Origin: Mantamonas sphyraenae STR306
Taxonomy: Eukaryota > Protista > CRuMs
Length of the DNA stretch: 64,000 nt
Direction of reading: 5' to 3'
Assembly: GCA_026936335.1 (NCBI GenBank)
Contig: JAPMXV010000012.1
Coordinates: forward strand, 186,001-250,000
Shown: piece after piece, positions 1 to 64,000 of the stretch
Numbering within the stretch: position 1 is the stretch's first letter
How the letters are laid out: the number at the start of each line of letters is the position of its first letter
Made by a program: the position numbers and the translations under genes
The notes under the pieces: model-generated
The model's input: the letters and a program-made list of their open reading frames with translations, nothing else
Database searches by the model: none
What the model was told of the DNA's origin: nothing

Positions 1-1275
1 ATGGCATTCCATTCAGTCATGCACGAGGCGAGCGGACGGGTGCTGATCTGCTTCAGCCCGATCCCTGTGCTGGGTCTGGGCGCACAGATGAACACACACA
101 CGGTGGATGCGTGGCTGGACGAGTTGGAACTGGCCACAGAGTTGCTGAATGCCACGTGGCTGCACGTGCCGATGATGCGTGCGTACTTTGGCTTGCAAGG
201 GGAGGTGCAGATGCGCATCCCGGACTATCTCAACGGCAACGAGTTGCCGGAGGAGGATGAGGAAGATGAGGAGGACGAGGAGATGGAAACGGAGACCAGC
301 ACACAGGAGGAAGAGGAGGTGAACACACACGACGAGCTGCCGCCGGCGGAAGACAGCGAGTCGCGTGCGCGAAGAGTGCGTGCGGCCGTGGAGACGGTGA
401 CTCCTTTGGTGGAGGACACCGCACTGGTGGACGATGGCTTTGAGTGGGTGGAGGTTCCTCGCATGTGTTTGGCATCGTTCCGTCTGGTGCCGTCGTATCT
501 GCGCGACGACGACGACGACCACGAGGTGGAAGGGGAGCAGGTAGACGGAGGGAGGGGCAAGAGCAGCAATGGCATGCAGACAGGCAATGAGGAAGCGCAG
601 CAGACGACGATGAAACGCAGCAGCAGCAGGACAGGCAAGCAGCGACGCAAGAGCAGCGCGAGCAAGGAGCTGGACACTGTGAACGAGATGCTTGCAGCGG
701 CGTTGGGTGCAAAGGAGCCGCTGTGTGTGATGGACCGCAGCGTGGATGGCAACGTGTGTGTGGTTGTGGAAAGTGATAAGGACGAGGTGTGGGCCATCGA
801 CAGGGTGCGCACGCTTGTGGGGTTGTTGCGACAGGAGGCCGAGGGATTGGAGCTGACGCAGCGCATCTTTGAGGACCTGAGCGACGTGTTGGTCAAGTCG
901 ATCCAGGAGGCAAAGAAGGAGCTGGCGGAGGAGAAGCTGCAGAAGCAGATGAGCAACCCAGTGTCGATGGTGCCGCTTGTGGGCCCCATGCTGTCTTGGT
1001 TGACCACAGGCAAGGATGACAAGCAGCCAACCACCCTGGCTGGACGCACCTTTGACATCCGCAGCAAGAGCCTGGGACGCAGTGCACCCAAGCGCAGGGT
1101 GTTGCCCACAGTTCCCGAGAACGTGGCAACGAGCAGCAGCAGTGGCAGTAGCAGTAGCAGTGTGGGCATTCCAGACTCGCCAGTGCCGAAACTGATGGTC
1201 AGTGTGCACGAAAGTGACGACGAGACGGATGAGGTGACGGCAGCGCCGTTGGAGGATCAGCCTGCAGCCGAATGA
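1..1275 (+). CDS. PDXDC1: PDXDC1-like (pyridoxal-dependent decarboxylase domain protein), C-terminal part; 5' end lies outside the window
   Basis: IQEAKKEL...MVPLVGPMLSWL...GRTFDIRSKSL resembles the PDXDC1 C-terminal block (IQEAQ.EL...IPVVGSVLNWF...GRTFNL). The ORF is open at the window edge. Confidence 0.65.
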   Translation: MAFHSVMHEASGRVLICFSPIPVLGLGAQMNTHTVDAWLDELELATELLNATWLHVPMMRAYFGLQGEVQMRIPDYLNGNELPEEDEEDEEDEEMETETSTQEEEEVNTHDELPPAEDSESRARRVRAAVETVTPLVEDTALVDDGFEWVEVPRMCLASFRLVPSYLRDDDDDHEVEGEQVDGGRGKSSNGMQTGNEEAQQTTMKRSSSRTGKQRRKSSASKELDTVNEMLAAALGAKEPLCVMDRSVDGNVCVVVESDKDEVWAIDRVRTLVGLLRQEAEGLELTQRIFEDLSDVLVKSIQEAKKELAEEKLQKQMSNPVSMVPLVGPMLSWLTTGKDDKQPTTLAGRTFDIRSKSLGRSAPKRRVLPTVPENVATSSSSGSSSSSVGIPDSPVPKLMVSVHESDDETDEVTAAPLEDQPAAE

Positions 1276-1327
1276 CGATGATGATGATCAGCATTAGCAC
1301 AAGAAGAATGAAAAGGACAATGCACAT

Positions 1328-3286
1328 TCATTTGGCATTGGTGGCAACGTCCAGGATGCCGTGTTGGAACGCAAGAGACTCGATGCAATGTTCGTTCAGG
1401 CGAGTGCGAGCGTGCATGGGATCCGTGTGCTCGTTGTGGTCGTCGTCGTCGTTTCTGTTGCCATTTGCACCTGAGTTGCCCTCCTCGGCCTCTCGAAGGG
1501 TGGGATGGGCGTTGAAAAAGCTGGTGCGCTCTTCGGTGCGGCAGATGACCTCAAAGGTTTGGTTCTGGGCGTGTGGAAAGACGTGGGCGAGGAGGTGATG
1601 GACTGCATGGGGCATGAGGAAGCCCTGGAGCTCGAGGGCATAGACACGCTGGATGGGTGAGGATGAGAGGGCTGTGGGAGCAAAGGCACTGGTGCTGCTG
1701 GCCGTGTTTGTGCGTTTGAGCTCCGAATTGGAAACGATGGTTGCGCGGCGCATGCTTGCGTTTTCAAAGGCGTGGGGAGACCAAAGCATGGGCACATCCT
1801 GTTTGGGGTCATACTCCCAATTGAGGAGGAGATCAAAGAGTCCTGTGACCTGGTCGGTGCCGTGGAAGAAGCACATGGTGCGGCGCTTTGCGGTTTCGCC
1901 GCGCTTGCGTGTCTGTGGGATGACACGGCCGGTGGTGTTGGGTGCGGTGTCGTAGGCACGAAAGTGGACGCCGAGTTGGTTCTGCAGATGGTCTTGCATG
2001 TGGTACCCCATGCCCTGGGCATAGGCGGCAATGTGCGGATGAGCCCCTGCCCCTTCGGCGGTGACGAGGATCATCATGGAGTTGTGCTGCAGGTAGAAGT
2101 ATGGACATGTTCCCTGGCGTGTGGTGTTGCACAGGGAACGGAAGGCACCCTCCCATTCGCGCTGTCGCTGCTGGAAGAAGCGCAGGGCTGCGCTCTCGTG
2201 CACACTGTGCAGATGCGGCTGTTTGGCCACTATACGGTGGTGTTGCTGCAGCAAACCCGACGGGAGGGCGTTGCTAGGGAAGCACCATGACCACATGGCT
2301 TTGAGAAACTCGCGCTGCAGGTCTTGAAGAGGCACAGAGGCGGAGGACGAGGTCAAGGGTGTGGAGGTCAATCGTTCGCCGCGTACAAACTCGCTCATGG
2401 CAGTGCTTTCCACCTGCGAGTCGATGACTGAGCACCAATCCAACGGATGCACAGAGGTGATGCGCAACCACTTTTTGACACTCCAATCCCAAGGGACCGA
2501 GTCCCATTCGCGAACCGAGGAGGAGGAGGAGGAAGAGGAGGAGGAGGAGGAGGAGGATGATGTGGATGTGGATGTGCCGGGTGCTGTGGGATGGTCGTCG
2601 TCGGTGGTGAGAACGGTGGCGCGGGTGGTCTTTGTGGAGCTGAGGACGGAGTTGAGCTTGGCTTCGATCTCGCTTTCGCTGAGCAGCTTTTTCGGTTTGC
2701 TGTTGCGTCTGCGGCTGGCAGCAAGCATGTCTGCCACCGTGTCAGCATCCATGTCCTGTGTGCTTCGGTATTCGTCCAGCCTGCGCTTGCGGCTGTGCTC
2801 AGCCTCGTCGGTTGCCTGGAGAAGAGCTCGCTCGGCAGCCTCGTCCAGCTCGTCGTCGTCTTCGTCCTGCACAACATCCAACGGAGGTTGGCTGCCACTG
2901 TTGGCCATCATCTGTTGCAGGAGAGTGAGTGCAGGCGAGGCTGTGCGGCTGCGGCCCTGTTTGCGGGGCATGAACTTTTTGAAGCTCTTGCGGCTTTTGA
3001 TCACTCGCGTCTTTGCGTTCCTGCGTTGCTTTGCGCCGCCGCTGTTGGCGCTGCCGTCTTCCATGGGCGGACACGAGGACGAACGTTCAACACGCATGCG
3101 TTTGAAGCTGCCTTGTGAGAGGGAGAAGCCTCTGGCGACGACGACGTCGTCGTCCTGATCTTCCTCCTCGTCCTCCTCGTCCTCGGTGTCGCTGTCACGG
3201 CTCCGCTTGATCCGCGTGTGCGACGTGACCGACATCTGCTGCGAGGCAACAAAGACCTCCTGGCTGAGAGACTCGCCCGCAGACAT
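1328..3286 (-). CDS. DONSON: DONSON (downstream neighbour of SON) replisome/CMG assembly factor
   Basis: PWDWSVKKWLRITSVHPLDW, WEGAFRSL, CPYFYL and DVPMLWSPHAFENASM match DONSON motifs. Likely start is MSAGESLSQ at 3286; the longer ORF-track start would overlap the opposite-strand gene. Confidence 0.85.
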   Translation of the reverse strand: MSAGESLSQEVFVASQQMSVTSHTRIKRSRDSDTEDEEDEEEDQDDDVVVARGFSLSQGSFKRMRVERSSSCPPMEDGSANSGGAKQRRNAKTRVIKSRKSFKKFMPRKQGRSRTASPALTLLQQMMANSGSQPPLDVVQDEDDDELDEAAERALLQATDEAEHSRKRRLDEYRSTQDMDADTVADMLAASRRRNSKPKKLLSESEIEAKLNSVLSSTKTTRATVLTTDDDHPTAPGTSTSTSSSSSSSSSSSSSSSVREWDSVPWDWSVKKWLRITSVHPLDWCSVIDSQVESTAMSEFVRGERLTSTPLTSSSASVPLQDLQREFLKAMWSWCFPSNALPSGLLQQHHRIVAKQPHLHSVHESAALRFFQQRQREWEGAFRSLCNTTRQGTCPYFYLQHNSMMILVTAEGAGAHPHIAAYAQGMGYHMQDHLQNQLGVHFRAYDTAPNTTGRVIPQTRKRGETAKRRTMCFFHGTDQVTGLFDLLLNWEYDPKQDVPMLWSPHAFENASMRRATIVSNSELKRTNTASSTSAFAPTALSSSPIQRVYALELQGFLMPHAVHHLLAHVFPHAQNQTFEVICRTEERTSFFNAHPTLREAEEGNSGANGNRNDDDDHNEHTDPMHARTRLNEHCIESLAFQHGILDVATNAK

Positions 3287-3352
3287 GCGTGTTTCCGTTT
3301 CATCGTCCACGTGGAGTCGCTGCAGGCGCATCGGGAACCAAGCGAAGCGAAA
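3287..3352. promoter_or_regulatory. Putative 66-bp bidirectional promoter/5'UTR region between DONSON and the ferredoxin gene (second copy at 5841-5905)
   Basis: Head-to-head ATGs at 3286 (-) and 3353 (+). Promoter function is inferred from geometry only. Confidence 0.5.
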
Positions 3353-4126
3353 ATGTTTGCTCGAATTGCGAAGCACCCTCAGCCACACACTGTGGCCAAA
3401 ACCGCCTGTGCGGTGGTGGGCATGAACGATGCACGTGGGCTGCACACGCTGGGTGGAGCCGTGATGGAGAGCAGCACGAGAGAAGCAGGTGGAGCACGCG
3501 AGGTGTCGCTTGCCAACACGGCGCCGCAGGTGAGCCGCCACGTGTTGGTGCGCTGTGGACTTCCGCGTGAGGAATGGCCAGCAAAGCCGGAATTGGAAAT
3601 CGAAGCGGTGCGGCTGTTGAACGAGGCAGTGATGCGTGAGAACGGCAGCAGTGTCAAAGTGACGTGCACCTCGCAGGCGTCGAGCCACGAGGATGCTCTG
3701 GATCTGATTGTGTTGCCGGACATGGTGCAGGTGACCCAGGTGCACACGGAGCAGTATGACGACGTGGCTGCGTGGCTGGCTGGCGTGCGCGAGCAGCCGG
3801 AAAAAGTGTGCACGGAGCCGCTTGGGCAGGCCCAGGCACTGGTTGTGTGCACCCATGGCAACCGAGACAAACGCTGTGGCACCCAGGGTGTGCAGACGTA
3901 TGAGAAGCTTGTGGAAGAGGTGGATGGTGACGATGTGGTTGTGCTGGAGTCGACTCACGTTGGCGGCCACGCACACGCACCCAACGTCATCTGCTATCCT
4001 GCATCTCAGTGGCTGGGCAAGCTGGACATCGACTCTGTTGCACATGTGTGCAACTGCGTCCTTGCAGGCGATGCGCCGCCAACCGAGTTTGATCGTGGGG
4101 TGGCCAAGGCTCCCGCGAACGAGTGA
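3353..4126 (+). CDS. Sucrase/ferredoxin-like (Apd1/Aim32 family) thioredoxin-like [2Fe-2S] protein
   Basis: CTHGNRDKRC (C-x8-C) plus HVGGH and PNVICYP form the bis-His 2Fe-2S signature of this family. Confidence 0.85.
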   Translation: MFARIAKHPQPHTVAKTACAVVGMNDARGLHTLGGAVMESSTREAGGAREVSLANTAPQVSRHVLVRCGLPREEWPAKPELEIEAVRLLNEAVMRENGSSVKVTCTSQASSHEDALDLIVLPDMVQVTQVHTEQYDDVAAWLAGVREQPEKVCTEPLGQAQALVVCTHGNRDKRCGTQGVQTYEKLVEEVDGDDVVVLESTHVGGHAHAPNVICYPASQWLGKLDIDSVAHVCNCVLAGDAPPTEFDRGVAKAPANE

Positions 4127-4283
4127 GAGAGCGGAGGGATTCATTTGTGTGTGTGTGAGGAAGGGAGGGAGGGAGGGGTGGGGCGGGGAGGTGCCGGCTA
4201 CCAGAGACGCTTCTGGGTGAAGCTGAGCACGAGATAGAGTGCGAGAGAGGTACGCAGCCCCAACCAACTCAACCAACGCAACG

Positions 4284-5366
4284 ATGAGCACCGCTGACCA
4301 GTTTGAGCATCCATGCGCAGTGATAAGCAGCACTGTAGTGGCCGTGTGTGGCTACTACGACGAGGCTGACCCGGAGAATGAGGGAGAAGGCAAAAAGGCG
4401 GCTGGCATTGTCGGATCCGGATTTTTCTGGGGGCAACCCGAAGGGAAGTGTTACCTGATCTCGTGCGAGCATGTGTGGAGGAATCACACTCCCTATGGCT
4501 TTGAGCTCCACAACAAGGAGCTGGTCTGGCTGACGGCAGCACAGCGATACAAATCGGTCGAGGACGGAAAAGTTTTCGAGGACGAGGACGGACGAGTTTT
4601 CTCAGAAGCGGAACCTGGAGAGCAACCGGCCCTGTTCTACGACAAACACAATGATCTCATCGCAGTCGAGCTCACTGATGATCAGCGTGCAAAAGTACGA
4701 GGAAACGGCGCAAAGTATATCACCTTGAGCATGGTGGACGCAGAGACATTGGAGCTGTACGGCTCCTTTCCGGTTCTGTACTTGTTCGGCTTTCCGAACG
4801 GAAGCACCGCTTCCTCGGAAACAAGTTTACCCATCATTCGGACCGCACGTCCGTGTAGTACTGTATCCGCCTCCTCACTAAAGGGAGGTGGGAAGTACAA
4901 CGTCGCGTGTGCCCCCGGAGATTCTGGTGGACCGGTTTGTCTTCTACACATGCCTGCAGAATCATGGCTTCACGAGAAGAAGAACACAGTGAACATGGGG
5001 ATAACCCGGCCATTTTGTTTGCTTGGCATCCACACGGGTGGTGGTCTCGCTGACTACGCGTCAATGTCAAGCAGCACTGAAGCCATCGGAAACTTCTCTG
5101 GAGCAGCCGCATTGCTGTCCATAGGCGACTGGACACCGGTGAATGCATACGAAGAGGCGCAACCACAGGCACAAGGACAAGCGCAACCGCAGGCACAAGA
5201 AGTGGCACAAGAAGAGGCGCAACCACAGGCACAAGGACAAGCGCAACCGCAGGCACAAGAAGTGGCACAAGAAGAGGCGCAACCACAGGCACAAGGACAA
5301 GCGCAACCGCAGGCACAAGAAGTGGCACAAGAAGAGGCGCAACCACAGGCACAAGAGGACGCGTAA
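4284..5366 (+). CDS. Trypsin-like (PA clan) serine protease with C-terminal Q/A/E tandem repeat, no obvious signal peptide
   Basis: GSGFF, SCEHV (His), DLIAVEL (Asp), PGDSGGPV (Ser) and LLGIHTGG. Intronless, ends in TAA. Confidence 0.85.
   Translation: MSTADQFEHPCAVISSTVVAVCGYYDEADPENEGEGKKAAGIVGSGFFWGQPEGKCYLISCEHVWRNHTPYGFELHNKELVWLTAAQRYKSVEDGKVFEDEDGRVFSEAEPGEQPALFYDKHNDLIAVELTDDQRAKVRGNGAKYITLSMVDAETLELYGSFPVLYLFGFPNGSTASSETSLPIIRTARPCSTVSASSLKGGGKYNVACAPGDSGGPVCLLHMPAESWLHEKKNTVNMGITRPFCLLGIHTGGGLADYASMSSSTEAIGNFSGAAALLSIGDWTPVNAYEEAQPQAQGQAQPQAQEVAQEEAQPQAQGQAQPQAQEVAQEEAQPQAQGQAQPQAQEVAQEEAQPQAQEDA
5151..5355 (+). repeat. Perfect 60-bp tandem repeat, ~3.4 copies (EEAQPQAQGQAQPQAQEVAQ)
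   Basis: Sequence lines starting at 5161, 5221 and 5281 are identical. Confidence 0.98.
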
Positions 5367-5432
5367 GAAAGCGATCAAGAGAGTTGTGTGACCACGGGAG
5401 GCGCTTCTAGGGAACCCGAGCACAGAAAGACT

Positions 5433-5840
5433 CAACGGAGGTTGGCTGCCACTGTTGGCCATCATCTGTTGCAGGAGAGTGAGTGCAGGCGAGGCTGTGC
5501 GGCTGCGGCCCTGTTTGCGGGGCATGAACTTTTTGAAGCTCTTGCGGCTTTCGATCACTCGCGTCTTTGCGTTCCTGCGTTGCTTTGCGCCGCCGCTGTT
5601 GGCGCTGCCGTCTTCTATGGGCGGACACGAGGACGATCGTTCAACACGCATGCGTTTGAAGCTGCCTTGTGAGAGGGAGAAGCCTCTGGCGACGACGACG
5701 TCGTCGTCCTGATCTTCCTCCTCGTCCTCCTCGTCCTCGGTGTCGCTGTCACGGCTCCGCTTGATCCGCGTGTGCGACGTGACCGACATCTGCTGCGAGG
5801 CAACAAAGACCTCCTGGCTGAGAGACTCGCCCGCAGACAT
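5433..5840 (-). pseudogene. Truncated DONSON 5' fragment (136 codons); frame stays open to 5067 through the antisense of the protease repeat
   Basis: MSAGESLSQ...SQPPL is near-identical to the DONSON N-terminus, then diverges at the 5433 junction. Confidence 0.8.
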
Positions 5841-5905
5841 GCGTGTTTCCGTTTCATCGTCCACGCGGAGTCGTTGCAGGCGCATCGGGAACCAAGCGAA
5901 GCGAA

Positions 5906-6684
5906 ATGTTTGCTCGAATTGCGAAGCAGCACCCTCAGCCACACACTGTTGCCAAAACCGCCTGTGCGGTGGTGGGCATGAACGGTACACGTGGGCTGCA
6001 CACGCTGGGTGGAGCCGTGATGGAGAGCAGCACGAGAGAAGCAGGTGGAGCACGCGAGGTGTCGCTTGCCAACACGGCGCCGCAGGTGAGCCGCCACGTG
6101 TTGGTGCGCTGTGGACTTCCGCGTGAGGAATGGCCAGCAAAGCCGGAATTGGAAATCGAAGCGGTGCGGCTGTTGAACGAGGCAGTGATGCGTGAGAACG
6201 GCAGCAGTGTCAAAGTGACGTGCACCTCGCAGGCGTCGAGCCACGAGGATGCTCTGGATCTGATTGTGTTGCCGGACATGGTGCAGGTGACCCAGGTGCA
6301 CACGGAGCAGTATGACGACGTGGCTGCGTGGCTGGCTGGCGTGCGCGAGCAGCCGGAAAAAGTGTGCACGGAGCCGCTTGGGCAGGCCCAGGCACTGGTT
6401 GTGTGCACCCATGGCAACCGAGACAAACGCTGTGGCACCCAGGGTGTGTGCAGACGTATGAGAAGCTTGTGGAAGAGGTGGATGGTGACGATGTGGTTGT
6501 GCTGGAGTCGACTCACGTTAGCGGCCACGCACACGCACCCAACGTCATCTGCTATCCTGCATCTCAGTGGCTGGGCAAGCTGGACATCGACTCTGTTGCA
6601 CATGTGTGCAACTGCGTCCTTGCAGGCGATGCGCCGCCAGCCGAGTTTGATCGTGGGGTGGCCAAGGCTCCCGCGAACGAGTGA
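5906..6684 (+). pseudogene. Second copy of the Apd1/Aim32-like gene, disrupted
   Basis: +2 (TG) frameshift at ~6445-6450 and HVGGH changed to HVSGH. The frameshift could be an assembly error. Confidence 0.65.
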
Positions 6685-6755
6685 GAGAGCGGAGGGATTC
6701 ATTTGTGTGTGTGTGAGGAAGGGAGGGAGGGAGGGGTGGGGCGGGGAGGTGCCGG

Positions 6756-7287
6756 CTACCAGAGACGCTTCTGGGTGAAGCTGAGCACGAGATAGAGTGC
6801 GACTGCGATTGGCCAGCCCTCCCACGTCCTTTCGTGTTGACCCACGGAGGATGAGGAGGAAGACGACGAGCCAGCAGATGATGAGGATGAAGTATGATGA
6901 TGATGATGATGATGAGAACGTGTAGCACCGCCGCTATTGCTGTGTGTGGACGACGACGATGGAGCAAGGAGGGAGGCGTCTGCCACCGAGTTGCCCCAGA
7001 GCTTCTCCTGCGAGTCCAGAGACCGTGAGGCAGCCATGGCCTCCTGTTTAAGCACCTCGATGCGCTGCAGACGCAATTCGATGGCATTCTGCAATTCGAT
7101 GGCCGGTTCAAACTCGCCTGTGGCCATGCGTTCCCGTTCCTGCTGTTCGCGGTCCACCAGCGACTTGACTTCCGACACACGCATTGCCGTCTCCCTACTC
7201 TCGTCCTCCAGACGAGCCAGCATGGTGGTGATCTGCTCCAAAGAGGCCAGTGGCACACCCACACAAGCAGACGAGGAGGATGATGAT

Positions 7288-7319
<32 letters not shown>

Positions 7320-9317
7320 GGGGACAAAGGACGACGCCCACTCGCAGCTATCTTGAGCAAGGTAGAATTCGTCGCCGTCACTGTCGACCGTGCATGTGTC
7401 TGACAGTGTGTGTTGGGCCGCCTTGCGCTCGCTGTACAGGTCTGGGATGAGCTGGCCGGCAAATTTGGTGCGCCAGTCGGCCAGGCAGGCGTTGATCTTG
7501 GCCACACGGAGCGGTTGGTAGGAACTCAGCATGGAAATGAAGGAGGAGGAAATCCAGCCACAGAGGTTGATGTGTGTGACCATGGTGACTCTGCTGGCGT
7601 CGCTGTTGTCCGGCAGGGGCTGGATGACAAACCCGGAAAGCAACAGGTTGGCGCGCACGTAGTGGCTCTGCAGGGGCACGGTTTGGTCTTCGTTGGGCAC
7701 ACTCTGGGCGTAGATGACGTAAGTGCCATCATCCAACAGCACAAAGCCACTGTCAGCCACCACGTCGCGCGGATAAAAGGCCAGGCGGCCCAGGAAGTTG
7801 AGGTGCAGCAATTGGCGATCTTCCGCAAGCTGCTTCACCACAGATCCATGCGAAAACATCTGCCAGCAGAGCGGATGGGAGGCCAGAGGACGGCGTGTGA
7901 GTGTGGACACACGGTGGATGTCAAGTGAATGGGAGGGTGGGTGAGGGTGCACACAGATGCAGTGTGGCAGTGGGGTGTATGGGGGGTGGGGGGAAAGTGG
8001 CGGTGGGTGACGGGAGGACGTGAACGCACTCGATCCCACTCGACTCGTGCGCCAATGTCTTTGACATAGTGAAAGACCACATGGGCAGGGGCGTTGACAA
8101 TGCCCACACCACGCACACAGGGCGCCTCTATTGTTGTGTCGTCGTACTCGGAGGAGACGAGACGGGAGATTTCGACTGCGCGAGGGTGGTGGTGGTGGTG
8201 GTCAGCACGACGGGACAACAACAACAAAATGAACGGTGGGACTCACCTCCATTCTTGACATCCACCAGTTCCCACGCATTGTCGCTGTCGTTGCTGTTGG
8301 ACGCATCCCCATGTCCAGCAGCACTCAGCATGGCGTCTACCAGCTCCTCGCGGCTTCGCATCGTCGTGAGGATTGCCTTGCCTCCACCAGCGCACAGCAA
8401 CGCAGCGGTGAGAAGGGAAGGGGAGGAAGGAGGGGGGAAAGAGGGGAGGAGGAGGAGGAGGAGGAGGGGTGGAGTGGTGGGGAAGGCAAAAGGATTCGGA
8501 TTTGGCATCATGTCAACATCGACAGAAAGGGGGGATCATCCATCCATGTTGCATTTCATCACTTGTTGGTTGTCTTGTTGCCTGTGGTTGCCTTTTCGTC
8601 GGCATTGGAGAGGGCACTCTGGTTTGCGGGGGTGCTTGTGACGGAGCCGTTGCCCGGCGAGCTTGCGCCAGGCGTGGTGGGGTTGGCAGCCAGATCCAAT
8701 GAACGCATGGCCGAGGAGCCGGAAGAGGTGGATGAGAGGTTTGCGGCTCCTGCATCCTTGCTCGGGGTGCTTGCCCCCTCGTCGTCGGCGGCAGCAGCGG
8801 CGGCGCCACCCGTCCCGCCAAAGGCACGAGGTTGCCCTGCCTCTCGAGGCGTCTCACACATCCGACAGTACTCGTCGCTGGCTGAGTTGCCATAGGCACA
8901 GGCAAAACAAACCCAGCCGCCGGTGCCTTGGACGGGCGAGGCAAAGGAGGCCATGGAAGAGTCCATGGAGCCGTCGTCAAGGCCGGCGTACGGATTGTAC
9001 CCAAAGCCCGAAGCGCCGGCGCCTGCTGAGCCGCCCCCCATCCCAGAGAGGGCGCCACTGCCGTCCAAATCCCCACCTGCCATGAGCATCATGGAGTTGC
9101 TCTGTCGCTGTGGGTTCTTCATGCTCTGGATTTCCTCCCAGATGCGCACCCTGTGGCCCACACTCTTGACGCCGATTTCCTTCAGGTGCTCCTCGTTGAT
9201 GCGCAGAAGGATGTACTCGTCAATGTCATGTTCGTCAAACATCTCGCTGTATGCGCGTGCCTTGCTGTATGGGATGCCCACGCTGATGAAAAACTCGGTT
9301 GCATCCCACCCACTCAT
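6756..9317 (-). CDS. SAM + RanBP2-type zinc finger + START lipid-binding domain protein (about 3 introns)
   Basis: SAM: YSEMFDEHDIDEYILLRINEEHLKEIGVKSVGHRVRI. ZnF: WVCFACAYGN...CRMCETPR. START: RVEWD, YPRDVV, YVRANLLLSGFVIQP, HINLCGWI. Introns at ~7860-8029, ~8176-8246 and one starting at ~8562. Confidence 0.8.
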
Positions 9318-9522
9318 CGTTGCCAAGGGGGTTTGGGGGTTTGCGTTGCATCGATCGGTGACTGACCACGTGGGATGCAGGATAGGAACCCCCGGTGAGA
9401 TGATGGGTGGAGGAACAGACAGACAGAGAGAGAGAGAGTGTGTGTGTGTGTGGATGTGTGGATGTGTGGACGGGAAGGTGCGACGATGCACCCAACCCAA
9501 CAACACTTCCCACCTCACTCTC

Positions 9523-10065
9523 ATGTCGAGCACTGGAGAAACCTATCTGTTTGAACCATCGCTGCTGGCAAAGGCGCTGGCAGAGGATGAGTCGTTTACG
9601 GTGGACGAGGACGGTGTGGTGCACTTTGGAGACTTTGTGGTGAGACCACTGGCCCTGGGCGACTACAGCCGTGGGTTCCTGGACGTGCTGGCAGAGCTGA
9701 CGACGGTGGGTGAGGTCAGCGAGGAGACATTTGGGGCCCAGTTTGAACGCATGCAAAAGGTGGGTGGCTACTTCATTGTGGTGCTGGTGGACGAAAACGA
9801 CAAGGTGGCCGGGTCGGGCACGGTGGCCATGGAACAAAAGTTCATCCACGCCACCAGCTGCGTGGGCCACATCGAAGACATTGTGGTCAGCGAGAGCCAG
9901 CGAGGCAAGCATGCAGGCAAGGCCATCATCGAGGCACTCAAGGCCTTGGGCAAGCAGGCAGGTGCGTACAAGTTGATTCTCGACTGCGCGCAGCACAACG
10001 TCGCCTTCTACGAGAAGTGCGATTTCAAGGTCAAGGAGGTGCAGATGGTGTTGTACTATGAATGA
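9523..10065 (+). CDS. GNA1: Glucosamine-6-phosphate N-acetyltransferase
   Basis: VRPLALGDYSRGFLDVLAELT, EQKFIH, GHIEDIVV, YKLILDC and FYEKCDF are GNA1 motifs. Confidence 0.95.
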   Translation: MSSTGETYLFEPSLLAKALAEDESFTVDEDGVVHFGDFVVRPLALGDYSRGFLDVLAELTTVGEVSEETFGAQFERMQKVGGYFIVVLVDENDKVAGSGTVAMEQKFIHATSCVGHIEDIVVSESQRGKHAGKAIIEALKALGKQAGAYKLILDCAQHNVAFYEKCDFKVKEVQMVLYYE

Positions 10066-10250
10066 ATGGACGAATGGACGAATGAAGTGGATGCATTGAT
10101 GCGTGAAACAAAGTCACTGGTTGTGAGAAAGGTGGTTGGAAAGGGCGTTTTGCAGGATCCTTCCAGAAAAGCGGATGCTTCTGCGTTGCGTGTGTGGCCG
10201 CTTCTGGCCGGCTGACACGCAACGCAACCAAAGCACAGGGGATCGCAGGG

Positions 10251-11505
10251 TCATTGCACCCCGAGAGCATGACACCAAAGGAGATGCTGCTCCTGGACAG
10301 CCTCATGCATGCGTGCAACGACGTCTGCGGGTTCCCAGCGTGGGCTGTACGGATAGTCGGGCACGGAACGATGGACGGCCTTGAGGTTGTTCTGCATCTG
10401 TACACTGTGCATGGTGATGGTGGGTGTGGTTGTGGGATGGTCATCGGCCAGAGTAAAGGTCAACACCACAGGCAGCAGTTTGTCTGCCACATAGAAGGAC
10501 ACGGTGGACCAGTGCACGTCATCACACTCCAGGGTGCTTCCATAGTGGCCACGCAACGCTTGGATGAGTGCCTGCTTGGCAGACACACTCTGGAGTTGCC
10601 GTTCTACCACCTGGCTCAGCCGCTCCTGCACGATAATCACAAATTCCATCAGACTCATCTGGGCACCCCACGTCGGCGGCTGCACCTTGGCCCACGTCGG
10701 ATACTCTGTGGGAAAGTACACTGCAATCGCAGGCGAGCTGTGCGGATACGTGTCGGGAAAGATGACCAGCAGCCGTGGTCGCTCGTTGCCCACCTGCGCC
10801 CCCCGGGAACGCGTGTTTGTTGTTGTTGTTGTGAGTGTGCGCTCTGTGTGTTTGCCATTCCTCTTGACATGCCATCCATGCCACCCACCTGCTGTGCAAA
10901 TGTGTCTGACACCTCCAGCGGCACCTGAAAGTGCACCTGCAGGCCTTCGCCCTCTTGCTGCACCACGCGATATTGTGCGTCCTGCATAGGCCCCCATGGA
11001 CACCGTGTCAGCAATGGATGATGGTGGCTCGTTCTACATGGGCTGGGGTGCCACAGACCGAATGGCACCGCCTATGGCCTTGTGCGAGGGCTGGGGAACA
11101 ACGAACCGGTGCTTCGGACATGACCTGCAGTTCAAACTGGATCGCCTCGTTGGCCACCTGCATGACCAGCTGCTTGTGATGCGCACTGTACGCGGAAAGG
11201 ACATTGTCCAGGATGGCCACCAGCGCGGTTTCGTCGCCAATTTCCCACGTCTGCATGGCTGGAACGTCGTCAAGGGCCACTGTAAACTGGTCGCCTTCGC
11301 CCAGCACAATGTCCGGCGGCACCTCTGGCTGGTTCAGGTTGAAAACAACCTCCCACTGCACCGAATGCCCGCAGTACGGAATGGTGATCATGCACCGGTC
11401 CACTTCACTCGGTTGGCCAGCCTGTTTGCCCACGCGTAAGTTTGACACTTGGAACCGCCCGTCCTGCGCCACGGCGCTGAGTTGTGCGGCGAATGACGTC
11501 GACAT
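10251..11505 (-). CDS. BABAM2: BRE/BRCC45 (BRISC and BRCA1-A complex member 2), about 2 introns
   Basis: DRCMITIPYCGHSVQWEVVFN...PPDIV at the N-terminus and YPYSPRW at the C-terminus. Introns at ~10982-11106 and ~10793-10889. Confidence 0.85.
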
Positions 11506-11578
11506 CCAACACTTGGTTCGAAGGGCGCAGCACACTGGAGATTTGAAATGCAAAAGTCCTTTTTTTTTGTCTGCCACC

Positions 11579-14029
11579 TCATCCTCGACCAAAACCCACC
11601 AGCGACACCGATGTCGAAGTGGACGAAGTCTCTTCGACCACCTCCATCCGCCTGCCCGAGGTGGAACGAGGCCTGGACGACGATGATGACGATGATCCAC
11701 TGATCTCTTCGCGTTCCATGGCGTCGACGTTGTCCTCGTCCTCGTCGTCCTCGTCGTCTTGAATGTCCTCCTCGCTGTATGCGTCGCGTTCTCCTCGCTT
11801 GACACGACGTACAGCTGCACTGGGACTAGCATGCACCAGAGGAGGGGCTGTCCAGCGCAGCAGGTCGTCGTGGATGCTGCTGGCCAGGCACTCGCGTCGT
11901 GCGCTGCTCAGTTCCGTGTCAAGCTCGCTCAGCTCTGTCCGCCTTTGCACAAGCATCTCCTGGCCCGCTTGGTCTGCCTGCGAGTCTGCTTCCAGCAAAT
12001 GGACCATCAGCGCAGCACACCCGGCCACCGTTTCCCGGTCGCTCACACTGCCTGCCACTGTGTGTGCCGCCTCGGCCAGCTGCAGAGCCTTGCGGCTGCT
12101 TTTCCCTCGCTTTGTCAGCACCTGGGCTGCGCGAAGCATCAACACAGCTCCATACTGCTTGTTTTGTAGGGTGCTGTGTGCTACTCCGGCCGCCTTGCTC
12201 AGCTGTTTCTTGGCCTCGTGCAGCGCCGATGCGTTGGACTCGGGGTTCAGTTCGCCTGCCACTGCCTTGATGTGTGCACGCACAGCCTGGTGTAAAGCTT
12301 CCAACTGTGTCCACTGCTGCACCTGCTTCCTCTCCTCCAACTGCTCCAGGATTTGCAGCGCCTCTGGGTGGCAGTCGACATCGCGCGCCAGAACAAGCAC
12401 CTGCGCCAAGCGTGCAAACGCCTCCAGCTCGTTGTTCTGCACGCCGCTTTGGTTGCGTGCTCGCGCTGCCTTGAGTTGTGTCAACGCAGCGTCCCATTCC
12501 TCGTGGCTCATGGCGTACAGGGCAATGGCCAGGTGCAGCCACGCCATTTGTTCGTGCTGCATCAGAAACTGCACACTCGTGTCTCGTGTGCACAGCTCCA
12601 CCATGCGCTGCAGCACATCTCGCGCCTCGCTCCACCCACATGCTCCCATCTCGCTCAGAAACTCGTGCATCAGCGCGTCCCAACGCACCAGCATAGCCAT
12701 TTGCATCTGCTTGCTTGGGAAGTTGCGGTCGCCGTCACGTTCCCGCAATTCCTGCTCCACAACATCCAGAGTCTCATGCAACTGGCCAAACAAGCCCTGC
12801 ATCTCTTCCGACGTGCTCTCCTTGGACGCCAGCGCAGCTTCAAGCAGCATCGTCACAAGCAACACCTCGCGGCGCTCTAGCCACCGGTACAACACGCACT
12901 GTGCCTCCTTGCGCTTCTCCACGTACACCACTGTGGCCAACGCCCCTTCCACGTTTCCAGTTGCTGCCCATTTCCCCACCCGTGCGCTCAGATTCTCCAC
13001 CATCGGGCGTGCCAGATCTGCGCGTCCGTGCAGAAGCAGCAGTTGCGCCTCGTGCACCTTGAGCTGCGTGTCAAACACATCCCACTGTGTGTCCAGAGCG
13101 CCTTCATCCCTTGGTTTTCTCTGTTTCTCCTCCTCCTCTTGGTCTTCGTCCAACAGCAGGGCCTCGTCGTCTCCCTCGTCGTCGTCCTGCGTTCCCTCAA
13201 GGTGTGCGTCCAAGTGCACTCTGCACCACTCCAGCTCTTCCTCTGCACCTGGGTTTCTCATGTCCACCAGAACAGCAAGCTTGCCCATGTGTGCGGCCAC
13301 GTTGAGTGCCTCAGCCTGCTCCTTCTCAGCAAGAAGCGCCAGCTCCTCGTAGCGCTCCAGGGCCACCTCGTGTTCGCCCATGCTCAGCCTCAGCTGGGCC
13401 TCGTGCATCACTGCTGCATACACCCCAGCCATGTAACCCATCCTATGCGCCGCCATGGCCACGTTTCCGTGTCAGTATCCTTCCTGTCCGTCGTTGCGGG
13501 GCGGGGGCACACGCAAAGTTTTTTCACGCGGTGGACTGATCACTTACTCCTGCGCCAGCTCCCGCCGCTTCTGGTTGTACTTGCACGCCTCCTTAAAGTC
13601 CTCCTGGTCCTCGTAGCAAGCCACCGCGGATGCGTAAGCGTCTAGAAGCATCTCCAGGTGGCTTGAATCCTGTACATGGGGAGAAAGAACCCGGGGCGGG
13701 GTGAGTGGTCTGGCTGTTCCTGATCAGGAACCGTCCCGGAGACGTACGTGGTCGTTCAACTCGCGCAGCTGCACGTGGATGTGATTGAGCACATCGGCAC
13801 TGTCGTGGCAAAGGTACATCAGCACCTGGATCAGGTCGTGTCTGCATAGTAGCAGCGTGGCCTGGTCCACCGTCCAGGCGTCTCGTTCGTCCAGGGTATC
13901 CGCAAGCTTGCGCCGATGAACCATCTCGTTCTGGCGGCACACACATTGTAGTAGCACGCTTGCATCTGCATACTCTGCGTCTTGCATATGCTGTGCAGCC
14001 TGGTCCACAAACAGCTGCAACGTCGCCAT
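11579..14029 (-). CDS. MAU2: MAU2/SCC4 cohesin-loader subunit (TPR-like helical), 2 introns
   Basis: AHTVAGSVSDRETVAGCAALM...IHDDLLRWTAPP resembles MAU2 AMQLASKIPDMSVQLWSSALL...HNLITWTDGP. Introns at 13670-13747 and 13484-13547. Confidence 0.65.
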
Positions 14030-14216
14030 CTCGCCTCGTCGTTTGGTTCGTATGGTCGCCACCGCGCGTTTGTCACCATCAAGGCAGAAGAGTCCACAGA
14101 GCACACGTGGGTGGATGTGCAATGACCACTCTTCACCTTTGTCCTTCTTTGCGTCCTGCTGCTTCCTGTCCACCCGCGGCCGCCGACCCACCTCAATCGT
14201 CCCCCCTCACCGCCCC

Positions 14217-17200
14217 ATGAGTGACACCCCAACGGGAGACTGGGACGACCAAGGCATTGTCTCTGTGCTTACGTTCAACCTGGCGGTCTCGGCTGGCGTG
14301 CTGGTGGCGTTTGCCATCCTTCGCAAGCGGCCCTGGGCGCGTGCCTGGTACGACGGCCGCGAGACCCATCTGGACTCGCCTCTGGTTACAGACATCCCCG
14401 ACCGCAAGTATACATTCGAGGCCCCACTGTTGCCGTTTGGCATGGAGCTGAACAGGGACAATTGGGTGCTGTACACTCTGTTCACCCCCGAAGAACACAT
14501 CCTCCGCAAGCACGGCTTTGACATCTTTGCCTTTCTCCGTTGGCAACGCTACGTCATGATGATGTTGGCCATCAACACGGTGCTGGTGCCCATCCTCATC
14601 GGCCTGAACAACGCCGGGTCCGTCAATCGCACGCTGCAGGGAAGCGCTTACTCTCCGGGCTTCTTCGACTGGACCATTGCCAACATCGACACCGCTTCAG
14701 ACACACTGTGGGCACACGTCATTGTGCTCCTGTGCATGTCTGCGTCCATCTGGTACGCCATGTACCGGTACATCACCGAGTTTGCTGCCATCCGACGCGA
14801 CCATGTCTTGCAGCGCACCCAGCTCGACAACGACGCCGTCGGCTTTGGCCGCACTGTGCTCATCGACAAGCTGGCCCCAGTGAACAACAGCGAGGAGCAT
14901 CTGCTGGAGTTTGTTCAAGAGACCCTGTTCCCAGAGGCGGTCGAAGTGCAAATTGTCCGGCAGTGGCCCGATTGCGTCCAGTTGCGTGAACAGCACACCA
15001 AACTGTACTGGGATCTCGACACAGCCATCTGGCGCTACCAAAAGGAACTGGCCAAACGTGACGCCGCGGCTGTCGAGGCTGCTGCGTCTGGCGCATCCTC
15101 CTCCTCGTCTTCGGGAGGCCTTGCCGCGGGCGTGAAGAATCTGGTGGGTCCGTCCAAGGGCAAGGAGGGCAAGGAGAAGGGCAAAGACAGAGGCAAGGGC
15201 AAAGGAAAGGACAAGGACAAGGGCAAGGGCAAGGGCAAGGGCAAAGACAAAGAGAAAGACTTCAAGGCACGACGCAAGGAGGCGACGGAAGGAAACACGC
15301 GCAAGAAGAAGCGGAGCGATTCGGGAGACGAGCCCAAGGAGGGGGAGGAGCTGATTGGGGAGGACGGACGACCCAAAACGGCATTGAAGGGACCCAAGGG
15401 GGTGCGCACAGTGGACACGATCGACCTTCTGATTGCCAAGTTGCAGCTCACCGAGGAGAAGCTGAACGAACTGCAACGGGAGAAGCGTCCCTCGTCTCTG
15501 GCTGCGTTCCTGACATTCCGCTCGCAGGTGCACGCCAAACGGGCGGTGCAGAACCTCAAGTTCAACTGGCAACCCATCGACGTGGTGACCTTTGACGTGG
15601 ATGAGGAGGAACGATGGTTCCAGTACCAGCAGCGCAAGCAGGAGGAGGCTGTGTGTGACAGCTGTCGTGCACGCGATCGTCGTCTTGCCGTGAGGCGTCA
15701 ATCGGGCTACGGTGGCGCTTTGGACGGCGGCAAAGGAGACGACGGCGAGAGTGGGCAGGGAGTGCGTTCGGTGGACCAGGAATGCGACGCCTGTGGACGT
15801 GTGGTCAGTGCACATGACATGCAATACCACAAGGATTACGAGTGCAGGGGAGGTAAGGGCAAGAAGAGTGTGACGTCGACGGCAGCTGTGACTAGCCCCG
15901 CGCTATCGGCGTCATCGACGAGCAGCTGTTCGTTTTGCGGCCTCATGTCGCACACGAGCGACACCTGCGAGCTTGCGCCTGCCACCTGCCCTCGCTGCGG
16001 GTTGGAAGACACATACGCACGCATTTCCAAACATATGGCCACGCACAAGCGACATCCCTGCCAGCACTGCATGGTGGAGCTGGAACAGAGAGACATGGAA
16101 ACCCACGTGCACGAAATGCACGGGTGCAGGTGGTGTGCACAGGTGCACGCCGAGGGCGAACGGTGCGACAAAGAGGGGCCTCGCAACACGCAGATGCAAA
16201 CGTGTGCCAATGTTGCGCGCGGATGCAGGTATGTGGGTGTGCACGAGGCCGTGGATGTGCATCTCGAGGAACACTGTGCCTTTCGCATGGTCACTTGTCC
16301 CACGTGCAACCGTGCAGGACCCTGGATGGACATGCGTGTGCATCTGTTGCAAAACACCTGTGCAGGAACAGGCACCAGTCTGGTCAACGGGGCAGCCATC
16401 ATGGCGCCGACCACAACCAGCAGCAGCAGCGACATTGTCGTCGACGTCGACGGCGACGAGGTCGACATGGGCCCCGCAGGCCTCACGCGTGGCATGTCAC
16501 AGGATTTGGAGCGTGTGCGGCAAGTGTGTGCACGCTGTGGTGCTGCCATCGAACGACGTGTGAGCGAACTGTACGACAGCGACGACGAATCGTTGGCAGG
16601 TCCGCCCGAACCCATCTATACGAACAGTGTGTGGCACGTGGAACTGGCCAAACATCCCGACGATGTCATTTGGGAAAACTATGGCATCGACGAACGCAAG
16701 CAGGTGGCGAAAAAGTGGTTGTTCCGCGTCGCCATGCTCCTCCTCACCTTTTTCTGGCAGATTCCAATCGGCATCCTCTCCTCCCTGGAAGCCCTGAGTG
16801 CATTGCCCATTGTCGGCGGCTTCTTTTCCTTTGTGTTCAACTTTTCGCCCGGCGTGCGAGGTTTCCTGACTGCGTACTTGCCGGCCATTGTGCTCCTCGT
16901 GTTCAACATGGTCCTGCCCGCCATGATGACCCGCTTCTCCATGTTTGAGGGCGTCCGGTCCAAGAGCCAACTGTACGACAGCACCATGACCAAGAGCTTG
17001 GGTTTCCAGGTGGTCAACACCCTGGTGCTTCCGGCTGTGGTCATTGGCGGCCTCGAAGCGCTCGCCGCCCTGCTGGGCCAGCTGGGCGCAGACCCCATTG
17101 GCCAGGGAACGCGTGTGGCTGTACAGATCACCGCGCCCAAGAGTGGCTTCTTTATCGCTTTGCTGACGCAGAATGCGCTGCTTGGCAATGCACTGTCGCT

Positions 17201-18023
17201 CCTCAACGCCGTCGGCCTGGCAACCTACACGTTTTTTTCGCGCCGCGAGATGAGCGACCACAAGCGGGAGGAGCTGGAGGAGGGTCCCGAGGTGGACATC
17301 AACTACGCCTACGCCGACCAGCTGGTCATGTTGGCCATCGGCATCCTGTTTTCGGTGAGCATCCCTGTCACGGTGCCGTACTGCCTGCTCTTCTTTTGCA
17401 TGACCCACTTTACCAACCGCCACCAGTGTCTGTACCTGTGGAAGGCCCAGGATCTGGAGACGGATGGTCGCATGCACGTCTCTGTCTGGCGCTACGTGCT
17501 GTACTTTCTCAGCGCGCTTCAACTTGCCGCGGTGGGCAACTTTTCCGCCAAGCTTGCGCCTGCGCAGGCCTCGTCTGCCCTCATCCTGTTTTTCGGCAAC
17601 GTCATGATTGCACGCTCGTGGCTCAACAAGAGCATCAAGCACATCTTTGACCAGGACAAGGTGGTGGAGCTGTTTGAGGTGGAACAGGTCAACCGCATGA
17701 CCGCCGAGGGCGAGCTCGACGCCTTTCACGAAAACGGCGCCTATCTGCACCCGGGCCTCAAGCAAGTCGAACACATCGTCAGCCAAGAATGGCTCGATCT
17801 GCGTTCCCCAGGCTTTGGTATCCTCAAGGAGGAGGTGGCCAGCGACGGCGGTCTCCTCGGCCTTGTTGGCAGCGTCGGCAACGTTGGCAAGGAGGTGCTG
17901 CAACTGACCAAGATCACAGGGAAAAAGGGGGCCGAGGGTGACGATGGTGAGGAGGATGAGGATGATGAAGACGTCGAGGCGCGTGCGGGAGGGAGGCGAG
18001 GGCGCGGCCGCGGGGCGCGCTGA
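14217..18023 (+). CDS. OSCA/TMEM63/CSC1 mechanosensitive Ca2+-permeable channel with inserted zinc-finger array
   Basis: HGFDIFAFLRW, DWTIANI, LWAHV, RTVLIDKL, AAFLTF, HPDDVIWEN, FWQIPI and FEG..SKS. Cys/His-rich insertion at ~15570-16620. Confidence 0.9.
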   Translation: MSDTPTGDWDDQGIVSVLTFNLAVSAGVLVAFAILRKRPWARAWYDGRETHLDSPLVTDIPDRKYTFEAPLLPFGMELNRDNWVLYTLFTPEEHILRKHGFDIFAFLRWQRYVMMMLAINTVLVPILIGLNNAGSVNRTLQGSAYSPGFFDWTIANIDTASDTLWAHVIVLLCMSASIWYAMYRYITEFAAIRRDHVLQRTQLDNDAVGFGRTVLIDKLAPVNNSEEHLLEFVQETLFPEAVEVQIVRQWPDCVQLREQHTKLYWDLDTAIWRYQKELAKRDAAAVEAAASGASSSSSSGGLAAGVKNLVGPSKGKEGKEKGKDRGKGKGKDKDKGKGKGKGKDKEKDFKARRKEATEGNTRKKKRSDSGDEPKEGEELIGEDGRPKTALKGPKGVRTVDTIDLLIAKLQLTEEKLNELQREKRPSSLAAFLTFRSQVHAKRAVQNLKFNWQPIDVVTFDVDEEERWFQYQQRKQEEAVCDSCRARDRRLAVRRQSGYGGALDGGKGDDGESGQGVRSVDQECDACGRVVSAHDMQYHKDYECRGGKGKKSVTSTAAVTSPALSASSTSSCSFCGLMSHTSDTCELAPATCPRCGLEDTYARISKHMATHKRHPCQHCMVELEQRDMETHVHEMHGCRWCAQVHAEGERCDKEGPRNTQMQTCANVARGCRYVGVHEAVDVHLEEHCAFRMVTCPTCNRAGPWMDMRVHLLQNTCAGTGTSLVNGAAIMAPTTTSSSSDIVVDVDGDEVDMGPAGLTRGMSQDLERVRQVCARCGAAIERRVSELYDSDDESLAGPPEPIYTNSVWHVELAKHPDDVIWENYGIDERKQVAKKWLFRVAMLLLTFFWQIPIGILSSLEALSALPIVGGFFSFVFNFSPGVRGFLTAYLPAIVLLVFNMVLPAMMTRFSMFEGVRSKSQLYDSTMTKSLGFQVVNTLVLPAVVIGGLEALAALLGQLGADPIGQGTRVAVQITAPKSGFFIALLTQNALLGNALSLLNAVGLATYTFFSRREMSDHKREELEEGPEVDINYAYADQLVMLAIGILFSVSIPVTVPYCLLFFCMTHFTNRHQCLYLWKAQDLETDGRMHVSVWRYVLYFLSALQLAAVGNFSAKLAPAQASSALILFFGNVMIARSWLNKSIKHIFDQDKVVELFEVEQVNRMTAEGELDAFHENGAYLHPGLKQVEHIVSQEWLDLRSPGFGILKEEVASDGGLLGLVGSVGNVGKEVLQLTKITGKKGAEGDDGEEDEDDEDVEARAGGRRGRGRGAR

Positions 18024-18055
18024 GCAAACCACGAATAGACGAATTTGGGCTTGGA

Positions 18056-20014
18056 ATGCAGCGGAGGAAAATCCGCGTGGATTCTGCCGCTGTGGAAGGG
18101 GCTCATGGGGCCGATGATGCACGTTGGGATCTGCCGTTTGGGTCTGGGTACGCGGAGCTCGTGCGCAAAGAACTTGTCCCGATCTCCCCGTATTCGCCTG
18201 TGCAGATGTCCAAAATGCAGCTGCTTGGCAAGGTCCTCATGCACAAGGTGCACGTGCTTGCATACGCGCTGTGCATTGGGCTTTGTGGTGCACCTCTTAT
18301 CTATGCTATTGGGTTTACGTGGCGGCGTTTGCAGGTGGCTCCGAGCGGCCGTGGGAAGTCGCCGGATGAGATTCTCCTCACCCTCGCCTACTTCACTCTG
18401 CTCGCCCTCGTCAGCACCGTTGGCACATGGAACTATCTGTGGTACCAATGGTTCACGTACTGGAAGGTTTCCATCACACGCTACATGGGAAAGAAGGTCG
18501 TTTACGCGTCCGTGCTGTACAACTTGACTGGCGGCCTCTTTGTGGCCTTTGTGGTCGCGTATGGAGACGTGCGCACGGAAGATCTGGAATTGGTTCTGGC
18601 CATGTATCTCCTTCCTGTGGCCGTGGGGCAGGCGGTGACGCTGTGGCAGCTTGAACGTGGAGGTCTCCGTGGGGCCTTCCGTTTTGGGTTTCCCTTTGTG
18701 ATCCTGTTTGCTCTGGTGGGATATGTGTACTTCCCCACCCTGCCCACATGGTTTGTAGAGGCAGAGAGCGACGTGGGACGTGCGCTACTGCGTCTGTTTG
18801 CACACCCGCTGATGCTGGAGGTGGTGGCGGTGGCCGCTAGGGTGCTTGCACGCTACTACATGCGGGAAATGGGGGCGCAACACGCAGAGGCATGGGTGTT
18901 TAGCATCATGATGTTTGCATCGTTGTTTGGGCGATTCCTGGTGTCCCAGTTCTCCACTTTCGAGTACGTGGTGGCCGTGAGCATCCTTCTCTCTTTGGAG
19001 GACGCATTGCTGAGGCATTCAATCCGCATGCGCGACTATAGCGTGTACTATTGGATGCGGTATGGCAGGCGGCGGGCGGTGGAGATGCTGGATTGGGACA
19101 AGAAGGCTTTGTACTCGACGTCACCGCTGCGGGAGCATGTGGACGAGTGTGTGCTGCCCACCTTTGAGGACAAGTTGGTCAATGCAGACGAAACGTCTGA
19201 ACTCACGGCGGTGATGATGAGTGTGGTGCTTGTGGATGCGTTTGGGATCACCACGAACGGGCAGATGCCCACGCCGCAGTCGCTTGTGGAGCTTGCGCTG
19301 CTGCAGATTGTGCTCGAATTTGGCGTGGAACTTGTGTCTAGCGTGCTTGCTGTGCTGGTGGGCCACAAGGTGTGGATGCGCGTGCACGCTCAACTGCAGG
19401 ACGAGCACGTGGCTGAGGCGGCCAGCAGCAGCTCACTGGACAAAGAACTCGGAGTGGTGGAAATGGGAGTCATGTCCAACGGACGCGCCTCGGTGACATC
19501 CCACGCTCGGTCGCCTGTGGTGGCCGGCAGGCGAATGCATCATTCACAGACGTGGACCGAAGACCAGCAAGGTGCCTCTGGAACACCGCCCACCGCACAG
19601 AGTCTCGGCGCAGGCGACGAAGCAGACACACCGAATCGCAACGAAGCCAATGGTCACGATGGCGAGGGGGAACATGGCACAGGTGAGGAGGAGGAGGAGG
19701 AGGCGGAGGAGGAGGAACCGGAGGAGCAGGCCAGCAATCGCCTTCTCTTTGCAAGCAAGACCGTGTCGCAGCGTTGCAACCTGTCCAAGTGGGAATCACA
19801 AGTGTGGAGGTCAATCAGCTACCAAGTGCGTCTGGTGAATGCCTGGCCTGAGCTGTATCTGTACAAAACGCCCAGGTTCGGCTTCCTGTGGCTTGTCATG
19901 CCCTTTGGGGTGTACACCATCGGCTACATTGCCACCAACTTTCTGCCGTCGTTTCTATGCGCGGTTGTGAGCGATGGGGTCATTCTGTCAGCGCCGTGTG
20001 ATTTGGTCTCGTGA
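18056..20014 (+). CDS. Uncharacterised multi-pass membrane protein (~652 aa)
   Basis: Long ORF with host-like codon usage and about 10 hydrophobic segments. No family recognised. Confidence 0.75.
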   Translation: MQRRKIRVDSAAVEGAHGADDARWDLPFGSGYAELVRKELVPISPYSPVQMSKMQLLGKVLMHKVHVLAYALCIGLCGAPLIYAIGFTWRRLQVAPSGRGKSPDEILLTLAYFTLLALVSTVGTWNYLWYQWFTYWKVSITRYMGKKVVYASVLYNLTGGLFVAFVVAYGDVRTEDLELVLAMYLLPVAVGQAVTLWQLERGGLRGAFRFGFPFVILFALVGYVYFPTLPTWFVEAESDVGRALLRLFAHPLMLEVVAVAARVLARYYMREMGAQHAEAWVFSIMMFASLFGRFLVSQFSTFEYVVAVSILLSLEDALLRHSIRMRDYSVYYWMRYGRRRAVEMLDWDKKALYSTSPLREHVDECVLPTFEDKLVNADETSELTAVMMSVVLVDAFGITTNGQMPTPQSLVELALLQIVLEFGVELVSSVLAVLVGHKVWMRVHAQLQDEHVAEAASSSSLDKELGVVEMGVMSNGRASVTSHARSPVVAGRRMHHSQTWTEDQQGASGTPPTAQSLGAGDEADTPNRNEANGHDGEGEHGTGEEEEEEAEEEEPEEQASNRLLFASKTVSQRCNLSKWESQVWRSISYQVRLVNAWPELYLYKTPRFGFLWLVMPFGVYTIGYIATNFLPSFLCAVVSDGVILSAPCDLVS

Positions 20015-20042
20015 AGGGCGCAATGGAAACCACCATTTCGGC

Positions 20043-21148
20043 ATGCATGGTGTTCACTACACATGGGTTGCGCTCGGATTGTTGCTAGGGGCCCTTGTAG
20101 CGTGTGCATGGGCTGAACAGGCGGACACCGGGAGCAGTCCTACGCCTGTGGCGGCAGCAAGCACACGGCCAATTCCGAGTGCCACGGCGGCCACGTCGAT
20201 GCAGGCGTCCAAGCGGTCGGCCATGTACACCGACTCGGAGGGACGACATGTATATTCACAGGAGTTTCAGGCAACGCGTGTTGTGGATGGGGTCACGTAC
20301 ACGTATTCGAATAAGCGGGGTAGGTTGTGTGTGAGTGCCACGTGGGGGTGCCAGGCGCCCCCTCAACTCCCGGCTGTCCACAGTGGGCCACACACACACG
20401 CTGACAAGACACGCAATGCGGTGTGGCAACCACAGGGCAAGAGACAATCCGGGTCAAGGGAAAGGTGCCCGAAGAGTTTGATTACGAGGAGATCCTGCGG
20501 TCGTTCCGGCAGCTGGTTGGCGCAAACTCGGATGACGCAACCAAGGCGGGCGGAACGGCGGAAACGACGGCAGACGGCAAACAAAGGCCACACAACAGAG
20601 GGACAGGAATCAATAAGGAGGACAGCAATGGACAGGGCCATGGAGATGACAAGAGTGGCCACACAGACACAGGGACGGCTGAAAAGGCAGGGGCCAGAGA
20701 CAAGGGCTCCCTGAGTGAAACGGACGACTCGTTGGGCTCGCTGTACGAACAGGTGAGCACATTCTTTGGGGCATCCGGCGACTTTTCGGCGCCTCTGCTG
20801 GACCAGCATGAGCTGGACACTCGGCGGCTGATTGTGGAAGCGGACAAGAAGCGACACGAGGAGGAGCTGGAACGGGTGAAGAATGACCTGCACGAAATCC
20901 TGACGGAATACGAAATCCTGCGCAAGCGACAGGCGGAATTGGGTCGGTGGCTGCGTGACCATCATAATGAGGGCATGGAGGCGTATCCCAACGTCAAGGA
21001 GCTGGTGGAAACCGAAGGCGAACGGTTGCACCTCTTGGAACACAGGCTAAAGAAGATGCGACTCAAGCTGCGCACACGCAAGGCGTACCTCCTTGCCGTG
21101 ATTGAACGCACGCGGGACCAGCTGCGCCAATTGGACAATGGGACGTGA
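20043..21148 (+). CDS. Uncharacterised secreted/ER protein with C-terminal coiled coil (1 intron, ~20320-20435)
   Basis: Signal peptide MHGVHYTWVALGLLLGALVACAWA. A GTAGGT donor and CCACAG acceptor join the two ORF-track frames. Confidence 0.6.
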
Positions 21149-21197
21149 GAAACCAAGCACGCGCATCATCGCCCAAAACAAACACACCTTTTCGATC

Positions 21198-22521
21198 ATG
21201 TGGGTTTTGCTTGTTGGCAACTTCGGGGGGGGGGGGGGGGACGTACAGGAGAGACCCATTGTTCGTGTCGTTGGGTGCATGGAAAGTGTGCCTGGTGGTT
21301 GGGCTCACGCGAGAGGGCGTGGATTCGGGAGTGGATTCCGGCAATGGCCAACCCACACGACCAATTTTCGCCTGGCTGACACCCACCCACCCACCCACAC
21401 ACGCTCGTGCGCTTCTTCCTCGCAGGAAGCTTCTGGCGTTGACGATCTGCAGCAAGCCGCGTAGTGGCGACGTCGAACTGCTGAAGGGCGCATACCAGCT
21501 GGACGACTTTGGCTGGCTTCAGCGAGGGAGGTACGTTTGACGCGGTTTGCTCCGCGCCTGTACACGGGCGTATGCCATGCCTTTGTGCACAGCGTGCACA
21601 CACACGTGTTCACAGACCTGTAGCGTGCAAGCAACGTCCATGTGCGAGGGTGTGCACATGCTGTGTGGCCTGCTGCACGGTGCAAGGCGCTTCTGGAGTC
21701 CGGTCTCTCGGCGAATTCGCACTCTTTGACGCCGAGCAGCCTGGACCGTGGCACATATGCACGCGCAGGCCAACAATGTCGGCAACCTCGATGTCATTGT
21801 GTCCTTTTCTGTGTGCTTGTATAGTGTGCACGTGACCATGGCGCTGCGGGAGCGCACTGTGTTTGGACGCAAACTCACCCCCGGGCCCCCCTCTCCCCAC
21901 CTACCCACACCTGCCCCACCCTCCACAGCGTGAAGGAGTGGATGATTTTCATCTCCAAGACCCTCATCGACAACGGCGAGGCCGGTGTGCGTTCCAGCAC
22001 CACCGAAAAGGGTATGTGGAACTCCACCTGCCACCACCACCATTGTCGTTGTGGTACTGACCAGGCACACACTCGTACACTCGTACACACACACACACAC
22101 ACACACACGCCACACAGAATATGTCATCCACGCACACACACGCTTGGATGGGTTCGGCGTGGTGGCCATCTGCGACGACGAGTACCCTCAGCGTTCTGCG
22201 TTTACGATGCTGCAGAAGCTGGGCGATGCGTTCCTGGAGGCGTGCGGCGGCTCGGACGTGAGCGGAGGCGCAGACGTGTCCTTCCCAGAGATTGACGAGG
22301 CGCTGGAGGAATATCAGGACCCGGGAAAGGGGGATTCCTTGTACAAAGTGCAGCAGGAGATCGAGGAGACCAAGATCATTCTGCACAAGACCATTGATTC
22401 GGCCCTGCAGCGTGGCCAGAAGATTGACGACCTCGTCGACAAGAGCGACGACCTCAGCGCTCAGTCGCGCATGTTTTACAAGCAGGCCAAAAAGACAAAC
22501 TCGTGCTGTGTGCTCCAATGA
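21198..22521 (+). CDS. YKT6: Longin R-SNARE YKT6 (3 introns; start codon probably split AT|G)
   Basis: Spliced product: MKLLALTI...LLKGAYQLDDFGWLQRGSVKEWMIF...DDEYPQRSAF...KIILHKTIDSALQRGQKIDDLVDKSDDLS...KKTNSCCVLQ (CCaaX). Introns at 21200-21425, 21531-21928 and 22012-22117. Confidence 0.93.
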
Positions 22522-22603
22522 GGGCACCAGAGGCAAAAAGGGTGGCTTTGGCGAAGCTGCGCCCCGTCCCGCAACAAAATCCACAACCGACCACACACAC
22601 ATC

Positions 22604-25600
22604 ATGGACATTGATACCACATCGTCATCGTCTTCGTCGTCTTCCTCTGTCGTCGACGACAGCATGGCCAGCATGGCTGTGGAGGTGACTGAGCAGGAAT
22701 CAACCGCGGCGCCGACGTTCACGGACGGACGCCGCCTGATGATCACAAAGATGGTTATGGAGAACTTCAAGTCGTATGCAGGCATCCAAGAGGTTGGCCC
22801 GTTCCACAAGGTATGTCTCGTCTGCGCTGCATGTCCCTCTGTGCGCGTGTGGACCCCTGCTCGTTTGCGCGCCCTTTTTTCAATCTGACGTCTGCCGCAA
22901 AAATCCGCGCTGACACCAAACGTCCCCTGCGTGCCCCTGTGTCTGCCGAATGCGCCATGGCCTGCTTGTTCACACCCGCATGTAGTGCTTCTCTTCGGTG
23001 GTGGGCCCCAACGGCTCGGGCAAGTCCAACCTGATTGACGCCATGCTCTTTGTGTTTGGCAAGCGCGCCAGCCAGATCCGCCTGAAGAAGGTCAGCGAGC
23101 TCATTCACAAGAGCGAGAACCACCGCAACTTTGAGCACGCCAAGGTCGAGGTGCACTTTCAAATGATCATCGACACGGACAGTGACGACGAGGTAAGTCC
23201 CATCGCAACCGCAGAAACACTGAGGTCTGCGAGTGCGCGGTTGGCGCCAAAATCGCGCAACGGGCGGATTTGGAGTTTGCCCGGAAGTCAGGATCCGGCT
23301 GACACGCGATACCTGCGCACATGACAGGAGGCCTACGAGGTGGTGCCGGACTCTGAGTTTACGGTGTCGCGTGTGGCATACAAGAACAACTCGAGCAAGT
23401 ACTTTGTGAACGGCAAGACGTCGTCGTTTGCGGAAGTGACGAAGCTGCTGAAGAAGTGGGGAGTGGATCTGGACAACAACCGCTTCCTCATCCTGCAGGG
23501 CGAGGTGGAGCAGATTTCGCTGATGAAGCCGCTGGAGCTGCTGGCATACTTGGAAGACATCATTGGCTCGAACAAGCTGGTGGAGCAGATTGAGGCGCTG
23601 GGCACGCAGGTGGAAGAAGCAAACGAGGAGCGCGCCTCCAAGTTGCACCGCGTCAAAGTGACGGAGAAGGAGCGTGACTCGCTGGAGGGAGCCAAGCTGG
23701 AGGCAGAGCGATTCCAGGCGCAGCAGCGCGAGGTGAGCAGCAAGCGTGCGATTGTGTACCAAATCAACGCGAGCAAGAGCCAGAACAGCATCGAAGAGGC
23801 AGCCAACAAGCTGACTGAGGCCGAGGATGCGGTGAAGGAGATCCAAGCCTCGATGCAGGAGGAGGCCGAGTCGCGCAAGGAGATCGAAAGCCGCTTCAAG
23901 GTGCAGAAGGACGAGCAAGAGGCGCTGCAGAAGGAGCTGGACAAGATCGAGGCGGACTACAAAGAGTTTGAGTGCAACGACGTGCGCCTGCGCCAGGAGA
24001 TTGTGCACAGTCGCAACCAGCAGAAGAAGCTCAAGGCGAGCATCAAGAGCAAGAGCAAGTCGATTGTGGAGCATGGCAACGCCATCGACCAGGCTCAGGC
24101 GAGCATCGAGGCTCTGGAGGGCCAGCAGAACGAGGTGGAAGAGGTGCTGCGTGTGGAACAGGCGGCACTGGACGAGCTGTACCAGGAGGTCAAGGCCGAG
24201 ACGGCAGGTCTGCAGGAGCAGGTGGAGGCCAAGCAGCAGGAGCTGAAGCCCTTTGCGGCCGAGTACGCAGAGATCAAGGCGGTGGTGGACGTCATGCAGG
24301 CGGAACACGACCTGTTGGAACAAAAGGTGGAGGGACCGGCCAAGGAGCTGGCAGCCACGCAGGAGGAGGCGGCCAAGAACGAGGCGGCGCTGGAGGCGGC
24401 TCGCGAGAAGCACAGCAAGCTGAGCGAGGCACTGGCACGCGACGAGGCGGCCCTGGGCGAGGCACAGAGCGAATTGGAGCAGGTGCAGGCGCAGGAGGGC
24501 GAGGTGGCGGCAGAGGTGAAGGAGCTGTCGGCCTCGGTGGCAGACACAAAAGCGGCGCTGGCGGCGGCCAAGAGCCGCTCGGGGGTGATCAAAACGCTGA
24601 TGGCGGCGCAGAAGAAGGGCAAACTGAGCGGCATTGTGGGACGGCTGGGCGACTTGGGTGAGATCGATGCGGCGTACGACGTTGCCGTGTCGACGGCGTG
24701 CGGGGCCCTGGACCACATTGTGGTGGAGAGCACAGACGAGGCACAGGCGTGCGTGGAGTACCTGAAGAGCAAGCAGGCGGGCATGGCCTCGTTCATCATC
24801 CTGGAGAAGCTGGCGTACCTGGAGGAGCGCGTGGCACGCGAGGTCAAGGTGCCCTCGGGAGCCGACCGCCTCTTTGACCTGATTGAGCCCGAGGAGGAGA
24901 GCCTGCGTGTGGCTTTCTACTTTGGCGTGCGCGACACGCTGGTGGCCAAGGATCTGGAGACGGCGACAAAGATTTCGTTTGGCAAGAGCAAGCGCTGGCG
25001 TGTGGTGACGCAGGCGGGCGAGTTGATCGACACGAGCGGTGTGCCATGACGGGCGGAGGCAACAAGGTGCACAAGGGCGGCATGCGCGTGCACGGCAGCA
25101 GCTCGGCAGCGGCGGCGGCAGGCAGCAGCAAGAAGGGCGGTGCACGCCGTGGACGCAAGGGAGGCGACGCCATGGAAGTGGACGAGGTGAGCGAAAAGGA
25201 CGTGGCACGCATGGAGGCACGTCTTGGCGAGGCGCAGGCAGAGCTGGAGGAGATCCGGCAGCGCAAGGCGGACGTGGAGGTGAACCTGATGCAGCTGAGC
25301 ACACGGGTCAACAAGACGCTGCCCACAGAGCTGTCGATTGTGGCCATGGACATCGAGTCGCTGGAAGCGCGACAGGCGGACTTGGAGTCGCGCCTGGGCG
25401 AGCTGGAGGCACTGGTGGCGGAGCACAGCGCGGACGCAGAGGAGGAGGAGCGCATGGCGGAGCTGAAGAAGGGCCTGGCCAAGGAGGGCAAGAAGCTGGA
25501 CAAGGCGAGCAAGAAGATGGAAACGCTGCAGGCGGCGATTGCGGCGCTGCAGACGGAGATTGCCGAGTTTAGCAGCGTGAAGCTCAAGGCGCAGCAGTAC

Positions 25601-26755
25601 AAGGTGGACTCGCGACAGGCGGAGCTGGACACGTTTGGCAGCCAGATGACAAAGGCGCGCGTGACCATTGGGGCCAAGGAAAAGAAGCGCACGCAGGCGG
25701 AAGAGGCAATTGCCGCGGCTGAGGCGTCGTTGGAGGAGGAGAAGGCCAAGATGGAGGGGATCAAGAAGGAACTGGAGGAGATGGAGGAAGAGGCCATTGC
25801 GGTACACAAGCTCCACGCCGAGGCCAAGAAGCGCCTGGAAGCCAAGCAGAGCGAGCTGGAGGAGATGCGCGCAGCGTTTGGCGGGCAGGAGAAGGCGATG
25901 AATGCACTGCGTGCGCAGGAGGTGGAAGCCAACGCAGCGCTGGAGGATGCAAAGCGCATGGTGCGTGAGCAGGAGAACAAGATGAGCCACTGGAAGAACA
26001 AGCTGGCGGAGCTGGAGCAGGAGTGTGCCGGCGAAGAGGGCGACTGGTTCCAATGGTACGACGAGGAGGCGCTGGCCGAGTTTGACGCGGTGCTGCTGAA
26101 CGCCGAGATCACGGCGGCCGAGGACAGCATGGCCGAGATGAACCCCAACCTGGCAGCCATCAAGGAGTACCAGGCGAAGGAGGCAGAGTTCCAGAGGCGT
26201 TCGGGTGAGCTGGACGAGGTGACGGAGAAGCGAGACGCAGTGCGCAAGGAGTACGACGACCTGCGCAAGCAGCGCCTGACGACATTCATGGGCGGCTTCT
26301 CGACCATCACGATGAAGCTGAAGGAGATGTATCAGATGATCACACTGGGCGGCGACGCGGAGCTGGAGCTTGTGGACTCGCTGGATCCGTTCGCAGAGGG
26401 CATTGTGTTTTCGGTGCGTCCGCCCAAGAAGAGCTGGAAGAACATCAGCAACCTGAGCGGTGGCGAGAAGACGCTGTCGTCGCTGTCGCTTGTGTTTGCG
26501 CTGCACCACTTCAAGCCCACGCCGCTGTACGTGATGGACGAGATCGACGCCGCGCTGGACTTTAAGAACGTCAGCATTGTGGCCCACTACATCAAGGAGC
26601 GCACCAAGAACGCCCAGTTTGTCATCATCTCGCTGCGCAACAACATGTTTGAGCTGGCCGACCGCCTCGTGGGCATCTACAAGACGGACAACACGACCAA
26701 GAGCGTCACCATCAACCCCAACAAGATGGTGGTTCCCCTGAGCGAGGCCAACTGA
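22604..26755 (+). CDS. SMC4: Condensin subunit SMC4 (2 introns; apparent +2 frameshift at 25041-25042)
   Basis: NFKSYAG...GPFHK, VVGPNGSGKSN, NRFLILQGEVEQISLMKP, hinge GRLGDLG, SVRPPKKSWKNISNLSGGEKTLSSL and PTPLYVMDEIDAALD. Confidence 0.96.
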
Positions 26756-26803
26756 GGAGTGGATGGGATTGGGATTGGGATTGGGAACAAATGGACGAGA
26801 TTG

Positions 26804-27777
26804 TCAACCTTCTTGTCGGCGCTCGCCGGGCAGGCTCTTGCGGTCTTTGGCGGCGATGCGTTTCCTGCGTTTGGCCATGTAATTGTCCAGCTTGCCCTCC
26901 TTCTTGAGCTGCTCATACTTGGCAATGAGGTCGAGGCGGCGTTCGTCGCTCTTCTTGAGGTAGTACTTCTTCTTGCCCGTCTTGGCAGCCAGCTGGTTTT
27001 CACGCTGGGCAAACTCGCGGCGGCGTTGGTCGCGTGCAAGGAGGGCATTGTGGCGGTCGAGGTCCTGACGAAGGACCAGCACTTGTTGGCGCAGCTGCAT
27101 TCGTTGGGCTTCCTTCTTCTTGTTGCCCTTGAGCTTGCGCATGCGCTTCTCCAGCGCCTCCAGCTGCTTCTCTTTCTGTTCCCATACAAAGGCGTAGCGA
27201 CGATGCACGACGGCCTTGTCTACAGAGGCGTTTGCGTCAAGCGAGGCCTCGAACCGCGGATCCCGCACCTGGCGCTTCTTGACCTCAACCACCTGGCGCA
27301 GATTGCGTGGACGCACCTTGGCGCTGATTTCCACAGGACTGGAGAGTGTGTGAGACGGGGAGAGTGGGTGGTGATGGCAACGGGGTGAGCATGGGACGAC
27401 GGCCTGGGCCGAGGCATGCGAAAGGGGGAAATCCGTCTGCGAACGGAAACGCACGCCTTTGAGTCCTTGCGCTTCTTTTTCTTCTTTGGAGGCTGCTTGG
27501 TGGTTTGTTTGGAGGAGGAAGGGAGCTGCTGGTCGTCGTTGTCGTCGTCGTCGTCCGAGGAGTCGTTGTCGTCGGAGTCTGAGTCTGAATCAGAGTCCGA
27601 GTCATCCTCGCTTCGACCACGCTTGAGCTGTTGCACTGCCTTTTGGGAGCGCTTGCGTTGCTTTGCAGCTTTGGTTTGCTGCTTACGCGTTGTTTCCCGC
27701 CGCCTCCTGGAGGTTTCGCTGGCCGAGTCCTTCATGCGGGCCTGGAGCTCGGCAAAGGAAAGCTCGTCGTCGCTCAT
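26804..27777 (-). CDS. RRP36: rRNA biogenesis protein RRP36 (intron 27339-27454)
   Basis: APVEISAK, RDPRF and YYLKKSD...KYEQLKKEGKLDNYMAKRRKR match RRP36. Confidence 0.85.
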
Positions 27778-27832
27778 TGGAATGGTTTGCATTGGATGGC
27801 GAGAGTGTGTGCATTTCTGCTTTCATGTCTCA

Positions 27833-30307
27833 TCAAATGGAATTGCCCAGGTCCATGGCGTCGACTTGGTGGCTGTCCATGGCACTGTGCTTGCGGAGAA
27901 GGGCCTTGATGTCGCGCGGGCCGAGACGCCAGTGCGAGCCAGCTGTGTCGGCCAGGAACATCTGCACACTTTCCAGGCTCTCAAACGTAAGCAATTCGGC
28001 CATTTGGGTCAGCTTGGCAAACTTGTCGCGCACGGTGCGGCTTGTCTGGGATTCAAAGAAGACAATGAGGGTGCGCACGTCCTTCTCCAACTGCATGCCT
28101 CCCAACTGGCTGAAGCGCTTCTCCAGAATGGTCGTTTCGATGTGTGTGGCCAACGCCTGCATGAGTTCCACAAGGAGGGCGTCGAGGTTGTTTTCGGTGA
28201 GGAGGGGCCGGAAGCGGTCGAGGAGAGTGCGGAGGACGTGGACCAGGTCTTCTGCAAAGGGATCGTTGGCCTGGAAGTGTTCGTACTCGTCTTTGCTGCT
28301 GATGTTGTAGTTTGTGGAGGCGAGGGCGCGGAGAGCAGGCTGCAGGTCCTTTTCCAGGGCACGTGCAATGGCACGCAGGTTCTTGGCGAGCGCGTTGCGG
28401 GCCTCGTCGGCACTCTCCGTGAGACTCTCCAACGAACTCTGCACCATCAGGCTGTTGGACGACTTTGCAAACATGCCCAACGCAGTCTCTTTGATCTGCG
28501 ATTGAAGCATGATTGCGTTGCGTGCACAGACATCCATGTTGTTGAGCGGCACCAGTGGATTGTGCAGAGGTCCAGCCGAGGAATCGCCCGAGGGGTCACC
28601 TCCGGCACCGGCGTTGCTGTTGTTGTTGTTGCTGTTGTTGGCGGAGGAGGAGGCGGAAGAGGCAGAGGCAGCCATGGACATGACGGCAGAGACGACATTG
28701 CGTGCGCGAACGGCGGTTTGCTGGGCGGCGAGGAGGTCGCCTGTGATGAGCATGTTGACATGGTTGAGGATGGCACACACGGTGACGGCGTTGTGAGAAC
28801 GGAGGGCGCGAAGGATGCACTCGCGAATAATGAAAAACGAGAGATCGACCATGGGGGAAGCCATGCTGTCGTCGTCCGCGACGAGGGTGTCTTCGCGGAT
28901 GATTTTGCGCACACTCTGCACCATGTAGTACTCTTCCAGGGAGACGTACTGGCCCACCAGCTCCTGGATGCAACACTTGAACTCGGAGGGCTTCTTGGCC
29001 GAGGGCATCTCGCCTACCATCCCCTGCACGATCTCTGCACGCGACGGCAGCCCCAGAGGCGACTCTTCGGCCGCGTCTGCACGTTCCGCCTGCCCTGCCT
29101 CTGCACGCAGCTTCTCCTGCAGAGCTTGCATCTCCATCTGGCACTTGGCCACCACAAACTGGTCGTACTTTTCAGCGTCGTCGCTCATCATGACAATCTC
29201 TTCCAGGAGCTCGTCCAGAGTGCGAGGGTCCACCACAGCGTCGCCTGCCATCCCTCTGTCCTGGCCACTGCCGCCTCCGCCTCCGCCTCGTCGCGTGTTT
29301 GAGCCAGCTCTGCGTGCACGCTCAATCTGCTCCATGAGAGTGTCCAGACGCTGTTTGTCGCGAAATTTGTTGACTATGACGGTGGCATGCACGTTGCACT
29401 GTGCTTGCAACTGCTGGATGATGTACAACATGGCACCTGGGCCAAACTCATGGCGCACGGTGGGTTCGAACCCTTCGATGATGGAGGCAATGTGGTCCAG
29501 GAGGTCCTTGAGCACGGCGCCGTGGTTGCTACTCAGGTCTCGCTGGTTGTTCAATGCGTCCTCCTTGACCTGCGCACACAGGAACTGACTGAGCTTTTCC
29601 AAGCCGTCCCTGCAGCGACCGACCTTTGGGTAGAGTGCCGTGAGCTGGAGCACACGCTGGGCGTTGCCGGCAAAGGTGGAATCGGAAAGCTTTTTGTCCA
29701 GCATGGCGTCGAGTCGCACACGTGCGCGCTTAAGGACGGCAATGTCTGCGTCGTCGTTGGGTGTGTCTGCATGCTCGGCATTGTCCTTGTCGTCGACACT
29801 GCTTTCTTGCTGCAGCAGAGCGTCGTCAAAGGCGAGGAACTGGTGGATGTAGCGTACAGCAGCCTCCAGATCCTCCACCTGAAGGGCAGTCTGCACGCCA
29901 GAGGCACAGGACTTGAGATCGAGCATGGCTCGCACTTTGGCGGCTGTGTTTTGCACACGCGACTGGGTGGCGTCGAGTTCCCGCACCTTGTTGGAAATCT
30001 TGTCCGCCAGCTGGGAGGTCCCGCTTACAGTGACGGCAAACTCGGCGGCGTCGTCCAGCAGCGACTCGAGTTGAGGAGCAACGGCCGCGACAACCTGCAT
30101 TTGGTCTGTGAGTTGCTGTTGTTGCTCGAGGAAGGCGGCCAGACGTGCTTCGCTTGCACCTTGGGCTTTCATGGTCAGTTCCAGCTGAGCCTGGATGTCC
30201 TCGAGCGTCTGCAAGGAGCTCAGTGGCGGCAGAGTGGAGGCACTAAGCCCTTGTGGAGGTGGTTGTGGAGAAGGTGTCGGGGTGGTGGTGGAGGAGGAAG
30301 AGGACAT
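27833..30307 (-). CDS. COG4: Conserved oligomeric Golgi complex subunit 4
   Basis: ISNKVRELDATQSRV, DLKSCASGVQTAL, YVSLEEYYM, MVDLSFFI, FSQLGGMQLEKDVR and VRDKFAKLTQM. Confidence 0.93.
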   Translation of the reverse strand: MSSSSSTTTPTPSPQPPPQGLSASTLPPLSSLQTLEDIQAQLELTMKAQGASEARLAAFLEQQQQLTDQMQVVAAVAPQLESLLDDAAEFAVTVSGTSQLADKISNKVRELDATQSRVQNTAAKVRAMLDLKSCASGVQTALQVEDLEAAVRYIHQFLAFDDALLQQESSVDDKDNAEHADTPNDDADIAVLKRARVRLDAMLDKKLSDSTFAGNAQRVLQLTALYPKVGRCRDGLEKLSQFLCAQVKEDALNNQRDLSSNHGAVLKDLLDHIASIIEGFEPTVRHEFGPGAMLYIIQQLQAQCNVHATVIVNKFRDKQRLDTLMEQIERARRAGSNTRRGGGGGGSGQDRGMAGDAVVDPRTLDELLEEIVMMSDDAEKYDQFVVAKCQMEMQALQEKLRAEAGQAERADAAEESPLGLPSRAEIVQGMVGEMPSAKKPSEFKCCIQELVGQYVSLEEYYMVQSVRKIIREDTLVADDDSMASPMVDLSFFIIRECILRALRSHNAVTVCAILNHVNMLITGDLLAAQQTAVRARNVVSAVMSMAASASSASSSANNSNNNNSNAGAGGDPSGDSSAGPLHNPLVPLNNMDVCARNAIMLQSQIKETALGMFAKSSNSLMVQSSLESLTESADEARNALAKNLRAIARALEKDLQPALRALASTNYNISSKDEYEHFQANDPFAEDLVHVLRTLLDRFRPLLTENNLDALLVELMQALATHIETTILEKRFSQLGGMQLEKDVRTLIVFFESQTSRTVRDKFAKLTQMAELLTFESLESVQMFLADTAGSHWRLGPRDIKALLRKHSAMDSHQVDAMDLGNSI

Positions 30308-30355
30308 GCGGGGGAGGGTTGTGTTGTGTGGGTGTGGGCGGGAGGTTCAGTCTGT

Positions 30356-33300
30356 TCATTCCTGTTTGGGGTCGTCCTCGACGTCCTGCGCCTCCCATTC
30401 GTCGTCGTCGTCATAATTGTCATAGTCTTCATCGTCGTGTTTGGCGTTGGCGGCGGCTGCAGGGGCATCGGTGTCGGAATGGGACGGAGAGGAGGACGGG
30501 GAAGCGGGGCGTTCCACATCGAGGTGCAGCAAATCATCATCGTCATCGTCATCATCATCGTCATCATCATCATCGGCTTCGTGTGTGTCATTGTGGGCAT
30601 CTTCTTCAGTGACGTCGACGTTGTTGCTTGCCACGTCCTGCTGGTCTTCGTCGGCGCTGCTGATGGTGCTGAGCGTGTCGTTGTGGTCTCCAATCTCCTC
30701 GGCGAGGGCGGCGGCCGCAGCTTCGGCGTCCTGTGCAGCCTGTCGCTTCTTTTCGTTGATGAGCCACTCATCGAGCATGGCTTCGTCCTGGTCTTCCTCG
30801 TCGTTGAGTTTGCCCATGCGCATGGCCTTGCGCTCCTCCTCCTGTTTGAGCTGCTGCTCGTGCTTGGCCTTCTCCAGGGCGGGTGTGTCGAGGTCGTACT
30901 TGTCGCCCTTGTTGTCGTGTGTCAGCACAAGGTACTTGTTGAAGCGTTCGATGGTCCCCTTGGAGGTGTCGACGACGGATGGGTCGCCGGCAAACTCGTC
31001 GTCCAGTGTAAACTCCTGTGCGCCGCCTGTCTCCTCCAGCTTGCGGACGTAGTCTTCGCCTGGCACGCTGCGTTCGAGCCAACGCTTGGTGCGGTCTGGT
31101 TCGGGCACCCATTCGCTCTGCAGGACCACCTCACGCTGTTCGAGTGACAGCTCGGGTTCCCAGTTCATGAGCTCGCTGGCGGTGCCACGGGAGCTACGCA
31201 GGACAGCTGTGGTGCCTGCGCCCAGGATGTCGTCGGGCATGGCGAGGGTTCGGCCTCCTGCATGAGCGAGTCCAGCTCTTTGACGGAGAGGATGTCCTGG
31301 TGGCTGATGCTCCAGCGACGCGCCACCTGTGCCGAGTCCACCTTGACTGTGAGGTGGTCCTGGGCACGCCCACGTGGCGAGCGCTGGTTATGTGCATGCG
31401 GTGGTGATCCGTGCGCAGAGGGTAAGGATGAGAGCGACGACGACGATTGGCCGTGCTGCTGCTGCTGCTGCTGCTGTTGATGCTTCTGTGCCTGTCGTTG
31501 CTGACGTGCCACACGACGTGACTCACGTGCCTCCTGCCTGCGCACTTCCTCTTTGATTTGCAGCACCTGCGACAGGGCCGCGTTGCGTGCGGGCGAACGG
31601 ACGGCAGCCGACCCCGCGGCCGCGGTGGAGTTGGCACTGCCGATGCGCTTCATGCGCCGCCTGCGTCCACCGGCCCCTGCCTGTGAGGAACCCGTGGAAC
31701 TGGCCGTGGCGGTGCTTGCTGAGCTGGCTCTGCTGCTGGCACTGGTCACTTTGCGTCGCGTGGTGCTCCTGCGTGTCTGCGGCTGCTGCGGCGGTGCCTC
31801 GTACTCGTTGCCTGTGCTCGTGCTGAATGCAGACTTTGGTCGTGCGCGTGCGGTGGCACTGTTGCCTCGCGACCCCTTTCGCGAGGAAGTGTCCCCTGCG
31901 CCCGCCGCCGCCGCCGCCGACGCTGGCCGTTGTTGTGTCTTGTGTGCGCGTCGTGTGCGTGTGCTGCCGCTTTTGGCTCGCTGGGCTGTGGCAAACATGA
32001 CGCTGCGGTCTTTCGACCGTGCCTCCCGTGTGCTCGGTTTCTCGTGGTCCTGTTCCTTCTGGTGGCCGCCCCTGTCGTCCTCTTCGTCGGAGAACAGATG
32101 CTGAAGCTCGTCCTTGTCGCTGCCGTCGCTCGACGACATCTTTGCCAGCTCCCGTTCCAGCAGCGACGGTCGTTTCTTTTTCTTCTTCCGCTTCCTTTCT
32201 GCCTTGTTGCCATCGCCGCCGCTGCTGCTGCTGGGCTGTGGGGTGGGCGAGGACGACGGATCCGACACAGACGTGGCTGTCAATTCCTCCTCTTCGGTGC
32301 TGTGTGACGACGACTGGCCCTGCTGCACATTTCTGTGGTCATTGTTGCTGTTGGTGCGCTGTTTCTCCTGCGACGCAGCTGCAGCACGCTCCTTTGCCTC
32401 CGCTTCTTGTTCCTGGCGGATCAGCTCTGCACGTTGCTTCTGCCACCTGCGTTCCTCCTCCTCCCGCTCTCGCAGCTGCTGGGCCACGTTCTCCAACTCG
32501 GCTTTGGCCTCGCGCATCTTGCGAAGCACTTCCTGATCCACATTGGGAGAGTGGACCATGAACGCCAGCGCGTCCGTCATCTCCTGGATCTGTGTTGCCA
32601 CAAACTGCACACAAGGAGGGGGAACGTTGGGTCAGCACACGCGATGGAGTTGGAAGGCATGGCAAGGGGCCAGGGGCCAGTGCATCTGTTGGATCACTTA
32701 CGTCTGGGTTGAGCAGTACTTTCGGGTCGGTTTCGATCTCGTCGTCAAAGTCCAGGTCGTCCTCTTCTGCGTGCCGGCGTCCTGCAGCGGCCGATCTGCC
32801 ACGTGACTGTGTGCCCGAGTGACGTGGCTGTGACAATGTGTGTCGTGATGCACCGTGCGAGGGTGGCTGGTGTCTGTGTGTGCCTGCCGAGGCGGCGCGG
32901 CGCGAGAGCAAACGGTCTCGATTGTCTTTGGTGTGGCCCAGAGAGGTCGCAGAGCGTGCGGGTGGTTCCCGACTCCTGCGCCGGGCTTCGGTGTCCCGTG
33001 CATACGAAGCCGTCTTTGGTCGGCTGCGTCGTCTGTGGGCAGGGATGGCGGGTGTGAGCGGGTACGCGCGGGTGCGAGGCGGGCTTGGCTGCAACGGTCG
33101 GAGTTTCCGGAGGCCGTAAAGGCCAGGAGGGAGATGGCATGCGTGTTGGAAGCACGGAAACACGGGTACAAGTCAGGTGGAGAAGCAACGCACTGGAGTT
33201 TGTCGTTGTATGGGCTGTCCTTGGGTGCCGAGGGGCCTTGGGAGTGGCGTGCGCGTCGGGCCTTGGCCTTGCGCTTCTGCTTGAGACGCAACTCGTGCTC

Positions 33301-33549
33301 CTCACGGTGCAAATTGGTGGTACGTTGGGGCCGCTCCACACGCGTGTCTGAATTCCAGGCCACGCGCTGTTTGCGCTCTGCAGCTTCGAGAGCGGCCTGT
33401 CGCCGTCGCCGAGCCGCGGCGCTGGCACCTGCACTCTTTGCGCGTGGTTTGGAGTCTGCAGAGTCGCTGCTGCCACCGGCGGAGACTCTGCGACGTGGAC
33501 GTGCAGAGACGACGCGCCCTGTGTACAGGTCGACCACGCTTTCGCTCAT
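30356..33549 (-). CDS. Uncharacterised low-complexity/coiled-coil protein (introns; apparent frameshift ~31240)
   Basis: Collinear minus-strand ORFs 32698-33549, 31165-32610 and 30356-31240 with plausible splice sites. Exon structure is uncertain. Confidence 0.55.
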
Positions 33550-33586
33550 GTTTTTGGGGGCGCCGGCGCAGACAAAGCAAGGGCAG

Positions 33587-36500
33587 ATGTCGTCTTCGGG
33601 GGCCCAGGACGCCGAAGAATGGAACGGGCATCTGGCTCCGTTTGGTAAGGAAGGGGAGGGGCAGGAAGAGAGGAGGTGGAGGAGGAGGCAAAGAGATGAA
33701 AGGCAATGAGAGAGCACTGACACGTTCCGGGGGGTGGGATTTGCACACCCAGGCGGTACGGTGTTTCGCAACCGCAGCAACAAGCCGGTGGAGGTGGATG
33801 TGCGACAGAGCTTCCGTGTGGAAACGTACTCTTCAAATGGAGAGTCGTGTCGGCAAGGCGGCGTACGCTTCCGGCTGGACGTGTTGTGCGATGCCCACGC
33901 TGTGGATGTGGAGCGCAGCGTGGAAGACCACGGGAACGGCTCGTACACGTTTGCATGGAGGCCTCCGGCAGCAGGACGATACACCCTGCAGGTGGTGAGC
34001 AGTCCTGCTCTTCAGATTTACGACGACGTGTTTCAGGTGACGGTGGTGCCGTGTACGTGGAGGGCGAAAGGGAGTTGGTGCGACAACCGGGCAACGGCTA
34101 GCGCTGGAGCCGCCGCTGACACACCGACGTGCGCGCCGGACGTTTGCACACACACAGCGAACCGGCCAGCACACAGTGCGACGGTGTTCCCATCGTTGAG
34201 TGGCAAGGCAGGCGTAGAACAAAAGTTTGTGATCCAGACCAAGCAGAGCAACGGGGAGAAGTGCCTTTCGGGCGGCTGCGACTTTGTGGTCAACGTGGTG
34301 CCTCTGGACGAAGACTACAACACAGACTATCCAGATCCGTATGTGACGGACCGATTCAATGGCACCTACGAGGTGCGCTGGATGCCGCTGAGGCCAGGCA
34401 AGTACCGGGTGAATGTGCTGTGCGACACGCCGACGGTCGAGAAGATCTACGGCCAGCAAAAGCTGACGGAGATCGAGCCGGGAGACGTGGACGCGTCGCT
34501 GTGCACAGTGGAGCTGCTGGACACGGAAGTGTACACGACGCAGGAGCAGTTCTTTGAAATTGTGGCGCGGGATGCGTTTGGCAACGAGTATGGCAAGGGT
34601 GGGACGGAGTTTACGGTGAGCGTGCGGGGTCCCTCGGGCAAGGCGCTGTCGTCGATCGAGCTGGCCGACCAGGGGGACGGCCACTATGTGGTGTCGTATC
34701 TGCCGCGGCTGGCAGGCAAGTACACGTTCCGGATTACGATGGAAGGGGTCGAGGTGCGGGACTCGCCCGTGACGGTGCGTGCGGTGCACCCTCCGTTTGA
34801 TCCGTCCAAGACGCTTGTGAATGGAGAGGTGGACGACCAAAACGTGGGTATGGACACGCTGCGTACGGGAGTGGTGAACAACGACGCCATGTTTGTGATC
34901 CAGGCCTGCAACTGCTTCGGGGTGCCAATGCGCAAGGGGGGCCTGCAGTTCTACGTGCGTCTGTTGGGCCCCATCACATACCGTCCGCAAGTGGTGGACA
35001 ACAACGACGGCAGCTACACGGTGCGATATGCGCTGCCTCTGTCTGGTCACTACCTGGTGGTGATCCGTTGTTCGGGCGAGGACATCCAAGGATCGCCGTT
35101 TGCGTTGAACGTGGTGCCCAGCAGCATCCATGGGGAATCATGGGTGGCAGGAGGCACAGGAATCTTTCATGCGACGGCGATGGTACCGAGCGAATTTGAG
35201 CTGCTGTACGCAGGGGTCAACGCAGACGACAACGACTTGGAAGACATCCGACCGGAAGACTTGGACCCAAAGTCCAAGATACACTCGCTGCAGGGGATTG
35301 CACACGCACATCGGTTGGGCAAACAGGTGCGCAGCTTTTCGCTGTCCGGGCCAAGCGGAGGGGGCAGCGGAGCGGGCGGGGGCAGCCCGAGCGCACCGAC
35401 ATCGCCGCGACTGTCGCTGTACCGCAAAGGATCGTTGCCCGGGGACGCAATGTCGCCTCGGGTGGGTGTGGGAAGCGGAATGGGCGTGGGAAGCGCGGGG
35501 CAGGAAAGTGGGGAGGTGTTGAGCCCGCGCACGTCGGGTGGTGGGCTTGGAGGCACGCTGACGACATCCACGTCGACGTCGTCAACGAGTGAAACGTGGT
35601 CTGTGGCAGGATCGACAACAAGCGGATGGTCGTCGAGGCGGAGCAAGAGCACAGTGGGCGGAGGAAGCGGAAGGCGTCGGAAGAAGCGGGCGCCACCAGA
35701 CATCCCGGAAGTGTATTCGAACGGACGGAGCAGGGAGCACATTTTGTCGCGAGGAGGCGTGGATCAGCCTTCAGGGGAGGCCGAGAATTTTGTGGTGAAG
35801 CTGGATGGGCCGATTCATGTGACTGGGAGCGTGGTGGAACGCAAGCAGGGCGGATACAAGGTGAAGTACACGGTGCCGACGTCGGGTGACTACACGCTCA
35901 AAGTACTGTACCGCAATGCGCCTGTGTACGGGAGCCCGTTCCTGGTGCACGTGGATGCGGTGGAGGTGGACGCGCAAGCGTGCACGGCAGAAGGGCGTGC
36001 GTTGCGTGTGGGCGTGCCCAAAAAGGCGATGAAGTTTACCATCCAGGCACGGGACCACAAGGGCAAGCGCATCAAGCACGGCGGACAGAACTTTAGCGTG
36101 GCGTTGAACGGACCGTGTTCTGTGGCCGGAGTGGTGGAGGACAACGGAAACGGAACTCACACGGCGTCGTACATGGTGCCTGCCACAGGAGCGTTCCAGC
36201 TGGCTGTCAAGTCGGACGGGGAGCACATCCAGGGATCGCCATTCCAGGTTTCCATCAAGCCGTATGCGGAGCGGGAGCTGGACGTGTTTACGCTGGGCGG
36301 GAAAGAAGAGGAGGGTGCAGGGAAAGGCAAGGGCAAAGGAAAGGGAAAGAAAAAGAAGCGAAAGGGAAAGGGCAAGGTGGAACGGGCAGCGAGTGCCGAT
36401 GTTCGCCGGAGCAGCGGCAGCAGTACGAACCAACGGCGGCCGAAAACATCGTCAGCCGGGAGCACCGAGCAGTTGCGTGCAAGTATGGGCTCGCGCGGAG

Positions 36501-37204
36501 TGGTGTTTGCGTCGCGGAAGAAGCGCGTGGAGCAGGAGGCGAGGCGGCGTGCGTCGGAAGGGTTGGGCCGCTCGACGGTGTTTGACGTTGCGGCAGGCAG
36601 TAGCAGCAACAGCGCAGGAGGAGTGTCTGGGGGACGAAAGAGCAGCACACGAAGCCGCAAGAGCAGCAGCAGCAGCAGCAGCGGCAAAGGCCGGCGTGGG
36701 AGCGGGAAGGAACCCGTCGTTCGCACGATGCATTTTACGAGTGCGTTTGTGGAGCACTCGGGAGAGTATGTGGAAAAGGTGGAGGTGAACCTGGAGTTCC
36801 AGGTGCAGACGAGCGAAGCGTACGTGCAGTTCAACGACGAAGAGCCGGAGTACCTGCCTGTGCTGACGAACGTGGAAGGCGACGCTCTGGAGTGCTGGGA
36901 TCTTTGTGTGGGCACGAGTGTGGTGCTACACGGACGGGTAGTGATGCTGACGAGCGCCAACCGGGCGACGGTGAGGTGGATCGACTATCAGGCGGAGCGT
37001 CTGATGGACATGAAGGAGAAGCTGCGACGATCGCTTGCCGGGCGGCAGCTTGCCTTGACGCGGCCCGGGTTGCGGCAGAGCACAAAACGCACGGGCGGCG
37101 TGGTGAACCTGCGCACGCTCATCACAGAGGTGGACGAGCTGCGGGAGGAGTTGGCGCTTTGGGATCCGCAGCGGTCGGAGGCGATTGTGCGTGGATTGGT
37201 GTGA
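33587..37204 (+). CDS. Filamin/ABP280 Ig-repeat protein with C-terminal DM10-like segment (intron ~33645-33752)
   Basis: About 6 repeats of the type D.gdGsY.v.Y.P..aG.Y...v...g..i.gSPF. The C-terminal WDLCVGTSVVLHGRVVMLTSANRATVRW resembles the DM10 consensus. Confidence 0.8.
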
Positions 37205-37301
37205 TGGAGTGTGTGGTGATGACGGGAAATGGATGCATTTGTACAGAAAATAGGGTGAGGAGGATGTGGAGGTAGGGGTTTGGAGGGAAAGTCACTGTGG
37301 G

Positions 37302-39299
37302 TCACTCTGGGTCGAGGCCGCCGCGGCAGGTGGGGCATTCGAGCTTGATGTCCATCCAGCGTTGGAGACACTCTGCGTGAAAGACATGGTCGCAGCGGGC
37401 AATCATCCAGTCTCGCGCTTGGATGTCGACGGGAGTCATGCAGATGACACAATCGATGTCCTGGCCTTCGACAAGGAGGTGGTCGGGGATGGGCCGGCGG
37501 TAGTTGTACTTTTCCGGGAGGAAGCGGGCGGGGACAAAGAAGCGGGGGCCAAAGACGTCCTGGAGGTGGAGGAACAATGGCCTGTGCGGCGACCCAGCAG
37601 ATGAGGGCCCAGCACATGGTGGTGTTTGGTTCGCCGTGGATCATATTGTCGGCGTAGCCGTAAAAGTAGAGTGGGATGGCGAGGCGGGCGATGGACATGC
37701 CGATGATGTAGGAGGAGAGTAGAGGGTGCTTTGTGTCGCGTGAGGCGGAGCAGTAGATCTGGGGAATCCAGAAGGAGTAGAGGAGGAAAACAAAGAGATA
37801 AAAGTGATTGCGGAGTTGAAAGACGAGGAAAACGCCACCGAGCATGAAGCCGTAGAAGCGCATGTAAAGGGTGCCGAGTTCACGGCGGACACGCGCCCAG
37901 CCCTGGTTGAAGCCCGTGGGGTTTCGTGCCTTCCAGATGGAGAGGAGGTAGCGCATCTCAAAGATGGAAAACTGGACGAGCTTGCAGAAGCCGATGAGGG
38001 CAAAGGCGTTGAAGACACTCTCGGAGTAAAGGCCAAAGGTGAGGTGGATGAGGAGGGAGTATGCGTCGAGGATGGCCTGCTCGCCAACAGTGAGGAGGGA
38101 GACCTTGGTGAGCATGCTGGGGGTCTTGCTGTAGTCCATCTGGCGAATGGTGAGGAGGAGCTCAACAATGGAGGCGACAGCAGCATAGGCGACGTAGGAG
38201 AGGGCCTGCTGAGTGTACTCGCGGAGGTCGACGGTGGCGCTCTCGAGTTCCATGAGGATGCCACAGTGCTGGCTGGCGACAAAGCCGTGCATGTCAAAGT
38301 GAAGGTCGCTTTCGATGTCCCTGAGCTGTTTGCGGAGGAGGGCACGCTTGTCGTAGGAAAGGCGAGGGGCCTGGAGTTGCTGGCGGAGCTGTTGGAGTTC
38401 GCGCTCGGCCTTTTTCATGGACGGGGTCAGCAGGCCCATCTGGATGGTGAAGCGGAAGAAGCAGGGGTTGTTCTGTGGGTCCTTGGCGATGAGCTCCTGC
38501 AGAGCAGAGTCTGCGTTCTTGAGGGCGTCTTGCTTTGCGAGTTCGCGATTTGTAAGGAGGCCCAAACGCACAGAACGCAGTTGCTCCTCCATCGCAGTCT
38601 GGTTGTTGCTGACGTCAAAGGACGGGCGGAAGGGCTGACGTGTGGCCTGGAACCCGAGGAGCATGAGCTTGCCCGTGGTCCAGAAATAGACGCCACGGAG
38701 GTTGAGCTCGAGAAAGTCGTCCGTGCTGTACTTGCCGTTTCTGAGGAGCATGCGTCCCTGTGGGAGTTGACGGGTGGGGTGGAGAGGGTGTAAGCACAGG
38801 TGGGATGGAGAGGATGGGTGGTGGTGGTGGGGGGGTGAGGTTGCAAGGGGAGCGAGCTTACGAGGACAAAGTCGGCGTTTTGGACGGGCGACGGAGTGTT
38901 CTGGAGGCGGAAGACGAGCTCACCAGCGTCGCGCTGAAGAACAAAGGAGGAGGCCTGGGTTGAATAGTTTGTCTGGCGATGTTTCCAGGCGCCTGAGGAG
39001 CGTGTGTGTGGGGAAGAGAGCGGGCGGCGAAAAGGTGTGAGCGGTTGTTGGGAAAATGGGGGCGACGGCGGACAGGGTCGGTGGGCGGGGAGGGATGGCG
39101 ACAAACCTTTGAAGAGGGCGGTGATGTTGCGGGAGAAGGGTAGTTGTGCCGGGTCGATGTGCTGGGTGATGTTTGGCTGGAGAGTAAGGCGAGGCGGGGT
39201 CGGGGCGGAGGGACGTTCCGAGTCTGCCGCGACCACGGCAAGGATGGAGGGTATGAAGGAGCACAGGAGCAGGGCAATGAGGAGCTTGGCCCTGGTCAT
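37302..39299 (-). CDS. TUL1: TUL1/FLY1-type transmembrane RING-H2 E3 ubiquitin ligase (2 introns; apparent +1 frameshift ~37571)
   Basis: Signal peptide, LRGVYFW, QAILDAY, FEMRYL, YSFWIPQI, FGPRFFVP and DCVICM...CDHVFHAECLQRWMDIKLECPTCR. Introns at 38993-39106 and 38758-38861. Confidence 0.88.
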
Positions 39300-39395
39300 G
39301 GAGAATGGGTGACGGGGGGTGGTGTTGGTGGAGAGGGCGGGGACAGGGCGGGGACAGGGCGCCGGCCGGGGCAAAGCAGGACGGTCGGCTGTGGA

Positions 39396-42300
39396 ATGGG
39401 CAACGAGCAGTCGCAAGGAGGAAACGTTGCAGCTGACGCAGGGAAGGGAGAGGGAATCGGGGTGGAGGACGGGAAGGGCAGGTCCGAGAAGGAGGAGAAA
39501 GGAGGAGGCGGAGTCGTGCGGCAAAACTCGTATGGGATCAAGAGTGTGGGAGGGAGCAAGTATTCGCTGATGGACGGGCAGAGGGAGGCGGGGAACGGGC
39601 AGACTGGCCAACAGGGAGGTGAGGAGAGCGGAGCGAGGGAGCAACGGACGTCGTCGACGGGCAAGGGCAAGGAGGAGGAGATGCAGAATGAGGGAGAAAA
39701 GCGGACTGAGAAGGTGGGTGGGGATGTAAAGGAGGTGAGGAAGGAAGAAGGTGGTGGAGGGAAAGTGGAGCAAGTCGGGGCGGGCGAGGCGAATGCCGGG
39801 AAATCCGTTGCAGGGAGCGCGGCGGAGAAGGAGGACAGCGGGAGCGACAAGGAGAATGATGGAGAGGAGGGGGAGGAGGGAGGTGGTGTGGCACGGGCAG
39901 GGGGAGATTCAGGTGAGAGTGCGAGGGAGGAGGTGGATGTTGTTGCAGTGGAGGTGGAGGAGGAAGGGGAGAAAGAAGAGGAGGAGGAGGTGGAGGAAGA
40001 TCGGCAAGCGTACTACAGGAAGAGGTTCGAGCCAGAGGAGGTGAAGCGTGCGGGATATCTGACAAAGGAAAAGACGGGATTGGCGACGACGGGATGGAAG
40101 AAGCGGTTCTTTGTGCTGGAGGAGCAACGTGTGCGAGTGTACAAGTCGAAGATGCTGATGGAGCGAGGGCAAGAGGCAGACGAGGAGTTGGAAGTATGGG
40201 AGGCAACGGTGGAGAGTGTGGATGCAAAGGAGGTGGAGGAGGAGCGTGCGTGGTGTCTGCGTGTACGTCCTGCAAACGGGGCAGAGGCGATGGTGGCGCA
40301 GGCGCCGAACGAGTTTGAACAGCGAGAGTGGATTGCAGCGCTTGAGCGAGCGTCACAGAAGCCAAAGTGGAAGAGAGAACAAGAGGCAAACATGGAAAAG
40401 ATGGCAAGGGTGATACAGGGGGCGTTCTACGCGTGGCAGGCGCGGCGGAAGATGCGTTTGCGGCAGATTGCATTGGAAGAGATGCGAAAGGCAAACACCA
40501 AGCGGGTGCGTATGGCAGTGCACATCCAGCGGATGTTTCGTGGATTCAAGGCGCGGCAGCGTGCGCGGGAGCTGAGGCGGGAAGCAGCAGCCAAAGCGCG
40601 GTTTGAAAAGATGCTTCGGGAGCGAGAGGCGGCAATTCGGCGAGCGGAGGAGGCGAATCGTGTGAAGCGGGCGCAGATTGCAAAGGATACACCACCACCT
40701 CCTCCTGTGCCGTCCGAAGAGGGCGAAGAGTGGATGTGGCCGCTGCGCAAGCCAACGTTTGTTCTGACGGGCATTGAGCAGAAGAAGAGGGGCCAGAAGG
40801 ATGAGGAAGAGGAAGAGGACATGCGGCGAAGGATTGCAGCTGCACACGCAGAGGCACTGAGCAGGAGTGCAGCTGTGCAGATGGCGTCGCTGGACTTGCC
40901 GCAGCCAGAATTGATTCGAACGGAACGGCCACTGACGGCAGAGCTGGACCGAGGTCGGCGGGTGAGGGAAGAAAGGGTGGTTGTGGCAGAGGAGGAGGAG
41001 GTGGAGGAGGAGGACAAGGCAAAGAAGCGGCGGAAGAAGAAGAAGCGAAAGAGGAAGAAGCGAAAGAACGTGCGGGAGCGGCCTGTGACGGCACATCTGG
41101 CAGAACGGGAGAAACGATGGCTTGAGAGAGACATGGCATTGATATCTGCGAGCCGTGGCGGGAGCCCACGTGCGCAGAGTGCACGTGTAGGGGCGGGCAA
41201 GAGAGAGTGGAGCGCAGGGGGGGATTCGACATCGCTGCAGCTGTTGTTGATGGATGAGGGGGACGAAGATGAGGAGGAGGAGCTTTTGTTTAGTCGGGTG
41301 GAGGAGGAGGAGGAGGAGGAGGTTGCGCGGGTGAATGCGAGGAGGGCGAAGCCACCAGCTGGGAGGGCGAGGCCGGGGACTGCGATGGGGATGGGGATGG
41401 GTATGGGGAGGGTGAGGCCGGGGACGGCGATGGCGGGGGAGAGGCGGAGGCCCGTGACGGCAAGCGAAAGGAGCGCGTCGGGAGTGTTCCGCAGGTATGT
41501 GGATGTGGAGACAAAGAAAAAAGTGAGGAGGCCGAGCACGGGAGTCTCGGTGGCCGAAACTCTGAGTGCGGAACTGCACGAAAAGTTGAGTCGAGATGCT
41601 ATCGCAAGGCCGCACCGTCCGGCGACAGGGAGCGGACGGAGAGGCGAGCGAGGTGCCGGGGGTCCGAGGAGGAGGAGACCGGTGACCACGGGTGGGGAGA
41701 GGTTCGTGGAGCAGCAGGCACGCACGACCGAGGCGTTTCGGAGGAGGCAGTCAGAGGCGCTGGAACAAAGGCGGGCGGCGAGGGAGGAGATTGAAGAGGT
41801 GGAACGTCTGAACGAGAGTGTGAATGTGCATCGACAGCACTTTCTGTCGTATCTGATGGGCATCAAGACGGGCAAGTCGATGGAAGTGCTGCGCGGGGAG
41901 GCGCCCGGGACACTGCTGGACACAGAGTCGAGGTCGCGTGCGAGTGCGTACGGGATGAGGATGAGCGAGTATAGGCGGGCATATGAAGAGGTGCGTGAAA
42001 AGACGCAGGCGCAGGTGTTTACGCGAGCAGGTGGGCAAGATCGGGTGGATCGCGGGAGTGAGACACCGTTTTTCGTGGATGCAAGGGAGTTTGGAGCGAC
42101 ACATGATGTCGGGGTGCAGGAGGAGGAGGATGGGCCGATGGATTTGTTCTCTGGCGTGCAGATTTTTGGGTTGAGGGATTTGGAGGAGGCGGAGAGGGAG
42201 AAGGAGCGGCGGGCGAAGGAACGGGAGATTGCAGAGAGGAAAAGGGAGAGATTGGCGAAGGAAAGGGAGAGGGAGAGGGAAAAGAGGGAGAAGAGGGAGA

Positions 42301-42785
42301 TGGAGGAGGCGGAGGATCATCATCACAATGATCAGGTGGAGTTTGGAGAGGTGGAGATGAGCGAGGTGAGCGAGTTGGAGAGTCCTCATGTGGTGGAAGA
42401 GGGAGAGGATGGTGGGGATGATGGGTTGGAGGTCGTTGTTGAGGAGGAGGAGCAAGGGGAGGTGGAGAACGGGGAGGAGGAGGTTGGGGAAGGAGTAGAG
42501 GAAGAGGTGGAGGAGGTTGGGGAGGATGGTGAGGAGGAGGTGGTGGTTGGGGAGGATGGTGAGGAGGAGGCAGTGGAGGAGGAGGAGGAGGCAGAGGAGG
42601 ATGGTGAGGAGGAGGTGGTGGTGGTTGGGGAGGATGGTGAGGAGGAGGTGGTGGAGGTTGGGGAGGATGCAGAGGAGGAGGCAGAGGTGGTTGAGGGAGC
42701 TGTGGAGGGAGAAGAAGAAGAGGTTGCTCAGCCGATGGCGGTGGAGATGGAGCTGAGCGACAGTGAGAGCGACAAAGAGGAATGA
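39396..42785 (+). CDS. Putative N-myristoylated PH-domain + IQ-motif protein with acidic tail
   Basis: MGNEQS start. PH: KRAGYLTK...WKKRFFVL...EWIAAL. IQ motifs IQGAFYAWQAR and IQRMFRGFKAR. Confidence 0.75.
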   Translation: MGNEQSQGGNVAADAGKGEGIGVEDGKGRSEKEEKGGGGVVRQNSYGIKSVGGSKYSLMDGQREAGNGQTGQQGGEESGAREQRTSSTGKGKEEEMQNEGEKRTEKVGGDVKEVRKEEGGGGKVEQVGAGEANAGKSVAGSAAEKEDSGSDKENDGEEGEEGGGVARAGGDSGESAREEVDVVAVEVEEEGEKEEEEEVEEDRQAYYRKRFEPEEVKRAGYLTKEKTGLATTGWKKRFFVLEEQRVRVYKSKMLMERGQEADEELEVWEATVESVDAKEVEEERAWCLRVRPANGAEAMVAQAPNEFEQREWIAALERASQKPKWKREQEANMEKMARVIQGAFYAWQARRKMRLRQIALEEMRKANTKRVRMAVHIQRMFRGFKARQRARELRREAAAKARFEKMLREREAAIRRAEEANRVKRAQIAKDTPPPPPVPSEEGEEWMWPLRKPTFVLTGIEQKKRGQKDEEEEEDMRRRIAAAHAEALSRSAAVQMASLDLPQPELIRTERPLTAELDRGRRVREERVVVAEEEEVEEEDKAKKRRKKKKRKRKKRKNVRERPVTAHLAEREKRWLERDMALISASRGGSPRAQSARVGAGKREWSAGGDSTSLQLLLMDEGDEDEEEELLFSRVEEEEEEEVARVNARRAKPPAGRARPGTAMGMGMGMGRVRPGTAMAGERRRPVTASERSASGVFRRYVDVETKKKVRRPSTGVSVAETLSAELHEKLSRDAIARPHRPATGSGRRGERGAGGPRRRRPVTTGGERFVEQQARTTEAFRRRQSEALEQRRAAREEIEEVERLNESVNVHRQHFLSYLMGIKTGKSMEVLRGEAPGTLLDTESRSRASAYGMRMSEYRRAYEEVREKTQAQVFTRAGGQDRVDRGSETPFFVDAREFGATHDVGVQEEEDGPMDLFSGVQIFGLRDLEEAEREKERRAKEREIAERKRERLAKEREREREKREKREMEEAEDHHHNDQVEFGEVEMSEVSELESPHVVEEGEDGGDDGLEVVVEEEEQGEVENGEEEVGEGVEEEVEEVGEDGEEEVVVGEDGEEEAVEEEEEAEEDGEEEVVVVGEDGEEEVVEVGEDAEEEAEVVEGAVEGEEEEVAQPMAVEMELSDSESDKEE
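42470..42720 (+). repeat. Imperfect coding repeat (VGEDGEEEV-type)
   Basis: Recurrent gttggggaggatggtgaggaggag units. Confidence 0.7.
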
Positions 42786-42844
42786 AAAGCCACGCGCAAA
42801 CGAGCAAACGCAAAAAGAACAAGGAGAAGAGAGAGAGGAGCGGA

Positions 42845-44068
42845 ATGCTTGCGTTTGTGTGGAATCTGCTCACAAAGCGCACACACATTGTGTACTTTGC
42901 AGTGGCGGTGTGGGTGCTGGACGCGGTGCTGGGCGGGCTGATTGTGCTCAAGGTGCCGTACACGGAAATCGACTGGGTGGCGTACATGCAGGAGGTGGAG
43001 GGCCCCATGGTGCATGGAGACTGGGACTACATGCATTTGGAAGGAGACACGGGTCCGCTGGTGTATCCAGCCGGGTTTGTGTGGCTTTACAGCGTGCTGT
43101 GGTGGGTGACGGACAAGGGAGCAGACATTGCGCGCGCGCAGTGGATCTTTCTGGGCCTGTATCTGCTCAATCTGGCGCTGGTGATGTACGTGTATGTGCG
43201 CGCAACAAAGATGGCGCCGTGGACGCTGCTGCTACTCGTGGTGAGCAAGCGGCTGCACTCGATCTTCATGCTGCGGCTTTTCAACGACGGCATCGCAATG
43301 CTGCTGATGTATGCGGCGGTGGCGCTGTTTGTGAACCGGCGGTGGGTGTGGGGCTGTCTTGTGTACTCATTGGGTGTGAGCATCAAGATGAACGTGCTGC
43401 TGCCGAGCATCGCGATTTTGGCGCTGATGCTCAAGAGCCACGGTTGGGTGCGGACGGCGGGTCTGCTGAGCGTGTGTGCTGCAGTGCAGGTCGTGCTGGC
43501 CGTGCCGTTCCTGCAGACGAATGCGTACGGGTATCTGCTGCGCAGCTTTGAACTGGGCCGCGTGTTCAAGTTCAAGTGGACGGTGAACTTCAAGTTCCTT
43601 GCCGAGGACGTGTTTGTGTCGAAACAGCTCGCAGTAGGCCTATTGGCTGCGCACGTGCTCGTCCTCCTGCTCTTCTGGGTGTTCCGCTGGCGTGTGAGCG
43701 TGCGCGACGGCGGCAAGCCCGTGCGGCAGCCCGCCGCCGCACACCTCGTGCGTCTGGTGTTTGTGGGCAACTTTGTGGGCGTCGCGTTTGCACGGTCGCT
43801 GCACTACCAATTCTACTCGTGGTACGTGCACACGCTGCCACTGCTGCTCTGGGCCACGCCGTACCCTGTGATTGTGCGGCTGATCGTGCTCGGTGCCATC
43901 GAGGTGGCCTTTAACGTGTACCCGGCGACGGCGTGGTCGTCTGCACTGCTGCAAGCAGCACACGCCGTGCTGCTTGTGGGCCTGTGGTTTGCCGCGCCAG
44001 AGCAGGCGCAGTTTGAGGACGAGATTGTCGAAGCGGGCAACACGCCCAAGAAGGACAAGAAGGCATGA
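42845..44068 (+). CDS. ALG3: Dol-P-Man alpha-1,3-mannosyltransferase ALG3
   Basis: KVPYTEIDWVAYM, GDTGPLVYPAG, SKRLHSIFMLRLFND, SIKMN, WTVNFKF, FARSLHYQFYSWY and a C-terminal dilysine. Alternative start at 42782. Confidence 0.97.
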   Translation: MLAFVWNLLTKRTHIVYFAVAVWVLDAVLGGLIVLKVPYTEIDWVAYMQEVEGPMVHGDWDYMHLEGDTGPLVYPAGFVWLYSVLWWVTDKGADIARAQWIFLGLYLLNLALVMYVYVRATKMAPWTLLLLVVSKRLHSIFMLRLFNDGIAMLLMYAAVALFVNRRWVWGCLVYSLGVSIKMNVLLPSIAILALMLKSHGWVRTAGLLSVCAAVQVVLAVPFLQTNAYGYLLRSFELGRVFKFKWTVNFKFLAEDVFVSKQLAVGLLAAHVLVLLLFWVFRWRVSVRDGGKPVRQPAAAHLVRLVFVGNFVGVAFARSLHYQFYSWYVHTLPLLLWATPYPVIVRLIVLGAIEVAFNVYPATAWSSALLQAAHAVLLVGLWFAAPEQAQFEDEIVEAGNTPKKDKKA

Positions 44069-44166
44069 TGGGAATATGTTTCTTGCTGAATGGGCGCACA
44101 GAGAGGGTTCGAGGAGGGAGGCACCCACGCAGAATGAAGCAAGGATCCTGTGCGACGGCGTTGGCA

Positions 44167-46857
44167 ATGGATCTGGCAAGCGTGGAGCAGCTCGACCTGC
44201 GCAGCGACCTGGGGGAGCTGCTGCAAGTGCTGGCGCACGACCGCAACGAGCTGCTGAAGCTGAGATTGCTCGTGCAGCTGCAGTCGCGTGCTGGGGATCT
44301 CGGGGACGTGGACGAGGTGCTGCAGGCGCTGCAAAGCCTGTTGACGCAGGAGGGCTCCGTCCCACTTTCGCAGCACTTTCGCTCGCAGGTTGTGGTCACG
44401 ATCACGTGTCTGCTCGTCGAACTCGATCTGGCCACACAGGAACACTACTTTGACTTTTTCAGCGAGTTTGTGGCACTGCTGCTGTCTGTGGCGGCAAACG
44501 AGTCGAAGCAGGACGCATCGGTAAACCGGATGCTACGCTCGACGGCATGCAACTGCCTGCAGGAGCTGGAAATGGCATACCCACGTGCGCTGCTTTCATC
44601 GTTGACGGCCGTGCTGGCGTTGATGCAGCAGGAGGACACACACGCGTATCAGGCGTATCTGTTGCTGCTGTCCACGCTGATTCCTCACGCCGTGCCGGCC
44701 GAGAACCCGAGCGAGGGAATCACAAGGCTTTCAGAAAGCGCACGGGAGAGCGCAGAGGCGCTTCAGTCGCATGGAGCCTTTGTGGAGCTGCAGAGCAAGG
44801 CAGGGACGGTGGTGGAGGAGGCAAACGAAGGACTGCGGGCAGACGTGCGCAAGTACGTGACGCTGCTGGCGCAGACACACAGCCGATTGACACCGTACGG
44901 CATCCTGGAAGTTGTAGGGCAGCTGCTGCGCGCACTGGCTCTTGTTGGGGAGCTGGAGGACGGAGTGGAGCCGCTGGTGGAGCACTTGGGCCCGTATCTG
45001 TACAGCAGCTCGCCCGTGCTGTGCCATGTAGTGCTGCTGCTGCCCAGTGCGAGTATGGACAGCAGCACGCGGATGGCTGTTGCGCAGCGGCTCTTCCATG
45101 TGATCAACGATCGGCACAGCGCGGCTCACGTGCGGCAACTGGCCCTGGACTGGGTGACGCGCTCGCAACAGCTGGACATTGGGCCGCGCGACTTTGCACA
45201 GCTGTACCCGAGGGTGTTTGACACGCCTGCGCTAAAGTACGCCAAACTGATGGCGCTAGTGGAACGCGTGCGCGGGTACGTGCTGCCGTCCGGGTTCCTG
45301 CGTGTGCTGCAGTGCGTGGCGGGCGTGGAGCGGCACCGGAGCAGCAGCGAGGCCGTGCTCGTGGTTTTTGAGTTTGTACGGCGTGTGCTGCGCGATTTTG
45401 AAGAGCACCGAGGGGCCGCCGTGGCATATGTGCGGCGGCTGGTGGTCAAGGCGCCGCAGTTGCACGCAAACGTGGTTGCGTTGTTGCAGGCACTCACAGG
45501 CGACGGGGCAGACGAGGCGGCAGAGGCGTTGCGCAGTTCGCTGTGTGACCTGCTGGCAAGCATTCCGGCACGGTCGTTTGGCCAGCACGTGCAGCTTGCG
45601 CAGTACCTCATTGTTCACACGCGCAGTGTCAGGCCCGGTGTGTTGCTCACGGCGACGTCTGACCATCTGGCGTGCTTGGACGTGCTGATGGAGGGGGACT
45701 GGGCACACGGAAACCAGGTGCTGGAAATTGCGCGGCAGGTGATGCTGGCAGAGGGGTCGTCACAGGTGTTTGGCCAGCTGCGAGAGATGTTGGAGTTTTG
45801 CGCGTCGCGGTACAACAACCTGGCGGTACGGGATCGTGCGCAGTTCTACCTGATGCTGCTGACGCACGTACCGCAAGACAAGTTGAAGCATGTGGTGCAG
45901 ATGGACGAACTGGAGCAGGAAGAACTGCTTGTGGCGCCGGGAAGGTCGACCGAGTCGCATCTGCTGCAAATCACAAACGTGAAGCCGTTCCTGACGCTGC
46001 GGCGCCTGGACACAGTACCAGAGGCACAGGAGGCAGAAGCAAGTGGGTCGGGCCCGACGAGCGCGTCGGTGTTCAAGGTGTACCAGAGGCATCTGCACGA
46101 CAGCAAAACGGTTGCGCCGCCGATTCAAGTGCACTACCAGCTCATGTACACAGAGACACTGCTGATCAAGCGCAGCATGAGCAGCTACCCGTCGCAGGTG
46201 TTCTCGCTGCGGCTGCACGTGGGCGGGCACGCGCAGTACGCCGAGGTGGAGGAGATCGAGGTGCCGCACCTGCAGCAAATGACGAGCGGGGCGCTGAACG
46301 AGCTGCGCTTTCCGTATGTTTACCGCGTGTGCCTCGCGTTGCGTCCTTTGGAGCCCGTGCCGGCGACGTTTGACGTGCGGGTGCTGTTCAACGACGCAGA
46401 GGGGCGGACGTTCACCAGCTGGTTGGCGCCGCTGGAGCTGCAGTTTGCAGACCTGTTTCTGCCTGTGAGCATCCCGCCGGGGGCGGCGGGAGTGGAACGG
46501 CCTGTGTTTTTGCGGGAGGTGTTTGACGAGCTGTGGGTGCGCGTGGCCGGCTCGTCGAGCAGCGGGAGTGGCGTGCGCACGGTGAAGCACCTGGACGTCG
46601 GGGCGCAGTTTCTGGAGCGTGTGCTGGACGACACGCTGGCACACTTTGAAGTGGAGGCTGGGGATCAAGCAAGCGCGCTGGAGGCGGAAGACGAGGAGGG
46701 TGGCCATGTGCGGTGCTTCCTGATGCTGCTGCCACCGCGGTCGCACCTGCTGGTCAAGTGCGTCGGGTACGAGACGCACTGTGTGGTGCGAATGCGCACG
46801 GACGACTGGCGAGTGATCCAGTTTGTGGACGAGTGGCTGGATGGCCTGGTTGGTTGA
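44167..46857 (+). CDS. AP5B1: AP-5 complex subunit beta-1
   Basis: LRSTACNCLQELEMAYP, WAHGNQVL, VRDRAQFYLMLL, LLPPRSHLL and RTDDW match AP5B1. Confidence 0.85.
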   Translation: MDLASVEQLDLRSDLGELLQVLAHDRNELLKLRLLVQLQSRAGDLGDVDEVLQALQSLLTQEGSVPLSQHFRSQVVVTITCLLVELDLATQEHYFDFFSEFVALLLSVAANESKQDASVNRMLRSTACNCLQELEMAYPRALLSSLTAVLALMQQEDTHAYQAYLLLLSTLIPHAVPAENPSEGITRLSESARESAEALQSHGAFVELQSKAGTVVEEANEGLRADVRKYVTLLAQTHSRLTPYGILEVVGQLLRALALVGELEDGVEPLVEHLGPYLYSSSPVLCHVVLLLPSASMDSSTRMAVAQRLFHVINDRHSAAHVRQLALDWVTRSQQLDIGPRDFAQLYPRVFDTPALKYAKLMALVERVRGYVLPSGFLRVLQCVAGVERHRSSSEAVLVVFEFVRRVLRDFEEHRGAAVAYVRRLVVKAPQLHANVVALLQALTGDGADEAAEALRSSLCDLLASIPARSFGQHVQLAQYLIVHTRSVRPGVLLTATSDHLACLDVLMEGDWAHGNQVLEIARQVMLAEGSSQVFGQLREMLEFCASRYNNLAVRDRAQFYLMLLTHVPQDKLKHVVQMDELEQEELLVAPGRSTESHLLQITNVKPFLTLRRLDTVPEAQEAEASGSGPTSASVFKVYQRHLHDSKTVAPPIQVHYQLMYTETLLIKRSMSSYPSQVFSLRLHVGGHAQYAEVEEIEVPHLQQMTSGALNELRFPYVYRVCLALRPLEPVPATFDVRVLFNDAEGRTFTSWLAPLELQFADLFLPVSIPPGAAGVERPVFLREVFDELWVRVAGSSSSGSGVRTVKHLDVGAQFLERVLDDTLAHFEVEAGDQASALEAEDEEGGHVRCFLMLLPPRSHLLVKCVGYETHCVVRMRTDDWRVIQFVDEWLDGLVG

Positions 46858-46911
46858 TGAGGGCGGGTGACGCGCGCACTGGGGCAGGCAAGCGAAACCG
46901 TCCAGACGAAA

Positions 46912-49900
46912 ATGCACATCAAATACATTGAGCTGAACGGCTTTCGCACATACAGTGGCACGAAGCGTGCTGAGGACCTCAGCGAGGGGTTGAACTGCGT
47001 GGTGGGGCGGAATGGGAGTGGCAAGAGCAACTTTTTCTTGGGTGAGTGATCAGGAACGGCGTGCGCACGGGTTGAAACGCGGCTGACACGGACGGGGCAC
47101 GGATGCACACAGCCATTGCGTTTGCGCTGGGTGACGCCAAAACCAAGACGCGGCGCGAAGTCGACCGTTTGAAGTACTTGCACGTAGGTTTGGAGTGTGG
47201 CCGTGCGGGAAAGGCCGGTGGCGCGAGTCAGGAATGCCAGATGCTGACATCTGCACGTCACACAGCAAGGAGCGGGCGCACGCGCACTGAACGCATACGT
47301 CAAGATTGCATTCGACAACGAAGACCGTCGTCTTCCCGTGAGTTTTGGTGGGAAGGCGAGGGAGAGACGGGAGGAGGGCGGGTGGAGGGCGAATGGCGGG
47401 AAGGGGGTGATCATCCTGGCACTGACGCAAGGGGAATGGCGCGGGACGGGTTGGACGGGCGACGTACAGTACGACGAGGACGAGGTGACCATCCAACGCA
47501 CGGTGGGCAACAAGAAGGACGAGTTTTTCATCAACAACAACCGCGTGTCGTAGGTTTGGCGCGGTGCAGACGTGGAGCGAGCGAATTTTTGGCGCCAATT
47601 TTTTCCTGACACCGGGGCTGACACGAATCGGGGTGTGTGGGCGGCGGGAACAGGGCGCCCGAGGTGGCCAACATCCTGGAGACGGCCGGATTCTCCGACT
47701 CGAACGCGTACTACATTGTGGAACAGGGCAAGGTGGGTGGGAGGGCGTGGGACGTGCGCGTTGTGGGAGGTGGAGATTTGGGAGGCTGACACGCAAAGGG
47801 GCGAGCGTGCAGGTGACGACACTGGCGCAGATGAAAGCGGAACAACGTCTGGAGATGCTGAAGGGGGTGGCAGGCACGAGCGTGTACGACGAGAAGCGTG
47901 AAAAGTCGCTTGCGCTGCTGAGCCAATCGAGCAAGTCGTTGGAACACATCGAGGAGCAGCTGAGCACGATTGAGAAGCGCGTCACGGAGCTGGACAAGGA
48001 CAGCGAGCAGCTGCGGGAGTTTGAGAAGCTGGACAGCGAGCACACGCAGTTGAAGTACGCTCTTGCAAAGAAGCGGCTGGATGACAACATGGCACGGCAG
48101 GAGGAGCTGGAAGAGAAGCTGCGAGCAGAGAACGAAACAGTGGAAAGCACACGCGGGGAGCTTGCGCAGGTGCAGGCGGAGATGCAGGTTGTGGAGGAGC
48201 AGCTGAATCAGGTGGCGAGCACAGTGAGCAGCAAGAGCAAGCTGCAGCGAGACCTGGAAGAAGCGCGTGTGGCGATTGTGGACCAGGCGACAAAGCTGGA
48301 CCTGGAAATTCGGTCGCTGAAGCAGATGGTGGAGGTCGCGGAGGGCAGCGAAGAAGAGCGAGAGGCCGAGCTGGTTGCGCTGCAAAAAGTGGTGCGCAGC
48401 ACGCGCAGCAAGCTGGCAGAGGTTGGCGAGGCGCTTCGTACGGCTGTGGAGGAGGAGCGTGCGGCGGCGACGGAACTGCAGATGAAGGAGGATGCGTCTG
48501 CGGCTCTGTACGGCAAGACGGAGCGCGCGAACCAGTTTCGTACGCAGAAGGAGCGAGACACATACCTGCGCAAGGAGATCCGTAGCGCCAAGGAGCGCGT
48601 GAGCGGACAGGAGGCGGACCGGGAGCTGTTGAAGGAGAGCATCCGGGAGCAGGAAGGGGCGGTGGCGCAGATGAAGGAGGAGCTGTCTGGCGAGGAGCGC
48701 AAGGTGGAGCACAACAAGGCGCGCCTGGACGAGCTGAACCAGGAGTACAACCGGCTGTACCGCAAGAGGGACGAGGAGATGGACCACCAGAAGGAGCTGT
48801 GGCGACGGGAGCGGGAGCTGACGTCGTACGCAGACCAGCTGGGCCTGGAGCTGGGACGTGCGGAAAACTCGCTCAAGTCGCTTATTGGCAAGGTTGTGTT
48901 CAATGCACTGAGCACGGTGAACAAGCTGAAAGTGGAGATGGGCATCGACGGAGTGCTGGGCCCGCTGATTGAGCTTGTGTCGTTCAGCGAGTCGTACACG
49001 TCTGCGGTGGAGGCAGTGAGCGGGAACAAGCTGTTCCACGTGGTTGTGGACAGCGCCGACACGGCGGAGCGGCTTGTGAAGCTGCTGCAGCGCAACGAGC
49101 AGGGAGGACGCATCACATTTATCCCTCTGGACCAGGTGCGACACCCGACGCGTGTGGGGTCGGAAGGAGCCGGGGAAGACTATTTTCCTCTGCACAGCGT
49201 GCTGGAGTGCGACGACGACGTGCGCGACGCTGTGGATGCGGTGTTTGGGCGTGTGATGGTTGTGCGCACGATTGACGTGGGCGAAGAGCTGCTTCGTTCT
49301 GAGGAGCACGACTGCGACTGCGTGACGCTGGAGGGAGACAAGCTGAGCCGCAAGGGCTACCTGATGGGAGGATACCACGACCTGAACCGCAGCCGAGTCG
49401 TGCTGTTTGAGGAGTGCTCGCGGCTGAAAGACGAGATGGAATCGACGCGTGCAGAGCTGGAGGAGGTGAAGGCGGGAGTCGCGCGTGCGAGCCAGGTTGT
49501 GACAAAGCTGGGCGGCGAGATCGGCGCTCTGGACAGCAAGAAGAAGAACGTGATGGTGGCAATTGAGCAGAGCGAGCTGAAGCGGTCGGAGCTGGTGCGA
49601 CGCATCGAGCTGGGCGAGCGGGAGCTTGCGGCGCGCACGGAGCGGCTGAGCGAGCTGGAGGCCCAGTTGGCGCTGGACGCAAACCGAGTGGGCACGCTGG
49701 AGGCGGAGCTGGGCAGCAAGATGCGCACGACGCTGAGCAAGGCGGAGGAGGCGGAGCTTGCGACGTTGGCGTCTGAGATGGAGGGCCTGAAGGAGCGCAT
49801 GGTCAAGGCAGCGCGGGCACGGATGGAGGTGCAGATGGAGGCGAAGAGCCTGGAGGAGCGACTGCGAGGGAACCTGGAGCCGCAGATTGAGGCGCTGCAG

Positions 49901-51076
49901 AGCACACAGAACTCTGTGGACAACGCGGAGCGTGCGCACAAGCTGCAGCGGCGCATGGAGGAACAAGCACGTGTGGAGGCGAACCAGAGCAAGAGCGAAG
50001 CAGACCTGCAGGAAGTGAAGGCTGTGCTGGGGGAAGCACGTGAGCAGGAGCACGCGCTGCGTGTGGAACTGGAAAAGCTGCGGGCACGGGAGACGCGCAT
50101 GAAGCGTGTTGAGCAGGAGGAGGACACGGAGCTGGACGTGCTGCGGTCGCAGCGCAAGAGTCTGAAGGACAGCGCGGAACAGTACATGGAGGAGATCCGA
50201 GGACTTGGGTTTACGGGCACGAGCGCGGAGCAGTACATGGCCAAGAGCGAAAGCTGGCTGGTGAGCCGGTTGAAGGAGGTGAACGTGGCGTTGGCGCCGT
50301 ACGAGCACGTGAACAAAAAGGCGATGCAGCAGCTGGGGTCGTCGAGGAACAAGTACGAGGAGCTTGTGCAGCGCAAGGCCACGACGGAGAAGGAGCTGGT
50401 GAGCATCCAGCAGCTGATTGAGGAACTGGACGAGGCCAAGGTGGAGCGCATCGACAACACGTTCCGGCTGGTGCAGGAGGCGTTTGCACGTGTGTTTTCA
50501 GAGCTTGTGCCAGAGGGCGAGGCGCGGCTTGTGTTGGAACAGGCGGAGGATGGAGAAGAGGAGGAGGGAGAGGAGGACGGGATGGAGGTGGAGGACAAGG
50601 AAAACACAAGCGGAAGGAGGGGCGGACGAGGCGGGAGGGCCAAGGGCAAGGGCAAGGCACGGTCAAAGAAGCAACAGTTGGTGGACAGCAGCGTGCCGTA
50701 CGTCGGGGTGGGCATCGAGGCGGTGTTCCAGGAGGGAGCAAGTTTCGTGAGCATGGAGATGCTGAGCGGCGGACAGAAGAGTCTGGTTGCGCTTGCGCTG
50801 ATCTTTGCGATCCAGGAGCTGGAACGGGCGCCGTTTTACTTGCTGGACGAGGTGGATGCGGCGCTGGACCCGACGCACAGGGCGGCGGTGGCAAGGAAGA
50901 TTGAGCAGCTGGCGCGCAACGGAACGCAGTTTGTGTGCACGACGTTCCATCCAGAGATTGTGGAAAAGGCGGACAAGATCTACGGAGTGACGAGCGGCGG
51001 GAAGGAGAGCACGATTTCGGAGATTGAGTTTTCGGCGGCGGCGCAGATGATTGCCGATGATGAGGAGGGGGAGTGA
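46912..51076 (+). CDS. SMC3: Cohesin subunit SMC3 (5 introns, all in the first ~900 bp)
   Basis: VVGRNGSGKSNFF, VGNKKDEF (acetylation KK), YYIVEQGK, GRITFIPL, HVNKKA and LSGGQKSLVALALIFAIQ...PFYLLDEVDAALD. Introns at 47042-47112, 47184-47265, 47338-47469, 47550-47653 and 47733-47812. Confidence 0.96.
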
Positions 51077-51099
51077 GACAGGAATGGACATGAGATTGA

Positions 51100-53427
51100 T
51101 TAGGAGATGATGATGGGGAGGACAGAGATGAGGACGGTGAAGAGCAGGGTGAAGGCGACAGGGAAGGAGAGGGTGGGTGGCGACGAGCTGATGATGAAAT
51201 CGATGCACTTTTGGGCGCCTTTGGCCTGTGTGGACTGTCCAGGAGGGCAGATTGTGCACACGGTGGAGTTTGTGGTGCTTGTGAAAGTGCCCTCGAGGCA
51301 AAGGGTGCAGGATGAAGAAGGGGTGGAGGAGAAAGAGCCTGCCGGGCACGGGTAGCACTGAGTGGAGTTGGGTGGGCTGAAGGAGCCGGATGGGCAGGTG
51401 TGGCAGCCGGTGGAGTTGGCAAAGGAGCCTGCAGGGCACGGGGTGCATGAGGTGGAGCTGGGTGGGCTGTAGGAGCCGGATGGGCAGGTGTGGCAGCCGG
51501 TGGAGTTGGCGAAGGAGCCTGCAGGGCACGAAGGGTGCATGAGAGGTGGAGCTGGGTGGGCTGAAGGAGCCGGATGGGCAGGTGTGGCAGCCGGTGGAGT
51601 TGGCGAAGGAGCCTGCAGGGCACGGGGTGCATGAGGTGGAGCTGGGTGGGCTGTAGGAGCCGGATGGGCAGGTGTGGCAGCCGGTGGAGTTGGCAAAGGA
51701 GCCTGCAGGGCACGGGGTGCATGAGGTGGAGCTGGGTGGGCTGAAGGAGCCGGATGGGCAGGCGTGGCAGCCGGTGGAGTTGGCGAAGGAGCCTGCAGGG
51801 CACGGGGTGCATGAGGTGGAGCTGGGTGGGCTGAAGGAGCCGGATGGGCAGGTGTGGCAGCCGGTGGAGTTGGCGAAGGAGCCTGCAGGGCACGGGGTGC
51901 ATGAGGTGGAGCTGGGTGGGCTGAAGGAGCCGGATGGGCAGGTGTGGCAGCCGGTGGAGTTGGCGAAGGAGCCTGCAGGGCACGGGGTGCATGAGGTGGA
52001 GCTGGGTGGGCTGTAGGAGCCGGATGGGCAGGTGTGGCAGCCGGTGGAGTTGGCGAAGGAGCCTGCAGGGCACGGGGTGCATGAGGTGGAGCTGGGTGGG
52101 CTGTAGGAGCCGGATGGGCAGGCGTGGCAGCCGGTGGAGTTGGCAAAGGAGCCTGCGGCGCACATCACACAAGGGGCGATTGCAGACGCTGAAAAGCTTC
52201 CCAGAATGCACTGTGGAGTTGAAAAGAGGATAAAGTCCGTTGCACCCGCGTTTGTGTAGCCAGGGAATGCTCCTTCGGTGTTGCCCGACAAATGCACGGT
52301 TCCCGAGGGCGAAACAGCCACCGAGTGGCCAATCTCGTTGAAACTTGTACCGATCAGGGTTGTCCATGACAGTGTACTGTTGAACGTCCAGCTCTGGAGA
52401 AAGGCGTCGGTGCCGCCAGCGTTCGTCTGGCCGTCGAGAGAACCGCTTGCGGATCCGGCCACGTACACAACACCCGCGTTGGACACCTTGACACTGTTGG
52501 CTGTGTCTGTCCCGCTCGAACCAATGAGTTTTGACCATGTTCTGGTTCCGTTTGCCTGGATGCTGCTCAGGAAGCCGTCGGTGCCGCCTGCATTCGTCTG
52601 GCCGTCCAACGGCCCGTTCGTGCTGCCCACAACAAACACGGTGCTTCCCTCCAGGTCGACAGCCACGCCAAAGCCGTAGTCGGAACTGCTTGTGCCCCAC
52701 TGAAGTGACCAAATCATGGTGCCGTTCCCATCCCATCTGGACAAGGCGATGTCCGATCCTCCCGAACCGTCAACATTGCCACACACGTACACGTCCCCAG
52801 ATCGCGAGACTGTGATACCATTGGCTGAATCAAAGCCACTGGTTCCCCACAGCCGAGTCCACTCTTTGGTCCCGTTCTCGTGGAATCGGCTGAGGAGCAA
52901 ATCGTACGAACCAGCGCTGCTCTGGCCATCCAAGGGACCAGATGCCCGCCCAGCGACAAATACGCTGGCGCCATGAACTGCAACGCCAGTGGCACCGTCG
53001 AATCCGGTTGTGCCCCACAGGCGTGTCCACAGTTTGGTGCCGTTTGTGTCGAATTTTGTCAGCATCAAGTCGTTGCCGCCCGTGAACGTCTGACCGTCGA
53101 CTGCACCGGCAGCGCTTCCAGCAACAAAAACGCTGTTCCTAGCACCGATAGCAACACCGTTTCCCGAATCAAGTCCCGTGCTGCCCCACATTCGCGTCCA
53201 CACCCGCGCGCCGGACGCGTTCAATCTCGTCAAAATGAAGTCCGCAGTCGAGACAAATGGTTGTCCATCGACTGAACCACCAGCAGATCCAGTGATGTAC
53301 ACGTCTCCATCAATGCTCACAGTGACGGCATTAGGGCGGTCCGCTCCTGAAGATCCCCACTGTTGCACCCAGTCGGCAGCCGCAAAGGTGGCGACGAGCA
53401 AAACAACAACGGTTGCCTGGAGGATGC
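51100..53427 (-). CDS. Cell-surface protein: SBBP-like beta-propeller + GCC2/GCC3-like Cys-rich repeats + C-terminal hydrophobic anchor (frameshift ~51531-51544; first exon not located)
   Basis: About 7 blades of W.R.WGt.G.D.a.gva...g.vyvaG, then CPAGSF...C..CPSGS repeats. Upstream CTGAC..GCAG looks like a branch point and acceptor. Confidence 0.8.
51335..52160 (-). repeat. 90-bp tandem repeat, about 9 copies (CPAGSFANSTGCHTCPSGS[Y/F]SPPSSTSCTP)
   Basis: ggagttggc[a/g]aaggagcctgc recurs every 90 bp; one unit is 94 bp. Confidence 0.97.
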
Positions 53428-53789
53428 TGCGTCAGTCAATGCAATGCACAATCCCTCCACATGTGTACAGAAATGATTGCAATGGGAAACGTGGAGTCTT
53501 GAGTGCGTGGCAACGCGGTGTGGTGGTGCTTCCGGGGAGGAGCCCACTTCCCGATTTGTCAATTTTGCCCAATTGTGGAATCCGCCGCAAAGGCGGAGGG
53601 AACGAATGCACGAACGAATAGGAACGTGGTGTGTGTGTGTGTTCAGGAGCTGGAGTCACCCTATGCCATTGCAGCAGTGAACAACCTACAATCTTCATGA
53701 AAGGTTGAATTGGGTTCAACGTCGCCGTGGATGGTGATCGTACTTGTCTTTTCGTCCGCACTGAGTGCCAACATGTGGCAACCACATGT

Positions 53790-53931
53790 GATGAATGGGG
53801 AAGAGAGGGAGGCGATGTTTGAGGCAGGTGGGATGGAGGAGTATGTGGAGGGGAGAGGGTGGGGAGGGTGGGCGACGCTGCCGGATGAGGTGATGGAGAG
53901 GGTGGTGCAGTGGGTAGGGAGGGGAGGGTGA
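53790..53931 (+). pseudogene. F-box-like gene fragment
   Basis: WATLPDEVMERVVQWV is an F-box start motif, followed shortly by a stop. Confidence 0.4.
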
Positions 53932-53959
53932 TTGGGGAGGGTGTGGGAATGAAAGAGGT

Positions 53960-54001
53960 GGTTCATTCGAGGCGTTGGCGTTTGGAGGAGGAGGAGGAGG
54001 A
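53960..54001 (+). repeat. Orphan copy of the 3' end of the 59150 gene (SSSSKRQRLE* on the minus strand); partner at 59147-59192
   Basis: ggttcattcgaggcgttggcgtttggaggaggaggag versus ggttcattcaaggcgttcaaggcgttggcgtttggaggaggaggag. Confidence 0.8.
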
Positions 54002-54004
54002 TTC

Positions 54005-57000
54005 TCACATCTCGTTCAACTCCACCCCAGCCACCTCCACCCCCTTCGCATCCGTTGGACTTAGCCCCACCACCCGTTCCAGAACACCCACCAACGGGCT
54101 CTCTGGATGCCTCACCAGGTAGCTCCACACCCTCCCCTTCATCGGTTCCGTACACACTGCCGCCACTTCGTCCGCCCTCTCTGTCGTTGCCCCACCCCTC
54201 ACAAGCTGGACCATCTCCTCACCAGCACCAGCTTTTCCTACTCCCTTCAGCACGTCCACCCACAGTCTCTCCTCCACCGAAGAAAGGACCGCTTGGGCCA
54301 CCTCCCGATCGATTCCTCCTTCCAAACACGCCTGCCTCACCCTCACCCTCACCCACAACTCCCGTACCACAAAAGCGACACACACCACCGCAATCGACAC
54401 GGACAGTCCCACTGTGACCTCCACCCATCCGTTTGCCCCACCGTCGGCCCCTGTCAGGAACAACATGCCAGCCAACAACAGCACCGTCGTCTGCATCAAC
54501 AACACAGCCTCCAGCCTGTTCTCTGCCCGCGTACCAAACGGCTGCACCTCGTGGTGCAGCACTGTCGACACAGCCATGATCAGCAAACCCAGCACTGCCT
54601 GCAGACCCGGCTGCTCCGTCGCAAACAGCTGCACTGCCACCACAAGCACACGCCGTACCATCACAGCGATCTCAAACCAATAGCTCTCATCCCTGTACTT
54701 GCCGTACAGAGATCCAAACATCTCGCCAAATCCAGCCTGACCTCTGCGATCCCGCTCACGTCCTGCCACCAGGACCCACACAAAGCCTGCGGGGATACCC
54801 ACCACATATATCGCCGCGAAAACAACCGCAGGGACCAGCAAGCGCGCATGCACGCCCCCATCCACCCAGCACACGACCTCCGGGTCCGCCTCGAGAACCG
54901 CCATCCCGGCGCGCACTTGGATGCAGTCAAACACCTGCAGCACACGCGTGCAAAGTGTGATGTACAACAGCCCCATTGCAAACACAATCTCGTTGATCAA
55001 GTAGCGCAGTGTCTGCTGGTCGACAAGTTCGGCCTCTGTGAACACGCGCGACACCTGCCACCGCGCCAATTCCAACGCAAATTGAATTCGGCTCTGCCCG
55101 CGCGCCTCTGGCGGCGCACAAAAGGCTGCATGCCGTGCTGAAAAGCCTGCCGCGTGCCTGCGTACCCATGCCGCGTGCGCGTGCTGCATCGCCACCCGCA
55201 CGCACAACGCCAGCACAACAGCGGCCGGAAGCGCCATTGTCAACCAGAACCTGGCTTCAAAGTCCCATCCCTCCACTGTGCACTCGGGCGCGGTCGTCTC
55301 GATGTTGAGACTGGCCAGGGAAAAGGTCGCCAGGACCTCTTGCACAGCTGCCGGCCACTGGAGGCGAAAGTCGGCCAGCGCACCAATGACTTGCAAGTTG
55401 GTCACGGACACCATGACGAGGTTGCTACGCGACAGCCCTCCCTCGCTCTCGCGCACCTGAGCACGAACCCAAAACACAAACACCACGCACAGCAGCGCAA
55501 GCACGGACGCGGACCCGCTCGCCCCGGCTGCGCATGCCTGACACAGCTCGCCGAGCCTGTAGAACCCGGGTGCACAGCGGCCACACAACAGACCTTGGTA
55601 CCCCTCTGCGCACGACGACGACGACGAGTTGCTGCTGCCCCCTGGACACGACGATGGCACTGCGCAGCGCACGAAGCGAAACTCGCTGCCAACGCCCGTC
55701 TGAAAATACCCCGCGGCTGCGCGTGGGGGCTGTCCCAGCCCTGCGCACGTCGCCCCGACGGGGCATGCCTCGCATGCTTCGCCGTTGCGCCCCGTGGGTG
55801 CGAAAAACGACGGGCGACACACGCAATCACTCAGGATACGCGGCACCCCGGACGGCACAAATGCGTTTGCCGGACACACCACTCCGCCTGCCAAAAAGGT
55901 GACGCCAAATGCGGTGAACTGCACGCCGTTGAGAGACACTTCAACCGCCACCGTCCCGCTCGGCAGCACAGGCGCGCGCACGTCAATGTGTGTGCTGGAT
56001 ACCACAGTTCCGTTGACCGCCACACTGCCAAAGCGGACCACACACACGCCTGTGTCTGCAAACGAGGCTCCTGCGATGGCAACCTGCACCTGCTGGCCCA
56101 GCGGTGCCACGTCAGGAAAAAGGCTGCGCACCTGCGGCGCTGCGTAAATGTCCATCTGCACTCCGCTGGAGAATGACGTGCCGTCCAGGCTCACTTCCAC
56201 TTGCACGTTGCCTTGCTGCAGGCCGCTGGCTGGCGTTGTGCACGTCACGCTGCTCGGCGTTGCAAAACGAGCGGGGGCTTGCACCGCACCGGCAAACCGA
56301 CAGAGCTGACCCGTTCCCTCCACAAAGCCATGCCCAGACACAGTCACCTCTGTGCCTCCGCTGGTGGGGCCGAGCCGCGGCCACACGCCCGTGACCTCAA
56401 ATGTGTCCACTGACGACCCAGTGGCCCAGTCATGGCCGTTCAAGCTGATTTCCACCTGGGCCCTGCCGAAGGCCAGTGACGGTAGCTCACACTCAACCGA
56501 CGTCGACGTACGCCACGACGCCGGAACAACGATCACGCGACCATCTGACGACGTGAAGCGTACCTGAATGGTGCCAGTATCGGCAAACGTGCGCGGCAAT
56601 TCCGAACTCACAGTCATGGTCACCGGCGGCCGTGCTGATCCGTACAATGCAGGGACGACTTCAGGCCGCACAGTGCCTATTCCATGTACGGGATACACCG
56701 AAAACGTGACGGTGCCAGCGACACTCTCGACTCCGTTGGGAAACACGGCCACGCTCAACTGACGAAGCGAGCCAGGCGCCAACACCCCGAGCGACGCAAA
56801 CGACGGTGTCTGAAACGTCACCGCAGTCGCGCCAAGGTGCACAGAGCCTACGTCTAGCGTGCCCAGTGTGGCTCGTGCCTTGTCTGCAGCCGGGCGTAGG
56901 CCAGTCGCGCTGGCCGTGACGTTCGTTCCGCCCGTCTGCGGCCCCGATGCTGGCATCAAGCTCACCACCGTTGCGTCAAACACGCGCAGCGGGCCATTGG

Positions 57001-59046
57001 TCACGGAAATCCACTGCTCGGCGCCGTTGAACGACACCTGCACCTCCACATCTGCTGCTGGCATCGCCGGCATCAAGCAAACAAGTGTTCCGTTGGCAAA
57101 CAGATTCGCTTGGGGCGCGACTCGGATTCCAAATCGACAGCGAACGTGGTCTTTGGCGAGGTCGTACGGCAAGCCCGCCACGGAAAGGGGCAGAAGCAGG
57201 CCACCCGTTGCGCGTGCAGAATGCAGGTTCAATGCAAACGAGGCGTTGACCGACCGAAACACCGGTGGTGTCGCCAATGGGTTTGTAAATGCGCTGGGAA
57301 TGGCCACAGACACCTCTGTGCCCAGTGCCTCCAGCGCAGGTGTGCTGCAATACATGCGCGTGGCAGACTCAAACGCACACTCTTCTGCGACCCGCCCCGC
57401 GAAGTGTGCCTTGTCGCCGGCTTGAAAGTGCAGCCCTGTCAGAGTGACGTTTGTGGCACCGCTTGCGGGGCCCAGTAGAGGGGCGATGGTGTCGATGTAC
57501 GGCCAAGTCAACGGACACGACGACGACCCGGGTCCTGCGTTGGAGCTGCCGTTTGCGCACGGGCTGCATGCAGCGAGGGACGACGCCGTACTGAACGTGC
57601 CTTGCGCACACGTGGCACACTGTGCACCCGCTGTGGATGCTGACGGTGCTTGCGATGGGCCGGCAGATACGATTCGCTGTCCAGCAGCACAGTTCTGCAG
57701 CATCGCGAAGAACATAAAGCTGGGCACCTGGCCAGCCGTTACGAACGCATACGACCCGGGAAGCACGGCGATGCACGAGGGGGTGATTTTCAGGGTGCTC
57801 TCCCACACACGTCGTTCCAGCTGAGCTCCACTGGTGGCATTCAGTCGCGTCACTGTGGCCGAGTTGCCAGCCCCGGTTCCGGGTTTGTTTTGCCAGCCAG
57901 AGGTCACCACGGAGCCGTCGTTCGCCAAGTCGACGCCTGTGAAGCCGTTGTTCTTGGTTTCGGTCGACACGTACACCCATCGCCGCGTCCCAGCCGCGTC
58001 CACCTTTGCACAGAACCCTCCACGCCCTTCGGCGCCCGTCGGCTGACCGGCAAACGTGCCACGTGCGTCGCCGCACACGACGACGGTGTTGTCGTGTGCG
58101 TCAACAAGCATTGGCTGATTGCCCAACGTGTCGCCGTTGGTCGACCCAAACGCATTCTCCCACACACGCTGCTGCGTCGTCACATTGAAACCGGCCACCA
58201 AGATAGAGCCCGAGTTTGCTCCACTGGACACGGTGCCTGCCACGTACGCCAGTTGCAGCGATTCGACCACCGCCACGCGCACAAAATTCACGTTGACACC
58301 CGGCGGCGAGAACTGCTTCGTGGACACCTCCACTCCTGTTGCTGGGTCAAACTTGGTCACAAACATGTCCATGGGTGCGTTCTGCGTGTTGCCTGCAAAC
58401 GTGCCGGACACGATGGTCCCGCTCTGTTCGCGCGGCACAAATGTCAGCGACCTTTCCCCCCCAAATTGTGTGCATGGCCATGCACGAAGTATGTACGCAC
58501 CGCATACAGGCCTTTGGCCGTCAGAAAGACACCATACGTGGTGACGAGGCTGTCGGGACCCCAGAAACGAATCCAAGCGACGGTGAAGTTTTCGAACATC
58601 AACGCGACGAAAGGCGCCTGGAAGCCCTCCGAACGCGTGCTGTTTGCACGCGGGAGGCCGTTCCGCGGCAAAAGATCGCCTCGACTATGGCCAACGATTG
58701 CGATCCCCGCCATGGAAGCCTCCATGTGGACCGCGTTGACATATGTTTCCGGGTTCGAGGCCGCGCCGCTGAGAAGGATCGTCGACAACGCGGTGCCGTT
58801 TGCAGCGACACGCCGCACAAACCCATCCACAAGACCAGGGCCCTTTTCGGCGTTGTCCAGCGCGGAGCGTGTGTAGCCCACCATCACTACAGTGTTGTTT
58901 GACGCGGCCACGAGCGACGTGGCTTGCGAATTGTTGTCGCCACCACCCCAAATCAGGGTGTATTCGGCCCACACGGGCAGTGTGGCGGAGAGAATGAGCA
59001 CACCTAGGATGCAAACCAGGGAGTGTTGGGGCAAGCCTTGGTGCAT
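54005..59046 (-). CDS. Large receptor-like protein: signal peptide, beta-propeller, Cys-rich region, about 6 IPT/TIG domains, Cys-rich region, about 7-9 TM helices (frameshift at C7 run 58456-58462)
   Basis: Signal MHQGLPQHSLVCILGVLILSATLPVWA. IPT repeats (P..GP.sGgT.vtv.G.gF). CAEGYQGLLCGRC, and FGSLYGKYRDESYWFE in the TM region. Confidence 0.85.
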
Positions 59047-59149
59047 TTGGTTTTTCAGTTGGATTCCGTTGCGGGGTCGACCGGGTGATGGAAACTGTGC
59101 TCGGGTGGATGGGGAGGTGAGAGGAAAGGGGAGGGGAGAGTAAAGGGGT

Positions 59150-60468
59150 TCATTCAAGGCGTTCAAGGCGTTGGCGTTTGGAGGAGGAGGAGCAGGAGGA
59201 AGGGTCTTTGCGCTTGGGGAGGGTGAAGGAGGGGATGGGGTAGGCGTTGACGAGTGCGACGGTGGTGGGGCGGGTGGTGATGTGGGGTGTGATGCGGTCG
59301 ATGAGGGTGTGGAGGAGGGTGTGCAGTGTGGCGTCGCTGGGTTTGGGGTTGTCGAGCCAGGCGATCGTGAGGGAGAGGGATGTGACACCGCGGGTGAGGG
59401 TGTTCTCGATGGCCTTGGACGCCTGTTGGTAGGTTAGGTGTGGCCTAAGGAGGCGGACAAAGAAGGCCAGGTCGACAGGCGGCACGCCAACGTTGCCAAG
59501 CGCCAGGATGATGTGTCGCAGCAGGGACTTCAGGCTGCCGTTGTTGATCAACTCACGCAGTGCCTGGTTCTCGTGTGTGTGCTGATGGCGAGGTTGCTTG
59601 GCTGCGCGTGCCTTCATGTGTGCCAGCAGCGTCTGGAACTCCCGCGCCGTGCAGCTGCCACGCTCGTCTGCGGTCGTGCACCAGCCACTGCGCACAGACT
59701 CTGGATGCCACTCTTCCACCTTGGTGGTGGTGAGGTGGTGGTCGTAGTCGCATTTTGTCCAGTGTGGGTCGCCGTCGTTGTCAGCAGGGCGTCGTGCTTT
59801 CTGCAGCCACAGCTGGGTCTGCTTGTGCTCCTTCCAGGTGGTGGGATGGGGCCTGTTGCCAAGAGTGTCCATCTCTGTCATGAGCAGGTGGAGGAGGGCG
59901 TAGTTGGGGTCTCCGTGGTCGTGTGGCTCCTCCAGCCAGCACACCTTCAACCCAGCCTTTGTCACACCCATGGCCAGACCTGCGCTGATGATGGCTTTTG
60001 TGCATGCCTTTTGATCCATGTCACGGCCGAGAAGGGCGAGGCAGAAGGCCATGTCTCCTTGGGAGAGGAGAATGTTGGCCATTGCGAGAAGGATTTGTCG
60101 GAGCAGCGTGCTCAGGGTGCCATGGCAGACCAGAACACGCGCTTGCAGGGTCATGAGGTCTGGGATGTTGTCGATGGGATGCTCGTTGGCCAGGGTGTGC
60201 ATGTGCCTCAGCAGTGCCGTGTGCTCCTTCTTGTTACTGTGCATGCGCTCGCTCTTGCGCCTTGTTGTCCTGCCACTGCGCACAACGCCATCTGGCAGTC
60301 CAACCTCCTCCGCCATCTTCTCCTCCTCTGTAGGCTCGGGCAAAACACGCTCGGGGATTTCGAGGGTGTTGACAGCGTCGTATGTGATGGGGCGTGTAGT
60401 GATGTGGGGGGTGATGCGGTCGATGAGGGTGTGCAGGAGGGTGTGCAGGAAGGCGTCGCTGCCGACGG
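59150..60468 (-). CDS. Uncharacterised internally repeated helical protein, apparently 5'-truncated (first ATG ~60316)
   Basis: Repeats LSTLLRQILLAMAN/LKSLLRHIILALGN and two copies of LHTLLHTLIDRITPHITTRP. The frame is open to ~60468 with no ATG. Confidence 0.55.
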
Positions 60469-60541
60469 ATCAATGTGCCATTGGGAAGGAATGCAACCAT
60501 GAATGTGTGTCTGCGTGTGTTGCATTGATGCATGCACACTG

Positions 60542-63242
60542 TCACTTGTCCGAGGTTTCTTGGCCTTTCTGCACTTTGGACTCGTCGTTGTCATCGGTGA
60601 TCATCATCATCGATTCCAAGAGACCACCGTAGTACTCAGTGTGGTTCTGACCATGCACCACATACACCTGTTTCTCTCCTTCCTTCGTCCACTCCTTCAG
60701 CTGCTCTTCCAGTTTGGGTTTCGGGCCCTTGACGCTCGTGAAGCCAAACACAATGTGTACCTTGCCATTCTCGCCTGCCAGCGGCTGAAACGTCTCACGG
60801 ACAACCTCCTGATGCTGCATCACTTTCTCGTACTCGTCTTTGATCAGTGTAAGGCTCACCTTGTCGCTTGCGTGAATCCCCTGCTCGCTGAACTTGCACT
60901 GGATGCACTCAACCACCACCCCGTCGACTGCGGGATGGACAACTATGACATCTGCAAACGGTGCGTTGGTCCCATTCATCATCTGCATGCTTGTCTGCAG
61001 GCCATCCGGATTCGCCTGGACCAACTTGGCCACCTCCTCCTTCACAGTCTTTGTTTGTGCGGGGAAGCGTTCCCTATAATCCTGCAGGTCTATCGTCACC
61101 CTGGCTTTCAGGTTTGTGGAGTACTGAATGTGGTCCAGGTTGAAGCGCAATGATCCTCTGTGCCACCAAAACCCGTCCAGCAATGCGTAGTCCGGTGGGC
61201 TCTCGATCAGTGCGAGAGATCGCAACACGTGAAAGTATTGTGATTGCTTCTCATAGTGTTGCCACAATGCAACCTCGTTGAAGTCGGTGATGCGCCGGAG
61301 CAGTTCACTCTTGCTAGCCGCTTCACGCCCTTGCAGACCGAGGGGAATCGGCATCACCTGGCCTGCGTGGTGGACCAGCAAACCACAACTCATGTGTTCT
61401 TGCACAGTGTTTCCACCAACCTTGTCACCAATTTGAATTGTCTCCTTGAACAGGTGCATCCGCGTGAGCGTTTTGGCCAGATCTGCCGGGAATTCTGCTG
61501 TGTACGTGTCATGCCTGATTTCTTGAACAGCGCGTTGAAGATCAGATTGAATGGTATCCAGCGATAGGGAATGAACCAGCTTAAACAGCTTTGCAATCCC
61601 CTCAACCGCTCTCGGCACACCGTACAGCTGCCGCAGAGTTTGCAACAGCAGAGTGCGAAGGACTTTCCGTCGATGGACTTCATCTGGATGGTCTTTTTCC
61701 CGATGTTCTTCATGTCGATGGTCTTCATCGTGCTTCAAGTTTGCAAACCCGAGCACAGCATCCAGGGATTCCTTGAGACTGAGTGTGGGCACAGCCAGCG
61801 GCAAGTTGCGGTATGTCGACTCGCGATCAAGGGCACCCATCAGGTGCAGGTCCCGTGTGCCCGCAACGGCAACCACGGCACGACACGGATGTTCTTGGTC
61901 GTTATACACACCACTGATCCTGCTGACGCTGTTGATAATGCCAGTGGCCGAGTTGATCACCGGTTGCAAATTCGATTCCAAGGACTTGTATGGATCAGCC
62001 AGCTTCTGCACTTCGTCGTACCCAAGATACAGAAGTACAGGGGCACCTCCGTTCTGACTCTGTGCGTGCTTAACGATCAACTCGGCTGCGTCAACGGGTG
62101 TTGGCAGCGATTCCAGCGACTGCTCAAGTTGCACCACGTGTTTCTCACGGAGACGAGCGTTGTCACCCCGGTCAACAGCGTAGTCGTACAGCATGCGCAC
62201 ACCCAGACCATAATCACCCCATCTCCTCTCAATAACTGGCTTGTTCTGATTGTTCAGCGTCAAAAGCAGTGGCAGCACCTGCAGATGCGGTACCTTTTCC
62301 TGTGTGACTTGTCGCAGAGCCTCCGTCAGCTCCATCAGCATGCGCGACTTGCCAGTACCAGACATGCCAGTTACTGAGTACAGAACCGTGTCACCCCGGT
62401 GTTGAGTCATTTTTTTGCGAAGTTGGGAGTCAACGCGCAAACGAAAGCTTTTCAGTGCATCCTGCCGATTCTGAAGTGGGATTTGCATGGCCAATTCCGT
62501 GTCGATGACGTCTCCCAAAGGCGTGTTCTTCTTGCTGAGATCGAAGCAGGGCTCCATCTCTAACAATTCGGCAAATTGCTCCACGGACGTCAGCTCCACC
62601 CGCCCCACTGCGTGTTTGTCAATGCACAGGGTGTCAGCGACGTCATGGACGGCTCAAAGAAACGTTGGAACCTACCGTGGGGCGAAATGTGTGCAGCTGC
62701 TTCCCACAAGCCTGTGGGGAGTGGGGCGGGTGTCAGCAAAATGGCGCGGCGCGAAGAATTGTGGGTGTCAGGAACTCACGCTCATGGTGCGCCTGGGCCT
62801 TCTGCTGTCCCGTTCTCGCGTCATCCACCCAAAGTTGGTACACCGCAACAGCATCCTCATCCCCCTTTCTCTTTGCATCCAGCAGCAACGCTTGGGCTTC
62901 TTTCACTTTTGCTTCGGCTTTTTCGACTTCCGCCATGGCTTTTTCGATTTCCGCTTCTTCTTTCGCCTTCGCAACTTCCGCCTTTGCCTCAGCCACTTCC
63001 TTCTCTGCCTTTGCCACTTCGGCCTCTGCCTTTGCCAATTCCTTCTCCTTCTCATCCACAAGACTCTGCAAGGCCTCCTTCTCTGCTTGTGGGCTGTGTC
63101 GCAGCTGTTGGCGAGCTTGCCCAAGTTCCGCGGACAACGACTCTACACGGTCGCGCAACCTCTCCAGGCGCTCCTCACGCTTGTTCAGCTTGCTTCTGGC
63201 CTCCAAGAACAACTCCTCAGCACTGATAGTGGCTGTGGACAT
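60542..63242 (-). CDS. Crinkler/CR-type effector-like protein: coiled-coil header + P-loop NTPase + PD-(D/E)xK-like REase
   Basis: Walker A GMSGTGKS, Walker B LYLGYDEVQ, GVPRAVE and C-terminal NAPFADV...CIQCKF. Two 68-bp introns (62712-62779, 62608-62675) join the header in frame. Confidence 0.72.
62900..63045 (-). repeat. Imperfect 21-bp heptad repeats (AKAEAEV/AEKEV)
   Basis: Recurrent gccacttc/gcctttgcc units encoding coiled-coil heptads. Confidence 0.65.
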
Positions 63243-63547
63243 GCTGCAGCGCTGCACGACAGCGGCTGTGCCGTTGAGCCATGGTGATGATGAGGACGAT
63301 GTGTTCCTGCCCTGCCACGACCGGGTCGCATGCAAACTGGCACCCACAGCCACGTCGTGTCGAGAACGCATCGTGCTACGATGGGCAGTGACCTGCATCC
63401 ACGTGGTTCGCACACGTGGAGTGCCTCTACGAAGGGTTCGGCCCAGCGAGGTGCCTCCTCGTTTGGACACCCTGCGTGCGAACATTTGGCTGCGAGGGGG
63501 CAGCATGCATCGTGCATCCACACAATTCACCCGTGTGTGTCGTGTGG

Positions 63548-64000
63548 GAAACCATGTCGTACGGTGGCAGGATGAACAGCGGCGACACGATCACGGTGAC
63601 GGTGGACGTGGACGAGGGCTGGATCTCGTTCAACCACAACGACACGGACTACGGCAAGGCGTACGAGGATCTGCCCACGGACAAGGACCTGTTACCTGCG
63701 ATCTCCCTGTACGACGCCGGAGAGAAGGTGATCTTCAAGCCAGCGAGCCTGGGCAAGGAGAACAAGAGCGAGAGCGGCAGCGCCAAGGAGTGGGGCGTGA
63801 GCTTCACGGTGTACCCGACTGGTTACACGAAGGAGGGCGCTTTGGCGGCCATGGAGAACATGAAGGGCGAGTTTGACGCGTTCCAGGAGCGCCACAGCGC
63901 GCTTGGCAAGACGGAGGACCAGCAGCTGGTGGAGGTGGCGACGAACTTTGTGCGCAAGAGCAAGCCCGACGGTGACCCGAGCGACATCAAGGACGTGACG
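63548..64000 (+). CDS. SPRY-domain C-terminal half plus downstream region, probably from a large ubiquitin-ligase-like gene; 5'-truncated and runs off the window
   Basis: Manual translation: MSYGGRMNSGDTITVTVDVDEGWISFNHNDTDYGKAYEDLP...LLPAISLY. It has no stop in the window, so it is absent from the ORF track. Confidence 0.7.

Follow-up and report, generated by a model that had tools for sequence, protein, structure and literature searches.

A protease gene between kilobase-long direct copies of host DNA in Mantamonas sphyraenae, possibly installed by break repair with template switching

How did a single protease gene come to lie between two copies of the same host genes in Mantamonas sphyraenae? 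Within the window (the whole 64,000-nt stretch of DNA that was analysed), global alignment places direct repeats at 2879-4244 (copy 1, 1,366 bp) and 5433-6802 (copy 2, 1,370 bp). Between them, as the original prediction had claimed, lies a unique segment of 1,188 bp (4245-5432) with exact edges at 4244/4245 and 5432/5433. These edges are sharp, and microhomology amounts to 0 nt at both junctions. The copies differ by 10 substitutions and by three indels (1, 3 and 2 nt) that had escaped earlier notice, and are 98.8% identical by BLAST. Assembly-wide, the 1.37-kb repeat has just two occurrences, both at the protease locus. The insert occurs once in the 25-Mb assembly, and the suggested search for further copies returned none, be it as DNA, protein or profile. 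Terminal inverted repeats (TIRs), a poly-A tail and a transposase were sought at the locus and, as already proposed, none was found. The features are:

1331-3286, minus strand: DONSON gene, intact, crossing the left edge of copy 1 (PDB 8q6o_R, E 5e-10)
2879-4244: repeat copy 1, with the DONSON 5' end, the shared promoter region, the intact sucrase/ferredoxin-like gene and the last 47 nt of the START coding sequence
3353-4126, plus strand: sucrase/ferredoxin-like gene, intact copy (PF06999, E 1.6e-29)
4199-4244, minus strand: START 3' tail, a displaced copy forming the right end of copy 1 and resembled by the insert's 3' end
4245-5432, plus strand: single-copy insert, made up of a 39-nt leader, the protease ORF and a 66-nt trailer, with GC below that of the host genes
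4284-5366, plus strand: intronless serine protease gene, chymotrypsin-fold, 360 aa, PDC-S45-like, triad H63/D124/S214, no evident signal peptide
5145-5355, plus strand: C-terminal repeat tail of the protease, Gln/Ala/Glu-rich 20-residue units (~3.5 tandem 60-nt units)
5389-5432, plus strand: final 44 nt of the insert, a diverged copy, in register, of the 46 nt that end the repeat (START tail; ~75% identity, 3 indels)
5433-6802: repeat copy 2, with a truncated DONSON 5' fragment, a frameshifted ferredoxin copy and the functional START tail
6756-7860, minus strand: last exon of the START-domain gene, intact, crossing the right edge of copy 2 (PF01852, E 2.5e-14)

Gene identification thus agrees with the view that the repeats are host DNA (DONSON, ferredoxin, START) and that one intact copy of each gene is kept. 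Since the edges of the duplication fall in different genes, one whole copy per host gene is left and the allele is able to persist. The ferredoxin gene of copy 2 seems to have decayed, judging from its sequence: it carries a +2 frameshift at 6444-6445, overlooked so far, and G203S in the HxGGH motif, and the coding changes specific to copy 2 comprise, besides the frameshift, five non-synonymous and one synonymous. The locus had been put forward as a non-destructive way of adding genes. The gene-sparing geometry holds, but a dedicated system is unnecessary: sparing follows from any duplication that spans the intergenic gap, and survivor bias suffices to yield it.

The insertion is very probably real. 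Both junctions are found in contigs of public sequencing runs, the left in an X1 contig (4215-5180) and the right in contigs of X2 (5326-5462) and X4 (5425-5615); no single record among these contigs covers the whole repeat-insert-repeat structure, and the junctions are unphased. The same contigs hold a third repeat allele, with variants (4078A, 3302G) absent from both copies. Junction k-mers in separate libraries, the third allele and the decay of copy 2 together bear out the rejection of a pure read-duplication artefact. M. sphyraenae is diploid (PMC10492846). The insert reaches 0.2-0.35 of the depth of its flanks (11.5 versus 54 and 43 in X1, 13.8 versus 40 and 42 in X3), which makes a heterozygous insertion probable, with an empty site likely on the other homolog. 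The original prediction had noticed neither this probable heterozygosity nor the old target-tail copy in the last 44 nt of the insert.

What does the insert carry? The cargo had been described as one intronless trypsin-like gene, and its intact triad and chymotrypsin fold agree. The protein has the clan PA double beta-barrel, a conserved His-Asp-Ser triad (H63, D124, S214) and the G-x-S-G motif, and its structure model (pLDDT 66) matches DegP, DegS and thrombin (E 4e-7); an earlier model from five sequences was uninformative (pLDDT 34). A single-sequence query returned no close homologues from a set of 5.8 billion proteins, and only four matches at E<=1e-3 emerged among 1.84 billion representatives. 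All kin are distant, first a handful of proteins from protists or fungi and beyond them bacterial ones, and neither viral nor metagenome contigs gave a match. The PDC-S45 profile hits the protease at E 1.6e-5, over model positions 107-238 of 293, and the protease's closest relatives match it far better (E 1e-22 to 1e-36). With PDC-S45, a PADLOC candidate for single-gene phage defence, and with Trypsin_2/clan PA the protein shares the organisation of a stand-alone chymotrypsin-fold protease with an intact triad. It differs from PDC-S45, itself merely a candidate system, in its eukaryotic host, its long branch and its Gln/Ala/Glu repeat tail. GC3 is 0.59, as compared to 0.69-0.81 in six host genes, and from its sequence the protease appears to be of foreign origin. 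The gene is covered by public run X2, which is probably RNA, making transcription of the cargo probable. Its putative role is most likely that of a cytosolic defence or cell-death protease.

The insert's 3' end holds an older trace. The homeology between the final 44 nt and the repeat's right end scores 36, whereas the highest of 21,581 genomic tiles reached 29. This copy of the target tail has diverged much further than the two 1.37-kb copies have from each other, and what follows it is the left end of the repeat rather than the continuation of the target. Bacterial integrative elements carry a fragment of the gene they displace, to which the old tail copy is similar. Its indels, however, break the frame, which deprives it of any use as a functional replacement.

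We tentatively favour replicative break repair in which the template was switched twice, to which we give a little less than an even chance, as the origin of the probably heterozygous insertion. DNA synthesis templated by the chromosome would have departed at 4244, inside the START tail, would then have copied a foreign protease gene, and would have returned to the chromosome (sister or homolog) at a point 1,366 bp upstream, thereby copying this stretch a second time. The 44-nt tail copy could be homeology that attracted a circular or tandem donor, or could betray that the same cassette had occupied the site before, and the spare ferredoxin copy would have decayed after the duplication. The sharp edges, the unique insert and the lack of any element enzyme or terminus within it argue for template switching. 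Such switching often leaves microhomology at junctions, and its absence here (0 nt at either junction) counts against it, as does the lack of a donor copy in the assembly at the DNA, protein or profile level. The same geometry is known from 'cycles of templated insertions' (Li et al. 2020, PMC7025897), in which sequence copied from a distant template ends up between re-replicated stretches of the host chromosome, with no element enzyme needed. The long-read assembly shows the insert between direct copies of one host segment, as such a cycle would leave it, and the junction k-mers of the public runs are present but unphased by spanning reads. Those cycles, however, are somatic, occur in cancer and draw templates from the same genome (PMC7025897), whereas the Mantamonas insert has no donor in the assembly, is apparently foreign, comprises a whole, probably expressed gene and bears an old target-end copy at its terminus.

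Could a mobile element that makes long duplications have done the work instead? We consider this unlikely, despite a close precedent: Dualen LINE insertions in Chlamydomonas are flanked by duplications with a median of 900 bp (Lopez-Cortegano et al. 2023, PMC9977147) and thus resemble our locus in the direct duplication of ~1 kb of host DNA around an insert; in the rotifer element R9, a long target-site duplication (TSD) measures 126 bp. Moreover, the intronless insert, with its 39-nt leader, ORF and 66-nt trailer, corresponds almost exactly to a single transcript unit and would in this respect suit retroposition better than template switching, although introns are absent from the majority of this genome's genes in any case (PMC10492846). 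About 25 ORFs of 1,500-2,000 aa that end in a TnpB-type zinc ribbon are spread over many contigs and also count in favour of this reading. Of the features of non-LTR elements (Dualen/RandI), however, the locus shows the kilobase-scale target duplication (1,366 bp) but neither reverse transcriptase (RT) and APE endonuclease nor a poly-A or simple-repeat tail, and the insert lacks a LINE 3' end. In the assembly, the sole RT match was the telomerase ORF, no non-LTR RT emerged and the APE endonuclease (PF14529) was not found, in a profile search whose first-look filter was non-exhaustive, the PDC-S45 model having missed the protease itself. The source gene is likewise absent from the assembly, and the insert's ends are unique and fold no better than shuffles.

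Other element classes were considered separately. A DDE DNA transposon was rejected, with TIRs, a short TSD and multiple copies all lacking. Helitron/HUH elements leave no TSD, and the long duplication speaks against them; no end hairpin rose above shuffles, and a PF14214 search, run without a positive control, was blank. Apparent integron-cassette or Helitron ends built from short motifs were dismissed as chance. Neither the junctions nor the insert ends held hairpins beyond shuffles, and the insert's 3' motif occurred nowhere else in the assembly.

The original prediction offered Campbell-type circle integration alongside template switching; the latter leads and the former explains less. A single crossover of a 2.55-kb circle (repeat plus cargo) would yield exactly the observed geometry, yet the circle would already need the same two non-homologous junctions for its own origin, and the assembly yielded no tyrosine recombinase (PF00589; the control was positive in 14/14). 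Alternatively, a cassette with the protease already at the START tail might have introgressed from a related lineage. The divergence of the copies (0.7%) is of the order of allelic differences in the reads, and the changes specific to copy 2 all lie left of 3963, with one copy-1-specific change at 4082, consistent with a crossover near the right end; decay after duplication, however, explains the copy-2 changes equally. Cryptons and bacterial integrative elements with a target-end copy share with Campbell integration and our locus the direct repeats, an apparent likeness of insert end and target end, and an intact target gene. Here, in contrast, the repeat is 1.37 kb of ordinary genes rather than a short att site, and the end copy has decayed, its frame-breaking indels precluding a working displaced-gene fragment. 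Overall, we regard circle integration or introgression as rather improbable. Very improbable is an assembly artefact, in which the assembler would have spliced either two haplotypes or a free 2.55-kb circle into the chromosomal sequence: a free circle would give the same short-read k-mer graph as an integrated cassette, the insert has less than half the depth of its flanks and no record spans the whole stretch, but the assembly derives from 112x PacBio reads with FALCON (PMC10492846), independent libraries hold both junctions, copy 2 bears gene-damaging changes and three repeat alleles exceed the two haplotypes whose concatenation had been named as a refutation.

Does the geometry recur? If several loci shared it, a dedicated process would be likelier than chance repair. 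Across 251 kb, made up of the window and 187 kb around five loci, no second kilobase-size case was found near NACHT genes, and the survey uncovered nothing but a repeat of 240 bp (96%) that encloses 982 bp on contig C38. Positions 53960-59192 of the window contain no DNA repeat of at least 40 nt at 75%, and none surrounds the relative P0002. We view it as a speculative and distinctly unlikely scenario that single defence-type genes of bacterial ancestry are loaded by a recurrent route free of integrase and RT. Such a route into the gene-dense diploid genome would use short homeologous ends to target gene termini, duplicate 0.1-1.4 kb or more without gene loss, give insertions that stay heterozygous and allow pop-out by recombination between the copies, with the many giant Fanzor-type nucleases possibly supplying the breaks.

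The physical entry of foreign genes into eukaryotic chromosomes is rarely visible, and this Mantamonas locus retains the scar of such an entry, with its two junctions, an allele alongside in the cell that is probably empty, a seemingly decayed spare gene that may date the insertion and, at the cassette's end, a more ancient vestige of the target. The cargo connects candidate anti-phage proteases of bacteria with a deep-branching lineage of marine flagellates near the root of Amorphea. Should the geometry recur genome-wide, public long reads would make the mechanism directly testable.

The cassette is a real insertion; the duplication on its flanks is unusually long, and it bears an older trace of its target. 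Global alignment returned 2879–4244 and 5433–6802 as direct copies, exactly where the original prediction had placed its 1.37-kb repeats, and 10 substitutions plus three indels (1, 3 and 2 nt) separate the two. Across the assembly searched (25,061,354 bases in 78 contigs; the published FALCON assembly is described as 25.06 Mb in 78 contigs with a mean of 321,299 bp, PMC10492846), the repeat is present at these two places only. The 1,188-bp insert (4245–5432) has no second occurrence within the window, and the genome-wide check for further copies returned one place as DNA, one as protein and one with a five-sequence profile. It is sharply bounded on both sides, and its edges have no microhomology in common. 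Repeat and insert carry the following:

inside the repeat: DONSON 5′ end (basis: PDB 8q6o, E 5e-10)
inside the repeat: sucrase/ferredoxin-like gene
inside the repeat: START-domain gene, final 47 nt
4284–5366: protease ORF, 360 aa, filling the insert with 39 nt ahead and 66 nt behind

Because the edges of the duplication cut coding sequence in two different genes, one whole copy of each host gene is kept. That the host genes were spared therefore stands, but sparing need not imply design, being a geometric consequence of any duplication that spans an intergenic gap.

What is the cargo? The Trypsin_2 match of the protease is weak by profile and strong by language-model features (0.97); H63, D124 and S214 are kept across its relatives, and a structure model (pLDDT 66) resembles DegP, DegS and thrombin. 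The final 70 residues are 20-residue Gln/Ala/Glu repeats. The underlying tandem repeat (5143–5391) is also open in a second frame, giving an 82-aa His/Lys/Arg-rich peptide that is probably a by-product. At E 1e-3, only four relatives were found among 1.84 billion representatives: one from the chrysophyte Pedospumella, one from a metagenomic contig with eukaryotic neighbours and two from short contigs. A profile extends to bacterial proteases, from which these few relatives cluster apart in a tree whose very long Mantamonas branch is of unsure placement. The Mantamonas protease matches PDC-S45, a PADLOC candidate family for phage defence (PMC12429752), at E 1.6e-5, its relatives at E 1e-22 to 1e-36. 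GC3 is 0.59, as compared to 0.69–0.81 across six host genes. Patchy spread, composition and the lack of paralogues suggest horizontal acquisition; the protease is probably foreign, and its immediate donor may have been another eukaryote. We infer a cytosolic role in defence or cell death. For one relative, P0002, four independently assembled contigs (L021–L024, positions 1–80) all start 54–78 bp upstream of the gene, as they might if a repeat or branch point lay at that position.

The authors of the published assembly find M. sphyraenae diploid and list four runs: PacBio, paired-end, mate-pair and RNA (PMC10492846). The stretch was found in four runs of one study (X1–X4). All of these are stored as contigs, so that depth is crude and no single record holds the whole structure. 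Both predicted junctions are nevertheless present in run contigs, the left in X1 (4215–5180), the right in X2 (5326–5462) and X4 (5425–5615); the following X2 contig begins exactly at 2879, the branch point. Short-read contigs give the same picture for an integrated cassette and a free 2.55-kb circle, and the evidence for integration is the long-read assembly. Two variants, 4078 G>A (X1, X3) and 3302 A>G (X2, X4), are absent from both assembled copies, and X1 splits around 4078–4082 into three branches with depths of about 12, 13 and 6; the repeat therefore has three alleles. In the flanks, runs and assembly differ at 2782, 2822, 2840 and 6809. Insert depth was 11.5 in X1, where the flanks reach 54 and 43, and 13.8 in X3, where they reach 40 and 42; from this we infer that one homolog carries the cassette and the other lacks it. 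That the ratio falls short of 0.5 may be due to bias in the libraries, or to some cells having lost the cassette via recombination between the copies. X2 is labelled as guessed DNA, and its contig depth is unsuited to ranking genes, but the gene-by-gene values (DONSON 12–14, ferredoxin 66, protease 405, START 94) fit the RNA run; the one conclusion drawn from them is transcription of the protease gene.

With the majority path of the reads serving as third allele, eight substitutions fall to copy 2 alone and two to copy 1 alone. Six of those in copy 2 are coding, and five of the six alter an amino acid, among them G203S within the HxGGH motif of the ferredoxin, which is also frameshifted by a 2-nt insertion (6444–6445). 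The three indels could be polishing errors. The copy-2 changes fit a spare copy decaying on a timescale similar to allelic divergence.

Absent from the original prediction is a resemblance at the 3′ end of the insert, whose last 44 nt (5389–5432) align to the START gene tail that closes the repeat (its final 46 nt, 4199–4244). Identity is about 75%, three indels are needed, and the register agrees within 4 nt. The score was equalled in 2 of 5,000 shuffles; anchored at the end, it reached 36, as compared to a maximum of 29 among 21,581 genomic tiles (none reaching 36). Since it holds against the about 16 junction comparisons made, the similarity is still significant. Divergence of this tail copy far exceeds that of the 1.37-kb copies. 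Either chance homeology attracted an incoming circular or tandem donor to the START tail, or the protease formerly sat there between short duplicates and only afterwards acquired its present flanks from an empty allele.

The geometry is shared with cycles of templated insertion (PMC7025897), where the copy of a template enters the chromosome and part of the host sequence is replicated a second time. Of the two mechanisms first proposed, template switching now leads, if tentatively and a little short of an even chance: repair would have inserted the cassette and duplicated the host segment. A long-duplication element acting in trans appears unlikely. Dualen LINE insertions offer a precedent of the same geometry, the duplications around them having a median length of 900 bp (PMC9977147), but the insert has no poly-A, the sole reverse transcriptase match of the assembly falls in a telomerase ORF, and no APE endonuclease was found; because the first, lossy step of these enzyme searches missed the insert's own protease, such absences hold within that sensitivity and are not proof. 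The genome paper lists LTR retroelement families among the repeats, yet telomerase was the only reverse transcriptase found. Doubtful, too, and ranked only slightly lower is the circle first proposed, even taken jointly with introgression: at the same sensitivity, the assembly yielded no tyrosine recombinase for site-specific integration. An assembly artefact is very improbable.

Within the 251 kb read, no second kilobase-size case of this geometry was found. A weaker candidate, possibly an older and smaller instance, is a 240-bp direct repeat (96%) flanking 982 bp with small ORFs on another contig (C38:88920–90381; L042–L043). About 4 kb beyond it begins an inverted repeat of at least 1.5 kb at 97%, and contig C44 holds one of 579 bp at 99.8%, its arms 6.1 kb apart (C44:215943–223244; L034–L035). 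About 25 ORFs of 1,500–2,000 aa with a C-terminal TnpB-type zinc ribbon, plus shorter ones, would offer a ready source of breaks, but nothing found links them to the cassette locus. The long ORFs, a candidate TnpB/Fanzor-type zinc-ribbon family, lie on many contigs (e.g., C12:157185–157361); our literature search found no paper naming both 'Mantamonas' and 'Fanzor'. At C44:207219–211114 (L033, 4219–8114), a 371-aa ORF, by eye IS630/Tc1-type transposase-like, adjoins a 581-aa TnpB/Fanzor ORF on the same strand, and no direct repeat was found flanking the pair. Elsewhere in the window, long ORFs on the minus strand (60542–63242), with one frame break, carry a P-loop NTPase and a nuclease-like C-terminal part and resemble Crinkler/RHS-type NTPase-nuclease proteins. 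An array of 90-nt units (51179–52262), frame-shifted as assembled, encodes the cysteine-rich repeats of a surface protein.

The cassette is a single locus, a so far undescribed variant of a known rearrangement type. Its value lies in combining an entry scar, an allele that is probably empty and publicly available long reads, which renders the mechanism testable.
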